From Chrysemys picta bellii (Eukaryota): a stretch of 64,000 nucleotides of DNA. The stretch spans positions 2,046,001 to 2,110,000 of the forward strand of contig NC_088794.1 in assembly GCF_011386835.1 (NCBI RefSeq). Direction: 5' to 3'. Positions within the stretch are counted from its first letter, which is position 1, and every line of letters begins with the position of its first letter. Positions 1 to 64,000 of this stretch are shown piece by piece. Under the pieces are notes generated by a model. The model was not told the DNA's origin. It worked only from the letters and a program-made list of their open reading frames with translations, and did not search any database. The position numbers and the translations under genes were made by a program.

Positions 1-1
1 G

Positions 2-4477
<4,476 letters not shown>

Positions 4478-4707
4478 CGGGGCCCTGTCCCCCGTCCGGA
4501 GCGAGGGGGCGTCTTGCAGAAGGGAAGAGACGACGTGGGGGGGTAAAGGGGGGGCAGCGCGTGGAGGAGGGGCCATGTCCTATCTCTCTGCTCACGCCAT
4601 CCCAGAATGCCTTGCTCCCCCCCACCTCCCCTCCCACTTTGTACATATCCAGGTCCATGTGCCAACGCTCACAGTTTTCTGCTTCGGTAATTAATTAATT
4701 TATAACC

Positions 4708-4756
4708 CCGTCCCCAGTTATTTATTTATTTATTTATTTAATTTATTTATTTACTC
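4708..4756 (+). promoter_or_regulatory. AU-rich element, (ATTT)n, in the SEZ6L2 3' UTR
   Basis: Overlapping ATTTA pentamers about 230-280 nt after the stop codon. Confidence 0.55.
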
Positions 4757-5139
4757 AACCATGGCTGGCAAGGGTGGGCGGGGGGAGGGGGCTGTCCTAC
4801 CGTCCCGCCCCCCAATACCCCTTCTCGGGTGGTGGGAGCTGCCGACCCTACATAAACAACTGTTGTCGGAAACCCTACAGTAACAAACAATCCCACACAG
4901 CCCTGCGGCTCTCAGGAGGCCCTACAATAATGTAGGCCCACTCTGCAATAACCATGCACAAAGCCCTGCGGCTCACAGGGCCCTGTAGTAACCAGGGAGT
5001 GCCGCCGCCTTGAGGTTTGCAGGAGACCGTACAATAATATATTAGCACGCAGAGTTCTGGAGCATGTAGCAGACCGCCTGAGAGACCACCCAATAACAAA
5101 CCAGGCCTCTTCCCCCCCACCCCCGCCTTGTGACGCTGA

Positions 5140-5865
5140 CCTTCCCTTTAAGGAAAAAGCCAGAGGATATTTATCCCTTGCTCCTTGTCAGGATCTCCTT
5201 AAACGATAAATACCTTCCCGTGTTTTATACCGTATCCCTTTAAGGGCATTCAGGGTAGCTGTTTAAAGGTAAAAATAATTCCCCATTGCTCCTTTTAGGC
5301 ATAAAATGCAGGGGAGAGACAGTTACTCCTGAACTCATCCCTTTAAGGGTAAAAGAGGCAGGAGGGCATTTATTTTCACAATGCTCCTTTAAGACTAAAC
5401 ATAATTCTTAATCATTACTTTTAAGAGTAAAATACTGGCCCACAGATACCCCTGAACCCACCCCTTTAAGGAGTCAAAAAAGAGACAGGAGGACGCTGAG
5501 TTAAACATCATCCCTTTAAGGATAAAACATATTTAGAACTGACCCCTTCCCCTTTAAGGGTTAAAACACAGGAGGATATTTAGTTGAACAGCATCCCTTT
5601 AAGGATAAATGCAGGGGGGATATTTACTTCTATATTCACCCCCATGAGGATAAAAAACAGGAGGACACTTATCCTTAAAGGGATGCTATTCAAAGTGTCC
5701 TCCTAGCTGTGTTATTCTTAAAGGGATGGGTACAGCCGTGTATACCCCCCTGCGTTTTGTCCTTAACGGGACGTTGCCAGAATGAAATGAAGGGAGACAG
5801 TGACATTGCCTTTAAAGAGTGACATGTAGGAGGATACATATTCCTCTGCTACGTCCCTTTAAATG
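5140..5865. repeat. Degenerate CCCTTTAAGG-core repeat array with an internal inversion, in the predicted SEZ6L2 3' UTR
   Basis: At least 8 forward CCTTTAAG copies (5145-5603) and 2 reverse CTTAAAGG copies (about 5675 and 5717). 5584-5608 and 5669-5693 are a 24/25 inverted repeat. Confidence 0.85.
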
Positions 5866-6036
5866 CCTTTCAACCCGGGGAGACGGGGGCGGGGGGGGGA
5901 GAATCGGCTCTTCCCTGACACACCCGGGTCCCTGGTGGCTCACCCTGGGGGGTGGTTAGGCCCCTTCCCCTCCCATGCCCCCCCTTCTACCCCTTCCCCC
6001 ATTGTCCTGTTTTTCCATTTGCTTTTATTTTGGAGC

Positions 6037-6046
6037 AATAAATAAA
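6037..6046 (+). terminator. Polyadenylation signal (overlapping AATAAA x2), probable SEZ6L2 3' end
   Basis: First canonical AATAAA I could find after the stop at 4477. Confidence 0.65.
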
Positions 6047-7918
6047 CTGCACCATTTGTAAAAGCCGCGGGGTCTGCGTCTCCTGGTGCCTGGGGGGTGG
6101 GGGGGAGGCGGGGTGGACGTAGGTCCCCTGCCCTGGGGCTGTATCAGAGCCGGCGCCCCCTGCTGCCTGGAGCCAACCAGACACCCCCCCGCAGAGAGAG
6201 ATCAGGGCGCCGGCCCCGGAGGGAGGGTTGGGCGTAGGCATGTGGCTCCTAGGGCTGCAGCAGTGGGGATGGTGCCGGTCAGCCCTGTTCTGGGCTGGGA
6301 CCGGGGCAGGTGGGTTGATCCCCCCGAAATAAGGGGATAAAGACGTTGGGACACCCTGAGCCGAGGGCTGCAAGGGGCCCAGAGCTGGGGCTGGAGCCGC
6401 GATACCAGGGCGCTGGACTTTGGACTTTCTCATGCCTGCGGAAGGGTGGACTTAAATCGAGGGGCAGCGGGGAGCCTGTTGGAGGGGAGCGTCTGGCGGG
6501 GTGGAGCTGCTGTGCCACACCCGGCCAAGAGGAGGCGCTGTAGCGCTGAGTTGACTCATCACAGGGCACAAAGGGGGCCAGGAGGGGGCACAGCTTCACG
6601 CTCTGGTCGGCATCTGCAGAGACCAATTTGGGGCCCTATGTGAAGGGAGAGAATTGGTGCAATTCCCTGGGGGCAGGCTGGTTGTTTATAGTGTGTACAG
6701 GGTGTGGGCCTGTGGAACTCCCTGCCGCAGGATCAGCCCTGAGCAATAGTGGGGGGCTGATCATGGTTGGTGCAGGCCCAGACTTTTTGGTGCTAATTTG
6801 CATGTGCTTGGGAGGCAAAGGTGGAAACCTGCTGAAATGTGTTTGGTTGGCATTCATATTTTGCAGCACACCATGATATTCCCGAATCAATTTGTTTTGC
6901 AAAGTTCAAAAAGGCCCCAGTTCTAACTATATGGCCCTGTATTTCTGCCTCAATAAATAATTCAATTGCAAACAAAAGTTTGGTTGTGGGTTTTTTTTTA
7001 AACTAATTGAAGGCTTTTTGGTCAAAGGAAAAAAAAAACTGTAGGGGAAACCCCCCTCCGTGTTAATACAAAGGTAAGAATGATCAAATTGTAACTGTTG
7101 CTTAGGTTTGTATGCGCTTGTTTGCACCTTGATTACATATTAAAATGGAGAACTAAAATGTTTCCCAATACTGCCCTCTATATTATGTCTGGTTCTGCTG
7201 CAAAATGTTCCTGCGAACCAACCAACCGGCAGCAGGTTTTTCCATCTTTGTCTCCCAAGTACGAGCAGATTAACTCTGGAGAGCCTGGGTCCAACTCCCA
7301 CTGCGAACTCTTGTGCTAAAGCAGATGGCTCAGCGGGGGAGGCCCACCCGGGTGAGCTTTTAGCACTGGGTTTATTATGGCAAACTAGCAATGCACCCTG
7401 GTCGGGAAGTACCAATGACTCTTGTTGCAGAAGCTGCAAAAAGTGTCTAAACCAGGAGCGTTTGCGCTAAAGAATTGGGGGGAAATCAGAGCAAAAATTC
7501 AAAAATGTATTTTAATAATAAAAAAAGAGAGAGAAAGCAGGCCGCGCGTCTGTCCCCTGCTGTGTTAAAGTCCAGCGTGTGTTATAAATGATTCGGTTGC
7601 TATTACAGTGTATGCAATTGTGTGTATCCATTTGGGTTAAAAACGGGGTAAAAAAACAAAAATCCAACAACATTATGTTACCCAACTGAGGCTGCACCTA
7701 CAGAAACATTACAAAGACCCAGAGCTGGGCCAGTTCTAACTGTTACTTAACCCGTTTGTGATTAAGCGGGGTGAGTTCATGCGGATACCTGTGCTTTCGA
7801 ATCTCTCTCGTTGACGTCCGGCAGAACTTGATGATGGCGTCCAAGCAAATGTATCATTACTGTGGACGTCTCTGTTAATTACTCAAAAAGCCTCTTCTCA
7901 GCAAGGCACGCAACCCTC

Positions 7919-8298
7919 CAGGGCCGCCCGGGGGGTGCAAGTGGGGCAATTTGCCCTGGGCCCCACAGGGCCCCCCCGGGCCCCTCCACGAGTTTTTCGG
8001 GGCCCCTGGAGCGGGGTCCTTCACTCGCTGCGGGGCCCCCGGAGCTTCTTCTGCTCCGGGTCTTCGGCAGTGGGGGGTCCTTCTGCTCCGGGACCCGCCG
8101 CTGAAGTGCCCTGAAGACCCACGGTGGGGGGTCCTTCTGCCCCGGGACCCGCCACCAAAGTGCCCTGAAGACCCACGGAGGGGGGTCCTTCTGCCCCGGG
8201 ACTCGCTGCCAAAGTGCCGGGTCTTCGGCGGCAATTCGGCGGCGGGAGCCCCCCGCCGCCAAAGACCCCAGGCCCCCTGAATCCTCTGGGCGGCCCTG
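7919..8298. mobile_element. Non-autonomous hAT-type DNA transposon (MITE)
   Basis: Perfect 11-bp TIR CAGGGCCGCCC/GGGCGGCCCTG, perfect 8-bp TSD CAACCCTC (7911-7918 and 8299-8306), internal tandem repeats. Confidence 0.9.
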
Positions 8299-8326
8299 CA
8301 ACCCTCAAGGGCTGGGCAAAACACGA

Positions 8327-8641
8327 CAGTAGACCCTTGGAGTTACGAATACCTTGGGGATGAGGTTGTTCATAACCCTGAACAAAACATTCTGGTTCTT
8401 TCCGAAGTTTACAACTGAACATTGACTTAACACAGCTTTGAAACTTTCCTGTGCAGAAGGAAAATGCTGCTTTCCCTTGATTTTGTTTTTTACTAGTTTA
8501 CGTTTAACACAGCACTGTTCTGTACAGTATTGTTTTTGGTCTCTGCTGCTGCTTGATTGTGTACTGCCAGTTCCAAACGAGGGGTGTGGTTGACCGGTCA
8601 GTTCGTAACTCTGGGGTTTTCTTAACTCAGAGGTTCTACTG
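8327..8641. mobile_element. Tc1/mariner (Tigger/pogo-like) MITE, old
   Basis: Imperfect ~23-bp TIR CAGTAGACCCTTGGAGTTACGAA vs revcomp CAGTAGAACCTCTGAGTTAAGAA. The TA TSD has decayed (flanks GA/CA). Confidence 0.6.
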
Positions 8642-10121
8642 CATCATGGGATCTTTCAAATAGGAAACCCCAAGCCTAGGTGGAACAAGTGGTTATGTGT
8701 CCGGATTATTTGAATCTGGAATATCTATTTGGGACAGAGGTCATTTGAAAAATATATTGATCTCCCGACCCCTGTATTAACTATTCTGAGCATCGGGCTG
8801 TGGAATCAGCACCACAGGATTAGGAGTCTCACCCCCAGAACCCAAGACCAAACGGGAATCGTTTATAACCCAGTGGAGACTGGCTTTAACCCCGTCATTC
8901 AAGGCACTGAGGGCTGCCTGCTAGCCCTGCAGTACGTGGTGTGTAATATGTGTGACACTGCCAAGCTGCTTAACCGCACGCAAGCAACATCGAATGAATA
9001 ATTAATAATTACTAATACTTAATTGCAAGAGATAATTAAAAGGTAAAGAAATGATTTCTGCTGCATCTGGGCGTTATGTGTGAACTACCCCGACCAACTC
9101 GCCAGGGAGCATTGGCCAAGGAAAATCGCCTGAACTTCTTAGCCAGCAGCGGTGAGCTGGTGCTGTCCTCAGCGTGTTTCATCACACATCCAGCCCACCC
9201 CCCAGCTTCATATATTACTCTGCAAAGGTGCCACCTTAACTGACAATTATCAAGGCCACAAGCAGGCCCTGTTGCTGGCCTGTGTATACACGTCATATTA
9301 ATAATATGTTGTTCGCACCATAGCTATATTAGTGTGCATTAAGCACAAGTAGCATTAAGCACTAATATTATAGCCGTTAGAGAGCCTATGGTTTTTAAAT
9401 AACACTGCTTGTTTATGCTCAGTTTCCCATAACCCCTTGCATTCACTGAAGCTTTTGCCTTAAATGAATAGGGGTGCTGTGACGACCAGGACAGAGGAGT
9501 GTTTTAGGTTAGCAACAGGCAAACGATTCCCCTCCCAGGCCTGCAATGCAGGTGCTCAAAAGAAAGCCATCTGGGGAACACACCCCGGGATCAGAGACAA
9601 CGGGAGAAGGCAGAGTGGTTAAAGCTACTTTCAGATGCTGTACGTAGTAAAGAGGCGGGTATAAAAAGCTGGCTTTAGGGGAGTAGCTTGGGGAGCTCAC
9701 TTTCTGCGTCAGGTGAACGTAACAACACTGCACGAGATGGCTTCCCAGAGACCAGCGTCTTATGGACTCTTTCCTGTAGGAGATTATTACTGGCTTAGCA
9801 CAATAAACCCGACCAACGCTGGTTAGTTGGTTTCTTGACTATTTGCTAACAAACCAAAGTGCGGCCAAGGAATGGACTATACAATTTATCAACAAAAACC
9901 AAATGAGTCTTGTACTTACCACTGGAGACACCAGGATCAAGACGAAGCCAAATCATCACAATGATTAACCCCAGCGGTTTTAGTATTAATAAAAACATTG
10001 ACAAACCAACGCCAATGACCGAACACAACTGCTAAACTGGCGCCGTCCATTCCAATCTCTTCTGGGTGTCTCGCCGTGGAGAGCTTTTGGCAGAGATGGT
10101 GGCCTGAAGAATGAACCCGTC

Positions 10122-11231
10122 TGTGACGGGATCCCCAGGGTGCAGCCTGGGACTGTGGGACTGCTGTGCCCCCTCTCTCCAGCCTGGGCTGTCTCCCACA
10201 ATGCCTTGCTAGTGACCACCAGCAAACCCCTCCAGGCACTGTGATCACTCAGCACAACCACATGTGGAGCCCCACACCCAGCTAGATTGCACGAATGTCC
10301 CAGAGCCACTCATGAATCACACAGAGAAAGGCACCAGCCAGATCCTCCCAGCCTTGCACCACAGGAATGTACCGTCTTGAGCAGTGCACATTTATTAATT
10401 GGTTCCCCACTTCTGCAATGGAGAGTGGACATACACCAGCCTTTGTGAAACCTGAGCAGATTTACCACACACTTCATACAAACTCACTGGGAAAGATAAA
10501 CAGTAAAACAAATGTATTGACTATAAAAGGTAGATTTTAAGTGATAGGCAAAAAGTCAGTTACCAAAAGCAATAAACTATAAGCACGAGTCTAAACTCTC
10601 AACCCTATTAGACTGGGCAACATTGAGATTACGCAGTTTTACTCACCCTGCAGGATATTGCAATTCATAGTACACAGATTTCACCTTGAAACCTGGGCCA
10701 GTCTCCTCTGTTGGAGTTTTCAGATTGTCCTTGTTCTTGCAGCGTAGGTGGGGGGAGGAGAAAGGCCCAGCATGGGCCCTCTGTGTCTGTTTTATACCCT
10801 CAGTCCACGGGCTTGGGGAGCACAAGTCCAGGCATGTCTGGGGGCATTGCTGAGTCCCCAGGCCAGGTTGAGCAATTCCCCTGGTGTGGCCTCATGCAGG
10901 TGAGTCATTGCATTGTAGCTCCCTTGCTGGACAATGGGTGGTGATGGTTGTAGCCAACACCTGGGCGGGTGTCGAACTTTCCTTGCTGTTGCCTCTGGGG
11001 AGCTAATATCCGGCTGATTCCCCAATTTACAGCATGTTTTAGTGACAACCATACAACACAATTCTCATAACTTCAGATGCGTTAATGATACAGATCTATG
11101 GATAGAGAAATCACTTTCAGAACCTCTCCCCTGATACATATAAAGCAGGCCTTGTAAGGTAAGATCACGATTATATGAAAATGAGGAATATGGGGGTTCC
11201 AGGATGCTTCCCCAAAGTATAGAATGTCACA
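10122..11231 (-). mobile_element. Solo LTR (Gypsy/ERV type)
   Basis: TGTGAC...GTCACA inverted termini, 5-bp TSD CCGTC/CCATC (4/5), AATAAA on the minus strand near 10390, no internal ORFs. Confidence 0.75.
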
Positions 11232-14200
11232 CCATCTTTGGTAGGGCCTTTGTCTCCTGGCAAGTTGAAACCAAGCAATTATTGGTTCCCAAATGATTGT
11301 CAAGGTCAGTCTGCATATCTAAGTAGTAATCGAATTCTACCAAGCCTGGTCTTAAATCAAACTCTAAGAAGTTCTCAAGCTGCATTGGTCTTACTTTGCC
11401 TGGCTGTAACTCCTTCTGAGCCTATTAATAAGTTTATGCACATCTCTGTAATGCTGAATCTCTCTCGCTGGAATAGGGCCAGATCTGGTGACTGGATGGG
11501 GACAAATGTAGCATTGTAAGCATCTTGAACTGTGATAACACCCTGTCAGGTACAAACTCAAGATCTGATAGCAGGGCCAGAAATGGTACCAGAACTACAC
11601 GGTTTCAGGAGTAGGAAACTGCACAGGAACTGTTGGCTCAGTTTCGGGTTCATTTGACTCAGCAATGTCAAGATGGAACAGGTGGAATGTATAAAAAGAC
11701 CCATTAGTTACTGTGAACGTGAACAAGCAGGTACGGTTTCACAACCCATAATGACAGGAGTCAAAGGTTTAGCTACAGAAGAAAACTGTACTATTCATAA
11801 CATTGCCAGGCTGTTCAGTCAGACACAAATAAAAGTCACTGGGCTAATGAGTGAGGAGGCGAAAACTTGCCACATGGGTACTATTAGTAGTACCCTGGAA
11901 GTTATTAAATAAGGCAAAATTCCAGCTATCCTTAAGGATGAACAGCTCCTTAAGAGCTTATCGTCCTCAGTGCATTGCTAAATCTCATGAAGAAAGACAT
12001 CATGGTATAAAATTCTACAAGACATTCCTTCTAGCACTGCTAGAAACTTGTGATCTGTGGCACCACATCCAAGTAAAGGCTCATGGTGTCTCTTGCCCAG
12101 CTCCACTAACACCGGCATTACACCATGTTTTATGCACATTAAGCTGGGACTCTAATAAATTCTCAACATCGTATGTCAAAACGTACAGACTAACTTTCCT
12201 ATAATCAACTCTAATTCTCAAGCAGCATTGTTCTTACTTTGCGTGTCTATAAAGTTTGATTATCAATGGAAATATTTTGTTGTCGGTGTGTGTTCAATGG
12301 AATCTATGTCTACTGACATTTATCAATAAAAATCGCATCCTTCCATGCTTACTTCAAGGCCAGACTTTTCAAGCGCTTTTCTAAGGCTTATTGGCTTGGC
12401 TGTGAGGAAGCATACCCATCATGGGACACAGTCCTGTTAAGAAGGAGAAAGATCTTGTGAAGAATTAGCAGAAGAGATAAGACCTGCTTAGCAAGCGCTA
12501 TTCTTTTTAACAATAAGTATCAGACGCTTGGGTTAGCAACATTTGGATATACCAGCCCGAGATAAACACCAGACAGCTGAGTTGCGTAACTGGAAATCTA
12601 GTGGAATATTAGAAAATGGACTACAAATACACAGGTTGTCTGTGAAAAAGAGGAAGTATTGAGACTGAAACTGTAGACAGCACCTCTGTAAAATTATCGA
12701 AACTGTAGCCAATGGCAGAATTAGGAAAGGACATGTCACCCGCTGCAGTGTCGACAGTTATACTCTTATGTGCTGTCTAATTAACTAATGATTTAATAAA
12801 CCCAGTCAAGCTTACTGATCCTGAGGTCTCCTTAATTACTGAATCAGACCTGAAGAGTTAACACCCTGCCTATGAATGAATGAACTGAAATATGGATATT
12901 AAATATTAAGAACCTATATTACGTTGCCAGAGGCAGTAGTAGGAAAATCAACTAGGTGGATGAATGGTTATAACTATAAAAAGGAAGCCCATTGTGAGTG
13001 ATAAAATCTTTCATGACAGGGTTTAGCTCCTGTGCCATCCTGTCCAGGAAAGCAATGGGGCCCCGTGAGATTGACTTATTTTAGTGTAATGAAAAAGGGA
13101 AGAGGTGAGCGTAAGCAGGATTGAAAATATTCATGCATCTATCACGTTAATGAAATAAAGTTATATTGAAAGAGCAGTAAATAAAAAGAAATGAAGCCAC
13201 ATAGTGTGTTATTAGGACACTTGATCACAGAGTTGAATAATCAGAAATGTCACTGTTTGATCAGTAACGCACAGACACAGCTTAGCCGTAGGCACGAAGG
13301 ACCTGGCACCATTGGTTAGACGAGGAAGATTGACACATCTGTTCTGGCTTGCTGGAGAAGAGCAGTTGTTGGAGTGACTTTGCGTTGTAGGATGGACTTT
13401 AAAACAAGTTGAAAAAGCACCCAAGACTATGGGAAGACTTTGGATCAATGACGCGAATGACAAATCGGACATTTCAGCAGCATGCAGAGCATCAATGAAG
13501 AAACTGCAACTCAAGCAAGTGTTATGTGCAAAGCTGGCCAAGGGGCCCAAGGAAAGCGACTTGGAGCAGGAAGGCGCTGCCTGAAGCAAGCCGGCCAGTG
13601 TTCAACATCCATCCCAAGATGGTTGTACAACAACTCTGACCTGTCTTGTCTTCCACAAGCTGGTGTGATAAGGCATTTTGCACTGAGAGACAGGAAAATT
13701 CCAGTTCCAGTCGCATGAACTCAAAGGTGATGCATTGTCCTTTGATTGGATGCTGGGCAGGAACGACACATTTCAGTTGGATGGGAGTATGAGTCACCAT
13801 CTGATTGGTCCATGCCAGCCGCTCCGAAAGAGGATCCAAGTTTCCCCTCCCCCCAGTGGAAATGGCATTAAACAACCAGTTTCCTTCAGTGTTTTGCTTC
13901 CTGAACATCAAGATACCTGGAAGGAAGAAGAGCTGAGATCCTGGGCTGGCTCCCTAGGAGTCCTCCTGGCAACATCTTGGACAGGTCCCTTTAACTGTCT
14001 CTTCCATCTTCCAGCAATTCAGGTTGCCCGCCAGCGCACAGGGAGAAGGCTATATTTGGCCCGTCCTTCCCTTCACCTGCGTTTGCAGTGTCCCTCCTGC
14101 TGTGAACAGTAACTGCACTGACGGCTGACCAAGGGGCTGGTGATGAGTAACACGCAGACTTTCTCTTGGATGACGACCCAAATGAGTCAAGTGACCACTT

Positions 14201-14330
14201 CCTGAAGCTGGGTAGCTCATTAGCAGGGAAGGGTGCGTGTGCTTCGAAGATTGTGACAGGGTTACAGTGTGTGTCCTTGCTGCATAACTAGTTCTTGGCA
14301 AGATTGTTGTAAAGTAGTTTAAAACTACCT

Positions 14331-14595
14331 AAGAGCCGCTGTACTGGGTCCAACAATGGTCCATCTAGCTCAGCATCCTGTCTTCTGACAGCGGTTGATG
14401 CCAGATGCTGCTGAGGGAATGAACAGAACAGGGTAATTTATCAAGTGATCCATCCCCTCTTGTCCAGTCCCAACTTCTGGCAGTCAGAGGTTTAGAGATA
14501 TCCAGAGCATGGGTTTGAACCCCTGACCATCTTGGCTAACCGCCACTGATGGACACATCCTCCATGAAGTTATCTAATTCTTTTTTGAACCCAGC
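14331..14595 (-). mobile_element. CR1 LINE 3' end fragment
   Basis: Resembles the remembered turtle CR1 3' region in reverse (GGTCCATCTAGCTCAGCATCCTGTCTTC...GATGGACACATCCTCCATGAAGTTATCTAATTCTTTTTTGAACCCAG). Confidence 0.6.
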
Positions 14596-14987
14596 TATGC
14601 AGTAACTAAACAATGTACTGTTATTTAAGATTGTGAAGGACTGTGCATGTGTCTACCATAATTAATAATTTCATGCTGCTTGTCAAGGTCTAGGTGTCTA
14701 CAGACATAACACAAGAACAAAGCATGCGGCCCTTTGGAACTCATTCCATGCATCCAGCATAAATATAGGAAGGGAGGCAGATTTTGATTGTTAATATTGA
14801 AGTTTGTTTTTAAAATTTTAATATTTTGTATCTATTTAAATGTTCACAGTTGTGGGAAGTTATGGACGGTCAGACAATAATGATTTAATGACAGCTGCAT
14901 TGAGGTGATAAGGTGAAAGCTTTATAACCACGGAAACACAAATTATTAACATCATGTGCCAAAATATACAAAGTCAGTAGCCTGACA

Positions 14988-15136
14988 TCAAACTCTAAGA
15001 AGTTCTCAAGCAGCGTTGTTCCTACTTTGCCTCGCTGTTCATTTAGATGATTATCGACGGAAATACTGTTTCGTCGGTTTGCGCATGTGCAGTGAAATCG
15101 ACATTTACCGATAAAAATCAAATCCTTACGAGCCTA
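14988..15136. repeat. Dispersed repeat, probable DNA-transposon end; further copies at 11357-11408 and 12205-12350
   Basis: Three diverged copies of TCAAACTCTAAGAAGTTCTCAAGCAGC...TACTTTGC; two of them extend to GACATTTA(C/T)C(G/A)ATAAAAATC. Confidence 0.6.
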
Positions 15137-16554
15137 AATGTAGGAGTTCCAGTTAGATAGCATGTTAATCAGATTCGAGGGCTCACATAACTCATGGAGA
15201 ACTAGGTTAAAAGAGTTGACTGGTATATATCCATTGCAAAGGAGACTATGATGAATTGTGATGTAAATAATTGACCAGATTGTCTTACGTTTTACCTTTG
15301 GATTATGTTTTCCTCTGTGTTAGCAACACCAGGGTTGATAATCACCTGGGACAACTGAGGCCCTATTCCGAGGGATCCAAAACAAAAGCCACCTTCCCAG
15401 GATAGATGTTGCGTGAATAAGTGTTCTTTTCAATTGTAGTTGTTAGGCGATTCTTGAAACTTGGATAGGCCAATTATCATATAGGCCAATTTCCTAGTTT
15501 GTTAGCAAAACTATACTCCTAATATTTTTGCCTTCTTATCGCTATATGTTGCGCTTAAGGATAGTTAATAAAATTCTCTACAATCAAATTTAGTTCGAGC
15601 CCTTTTGTGTAGTTAAGCCATCAGAATTCAAAGAGCCCCAAGGATGGTGGTATGGGGAAATCCATTAAGCAAACTGATTATCAAAAGTTTGTTTTTATCT
15701 AATTGAGACCACAACCAAGAAGGGAGTGAATGTTCATGAGATGTCACAGTAACCTAGGACAGCAAATGATGATGGGCAAAGGTGCCAAAGGGTGACAGAC
15801 TGAATTAGTCCAAATAAAATCTGTCTTTGCTGTTCTTGTCCCTACTGATCTAACTCCACAACTGTAATCAGATTATGCCTGTGAACAAGAGAAGTGGGGG
15901 ACTGGAAATCAATGATCGGAAACTTGGCCAAATGGGTGAACAAAATAATGAGGGGATGGGCCATTCCAGTTACCACTCCCTTTTGGGGCCTCAAAGAGAC
16001 TTTGTGGGGAGAACAGCAGCAATGTTGGCTGACTGAAAATCAGAACCGAAAGGAACGAGTGTCATCATCACAGCTGCCACCCCCACCGTCCCCTGGGACC
16101 CCAGGATCCACCATCACTCTGCTGGGCCTTCACTGTCCTGATCCTGAGGGATGTCATGACCAGACTGGCCCAGAGAGGGACCCAGATGATGTAGCCACCT
16201 CTACCTGCTTTGGGTAAATCCCAACCACCACTTGGGGTGGGAGACTTTGTCACCCCCCTGTGTCACTCACCTTTTGTCACCTTCCTCCACACCACATGCC
16301 CTTTTCCTTCCCCATCTTATTTCTTCACCATCTCTCTCCCTTTTGGCTTAGTCGGCCAAGACTGTATAACTTGCAACCCAGCTGTGAGCCCGTGATCAGA
16401 GAGGCAGCTAAAAGCATTGTCCTGCACAGCTTGATACTGTCACGAGTTTTTCAGGTCTCAGCGTGGCTGGTCACACTAGGGGCTGGACCCATGTTTCTCC
16501 AGCAGGGAGGTTGCCCTGCTCTCCATGTGTCAGTATATAATGCCTGCAACTGTA

Positions 16555-17618
16555 ACTTTCACTCTATGCATCTGAAGAAGTGAGGTTTTTACCCACGAAA
16601 GCTTATGCCCAAATAAATCTGTTAGTCTTTAAGGTGCCACCAGACTCCTTGTTGTTTTTGTAGATACAGACTTAACACGGCTACCCCCTGATACTTGACA
16701 CCATGCAAGGCACTACATTTAGCCGTATGGAGTGGAAATCCATCAACCTCAACAAAAAACTTGCACAGATACAGACATCATCTTCCTCTCCAAATGCAAA
16801 CAGATGGACATCATATGAAATGGACTGAAGGTAAAAAATCCATTGCAATCAACATACTACACTGACTACGGTGAGAGACTGTGCCACACACTCTCAAAGA
16901 GACTGAGGAACCACCTGATCAGCATCCTGTACAGCAGACAGGAGAAGATCAAGAATGAGCTCTCAGAACTGGAGATTCTCATACAATCCCAACCTTCCAC
17001 ACAAACTTCCACGTGGCTGGACTTTACAAAAGTGAGACAAGCCATTTACAATCCACACTTCACTTCTCTACAGAGGAAAAAGCACAGTAAGCTATCTAAA
17101 CTCCTACCTGCCACAGGGGGCTACAACAGTGGTACCCTCAACTCATCTAACAACATTGTCAATCTTTCCAACCACACACTTAGCCCAGCAGAAGAGTCTG
17201 TCCTATCTCGGGGACTCTGTTTCTGTCCCACCATCCCCACGAACACGATTCAGTTCTGCGGTGATCTGGAAGCCTACTTTCGTCATCTCCGACTCAAGGA
17301 ATATTTTCAACGCACCACTGAACAGTGCACTGACCCACAGGAACCCTCCTACCAACACTACAAGAAGAAGAATTCTGTGTGGACTCCTCCTGACGGTCGA
17401 AATGACAGACTGGACCTCTACATAGAGTGCTTCTGCAGACTTGCACAGGCTGAAATTGTGGACAAACAACATCACTTGTCCCATAACCTCAGCCGTACAG
17501 AACGCAATGCCATCCACAGCCTCAGAAACAACTCTGACATTATCATCAAAGGGGCTGACAAAGGAGGTGCTGTAGTCATAATGAACAGGTCGGATTATAA
17601 ACAGGAGGCTGCCAGGCA
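16555..17618 (+). mobile_element. Penelope-like retroelement fragment: terminal repeat plus the N-terminal ORF up to the start of RT
   Basis: ORF 16843-17691 contains PLE-typical NIVNLS...VLSRGLCFCP...LRLKEYF...AIHSLRNNSDIIIKGADKGGAVVIMNRSDY. Similarity ends at about 17618. The terminal repeat TTAGTCTTTAAGGTGCCAC is related to 44291-44823. Confidence 0.85.
16568..16608 (+). ncRNA. Minimal type I hammerhead ribozyme motif (PLE-associated, dimer type)
   Basis: GCAT-CTGAAGA-A-GTGAGGTTTTTACCCAC-GAAA-GC-TT-ATGC: stem I GCAU/AUGC, core CUGANGA/GAAA, palindromic AGCU stem III, CUU cleavage triplet. Confidence 0.7.
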
Positions 17619-17774
17619 TAATTCACCTCCCCCGAGATGGAATTCTTCCATTGTCCTAGCACTGCTTGCACTGGGGGTTAGGTTGGGATAACTGCGTTAC
17701 TCCAGGGTGTGGGTTTTTAACAACCCTGAGAGATGTAACTATGCCGATGTATGTTTCCAGTGTAGACCAGCCCA

Positions 17775-18548
17775 CAAGGTGGGGAAAGTAATATCCGTTA
17801 TTGGACCAACTTCTGTTGGTGATTGAGACTAGCTTTCAAGCTCCACAGAGCTCTTCTTCAGGGCTGGGAAAGGTGCTCCGAGGGTCACAGCTAAATAGAA
17901 GGCAGAGTGGATCATTAGCACAAGGAGTTAGCACATGTTGCAAGAGACCATTCAAAGTGAGGTGGGCAGCTAACCTTCTGCAGTCCGAGGACAAAGGAGG
18001 GTTAGTGGGTTGCAGATTGTTGTAATGAGCCATAAATCCAGTGTCTCTACTGAGTCCATGAGTTTTGTGTCCGATAGAGTTATGAATTTAAGCTCCCAGG
18101 CTCATCTTTTGAAGGTTTTGTGCAGGTTTCCTTTCAGGACAAGGACTGAGAGGTCAGATATGGAGCAAGTGACAATTGTTCACCTATGGGTGATGTGGTG
18201 TTTTTGTCTTTTATCATTTTCCTGTGTGAGTTCATTCAAGGGCCCACCGATTTCTGGTTTCACTTCTGGAGAGCTTGCTTCTGAGGAGCTTGGAGAGAGG
18301 TCGGGGGTTGTTTGAAGGCCAAAAAGGGAGCTCAGGGAAGATTTTTTGGGATGGGATCCCCATCGAGAATGGGCTGTAGTTGTTTGATGATATCCCATGC
18401 GGGATCCAGTGTAAAGTGCTAGGTGACAATTGGGGGTGTACGGTTCCAGGGCTTTTATTTCCATATTGCAGCAGGTTTTCTCGGGGTAGTTGAGTGGCCT
18501 GTTCCATGACATCTCTGCGGGAGCGCCCTCGTCTGGTCAAGGTGGTCA
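17775..18548 (-). mobile_element. Second, decayed Penelope-like fragment (GIY-YIG-side C-terminus plus terminal repeat)
   Basis: Frameshifted minus-strand peptides (QATQLPRENLLQY..., LAFKQPP, NSHRKMIKDKNTTSPIGE, WELKFITL) followed by a terminal repeat with a hammerhead-like core. Confidence 0.7.
17826..17865 (-). ncRNA. Degenerate hammerhead ribozyme motif
   Basis: Revcomp reads AGCC-CTGAAGA-AGAGCTCTGTGGAGCTT-GAAA-GC-TA-GTCT. The core is intact, but stem I has a mismatch. Confidence 0.5.
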
Positions 18549-19101
18549 TGTCAAGTTGGGTTTTTATTTTCTAAAGACTCCTCACAGCCAAAGTCAAAGG
18601 GAACCAGGGATGTTGTTCAAACAAAAGCTGCTGTAATACTCCGCTTTAATGGTTTTGCCTTCTTTTCTATACCTATAACAGAAGGTTAAAAGGCTGAGGA
18701 ACGGGGTGTTTGCCGTGGCCCCTGGCATGCTGAGATCTCTGTATGCCAAACTCTGCCCCCTCTACAATGCTGGACAGGGTCGGGTTAACACCTCTGACCT
18801 TAGGGCCTATTTATTCCACCCCAATTACCACGTTTCTGGGGGCTGGGCTGGGCTCACAGAAGGAATACACCAGATGGCCAGGTGCCTGCTGGGAGGATGG
18901 GCCGGCTGTCTGGGAGGGGGGCAGTGAGAGACAGTGACACCAGTGTCTCCCTGTCCCCCCCCCCCACTGTGCACTGCCTAACAAGGGTCCCTGCATAAAC
19001 CCTCTCTTTCCAGGCAGCCCCCCCATCTCTGCCGAGGACCCCCTGCCTGTGACTCCTACCTCTTCCACCCAGCTCCCCCCCACCGACTCTGCCCCCAGGA
19101 C

Positions 19102-19578
19102 CAGGCCGTCCTTAGGCATAAGCAGAATATGCAGCTGTGTAGGGCACCGTGACATTTGGGGTACCAAATTGCCACAAATTTCATGATGCCCATGGGGTGC
19201 GCTCACTGCAAGGGGCAGGGACGTTCCTAGGGGGGTGCAGGGCCCAGGACAACTCTCTCCACTCTGCTGGCTTCCCGCTGTGTCGCTCTGTTTCCCGCCG
19301 CTGGTGAGTGCGGTGGGGGCAGACCCCTACCCCCAAGCCCCTTCCCCTGATTAATACGGCTGGGGCGGGGGGAGCGGAGCAGGCTGGGGCCGGATTGTTC
19401 CGCTTGCTACTGCCAGTGCCAGGCCCCCTGCTAATCCCCCGGGCCGCTCTGGGCCTGTGGGGCCCCCCAAAGCTCCTGCCTGCCCGCAGGCCTTGAGCGC
19501 AGCTCAGCCCCTCCGCGGGGGGTGGAGGAGCAGGTGCTTGGGCTGCGTAGGGCACCGTAATTGGTAGGGACGGGGCTG
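19102..19578. mobile_element. Non-autonomous hAT-type MITE
   Basis: Imperfect TIR CAGGCCGTCCTTA vs revcomp CAGCCCCGTCCCTA; 8-bp TSD CCCAGGAC/CACAGGAC (7/8). Confidence 0.7.
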
Positions 19579-19989
19579 CACAGGACCCTCCCAAACTCCA
19601 ACCTCTGCTCCCTCCACCATGATCTGCCTTCTCCAGCCATGCTCCTGACCCCCTCCTCCCCACATCTGCTGCTCCAGGATCCTCCCCCCTCTGCTCCACC
19701 CCCTCAAGTTACCCCCACCCCCTCCTCCTCTCCCCACCAGCCCCTCCCTCTCCCTGGCTCCTCCCCTCTCCAAGACTCCTCCCACCAGCCCTCCCTCTCC
19801 CCCACCTTCCTCCAATGGCCCCTCCCCCCACCCTCCCCCTGGCTCCTCCCACCAGCCCCTCGCTCTCCCCCACCTTCCTCCCCTGGCTCCTCCCTTCCCC
19901 CCGGCTCCTCCCACCAGCCCCTCCCGCTCCCCGACTTCTCCTCCAGCCCCCCCCAGTTCTCCTTCGGGTCCGGTTCAGACGCCAGTCCT

Positions 19990-20470
19990 TTTGCGTTTGG
20001 CGCTAGCCCCGCCCCTTCGGTCAGGCCGACCAATCAGGAGCGCCGGATGGGGCGGGCGCACGCGCGCGGGTGGGCGGGGGCGTTGGAGCCGAGCTGAAGT
20101 CGGGGCGAGCGGCTGAGGAGCGGGCGTGGGTGGGGGGGGGGCGTTAAGACGCATCGCAATGGCGCATGCGTACTGAGAGGGTGGTGCACGCGCTCTTGAG
20201 CGGTGAGTATAAACAGCGCATGCTCAAACAGTAGGGCGGGGGAAAAAAAAAAGGAGTATGGCGCATGCGCACGGAAGAAGCATTAGCAAGACTTCGCTGA
20301 GCAGGGCGCGCGACCTGGCTGACTTTTGAACGAGGCGCATGCGCAGTGAGGGGCAAACGCTCTGAGAGGGGCGCGGGACGGGCTCCGTCCTCATGCGCGT
20401 GGTAAGGCGCGGGGGGCGCACGCGCAGTGAAGGGACCCGAGCAGAGGCTTCACAAAATGGCGGCGGGGGC
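19990..20470 (+). promoter_or_regulatory. CpG-island promoter and non-coding first exon of PAGR1
   Basis: CpG-dense; CCAAT near 20030; GC boxes; NRF1-type GCGCATGCG(C) at 20162, 20261 and 20335; donor GTAAGG at 20402; YY1-type CAAAATGGCGGC at 20453; acceptor at 21004 just before the ATG. Confidence 0.75.
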
Positions 20471-20845
20471 CTGGGTTGCCTGGCAGCCAGTGGCTGAGAT
20501 GTGACCCCCCCCAGCTTCCCTTGGGAGCCCAGTGACCGGAGCCCCCAGCAGGGTCAGTTGGGGCGAGCCGCAAGATGGCCGCCACCTCGGCGTGAACATC
20601 AGGGGCCACTGCCAAGATGGCTGCCATGGCATGACAAGCATGGCACGAGCCCCAAGATGGCCGCCAGGTTGGCGTGAGCCCCAAGATGGCCGCTGTGTTG
20701 GCGTGACTGGCAGATGGCGATCCCCAAGATGGCCGCCAGGTTGGCGTGAGCCCCAAGATGGCCACCGGGTTGGCGCAACTGGCCGACCTCTGGGATGGCT
20801 GCCACACTGGCATGACTGGCAGGTGACGAGCCCCAAAATGGCCAC
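20453..20845 (+). repeat. Tandem array of YY1-consensus motifs (about 29-bp unit GGCGTGAGCCCCAAGATGGCCGCCAGGTT)
   Basis: AA(G/A)ATGGC-type cores at about 20453, 20571, 20613, 20653, 20682, 20725, 20754 and 20834, plus a degenerate copy at 20793. Confidence 0.8.
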
Positions 20846-21021
20846 AGTGTTGGTGTGACTGGCATCTAAGCTCAGGGCTGTTATTGTAGGGTCTCCGCTG
20901 AACTCTTTGTGGTCATTGTGCCCCTGAAAAGCAACAGCACTGACTGCTGGCTTGTTATTGTAGGGTCTCCAGCCATGCTCTAACCATTGGCTCTCCCCTT
21001 GCAGCCTGGTCCCGTCCCGCC

Positions 21022-22027
21022 ATGGAGGCCGCGGCCACGGAGGAGGGCGAGGTGACCTCTGGGATGCAGTCCCTGGCGGTTGAGGATGCCCCGGAGCTGG
21101 TGCCGGCTGCAGCGGAGGAGGACGGGCCGGCGCCGGAAGGGGCGGAGGAGCGGGGGCAGGAGGAGGAGGCTGGGTGGTGTGTCCCCTGCAGCGACGAGGA
21201 GCTGGAGGCCCCAGAGGCCTGGATGCCGCCGCCCGAGGAGATCAGACGCCTCTACGAGCAGATCGCTGCAGAGGGCACCCTGCCGCTCCAGGCCGAGCTC
21301 CTGCCCCGCAGGGCCCCCACCCCTGAGCCAGACAGCGAGGAGGAGGACAGGTCTGACGGGCAGCCTGAGAGCGAAGAGGAGGAGGAGGAGAAGTGAGCAC
21401 AGGGCTGGGCTAGCCGGGGGCTGTGGGTCGGGGGTGAGGGGCACTGGCAGGGCTGGGGGGGCAGGGGTTGTGGGTCGGGGGTGAGGGGCACTGGCAGGGC
21501 TTGGAGGGGCAGGGCTGGGCTAGCAGGGACTGTGGGTTGGCATTGAGGGGTACCGGGAGGGCTGGGGACTGTGCGTCTGGCGCTGCCCCTTCCCCTCTGT
21601 TGGGTCTTTAACCCCTTGGTTCTCTCTGCTCCAGGCCCCACGTCCCGACCGAGTTTGACTTTGACGATGAGCCTGTGACGCCCAAGAACTCCCTGATTGA
21701 TCGCAGGAGAACACCAGGTAGGAGCAGAGCCGGGATAGAACCCAGGCGTCCTGGCTCCCAGCCCCCCTGCTTTAACCATTAGCTCCCCCCCCCTCCCTGA
21801 GCGGGGATGGAACCCAGGGGTCCTGATGCTCCCCTCCCCCCACAGGCGGCTCGCGCAGCCAGAAGCGCGAGGCCCGGCTGGACAAGGTGCTGTCGGACAT
21901 GAAGCGGCACAAGAAGCTGGAGGAGCAGATCCTGCGCACGGGCCGTGACCTCTTCCAGCTGGACAGGGAGGATGCGCCGTCCCCACAGCGCCCCTCGGGG
22001 CTCTTCCTGCGCCAGCGCAAGTACTGA
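21022..22027 (+). CDS. PAGR1: PAXIP1-associated glutamate-rich protein 1 (211 aa)
   Basis: Exons 21022-21392, 21635-21717 and 21846-22027 join in frame. Peptides [76 protein letters not shown] and RQRKY-stop. AATAAA at 22387. Confidence 0.97.
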
Positions 22028-23509
22028 CTGCCGGGGGTGGGGCTGGCAGGCAGTGGGACCCTGTCCCCTTCCCAGCATCCTCTGGGCTGGCGCTGGGATC
22101 CCGCCGCACCAAGGACGCTCCAGCCCGGATACCAGCTCAGGGGGCTGAGATGGGGGAGGAATACAGTGACGGACCAGTGGGGTCAGCCCATGGGGCACAG
22201 GGCCCCAGGGAATGGGAATGGGGCCCGTGGCTTTCAGGATCTCAGCACAGCCGCCTCCATCACACCTATGGCTCCACCCTCACGGGGGGCTGGCAAAGCA
22301 GGAAATACCCCCTTGTGTTGCCCGGAGGGGGCAGGACCTACAGCTGGGCAGGGGGGAGGGAAGGGTCTGTCCAGTGTTTCTGCTGCAATAAAAGTGTTTC
22401 TCGCCCTCTGGCGTCTCCTTTCTTCTGCCCGGTTCATGCTGAGCTGAGGCCTCGAGCTCCCCCCAGCCAGGCCCCCTAGTGCCAGACACTCTGACCCCAA
22501 CGAGGCTTGGGACTCTTGTAGGCCCTACATAAACACCACCTCTGCAGATCCTACCCCAGAGGGGTCTCCCTTAGAGCCTGGCCGGGAGCTCTGCCACAGG
22601 GCTGTGTGTGTCTGTGAATCGGGCCTTCCCGAGGCTCAAGAGTGTTTTGCAGACATGGCCACCCTGGGCACTCAGTCGGCAGGATCCTGTTCCTCCAGGA
22701 GGCGGGACTTCCTGTTACACCCACAATACAAGGGTGTGTGAATCCTGGGTATTCTGCTATGAGAGGTAAGGACTTGCTGTATTGTCATCAGGGCTGGAGG
22801 TGGGACTTCCTGTATTGTTATCGAGGCAGGCGGTGGGACTTCGTTACCCATGCAGGAGGAGGCGGGACTTCCTGTATCGCCTCAGGAACCTCCTTTGCCC
22901 GCAGGCTGTTCCTCCCAGGAGAAGGTGTGACTTGTTGTTTTGTTGTTCCCTGCTGGGTCATGTCCTCACAGGAAGTGGCCCCTCTTCAGAGGCAGGGCTT
23001 TGTGTCCCATTGTCCAATCAGGGCAGAATGCTGGCATTAAGGGGCGGGGCCTCCGCAGGAAATGCATCCCCCCTCGCCTGAGGCCTCCTGCCCCAAGGTG
23101 CTCGGGTCAGGGGTGTGTGTGATGTGGGGAGGGTGTGGTCCCGGCTCAGAGCCCAGACCTGCCCCATCCACCCCCCACCAGCTGGGCAAGCGGGGCGGGG
23201 GCAGGGACGAAGCAATTGTGGGGGAGGGAAGGGTGTCGAGATCCCTCTAGGCCCCAGTCCTGAGTTGGGGTGGGCCGGGCCCTTTGCTACAGCACAGCTT
23301 GTGGTGGGGAGTTCCCTGGGGCCCACCCCACAACCAGGCCGCCCTCCCCCTCAAGACACCACCTGAGCCAGCCGGCTCCTGCCCCCCAAACCCAGACCCC
23401 CACGTGGGGAACAGAGACAAAACCCAGCAGACCCCGCTCTCCCCCTGTGCCTTTACCCAGAGCCGTTCCTCACCCTCCGGACGCCTGGGTCCATCCGCTC
23501 TGCTGGTGC

Positions 23510-24210
23510 CCGACCCGCAGCCCCTGCTAGCCCAGCCCTGGGTTCCCCCGCAGCCCTGCTGGTGCCCCTCAATCCTGACCCACAGCCCCTGCCAGCGCAG
23601 CCCCCCCCAGCTCTGCCAGTGCCCCTCACTCCCGACCCGCAGCCCCTGCCAGCCCAGCCCAGCCCCCCCCCAGCTCTGCCAGTGCCCCTCACTCCCGACC
23701 CGCAGCCCCTGCTAGCCCAGCCCTGCCCCCCCCAGCTCTGCCGGTGCCCCTCACTCCCGACCCGCAGCCCCTGCCAGCCCAGCACAGCCCCCCGCAGCTC
23801 TGCCAGTGCCCCTCACTCCCGACCCACAGCTCCTGCCAGCCCAGCCCTGCCTCCCCCCAGCTCTGCCAGTGCCCCTCACTCCCGACCCGCAGCCCCTGCC
23901 AGCCCAGCCCAGCCCCCCCCCAGCTCTGCCGGTGCCCCTCACTCCCGACCCGCAGCCCCTGCCAGCCCAGCCCAGCCCCCCCCCAGCTCTGCCGGTGCCC
24001 CTCACTCCCGACCCGCAGCCCCTGCCAGCCCAGCCCTGCCCCCCCCAGCTCTGCCGGTGCCCCTCACTCCCGACCTGCAGCCCCTGCCAGCCCAGCCCTG
24101 GGCTCCTCCCAGCTCTGCCAGTGCCCCTCACTCCCGACCTGCAGCCCCTGCCAGCCCAGCCCTGCCTCCCCCCAGCTCTGCCAGTGCCCCTCACTCCCAA
24201 CCCGCAGCCC
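23510..24210. repeat. Minisatellite family A array
   Basis: Tandem CCAGCTCTGCC(A/G)GTGCCCCTCACTCCCGACCCGCAGCCCCTGCCAGCCCAGCCC units. Confidence 0.95.
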
Positions 24211-24566
24211 TAGTCCCTCCCTGGGAGATGGGTGACTCAGATGCCCACTGTGGCCATGCTGGGCGTGTGGCGGGAGCGGCAGCTTCGTGACTCCCCGGGG
24301 GGGGCGGGATGGGGGTTGATGAGGGGGTGGAGAGAGATTTCAACCTGCTGCCACCTGGGCCGGGGGCGGGGCAGCGCGCCCCCCCCCCCCAGGACAGGCC
24401 CCCTACCCCCGAGCCAGCCAGTGCCCCCCTGTGGCCAGGTGAGGACGGCACCCCCCGGAGGGGCCAGGGCGGCTGGAGGCCTCAGGGAACCCGGAAGCTG
24501 CCCCCCCCCCCGTCTCCTTTCTGTGTCAGCAGCTGACGCACGGTCCCCCCCGCGCCCCCGCATCCT

Positions 24567-24580
24567 GTCACCATGGCAAC
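24567..24580. promoter_or_regulatory. RFX X-box (GTCACCATGGCAAC) in the CpG-rich promoter region of the DUSP gene
   Basis: Near-palindromic match to the GTTGCCATGGCAAC consensus. Candidate 5' UTR exon donors follow at 24770 and 26081. Confidence 0.6.
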
Positions 24581-25144
24581 CCATTGTTACCTCCAACGCA
24601 GCCGGGGCCGGGGGGGCCCCAGCGTATATAGGGCCCTGGGCCGGTGCGAAGGCACCAGCGCTGGGCCGGCCCGCCGGGGAGCCAGGAACACCCCTTTTCC
24701 TTCCCTCACCGCCGGGGAGCCACCCCTGGCCCCCCAGAGCCCAGCTGAGTGGAAGCAGGCAAGCGCCAGGTAAGGGGGCACCCCACAGCCTGAAGGAGTG
24801 TGCAGGGGGCAGAGGCTGGGTCAGTAGAGGGGATGGGTGAATTGGGGGGCGGGCTAGTGGGGTAATGTTTGGGGTGACAGGGCCATGGTGGGAGGAGTGG
24901 CACAGGGTTTTGGGGGGGGTCTGACGGGAGAGTGGGTGGGGGGATTGTGGGGGCAGCGGGGGATGGAAAGGGGGACGCATTGGGGTCGTGGATGTAGAGT
25001 GCAGGGGGAATTGGGGTCAGTTGGATTCTGGGGGCAGGAGATTGTTGGGGTGCCGAGGGATGCTGGGTTCCCTGACAAAAGTGGGGGGTGCTTGGAAAGC
25101 CCCTGCCCCACAGAGGTGATGCCAGCCTCCCCCTCAAATGTGGG

Positions 25145-25870
25145 GGGCTGTGGGTCGGGAGTGGGGGGCACCAGCAGGGCTGGGGGGGCAGGGGCTGCAG
25201 GTCGGGAGTGGGGGGCACCGGCAGAGCTGGGGGGGAGGGGTTGGGGGGGCTGCAGGTCGGGAGTGGGGGGCACCGGCAGGGCTGGGGGGGCAGGGTGCTG
25301 CAGGTCGGGAGTGGGGGGCACCGGCAGAGCTGGGGGGGAGGGGTTGGGGGGGCTGCAGGTCGGGAGTGGGGAGCACCAGCAGGGCTGGGGGGGCAGGGGC
25401 TGCAGGTCGGGAGTGGGGGGCACCGGCAGAGCTGGGGGGGAGGGGTTGGGGGGCTGCAGGTCGGGAGTGGGGGACACCGGCAGGGCTGGGGGGGCAGGGT
25501 GCTGCAGGTCGGGAGTGGGGGGCACCGGCAGGGCTGGGGGGGGGAGGGGCTGTGGGGGCTGCAGGTCGGGAGCGGGGGTCACCGGCAGGGCGGGGGGGGA
25601 GGGGCTGTGGGGGCTGCAGGTCGGGAGTGGGGGGCACTGGCGGGGGGGGGGCAGTGGCTGCAGGTCAGGAGGGGGGGCACCGGCAGGGCTGGGGGGGGAG
25701 GGGCTGGGGGGCTGCACGTTGGGGGGGGAGGGGCTGGGGGGCTGCACGTCGGGGGGGGGCCACCGGCAGGGAGGGGCTGGGGGGGCTGCAGGTCGGGAGG
25801 GGGGGGGGCACCGGCAGGGCTGGGGGGGGGCAGGGGCTGCACGTCGGGGGGGGGGGGGCACCGGTAGGGC
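25145..25870. repeat. Minisatellite family A variant array (G-rich on + strand)
   Basis: Tandem GGCTGCAGGTCGGGAGTGGGGGGCACCGGCAGGGCTGGGGGG units. Confidence 0.95.
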
Positions 25871-26484
25871 GGGGGTGCCAGTCCTGCTCTGGCCCTTTAA
25901 GGGGCGGGCCCATCCCTCCCCCCTCCATTTTCTCCCTCCCTTTTTCTGCGCATCAGCCCCGCAGCCCCCCCCCCCCCCCCATCCCAGACCCGGATGCCTG
26001 GGTTCCGCGGCGGGACGGAGGCGGCCTCCCGGCTGCCCCCTAGCCCCCCACGGGGAGGGGCCGGCCCCAGCCGGAGCTAGGTAGGCGGCCCCGGCGGGGG
26101 GGGCAGGACTGCGGCCCCCCGTCAAGATCCCACCCCCTTTCCGCCCTGCACCCCCACAACGGGGCGGCTCTCGCCTAGGGAAGTGGGGGCGGACCCAGGC
26201 GGCCGGGAGGGGGTGAGGCAGGATCATCCCCTCTATTCTATTGCCCCCCCCCCCCCCCGCTCTGGAGATCCGGGGGGGGCTCACTTGAGAACCTTCGAAA
26301 TGTGCCCCCCACCCATGGGGAGGGGGAATGGAAAGCGCTGGAGACGGGGTGGGGGGTGGGGATGGGGCCTGGGCCCTCCAGGGGGGATCCAGCCCCAGGG
26401 CAGGTACTGGCTGTAGGGGGCTGGGAGCTGGGGCACAGAGCCCCCCCTCTGACCCCCCCTTTTCTCTCCCCCCAGCCATCCCCC

Positions 26485-27120
26485 ATGTACGCCGAAGCCT
26501 CCACCATGAATTTCCGGACGCCCGGCTTCTTCCGGCGCAGCCCGGCCCCCGCGGCGAAGCCGGCCCCCGGGGTCCCCCCACTGTCGGCGCTGGGGGGCAT
26601 CGCCCAGATCTCCCCCTGCCTCTACCTGTGCAGTGGCAACGCGGCCGCCAACCGGCCCCTGGTGTCGGCGCGGGCGGTGACCTGCGTGGTGAACGCCACC
26701 ATGGAGATCCCCAACGCCAACTGGCCCGACATCGAGTACGTCAAGGTGCCGGTGCCCGACCTGCCCCACGCCCCCCTGGGCCTCTACTTCGACTCGGTGG
26801 CCGACCGCATCCACCAGACGGGCAAGCGCAACGGGCGCACCCTGGTGCACTGCGTGGCGGGCGTGAGCCGCTCGGCCTCGCTCTGCATCGCCTACCTCAT
26901 GAAGTACCACCGGCTCAGCTTGCTGGATGCCCACCAGTGGGTGAAGAGCCGGCGGCCCGTGGTGCGGCCCAACGTGGGCTTCTGGCGCCAGCTCATCGAT
27001 TACGAGCGCCGGCTCTTCGGCAAGAACACGGTGCGCATGGTGCCCTCGCCCATCGGCCCGGTGCCCGACGTCTACGAGAAGGAGACCCGCGGCCTGGTGC
27101 CCCTCTGGAGCTACAGATAG
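26485..27120 (+). CDS. Atypical dual-specificity phosphatase, DUSP14-like (211 aa, single coding exon)
   Basis: Acceptor at 26475, ATG at 26485 (alternative Kozak ATG at 26506). Intact PTP loop VHCVAGVSRS, acid-loop VPVPDLP, and AYLMKYH...VRPNVGFWRQLIDYERRLFG...VPDVYEKE. Closest remembered relative is DUSP14, then DUSP18/21. AATAAA at 27709. Confidence 0.93.
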   Translation: MYAEASTMNFRTPGFFRRSPAPAAKPAPGVPPLSALGGIAQISPCLYLCSGNAAANRPLVSARAVTCVVNATMEIPNANWPDIEYVKVPVPDLPHAPLGLYFDSVADRIHQTGKRNGRTLVHCVAGVSRSASLCIAYLMKYHRLSLLDAHQWVKSRRPVVRPNVGFWRQLIDYERRLFGKNTVRMVPSPIGPVPDVYEKETRGLVPLWSYR

Positions 27121-28404
27121 GCGGGCACCGCCCGGTACTTTGCAACCCAGGACAGCTGGACCCGCCCCAGCAAGGGGCAGATGTGAGTGCCCGGGCTTGG
27201 GCAGACTGAACACCTCGGGGGCACTGGTGACTGGGTTTGCCCCTGGAGGAGAGATTTGGGGGCAGCTCCCCCACCCTGGGACCGGCTCGGCGGGGGGTAG
27301 AGGTTGTCCCACAAAAAAGCATTTTCTAACCTCAAACTTGGAGGGGGGTTTTTGCAGAGTCTGAAGCTGTGTTTAAAGGGGGGGGGGGGGGGAGAAGAGT
27401 CATTGAGTATAAACCCCCCCCCCCCGCATCGTGTGACTCTCCCCCTGGGTGGCCATTTTTGTAGGGCCTACCACAAACACCCCACTAACCGCCTTCCAAT
27501 TCACCCCCCCCCACACACAAACAATTTGCCCCCCCCCCCCCCCCGAGAGACAAGATCTCAACTGCTGCCCTCCATTGGGGGGGTGTAAGTGGGGGGGGGC
27601 AAAATGGGGGTGGGGGAGAGAATCTGCTCTCAGCCTGTCTTCCGCTCGCCCCTGTATAGCTCTGTACATAGCCACAAAGATCTATAGTCCTTCCCCAGCC
27701 ACGAGCGCAATAAACAAACCTTGCCATTAAACCACTCAGCAGGGGCTGCTGGGGGGCAGGGAGGAGGTGGGGGCTTGGGGGAGGTCTGGGGGGCTCTGGC
27801 CGCAGTGGGGAGGTTTGGGGGGGCATGCTCACTCGCTCGCCCCTTAAATAACAAAATTCACTTTATTTTATAATATAAAAAACTCCTATAAAACAAAGAC
27901 ATTTACAACTGGGGGGCTCAGGGTCAATGTGGGGGGAATTGCCCCCCAGGTGTAGAACTATGGGGTGCCCCCCAAGCCAGGACATCCAGCCCCCTGCCCC
28001 AGCATCCTTCATTGAGGGGCCAGTGGGAATATTCTGGGGTCACCTCTGGCTCCCCCCCCAGCACTGCAGGGAGGACCCTGCTAGTGGCTATGGGGTCCCC
28101 AACCTCCAGTTTTGGGGTGATGGGTGGGAGCACCTCAAAGTGCCGGACACCGGGCGGGGGGGGGGGGGGGGGAGAATTCCTAGAGGTTACCCCCCCGCCG
28201 ATTTCTGTCCCAAGTTCACCCTAAATCGGCCCTGGAGCCCCATACCTGCCCCCTACCAAGTGTGGAATGGGAGACGGATTTGCCCCCCCCCGTCCAACAG
28301 GGGGCACTCCCTGACCTGCCCCCCCAAACAACGGGCCCTTCCAAGCAGGGGTGAGCCCCACAGTGGGCAGGGGGGGTGTTATACCCAGGCGCTGCCCCCC
28401 AGCC

Positions 28405-31400
28405 TCAATCGCTCTCTGCGTCACTGCTGATCACGCCGCGGAGGCTGGACCAGTCCACTGGGTGCCGGGCTGGGGGGCCCCCGTCGGCAACTGGGGGGTC
28501 GGCCGGGGGAGTGCTGTACAGGCTCCAGATGTTCCGGCGCCGGGGACGGCCTGTGGGGAGGGTAGAGGAGGGTCAGCTCCAGAGGGGGGTCCCTGCTCCC
28601 GCCCCACACATCCCCCTGGATCCATCCCCCTTAACTCCAACCTGCAGCCCCATCTCCCGTCCCAGTGTTCCACCCCACTGCCAACTGCACCCCCAGACTG
28701 CTGCCCGGCCCCCCCCCGTCCCCCTCACCGTCCGAGGCGATGATGTTCCCTACGTCCAGCGCTGCCACCTCGGCTGCCTCTTCCCGGCGCAGCCGCAGCG
28801 CCCGGCACCGTTCCAGAGAGGGGTTCCCTGGGGGAATGGGGGGGTTACTGGGGGGCTCTCCCGGGGAGCCCCCTGCCCGTCCCAAACCCCTCCCCCAACT
28901 CACTCCAGGGGCCCCCTTCCCTGTACCCTCAACCCCCCTCCTTGCCCCATCTCCAACCCCCCCACCCTGCCCGCCCCCTCCAGCCCCCTGCCCCCATCCC
29001 CCCCCCCTCACCCTGCAGCCCAATGGCCTCCAGCTCCCGGCGCAAGACCCCGACCCGCTGCTTGACGGAGCGACACCCGGCCAGCAGCTTCCTGTAGTTC
29101 CGCCGCACGCCACAGGCCAGGATGTAGCGCTTCAGCCGCCGCACCGCCGGGTGCTCCTCCGCCGGGCCGGCCCCCCCGCTGCCTGGCGCCTGGGGGTGGG
29201 GACAGGTTAGGGACCGCCCCAAGGGGAGGGGCTACAGAAAAACCGCGCTTCGTGGGAAAATCAAACGAAATTTTCCCGGGCTCAGCTGGGGGGTGGGGGT
29301 GAGTTCCTTTAAAACCTTGTGGGTGGGTTGTTTTTTCTAACCCCCCCTCCCCCGCCATTCTCGGACGTTTTCCACTGGACAACGGAAATTAATGTCAGAA
29401 AAGTTCAGCGCTCGATGGCTTTCCTGACCCCGACTCCTGGTTTGGTTTGTTTTTTTAAATACAAACATTTCCCTTAGGGAAAATCCTAATTCCTGCAGCA
29501 AAATTTCATTTGACGATGTCCAATTTTCTAACTTTAAAAAATAGTTTCCGCTGGGAAAAAATATAATAAAAATTCAGTTCCGTTTATTTTTCCCTTCTCT
29601 CTCCCCCGCCCCCTCTTTTAAATTGCACTGGGAAAAACCTGCATTTAATAAAATTTCAGTTCATGTTTTCTCATTCCTGACTTTTAAAATAATTTTTTCC
29701 AGAGGAAAAAAATTTTTAGTGCAATTTCTGTTCAGAATTCCTTTCCCCTGAATTTTAAAACCATTTTTCCACCTGGGGGACAAGTGTGAATCACATAGCA
29801 ACATTTCAGTTCTCAATTTCTCTTTTCTCTGTCTACAAAAAGTTTCCACTGGGGGGGGGGGGGGGGACACACACACAAAAATTCACACAGCAAAATTTCG
29901 TAGATCAGGTTTTTTTCCTTTTCTCCGACTTTTAAAATTAATTTGCCAGGAGAAAAGAAAATTAATTGAGTACAATTTCAGTTCCCAATTCCTTTTTCCT
30001 GAATTTTAAAACATTTTTTCCACTGGGGGAAAAAAATGAATGTAGCAAAAATTTAATTCCATAATTTGTCCTTTTTTTCTAACTTTTAAAACAATTTTCC
30101 ACTGGGAAAATAGTGAGAACTGAAATTTTTCTACAATTTCTCGTTCGCTTTCTCCAGCTTAAAAAAAAAAGTCCACCAAAAAAAAAAAAATCCATGCAAT
30201 AACTTTACAACTTTTCACGACTTTTATATATTTTTTTTCCTGGAGAAAGAATGTATTTAGTGCAATTTCAGTCCTCGATCCTTTCCCCCCAGTTGTCAGA
30301 CACATTTTTCATGGGAAAAATAATTAATGGAGCCAGAATTTCATTTCACAATTTCTTGGGGGTTTTGGAAATTTTAAAAATTTTCCACTGGAAAAAACAA
30401 AGTATGAAAATTTCTGTTCAATTTTTTTGTTCCTTTTTGCATTAGGAGAAAAAAGGGATTGAATCGAATTTCAGTTCACGTTTCCTCGCTTAGGACATTT
30501 AAAACAATTTTGCCAGGAGAAAAAAATTCATTCAGTGCAATTACAGTTGGTAATTCCTTTTAGTAGGTGCCTTTGGGTAGCCGACCCGGACGCCTGGGTC
30601 CCATTTTCCATTCCGGCCTATGGGGGCACTGCAGGACCCCTTCGGGAGCCGTCCCGGACGCCTGGTTCCCACTCCCCATTCCGGGCTCTGAGGACACTGC
30701 AGGACCCCTTCGGGACGCCCGGACCCCACTCCCCATCCTGGGCGCTGGAAGCGCTGCAGGACCCCCTTCGGGAGCCGTCCTGGACGCCTGGGTCCCATTC
30801 CCCCCCCTCACCTTTCCCTTCTTGCGCCGGAAGCCTGGGTTGGGGCTGTTGTTCTCATCCTGTGCGGAGGAGGAGGATGAAGAGTCGTCGTCGTCTGTCT
30901 CAGAGCTGCCCCTCTGCCTCGCCTGCACCTTCCCCTCCTCTTCCTCGCTCTCGCTGCCCCGCTTGGCCTTCCTCCTTCCTCTTTCCCCGTCCCCTTCCTG
31001 CTCCCACCCTCCTCCTCCTCACTCTCGCTGCCCCGCTCGGCCTTCCTCCTTCCCATCTTCCCCGTCCCCTTCCTGCTCTCACCCTCCTCCTCCTCACTCT
31101 CGCTGCCCCGCTCGGCCTTCCTCCTTCCCATCTTCCCCGTCCCCTTCCTGCTCCCACCCTCCTCCTCCTCGCTCTCGCTGCCCCGCTCGGCCTTCCTCCT
31201 TCCCATCTTCCCCGTCCCCTTCCTGCTCCCACCGTCCTCCTCCTCACTCCCCGATTCCTCCTCACTCTGGGCCTTCGTCGTCCTCTTCTTCCTCTCCAGC
31301 TCCGCCTCCTTCATTCCGGCTTCCTGCTCCTACCCTCCTCGCTCCCCCAATTCCTCCCACTTCTGAGCCTTTGTCTTCTTCTTGCTGCCCACTTCCTCAG

Positions 31401-33591
31401 CCTCGCTATCACTCCTCCGCTCAGCCTCCTTCGTTCCCTTCTTCCCTGCCGCTTCCGGCTCCTACCCTCCTCTGACTCGCTCCTTGATTCCTCCTCTCTC
31501 TGAGCCTTTGTCCTCTTCTCCTTGTTCTCTTCCTCCTCACTATCACTCCATCTCCCTGCCTTCCTCATTCTCTTCTTCCCTGCCCCTTTTCTGCTCTGAC
31601 ACTCCTTCTCGTTCACCTCAGAGTCGCTCCCCACTTCCGTCCCCTGAGCCTTCATCCTTCCCTTTTTCTTGCTGTCCCCCCTCCTCCTCGCTATCACTCC
31701 TCCGCTTGGTCTTCCCTGTCTGCTTCTGCCGCTCACACTCCTCCTCCTCCACTGCCGATTCACTCCCCGATTCCTCCTGCGTCTGAGCTGTGATCCCCCC
31801 ATTCGCTTTCCCCTTCTGCTCCCCACAGTCACCCCTCCGCTCTGCCTCTCTCGCTCGCTTCTTCCCCGGCCGGCCCTGCGCCTCGGCTCCCTCTGCTCTC
31901 CTCCTCGGGGGCTGCTTCGTTCCCTCGCTGCCGGCCGCCCATTCGGAGTCGCGCTCTCTGCCGGCGCCACCCCGGTCTGGTGTCTCCTCTGCCCCAGAGT
32001 CCCCCTCGTCCTCACACGATCCCGTGTGCCCGGATTTCCCGGCATCCTCCTGGCCAGGAGCCAGTTTCGGCTTCCTCGAATCAATCCCAGAATCCTCCTC
32101 ATCAGAACTGGCCTCTGGAAACCAGACGGGGAAGAAGTTAACCAGAGCTGGGACGCGGGGGCTGGGCACAGGAGGATCCCTCGCCCGGTGCTGGGACGCG
32201 GCCCCTCTGGGGTGGGGGGGCTGGGCACACGGGGGACCCCCACTGGGCGCTGGGACGTGGCCCCTCTGGGGGTGTGGGGGGGCACCTGCTCACCAGAACC
32301 CTGATCCAGTCGCTGTTTCTTTCTCGCCATGTCCTTGGGGCCCCCCCGCGACGAGTCGGAGCCGCTGCGGGGGTCGCTTCTCAGCCCCGACGTCAGGGGC
32401 GTCCCGGGCGCTCTCGGGGTTCGGGGACCCCCCGTCGGAACTGGAATCATCCAGCTGCTGGCACAGGCCAATGAGGTTACAACAGGAACCCGCCCCCGCC
32501 GAGCCCCCCCCCCACTTCCCCGCCGTCCCCCCCCCTCTCCCCGCGCCCCCCACTTCACCTCCCCGCCCCCCCCTCACCTGCATTCTCAGCAGCTCCTCCT
32601 CCACCAGCTGCTTGAGCAGCTCCTTCTCCTCCCCGCACCAGGCTCTGCCGGCCCACGTGGGCCAGGTACCTGCTCCGCACCATGGCCAGCGTCAGCACAC
32701 TGCGGGCACAGGGCACGGGATTAGAGAACCCAGGAGTCCGGGCGCCGCCCCCCGCTCCGACCCACCGAACCCCTTCCCGCCCAGAGAACCCAGGAGTCCG
32801 GGCGCCGGCCCCCCGCTCTAACCCACCAAACCCCTTCCCACCCAGAGAACCCAGGAGTCCGGGCGCCGCCCCCGTCCTCTCACCCACCGAACCCCTTCCC
32901 GCCCAGACAACCCAGGAGTCCGGGCGCCGCCCCCCGCTCCAACCCACTGAACCCCTTCCCGCCCAGAGAACCCAGGAGTCCGGGCGCCGCCCCCCGTCCT
33001 CTCACCCACCGAACCCCTTCCCGCCCAGAGAACCCAGGAGTCCGGGCGCCGCACCCGTCCTCTCACCCACTGAACCCCTTCCCGCCCAGAGAACCCAGGA
33101 GTCCGGGCGCCCGGCCCCCCCCCAACCCCACCGAACCCCTTCCCGCCCAGAGAACCCAGGAGTCCGGGCGCCGGCCCCCGCTCCGACCCACCGAACCCCT
33201 TCCCGCCCAGAGAACCCAGGAGTCCGGGCGCCGGCCCCCCGCTCTAACCCACCGAACCCCTTCCCGCCCAGAGAACCCAGGAGTCCGGGCGCCGGCCCCC
33301 CGCAACCCACCGAACCCCTTCCCGCCCAGAGAACCCAGAAGTCCGGGCACCGCCCCCCCCAACCCACCGAACCCCTTCCCGCCCAGAGAACCAGAAGTCC
33401 GGGCGCCGGCCCCCCCCAACCCACCGAACCCCTTCCCGCCCAGAGAACCCAGGAGTCCGGGCTCCCACAATCCTTTGCTCCCCCTACCAGCCCCAGGGAA
33501 CCCAGGTGTCCCGGGCCCGGGGGCACCTGAGGTCCGGGCTGCCCTGGAAGAGCCCGCGAGTGAAGTCCCGCATCTCCTGCTCCGCAGCCAT
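28405..33591 (-). CDS. HIRIP3: HIRA-interacting protein 3 (histone chaperone); apparent frameshifts in this assembly
   Basis: Exons 33591-33527 (MAAEQEMRDFTRGLFQGSPDL), 32699-32578, 32454/7-32294, 32114-30812 (acidic/basic low complexity), 29189-29012 (EHPAVRRLKRYILACGVRRNYRKLL), 28827-28729 (PSLERCRALRLRREEAAEVAALDVGNII) and 28550-28405 (DWSSLRGVISSDAESD-stop). +1 homopolymer shifts at 32631-32634 and 32369-32373, and more in exon 4. Minus-strand AATAAA at 27862-27867. Confidence 0.92.
29385..30545. repeat. AT-rich degenerate tandem repeat (about 65-70 bp) in HIRIP3 intron 4
   Basis: Recurring AATTTCAGTTC...CCTGAMTTTTAAAA...TTTTCCACTGGRAAAA; abrupt AT-rich island in GC-rich DNA. Confidence 0.75.
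32722..33462. repeat. Minisatellite family B array (AGAACCCAGGAGTCC core) in HIRIP3 intron 1
   Basis: Tandem units of about 58 bp. The same core recurs at 34650-34900, 35150-35440, 36755-36930, 42050-42312, 47035-47575, 49290-49700, 54910-55062, 55930-56105, 56490-56800 and 61680-61835. Confidence 0.95.
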
Positions 33592-33644
33592 CGCCCCGCT
33601 GCGTCTTTCCCGCCTGCGGAGCCCGTCCGGCCGCCGTAGCGCGG

Positions 33645-34051
33645 GGCTGATGGGAGGTGTGGCGCTGCCTGGGAACGGGCCAATGGGGAGCGGGGGGGGG
33701 GCGCAGGGGCTGATGGGAGGTGTGGCACTGCCTGGGAACGGGCCAATGGGGAGCGGGGGACGCAGGGGCTGATGGGAGGTGTGGCGCTGCCCGGGAACGG
33801 GGCCAATGGGGAGCGGGGGGGGGGGGGGCGCAGGGGCTGACGGGAGGTGTGGCGCTGGCTGGTAATGGGCTAATGGGGAGCGGGGGGCGCAGGGGCTGAT
33901 GGGAGGTGTGGCGGTGCCTGGGAACGGGCCAATGGGGAGCGGGGGGCGCAGGGGCTGATGGGAGGTGTGGCGCTGCCCGGGAACGGGGCCAATGGGGAGC
34001 GGGGGGGGGGGGGGGGGCGCAGGGGCTGATGGGAGGTGTGGCGCTGCCCGG
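33645..34051. repeat. CCAAT-box-containing tandem repeat immediately upstream of the HIRIP3 ATG
   Basis: Units GGGGCTGATGGGAGGTGTGGCGCTGCCCGGGAACGGG(G)CCAATGGGGAGCGGGGGG, running into the assembly gap. Confidence 0.85.
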
Positions 34052-34551
34052 NNNNNNNNNNNNNNNNNNNNNNNNNNNNNNNNNNNNNNNNNNNNNNNNN
34101 NNNNNNNNNNNNNNNNNNNNNNNNNNNNNNNNNNNNNNNNNNNNNNNNNNNNNNNNNNNNNNNNNNNNNNNNNNNNNNNNNNNNNNNNNNNNNNNNNNNN
34201 NNNNNNNNNNNNNNNNNNNNNNNNNNNNNNNNNNNNNNNNNNNNNNNNNNNNNNNNNNNNNNNNNNNNNNNNNNNNNNNNNNNNNNNNNNNNNNNNNNNN
34301 NNNNNNNNNNNNNNNNNNNNNNNNNNNNNNNNNNNNNNNNNNNNNNNNNNNNNNNNNNNNNNNNNNNNNNNNNNNNNNNNNNNNNNNNNNNNNNNNNNNN
34401 NNNNNNNNNNNNNNNNNNNNNNNNNNNNNNNNNNNNNNNNNNNNNNNNNNNNNNNNNNNNNNNNNNNNNNNNNNNNNNNNNNNNNNNNNNNNNNNNNNNN
34501 NNNNNNNNNNNNNNNNNNNNNNNNNNNNNNNNNNNNNNNNNNNNNNNNNNN
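34052..34551. other. Assembly gap (500 N, placeholder size)
   Basis: Run of exactly 500 N. Confidence 1.
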
Positions 34552-36404
34552 GCAGAAAGTGGCCACACGATGGCGACAGACCCGAGAAAATGCGAACACA
34601 AGACGGGGCTGTTGGCACAGGCCTGACCTGGAGCCCCGGGAACAGCTCCCGAACCCAGGCGTCCGGGCCCCTCCCAGCCCCCCCCCCCCCCTAACCCACC
34701 AGCCCCGCTCCCCTCCCAGAGCCGGGAGAGAACCCAGGCGTCCGGGCTCCCAACCCCCCCCCCCCCCAACCCACCAGCCCCGCTCCCCTCCCAGAGCCGG
34801 GAGAGAACCCAGGCGTCCGGGCTCCCAACCCCCCCCCCCCCCAACCCACCAGCCCCGCTCCCCTCCCAGAGCCGGGAGAGAACCCAGGCGTCCGGGTTTT
34901 CTGTGCCCAGCGACTCCCGGCTCCCCCCCCCCTCCCCTGACTCATCCCCTCGTCACAAAAGCCCCGAATTTAAGAATTTCCCTTTGGCAAAGGCCCGGCT
35001 CGCGCAGGCCAGGGAGTTAACCCTTTCCGAGCCGGCCCCCCTGGGCATGGCCCTGCCCCCCAACTGCCCCCGCCTCTGCGGGAGGGGGGGAGACCATCTC
35101 AGCTGGGAGCCGAACCAGCACGCCTGGGTTCTTTGCAAGGGGAGTGGGGGCTGGTGGTTTAGAGCAGGGGGGCTGGGAGCCCGGACTCCTGGGTTCTCTC
35201 CCTGGCTCTGGGAGGGGAGTGAGGGCTGGTGGGTTAGAGCAGGGGGGGGCTGGGAGCCCGGACGCCTGGGTTCTCTCTCCCTGACTCTGGGAAGGGAGTG
35301 GGGGCTGGTGGGTTAGAGCAGGGGGGGGGGGGCTGGAGGCCGGACGCCTGGGTTCTCTCCCTGACTCTGGGAAGGGAGTGGGGGCTGGTGGGTTAGAGCA
35401 GGGGGGGGCTGGGAGCCCGGACGCCTGGGTTCTCTCCCTGGCCGGACTGCGGCTGTTTCTATAAATAGCCCTTTTTCTCGATCTGTCTCATTCCTTCGCC
35501 CCGCTGGGTTTCTCCTGGGTTGCGTCAGGCCGGAGCATTCCTGCGGCGTGACGCGGCTCGGCCCGGCGGCCCCACGTCCCTGCTCCGCCCCCACCTCCTG
35601 CCTGGCACGGGTCGCGTCCTGCTGCGAGCTTCCCCCAGCAGTGCCCCCACACGGGTGTCTCCCCAGAGCGCTGCGAGCTTCCCCCCAGCAATGCCCTCCC
35701 CAGTGCTGTGCGCTTCCCCTCAGCAGTGCCCCACCCGGGGGTCTCCCCAAAGCGCCGCAAGCTTCCCGTCAGCAGTGCCTCCAGCCAGGGGGTCTCCCCA
35801 GAGTGCTTCGAGCTTCCCCCAGCAGTGCCCCCACCCGGGGGTCTCCCCAGAGTGCTGTGAGCTTCCCCCAGCAGTGTCCCCTCGGTGGAGGCTCCAACCT
35901 TTGGCACTTCCCTGCAACAGTGACCAGCCAAGGTGTTGGTGCTGCGAGCTTCCCCCCAGCAGTGCCCTCAGCTTCTTGGCTCCGGCTGGCTCCGGTCCTG
36001 GACTCCCAGGGCGGCTGAGTCACTGGAGGGGGAGGCTGGGGGGTGAAGCAATGGGTCAGGAATGCAGGAGCTGGTGGGGTGAAACTGAGCAGGGGGTGAG
36101 TCAGAGGTGGGGGGGATGGGAAGGAAGGAAGGAATGCAAAGTAGAAAGCGAGGGAGTGAGGCAGAGACTGCAAGGGAAGAGGGGGAATGGGAAAAAGACC
36201 GAGAGAGAGACCAGGAATGAGAAAGGAAGGGAAAGAATTGGAGTTTTTCCCAGGAGGGAAGAAGGGAATGAGAAAAGGAAGGAGAGAACGAAAGAAGGGA
36301 CCGAAGGATGAAGAGGAAGAAAGGGGTGAGAAATGGAGGGGCAGAGACAAAGGCCTCACCCCCTGCCCCCAGGGAGAGCCGGGGGAGGGGACACGGGGCT
36401 TTGC

Positions 36405-36419
36405 CCCTCTAGGGGGCGC
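36405..36419 (+). promoter_or_regulatory. CTCF-like motif CCCTCTAGGGGGCGC between HIRIP3 and the TNFRSF12A 3' end
   Basis: Near match to the CCASYAGRKGGCRS consensus; motif match only. Confidence 0.4.
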
Positions 36420-38060
36420 CGGCTCCGATCCAGTTCCAAGCTCAACGTTGAATTTCAAAATTAGAATTTTATTGTAATTCTCTTGAACCCGCAAAGTCCG
36501 ATTCCCTCGGGGCCAGGCGGGTTCTTACCCGAGCCGCACGTGAAACGCGGTTCGTGCCCACGACATAAATAGACACATGGGGGGGGGGACGGGGAATTTA
36601 GGTGGATGCCCCAAAAATGGCACCTCCAAACCCTGTCACTTCGGTGGCCCTGCCACCAGTGAAGCAGCTCATGGAAGACAGCAGGTGACTTATTCAGAGC
36701 TAGAAAAGGACCCGGACCCCCCCCCCTCACGATACAGCCCCCCCCCCCGAGAGCCGGGGAGAGAACCCAGGAGTCCTGGCTCCCAGCCCCCCTGCTCTCA
36801 CCCACCAGACCCCCCCCTCCCAGAGCTGGGGAGAGAACCCAGGAGTCCTGGCTCCCAGCCCCCCTGCTCTAACCCACCAGACTCCCCCCTCCCAGAGCTG
36901 GGGAGAGAACCCAGGAGTCCGGGCTCCCAGCCCCACCCCTGCTTTGAGAATTGAACTTTTCTCCATCACATTCACACTGTCCCTATATACAGATAATTCA
37001 CTCGTGTTCCAGGCCACAAACTGGTATTTCTGGGGTTGGGGAAAAAAGGGGGATTCTGGGGAGACACGGGGGGGCAGAGGGGATAGACTGGAGGGGATAA
37101 ATGCCCCCCCAGCAATACTGACCCCTTTAGATTTGTGCCCCCCCACAGGTTTTGAGGTACCATTGGTTGACCCCCCCCACATCCCGAGGTTAAAAAGTTT
37201 CTTGGTGTTATTGGGCCTGGAATAGAGAGTGTCTGATTTTGGGGGGCACCGATCGGGGGGGCAGCTCTACTCAAGATTTAAAGGTACCCTAGACTGCCTC
37301 TAGTCGACCCCAAATCTTCCGCTGGTGTGCTCCCCAAGGGACCCCACGTTCCTCGCCAGCAGCCCAAGATCTGAGCTTTAGGGTCACAGGGAGGTTCCCC
37401 CCTTCCTAAGCCGGGGAAGTGCAAATTTTCAATGCTTCCGGAGAGGCCCCAATATGGGGCATTAATGGGGAACCCCCCCCCAAAGCTGTGCAAAATAGAA
37501 CATCCCCTCCCGATTCCAAGAGTCCTTTTCGGGGAGCGGTGAAAATCAGGGTTCGGGGGGACGTTGGTCAAAGGCTGCTGACGGGGCTCCTGCACGATTC
37601 GAGGGTTAGTGGCTCCAATTCTGCCCCACGGGTGCCCAGACTGGATACGTCACCTGCCAGAGAGAGAGAACGAACGAATAAACCAACCTCACAGCTGGGC
37701 TAGCAGGGGCTGCGGGTCGGGAGTGAGGGGCACCGGCAGAGCTGGGGGGGCAGGGCTGGGCTAGCAGGGGCTGCGGGTCGGGAGTGAGGGGCACCGGCAG
37801 AGCTGGGGGGGGACAGGGCTGGGCTGGCAGGGGCTGTGGGTCGGGAGTGAGGAGCACCGGCAGAGCTGGGGGGCCAGGGCTGGGCTGGCAGGGGGCTGCG
37901 GGTCGGGAGTGAGGGGCACCGGCAGAGCTGGGGGGCCCAGGGCTGGGCTAGCAGGGCTGCGGGTCGGGAGTGAGGGGCACCGGCAGAGCTGGGGGGGGCA
38001 GGGCTGGGCTAGCAGGGGCTGCGGGTCGGGAGTGAGGGGCACCATGGATGTCTCTTACCA

Positions 38061-41000
38061 TCAATCTATCAGCGACTCTTCGCCCGAGTGGCCTCCAGTC
38101 TCTTCTATGGGGGCTGGAAAGGAAACGCCGGGACAGTTACTGGGGGTGTCGGGGAGGATGTGGGGGGGAGTCTGGGGAGGTCAGGGGGAAGAAATGGGGG
38201 AAGTTTGGGGGGCTCTGGGAGGCCCATGGGGAGAATCAGGGTGATGGGGGCAGAAGGAGAGAGGGGGATTGGGTCTGGGATTCGGGGAGAGGAAGATCCC
38301 AGGAGTGTGGGGGGGGTGGATGTGTGGGGCAGGGGATGGGGGTTCAGGGGTTTTTTGGGCCCAGGGTGGCTCTGGGACTCGGGGAGAGGAAGATCTGGGG
38401 GGCGGAGGACAGGGTGGATGTGGGGGGCAGGGGATGGGGGTTCAGAGTTTTTTGGGCCCAGGGTGGCTCTGGGATTTGGGGAGAGGAAGATCTGGGGGCC
38501 GGGGCAAGGGGTGGATGTGGGGGGCAGGGATGGGGGTTCAGGGAGTTTGGGGCCCAGGGTGGCTATGGGATTTGGGGAGAGGAAGATCTGGGGGCCAGGG
38601 CATGGGTTGGAAGTGGGGGGCAAGGGATGGGGATTCAGGGTGTTTGGGGCCCGGGGTGGCTCTGGGACTCGGGGAGAGGAAGATCTGGGGGACGGAGGAC
38701 AGGGTGGATGTGGGGGGCAGGAGATGGGGGTTCAGGGTGTTTGGGCCCAGGGTGGCTCTGGGACTCGGGGAGAGGAAGATCTGGGGGGTGGAGGACAGGG
38801 TGGATATGGGGGGCAGGGGATGGGGGTTCAGGGTGTTTGGGGCCCGGGGTGGCTCTGGGATTTGGGGGGGGGGCGGGTCACTCACTGGTGAATTTCTCCC
38901 TCTTGCGGCAGCGGGCCCATAGCAGCGCCCCCCCCACCAGGCCGAGCACAGCGACTCCCCCTACGGCGCCCCCCACGGCCAGCCACAGCCAGGCATCCTG
39001 GGGCTGGGGTTCGCCACCTGGGGGCAGAGAGGAGAGAGCTGGGTTAATAGGGGGAGCGGCATCCCAGCGCCTCCACTGGCCCCCGAGTCACCCCAGAGCG
39101 GCCACCACCCAGAGCCTCCCCAAGAATCCCCCTCCACTCAGCCCCACACCCCAACGCCCCCTCCCACCATCCTGGAGACCCCCCTCCTGCCTCCGTCCAC
39201 CCCCCAGATCCACCCTCTGCCCCCCACCACCTTGGCCAGAGCCCCAGTGCATTGTGGGTGTTGGGTGGGGACGGGACGTACACGTGGCGCAGAAAATCGT
39301 TTTTCGTGCGCTGGAGGCAGATGGTGCAGTCCATGCACTTGTCCAGGTCGGGGCTCCAGGACTGCCCCCCGGGCAGGAGGGACCTGTGCGGGTGGGGGGG
39401 AGAAGGGAACAAGGGACCAGGGGACGGAAGAATGAATAAACCCCAGTGAAAGAGGGGAAGGAGGGAAGGGAAAAGCAGAGACACGAAAGCAAACGACAGC
39501 GGGAACCAGCGAAGGAAGGTGAAAGGCACGCAAGGAACAAAGGGACCAGCAGAAAAGGAGGAATAACCCCCCACCCCGAGCAGGCGAAAGACGGGGTGGG
39601 GGTAGAGAGGGAGAAAGGAGGAATGGGGAAAGGGGGAGAAATGGAAGGAGAGAGGCAGAAGGGAGGGAGGGGAGCGACGGGAAGGAGAAAAGAGAGAAAA
39701 CAGAAAGTTAAAATCTGTGAAAGGTATAAACCTGACCAGGGACCCTGTAACTTCGATGCCCCCAGGCTCCCCCCGTGGGCTCTGATCCCCCCCCCATGAC
39801 GAGGGGCCTATTTCCAGCTGGTGTACGTCAGGGGCAGATGGAGCCGGGGGTCACATTTCACCCCGAAACCCAACCCCTGCAGTGCCAGGTTAGCAGGGCA
39901 GGGGCTGCGGGTCGGGAGTGAGGGGCACCGGCAGAGCTGGGGGGGGCAGGGCTGGGCTGGCAGGGGCTGCGGGTCGGGAGTGAGGGGCGCCGGCAGAGCT
40001 GGGGGGGCAGGGCTGGGCTAGCAGGGGCTGCGGATCGGGGAGTGAGGGGCACCGGCAGAGCTGGGGGGGGCAGGGCTGGGCTAGCAGGGGCTGCGGGTCA
40101 GGAGTGAGGGGGCACGGGCAGAGCTGGGGGGGGGCAGGGCTGGGCTAGCAGGGGCTGCGGGTCGGGAGGAGTGAGGGGCACCGGCAGAGCTGGGGGGGGC
40201 AGGGCTGGGCTAGCAGGGGCTGCGGGTCGGGAAGTGAGGGCACCGGCAGAGCGGGGGGGCAGGGCTGGGCTCGCAGGGCTGCGGGTCGGGAGTGAGGGGC
40301 ACCGGCAGAGCTGGGGGGGGAGGCAGGGCTGGGCTGGCAGGGGCTGCGGGTCGGGAGTGAGGGGCACCGGCAGAGCTGGGGGGGGGGGCAGGGCTGGGCT
40401 CGCAGGGGCTGTGGGTCGGGAGTGAGGGGCACGGGCAGAGCTGGGGGGGGCCCAGGCCTGGTGCTGGCAGGGGCTGCGGGGTCGGGAAGTGAGGGGCACC
40501 GGCAGGGCTGGGGGGGATCTTCTGGAGAGGTCACCTTCTGGGTGGGGGAGGATAATTGAGGGTTCATGGGGCAGACACTGAGGGGCGGGGCTCAGAGCGG
40601 GGGGCAGACAGTTTTGCAGACACGGGGGATCCGATCTTGGGGTGTACGGGGGGTGGGGGGATTTGGGGGAGCAGCAGAATTGTTTCGGGGGAGGGAATTT
40701 GGGCGGATTGGGGGGCAGCGGATCCTGGGGGTCTGGGCGGCCGTGGGGGATGGGGGGGTGCAAGGGGCAGAATGTGTCCCCCCCCCCGGACAATCCGGAA
40801 TTGCTCATTAGCCCCTCCCCCATCTGATGTCACGTCACGAGCCCGGTGACTCACCCCCCGCCCCCACCCCCCGGCATATCCCATGAATGAAATCACCGGC
40901 CCCGCCCCCTGCCGCGCACGTGGAGGGGCTGCAGGGAATCGGGGGGTCCCCAGGCCCCGCCCCCTCCCCTAGGCCCCGCCTTCGGGAAGGAGCGATTTGG

Positions 41001-62943: not shown

Positions 62944-64000
62944 ATGGCCGCAATTTTTTCTGGCGTCTCGCGGCTCTTCCAGCCGGCCTTGGGGTGCCTC
63001 TCGACGGAAACCAGCTGCCAAGGCCTGACGCCCTGGTACTTCCTCGTTGGCCTGCGCCTGGTGACTCTGGTCCTGGCCAGCGGGCCCTGGGACTCGGACC
63101 AGTCCATCCTAGCCTGCGACTGGCTCTCGGAAAAGGCCGGGCCCCAGACCTTCTGCAATGCACTCTGCTACAACCAGCACTTCCCGGCCCCCATGTTCAG
63201 CATCTGGGGCTTCGCCTTCCTGGCCACCATCTTCACCATCGGGCTGATGCAGCTCGTACGGAGCAGGAACGTCCAGGTGTTTGTAGTGGACAGGGACGTG
63301 GAGGGGTCGGCACCTGCTGGAACATCCAATATGGCCGCCGGACCAAACGTGGCCACCGATGTCAAGCCGCTCGAGGCAGCCAATATGGCCGACAACGCCA
63401 AGCCACTTGACCAATCCAAGACGACCGCTGGCGAGCCCTGGCGCCACCTTGTCTTTGGCCTGTGTGTGGGGCTGCTCCTGGCCACAGAGATGAGCTTCCT
63501 GTGGGCTGTGCTGGCCCTGCAGATGCCGGCCATGTTGGCGACCTCCTTCCGCTGCGTCCCAGGGAGCCCAGCCTGCCCCTCGGTCCTGGAGTGCACCCTC
63601 CCGGGCCGGGCCGACAAACGCATGGCGCTGGCCACCTTGGCCTTCACAGCCTGTGTCAACATGGCCGCCTGCCTGGGTTATGGGATTGTGGAGCTGAGAA
63701 ATGGGGCCTGTTGCCAGGGGCAACAGGGGGCGGGGGAAGGAGAGGGCTGTGGGGAGTGTGGGGGTGAGGGGGACTGTGGGGTGTGTGGAAGGAGCTGTGA
63801 GGGGGAGGCAGAGGCTGTGGGGGGAGTGGAGGGGGAAGGGGCGATTGTGGTGGAGAGGGGGGGCTGTGGGGAGGGTGGGGGTGAGATGGGGGGCTGTGAG
63901 GTGTGTGGAAGGGCCAGGGCAGAGGAGGAGAGTAGAGGGGACAGGGGGGATGAGTGGGGAGGGGGTATGGAGATGCAGGAGATAGATGGAGGGAAGGAGG
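62944..64000 (+). CDS. Highly divergent connexin-like four-TM protein; ORF open past the window end (at least 352 aa)
   Basis: Polypyrimidine tract then CAG|ATG at 62944, with no stop through 64000 (so it is absent from the ORF track). TM1 with Arg (LRLVTLVLASGPWDSDQS), E1 C..FCNALCYNQHFP..W, TM3 with Glu (LLATEMSFLW), E2 FRC..ACPSVLEC..GRADK, TM4 (..GYGIVEL). These mirror connexin FRIL...WGDEQS..C..C...CYD..FP...W and FxC..PCP...C..SRPTEK. Confidence 0.85.
   Translation, partial: MAAIFSGVSRLFQPALGCLSTETSCQGLTPWYFLVGLRLVTLVLASGPWDSDQSILACDWLSEKAGPQTFCNALCYNQHFPAPMFSIWGFAFLATIFTIGLMQLVRSRNVQVFVVDRDVEGSAPAGTSNMAAGPNVATDVKPLEAANMADNAKPLDQSKTTAGEPWRHLVFGLCVGLLLATEMSFLWAVLALQMPAMLATSFRCVPGSPACPSVLECTLPGRADKRMALATLAFTACVNMAACLGYGIVELRNGACCQGQQGAGEGEGCGECGGEGDCGVCGRSCEGEAEAVGGVEGEGAIVVERGGCGEGGGEMGGCEVCGRARAEEESRGDRGDEWGGGMEMQEIDGGKE

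What the first reader, a model, noticed from the sequence alone, without database searches (positions are those of the whole stretch)
62944..63700. Intact, highly divergent connexin-like gene with non-canonical extracellular cysteine spacing
Seen: four hydrophobic segments and six extracellular cysteines spaced C58-X12-C71-X3-C75 (E1) and C-X6-C-X5-C (E2). The same spacing appears in the upstream paralogue wherever it is undisrupted. The N-terminus (MAAIFSGVSRLFQPALGCLSTETSC) is unlike the usual MxDW/M-NW start. Established: connexins have C-X6-C-X3-C and C-X4/5-C-X5-C, and GJE1/Cx23 has only four cysteines. Inference: an unrecognised connexin subfamily whose longer loops may prevent normal docking (hemichannel-only or homotypic-only). 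The gene is missed by the supplied ORF track because it has no stop in the window.
Basis: partly seen in the sequence, partly recalled or inferred. Interest (0 to 1): 0.88.

Follow-up and report, generated by a model that had tools for sequence, protein, structure and literature searches.

The report
Divergent zeta-type connexin gene in turtle
This is a real, intact and selectively constrained connexin (channel-forming membrane protein) gene of a turtle; it belongs to an almost unstudied branch of the connexin family, related to zebrafish gjz1, that multiplied in reptiles and has unusually long outer loops.

Summary
An open frame starts at 62944, directly after a splice acceptor, and runs off the window end. 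It has four helices and Cys58-x12-Cys71-x3-Cys75 and Cys204-x6-Cys211-x5-Cys217. It passes Pfam Connexin (38.7 bits, cut-off 31.3). Its model matches only solved connexins among the top 50 PDB hits.

It is not a wholly unrecognised subfamily. An exhaustive profile search finds only 41 relatives, one named gjz1 (zeta connexin, reported in zebrafish in 2022). A tree splits the zeta group 100/100 into gjz1 proper and a sister lineage of sharks, gar, coelacanth, caecilian and all sauropsids. Spotted gar has one gene of each lineage, 3.9 kb apart. The window gene lies in the sister lineage, with alligator and lacertid orthologues.

Against the hawksbill orthologue, dN/dS is 0.21 (0.13 in the membrane/loop core). 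The upstream copy (57498-58324) is a pseudogene here but intact in sea turtles.

Long loops are shared by all 16 sauropsid members. An N-glycosylation sequon in loop E1 occurs in 23 of 25 non-sauropsid members and is lost in this gene.

No expression evidence was obtained for this gene. Whether it docks or acts only as a hemichannel is untested.

The parts
62930..62943 (+). Polypyrimidine tract plus CAG splice acceptor directly before the start codon. This implies a non-coding upstream exon, which was not located.
   Evidence: Sequence ctctctctccgcag|ATG. The same context precedes copy 1 and the hawksbill orthologue. In a related member the acceptor directly before the ATG is shown to be used: mRNA contig L002 against genomic contig L001, intron L001:605-1638, GT..AG.
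62944..64000 (+). Coding sequence of the zeta-type connexin ('copy 2'), 352 codons, open at the window end.
62947..62997 (+). N-terminal helix (residues 2-18). It begins with the MAA(I/V) motif seen in most rows of both zeta lineages.
   Evidence: DSSP on the AF2 model; alignment A2; sequences.
63028..63093 (+). TM1 (residues 29-50); W31 is invariant in the family.
63094..63192 (+). Extracellular loop E1 with Cys58, Cys71 and Cys75 (C-x12-C-x3-C). It has no N-x-S/T sequon.
   Evidence: PDB phmmer aligns it to Cx32 E1 with a 6-residue insertion between the first two cysteines.
63193..63285 (+). TM2 (residues 84-114).
63286..63432 (+). Cytoplasmic loop (residues 115-163). It is low-confidence and disordered, built of degenerate NMA(A/D)-type repeats, and fast-evolving.
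   Evidence: pLDDT 45-58; dN/dS 1.4 on few sites; repeat-rich loops in relatives.
63433..63537 (+). TM3 (residues 164-198).
63538..63606 (+). Extracellular loop E2 with Cys204, Cys211 and Cys217 (C-x6-C-x5-C), modelled as a beta hairpin.
63607..63720 (+). TM4 (residues 222-259).
63721..64000 (+). Start of the cytoplasmic tail, Cys/Gly/Glu-rich with several CxxC pairs. It continues beyond the window.
   Evidence: Frame kept against hawksbill, 89% nucleotide identity, net indel a multiple of 3. The lacertid orthologue has its whole CDS, including a similar tail, in one exon.
57498..58324 (+). Tandem paralogue ('copy 1'), a pseudogene in this genome. It keeps the E1 sequon CNWT and the same Cys spacing.
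   Evidence: Compared with intact hawksbill copy 1: CAG>TAG at codon 77 (57729-57731), 2-bp deletion at codon 89 (about 57767), 8-bp deletion at codon 229 (about 58184), 94% nucleotide identity.

Best explanation
The ORF is the main coding exon of a functional connexin gene in a turtle genome. It belongs to the zeta group of connexins. Within that group it lies in a lineage sister to gjz1 proper, here called zeta-beta. Zeta-beta is present in cartilaginous fishes, gar, coelacanth, caecilians and all sauropsids. It was duplicated into at least three or four paralogues before turtles, crocodilians and squamates split. This gene is the 'type B' paralogue, with orthologues in hawksbill turtle, alligator and lacertid lizards. 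By homology it should assemble into a hexameric connexin channel with an N-terminal helix, four membrane helices and two disulfide-stapled outer loops. It differs from classical connexins exactly where two hemichannels dock. E1 has 12 instead of 6 residues between its first two cysteines, and E2 has 6 instead of 4-5. My committed reading, which is inference: it works mainly as an undocked plasma-membrane channel (about 60% of the cases in which it is functional), and less likely as a strictly self-docking junction channel. Shown here: family membership, fold, lineage, intactness, purifying selection and gene neighbourhood. Inferred: hexamer formation, channel activity, docking behaviour and expression. 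The confidence given (0.7) is for the identity-plus-functionality part; the docking part alone would be about 0.4.
For: Connexin identity:
- Pfam PF00029 scores 38.7 bits against a cut-off of 31.3.
- The AF2 model has pLDDT 78 and pTM 0.70.
- The top 50 Foldseek PDB hits are all connexins, probability 1.00, TM-score by target 0.58-0.78.
- All six loop cysteines are invariant across 14 diverse family members.

Lineage:
- A profile of four reptile members searched against 1.84 billion representatives gives only 41 hits at E<=1e-3. None of those whose names were looked up is a classical connexin orthologue.
- Hits include Hypanus 'gjz1'.
- The 41-row tree splits gjz1 proper from zeta-beta at 100/100. 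Sauropsids form a 100/100 clade. The window gene groups with hawksbill copy 2, Alligator XP_025049729.1 and Podarcis at 96/92.
- Gar carries one gene of each lineage in tandem. Latimeria also has both.

Functionality:
- Against the hawksbill orthologue there are 260 ungapped codons, 91% amino-acid identity and dS 0.20.
- dN/dS is 0.21 overall and 0.13 in the TM/loop core. Fisher p = 9e-9 for the deficit of non-synonymous changes.
- The frame is intact in both turtles, including the tail.
- A family member is transcribed and spliced at the homologous acceptor.

Oligomer:
- A three-copy model scores ipSAE 0.50 against a best control of 0.01. Runs share at least 67% of contacts and partner pLDDT is at least 60.
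- The tool's calibration: the mark was reached by 21 of 30 solved homodimers and 0 of 23 single chains. The tool warns that the pass may come from memory of solved connexins.
- The interface is E1/TM2 against TM1/E2/TM4 of the neighbour.

Docking loops:
- All 16 sauropsid rows have E1 spacers of 12 or more residues, and 15 of 16 have E2 C-x6-C-x5-C (the bird-like row P0029 has C-x7-C-x4-C). Most other zeta members have C-x7-C-x3-C and C-x4-C-x5-C.
Against: - There is no evidence that this gene is transcribed. The four runs laid give contigs that cross the acceptor colinearly and cover the non-coding flank at the same low depth, so they look like DNA.
- The immediate neighbour copy is dead in this genome.
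- The locus corresponds to a repeat-rich chromosome end in hawksbill.
- Selection was measured on a single species pair.
- The stop codon and true C-terminus lie outside the window. The hawksbill annotation (311 aa over 2.1 kb) implies a spliced tail that I could not reproduce.
- The ancestral E1 sequon, which would argue for a non-docking channel, is absent from this copy, so the hemichannel reading rests on loop length alone.
- No classical connexin sequences were available for the tree, so its root is unknown.
Confidence: 0.7

Rival explanations
1. The gene makes true intercellular gap-junction channels, probably only with itself or close paralogues. Loss of the ancestral E1 glycan site in the type B paralogue, together with co-ordinated lengthening of both loops, produced a new and private docking surface.
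For: The sequon is present in 23 of 25 non-sauropsid zeta members but lost in this gene, its hawksbill orthologue and Podarcis. E1 and E2 lengthened together in the sauropsid stem. The Cys2-Cys3 segment of E2 keeps the classical length of 5 and the conserved Pro (CPSVLEC). All six cysteines are kept.
Against: The inserted residues lie between the first two E1 cysteines. From established Cx26 and Cx46/50 structures (own knowledge) this is the inner docking wall. The alligator type B orthologue still has the sequon, so its loss is not a defining step of the paralogue.
Confidence: 0.25
2. The ORF is a non-functional or decaying copy that merely remains open, or it is silent, in a rapidly turning-over subtelomeric gene cluster.
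For: The adjacent paralogue is a pseudogene with three lesions. There is no RNA evidence. The cytoplasmic loop evolves at dN/dS about 1.4. The region is full of minisatellites.
Against: dN/dS is 0.13 in the core at dS 0.20, with p = 9e-9. There are 352 or more open codons in a frame that is also kept in hawksbill. Orthologues are intact in alligator and lacertids. Invariant family residues are all present.
Confidence: 0.1
3. It is a fast-evolving orthologue of a classical connexin (for example GJB3, GJB5 or GJA4, as some automatic names say) or of GJE1/Cx23.
For: RefSeq gives relatives names such as 'gap junction beta-3 protein-like', 'alpha-4' and 'beta-5'. The best solved-structure sequence match is Cx32.
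Against: That match is weak (E 0.006, 19.5 bits). The exhaustive profile search reaches zeta members at 55-425 bits, and no classical connexin orthologue among the hits that were named. The published gjz1 analysis places the group outside all other connexins (PMC9073686).
Confidence: 0.03

Closest known systems
gjz1 / Cx26.3 (gap junction protein zeta 1), first reported in zebrafish by Lukowicz-Bedford et al. 2022 (PMC9073686)
   Same: Same divergent zeta group. Both have the MAA(I/V) N-terminus, six loop cysteines, an E1 spacer usually longer than the classical 6, a short protein core and a single coding exon preceded by an acceptor. Profile searches started from either side reach the other before any classical connexin.
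   Different: The window gene is not an orthologue of gjz1 proper. It falls in the sister lineage (100/100 split), and the two lineages coexist as tandem genes in gar. It has longer E1 and E2, a repeat-built cytoplasmic loop, a long Cys/Gly/Glu-rich tail and no E1 sequon.
Classical connexins with solved structures (Cx26/GJB2, Cx32/GJB1, Cx43/GJA1, Cx46/50, Cx36)
   Same: Same fold and topology, with an N-terminal helix and an E2 hairpin. Pfam Connexin membership. The modelled lateral protomer interface uses E1/TM2 against TM1/E2/TM4.
   Different: Only 10-16% identity. E1 is C-x12-C-x3-C rather than C-x6-C-x3-C, and E2 is C-x6-C-x5-C rather than C-x4,5-C-x5-C (canonical signature as stated in PMC6858305). 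The N-terminus lacks the usual MxDW-type start.
GJE1 / Cx23
   Same: Another outlying, little-studied connexin that disturbs family trees (PMC7914757).
   Different: GJE1 has only four loop cysteines (background knowledge); this protein has six. No sequence affinity was detected in any search.
Pannexins (functional analogy only)
   Same: Four-pass channel proteins. In pannexins, N-glycosylation of an outer loop prevents docking (PMC8769644 abstract). Most zeta connexins carry a conserved sequon in E1 at the docking face.
   Different: Unrelated family. The window gene itself has lost the sequon, so the analogy applies to its relatives, including the upstream paralogue, rather than to it.

Membership tests
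Connexin (Pfam PF00029) | Sequence matches the family HMM above the curated cut-off | tested here: met
   38.7 bits against gathering score 31.3, E 1.2e-9, residues 19-243 on profile positions 12-216 of 225.
Connexin (Pfam PF00029) | Four-helix connexin fold with N-terminal helix and E2 hairpin | tested here: met
   AF2 pLDDT 78, pTM 0.70. The top 50 Foldseek PDB hits are all connexins, probability 1.00.
Connexin (Pfam PF00029) | Three conserved cysteines in each extracellular loop | tested here: met
   C58, C71, C75 and C204, C211, C217; invariant in alignment A2.
Connexin (Pfam PF00029) | Canonical spacing C-x6-C-x3-C (E1) and C-x4,5-C-x5-C (E2) | tested here: not met
   C-x12-C-x3-C and C-x6-C-x5-C. 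The canonical signature is as stated in PMC6858305. Curators have used this criterion to exclude sequences (PMC7914757). It describes the classical subfamilies and does not define the fold.
Connexin (Pfam PF00029) | Assembles into hexameric hemichannels | tested here: inconclusive
   Three-copy model: ipSAE 0.50, best control 0.01; runs agree in at least 67% of contacts; partner pLDDT at least 60. The tool warns that a pass may come from memory of solved connexins. A hexamer exceeds the size limit.
Connexin (Pfam PF00029) | Two hemichannels dock into an intercellular channel | not testable with these tools
   This needs paired-cell electrophysiology or a structure.
Zeta connexins (gjz group) | Closer to named gjz1 proteins than to any classical connexin | tested here: met
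   The exhaustive profile search returns 41 proteins. These include Hypanus 'gjz1' and members of the gjz1-proper lineage, and no classical connexin orthologue among the hits that were named.
Zeta connexins (gjz group) | Orthology to gjz1 proper (zebrafish type; named gjz1 in Amia, Astyanax and Paramisgurnus) | tested here: not met
   The 100/100 split separates gjz1 proper (17 rows) from the lineage holding the window gene (24 rows). Gar has both in tandem, and Latimeria has both.
Zeta connexins (gjz group) | N-x-S/T sequon between the first two E1 cysteines (a group trait found here, not a published criterion) | tested here: not met
   It is absent from the window gene (CDWLS). It is present in 28 of 41 rows, including turtle copy 1 (CNWT).
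GJE1 / Cx23 | Only two cysteines per extracellular loop | tested here: not met
   Three per loop.

The most novel reading that the evidence does not exclude
Vertebrates have a second ancient zeta connexin gene (a 'gjz2') that arose by tandem duplication beside gjz1 before bony fishes diverged. Both lineages were ancestrally N-glycosylated on E1 at the docking face, so they acted as obligate single-membrane channels, a connexin counterpart of pannexins. Sauropsids lost gjz1 proper, multiplied gjz2, lengthened both loops and repeatedly lost the glycan site, giving channels with new docking or gating properties. The window gene would be one of these.
Probability: 0.3. Interest if true: 0.75.

Novelty: new variant of a known kind. 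Interest (0 to 1): 0.55.

Why it matters
Connexin censuses used for nomenclature and evolution list 20-26 genes per vertebrate group. They deliberately dropped sequences lacking the classical cysteine signature (PMC7914757). This locus shows that the dropped material includes a constrained, ancient lineage. That lineage has members from sharks to reptiles and a reptile-specific expansion.

The changes sit in the loops that decide whether and with whom a hemichannel docks. Most relatives also carry a conserved glycosylation sequon there. The group is therefore a natural test of what makes a connexin junctional or not.

The finding also flags annotation problems. Adjacent paralogues are fused into single gene models, and names such as beta-3, alpha-4 and beta-5 are misleading. 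The name gjz1 is applied across two different lineages.

Tried and rejected
- **Expression.** Both run searches and the single read-laying run gave no usable RNA evidence. The runs guessed as RNA behave like low-coverage DNA. One GT..AG joint (61837 to 62751, one contig, side 21, in a repeat) was dismissed as a repeat artefact.
- **Word-index search with alignment A2**. It returned only three proteins. Its one useful result was a rodent member (Peromyscus).
- **Pfam scan of ten long ORFs elsewhere in the window**. It found nothing except a weak VWA exon. Those ORFs are minisatellite read-through.
- **Hawksbill gene model.** I tried to reproduce the 311-aa model as a two-exon structure, and no GT/AG solution was found.
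- **5' UTR exon.** The exon seen in L001/L002 has no detectable counterpart in the window or in hawksbill.
- **Earlier findings.** Look-ups by place and by words returned nothing.
- **Classical connexin outgroup.** No such sequences could be obtained as session sequences, so the zeta tree is unrooted and the 'outgroup to all connexins' statement rests on PMC9073686.
- **Considered and rejected.** An antisense ORF was rejected, because the minus-strand ORFs at 62264-63723 have no homology support. GJE1 or classical orthology was also rejected (see rival explanations).

Full report
**1. Observation**

The window holds an ATG at 62944, directly after ctctctctccgcag. The frame stays open for 352 codons to the last base of the window. 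The mechanical ORF list does not show it because it runs off the end.

E1 has C58-x12-C71-x3-C75 and E2 has C204-x6-C211-x5-C217.

A second copy lies at 57498-58324 on the same strand. It has the same acceptor context and the same E1 spacing. Its reading frame is broken.

**2. It is a connexin**

- Pfam Connexin (PF00029) matches residues 19-243 at 38.7 bits, above the gathering score of 31.3.
- Sequence similarity to solved connexins is marginal. The best is Cx32, E 0.006. That alignment places a six-residue insertion between the first two E1 cysteines.
- An AlphaFold2 model built on a 14-sequence family alignment has pLDDT 78 and pTM 0.70. It shows an N-terminal helix, four long helices, a short E1 helix and an E2 hairpin. 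Only the cytoplasmic loop is disordered.
- The first 50 Foldseek hits in the PDB are all connexins (Cx46, Cx26, Cx43, Cx32, Cx50). Probability is 1.00 and identity is 10-16%.
- A three-copy model gave ipSAE 0.50 against a best control of 0.01. Runs share at least 67% of contacts and partner pLDDT is at least 60. In the tool's calibration the mark was reached by 21 of 30 solved homodimers and 0 of 23 single chains. The contacts run between E1/TM2 of one protomer and TM1/E2/TM4 of the next. The tool warns that such a pass can come from memory of solved connexins, so I count it only as consistency.

**3. Genome and locus**

The closest database protein to the query is a 278-aa 'unnamed protein product' of sea turtles. 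In Dermochelys it is XP_043373022.1, 'uncharacterized protein LOC122460756'. It is only 49% identical to the query. It is, however, the orthologue of the upstream broken copy, at 94% nucleotide identity. The window therefore comes from a turtle.

In the hawksbill assembly the locus lies a few kilobases from a chromosome end. The gene order there is:

- a Sushi-VWA-Trypsin gene (complement factor B/C2 architecture) on the minus strand,
- then connexin copy 1,
- then a second connexin gene.

Window 46.6-64 kb is colinear with that region. The exception is a 2.4-kb insertion at 58770-61153. The second hawksbill gene is the orthologue of the finding, with 91% amino-acid identity over 260 ungapped codons.

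**4. Is it functional?**

- Against the hawksbill orthologue, dS is 0.20 and dN/dS is 0.21.
- dN/dS is 0.13 in the transmembrane and loop core and about 1.4 in the short cytoplasmic loop.
- The deficit of non-synonymous changes has Fisher p = 9e-9.
- The Cys/Gly/Glu-rich tail keeps its frame between the two turtles despite indels.
- The hawksbill ORF goes on to a (L/V)(L/I)RGD(V/I/W)E motif. That motif is also found near the C-terminus of the lacertid and snake relatives.
- In Podarcis the whole 408-codon CDS, tail included, is one exon.

By contrast, copy 1 of this genome carries a CAG>TAG change at codon 77, a 2-bp deletion at codon 89 and an 8-bp deletion at codon 229, relative to the intact sea-turtle gene.

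I obtained no direct expression evidence for the window gene. The runs flagged 'RNA?' give contigs that cross the acceptor colinearly and cover the non-coding flank at the same low depth, so they look like DNA.

One family member is demonstrably transcribed and spliced. Contig L002 matches genomic contig L001 in two blocks, 1-321 = 271-604 and 320-1187 = 1637-2509. It skips a GT..AG intron whose acceptor sits directly before the ATG. This supports the inferred gene structure of a non-coding exon 1 with the coding exon starting at the ATG.

**5. Which connexin?**

A profile of four reptile members was searched exhaustively against 1.84 billion representative proteins. It found only 41 proteins at E<=1e-3. 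Names could be looked up for 20 of these representatives; several are known only from unnamed run assemblies. None of the named ones is a classical connexin orthologue. They come from:

- turtles, alligators, lacertids and rattlesnakes,
- a caecilian, coelacanth, sturgeons, gar and a cichlid,
- sharks and rays,
- monotremes.

A later search added a deer mouse. Several GC-rich representatives (P0029, P0041, P0045) look avian by composition, but their source organisms were not looked up. One ray protein is named 'gjz1'.

The literature holds one description of gjz1/Cx26.3. [quoted passage not shown] Mikalsen et al. had noted that such connexin-like genes 'might constitute another subfamily'. They left them out, along with any sequence lacking the proper cysteine signature (PMC7914757). 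No other paper in the library treats the group.

**6. Two zeta lineages**

A search from the sturgeon protein recovered gjz1-named proteins of bowfin, loach and tetra. It also recovered bichir, gar, coelacanth, salamanders and a frog. Gar and coelacanth thus each have two different zeta genes.

In gar the two genes lie 3.9 kb apart on the same strand.

A maximum-likelihood tree of 41 rows, with the variable loop removed, splits into two groups with 100/100 support:

- gjz1 proper, 17 rows, including mammals;
- a second lineage, 24 rows: coelacanth, gar, four cartilaginous fishes (including the ray 'gjz1'), caecilian and all sauropsids.

Sauropsids form a 100/100 clade containing several paralogue groups. 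The window gene groups with hawksbill copy 2, Alligator sinensis XP_025049729.1 and Podarcis at 96/92.

In Alligator sinensis a type A gene (P0053, the partial Alligator sinensis counterpart of P0014) is followed 6.5 kb downstream by the type B gene, P0015. This is the same order and strand as in turtles.

The tree has no classical connexin outgroup, so its root is not known. The age of the duplication rests on the coexistence of both genes in gar and coelacanth.

**7. The loops**

The long spacings are not peculiar to this gene.

- All 16 rows of the sauropsid clade have 12-20 residues between the first two E1 cysteines. Fifteen of them have C-x6-C-x5-C in E2; the bird-like row P0029 has C-x7-C-x4-C.
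- Most other zeta members have C-x7-C-x3-C and C-x4-C-x5-C.
- The classical signature is C-x6-C-x3-C and C-x4,5-C-x5-C (PMC6858305).

A second feature emerged. An N-x-S/T sequon sits between the first two E1 cysteines, usually directly after the first (CNxT).

- It is present in 28 of 41 rows.
- It is present in 23 of 25 non-sauropsid rows of both lineages; only the monotremes lack it.
- It needs a minimum of four changes on the tree.

Classical connexins are described as not glycosylated (PMC6858305). In pannexins, N-glycosylation prevents junction formation (PMC8769644 abstract). From solved Cx26 structures (own knowledge), the Asn after the first E1 cysteine is a docking contact. I therefore infer that ancestral zeta connexins are glycosylated and do not dock. 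This is untested.

The window gene has CDWLS at this place and no sequon anywhere in E1 or E2. The same holds for its hawksbill orthologue and for Podarcis. The neighbouring copy 1 (CNWT) and the alligator type B gene keep the sequon.

**8. Mechanism and verdict**

The best-supported reading is a functional subunit of a hexameric connexin channel, of a sauropsid paralogue of the zeta-beta lineage. Docking behaviour cannot be derived from sequence.

- The six-residue insertion at the E1 docking wall and the descent from probably non-docking ancestors favour an undocked channel.
- Loss of the glycan site and the joint lengthening of both loops leave room for a private, homotypic docking surface.

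The subfamily has been seen before (gjz1), and relatives are in RefSeq as uncharacterised loci. The lineage to which this gene belongs, its tandem origin beside gjz1, its reptile expansion and the sequon pattern appear undescribed in the searchable literature. I rate it a new variant of a known kind, of moderate interest.

Noticed in passing
window 57498-58324 (+): Tandem connexin paralogue that is a pseudogene here (TAG at 57729-57731, 2-bp deletion about 57767, 8-bp deletion about 58184). It is intact (278 aa) in six sea-turtle species, so it was lost in this lineage only.
   Followed up: yes
window about 46600-55020 (-), VWA exon about 52790-52885: Exons of a complement factor B/C2-like gene (Sushi-VWA-Trypsin in the hawksbill annotation). 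It is colinear with the hawksbill chromosome end. One intron is filled by a 62-bp minisatellite that creates a 482-codon false ORF.
   Followed up: partly
window 1875-2704, 23509-24210, 25140-25859, 37694-38043, 39898-40516, 42637-44192, 51910-52784, 55283-55638: One GC-rich minisatellite family of about 62 bp (core GGGGCTGCGGGTCGGGAGTGAGGGGCACCGGCAGAGCTGGG) recurs at eight or more sites in both orientations. It accounts for most long ORFs of the window.
   Followed up: partly
window 34651-34896, 35140-35440, 36738-36934, 42047-42322, 49268-49699, 54930-55081, 56487-56800: A second dispersed repeat with a 75-bp unit (GGGCTGGGAGCCAGGACTCCTGGGTTCTCTCCC...) occurs in short tandem arrays in both orientations.
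   Followed up: no
window 58406-58625 and 20646-20783; cytoplasmic loops of the connexins (63286-63432, 57840-58050): A 36-bp repeat with core CCAAGATGGCTGCC lies just downstream of the pseudogene. The same core encodes the (K/N)MAA repeats that build the cytoplasmic loops of sauropsid zeta connexins, with tens of copies in alligator and in the bird-like sequences. The loops seem to grow by minisatellite expansion. The core also resembles a YY1-type site (own knowledge, untested).
   Followed up: partly
window 58770-61153: A 2.4-kb stretch between the two connexin copies is absent from hawksbill. In all four runs laid its depth is 10 to 100 times that of the flanks, so it is probably a transposable element insertion.
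   Followed up: partly
window 63721-64000; hawksbill L003:13898-14539; Podarcis P0020; Alligator P0015: Type B paralogues share long cytoplasmic tails rich in Cys, Gly and Glu (and His in alligator) with many CxxC pairs. Hawksbill, lacertids and snakes share a (L/V)(L/I)RGD(V/I/W)E motif near the C-terminus. Its function is unknown, and metal binding or a docking site for a partner are guesses.
   Followed up: partly
L005/L006 (Lepisosteus oculatus CM082495.1, about 16.007-16.013 Mb): Spotted gar has gjz1 proper (250 aa) and a zeta-beta gene (216 aa) as tandem neighbours, 3.9 kb apart on the same strand.
   Followed up: yes
L001:605-1638 against L002: A run-assembly contig (SRR12656982) is a spliced mRNA of a sauropsid type A zeta connexin. 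It has a 5' UTR exon of at least 321 nt, a 1034-nt GT..AG intron, and a coding exon starting at the ATG. The organism and tissue are not known to me.
   Followed up: yes
database entries XP_075773464.1 (Pelodiscus, 616 aa), XP_059587281.1 (Alligator mississippiensis, 1261 aa), P0018 (793 aa): These models fuse two adjacent zeta connexin paralogues into one protein. Automatic names across the group are inconsistent (beta-3, beta-5, alpha-3, alpha-4, gjz1), and 'gjz1' is applied to members of both lineages.
   Followed up: partly
window 34052-34551: A 500-base run of N (assembly gap or masked). It was left untouched.
   Followed up: no
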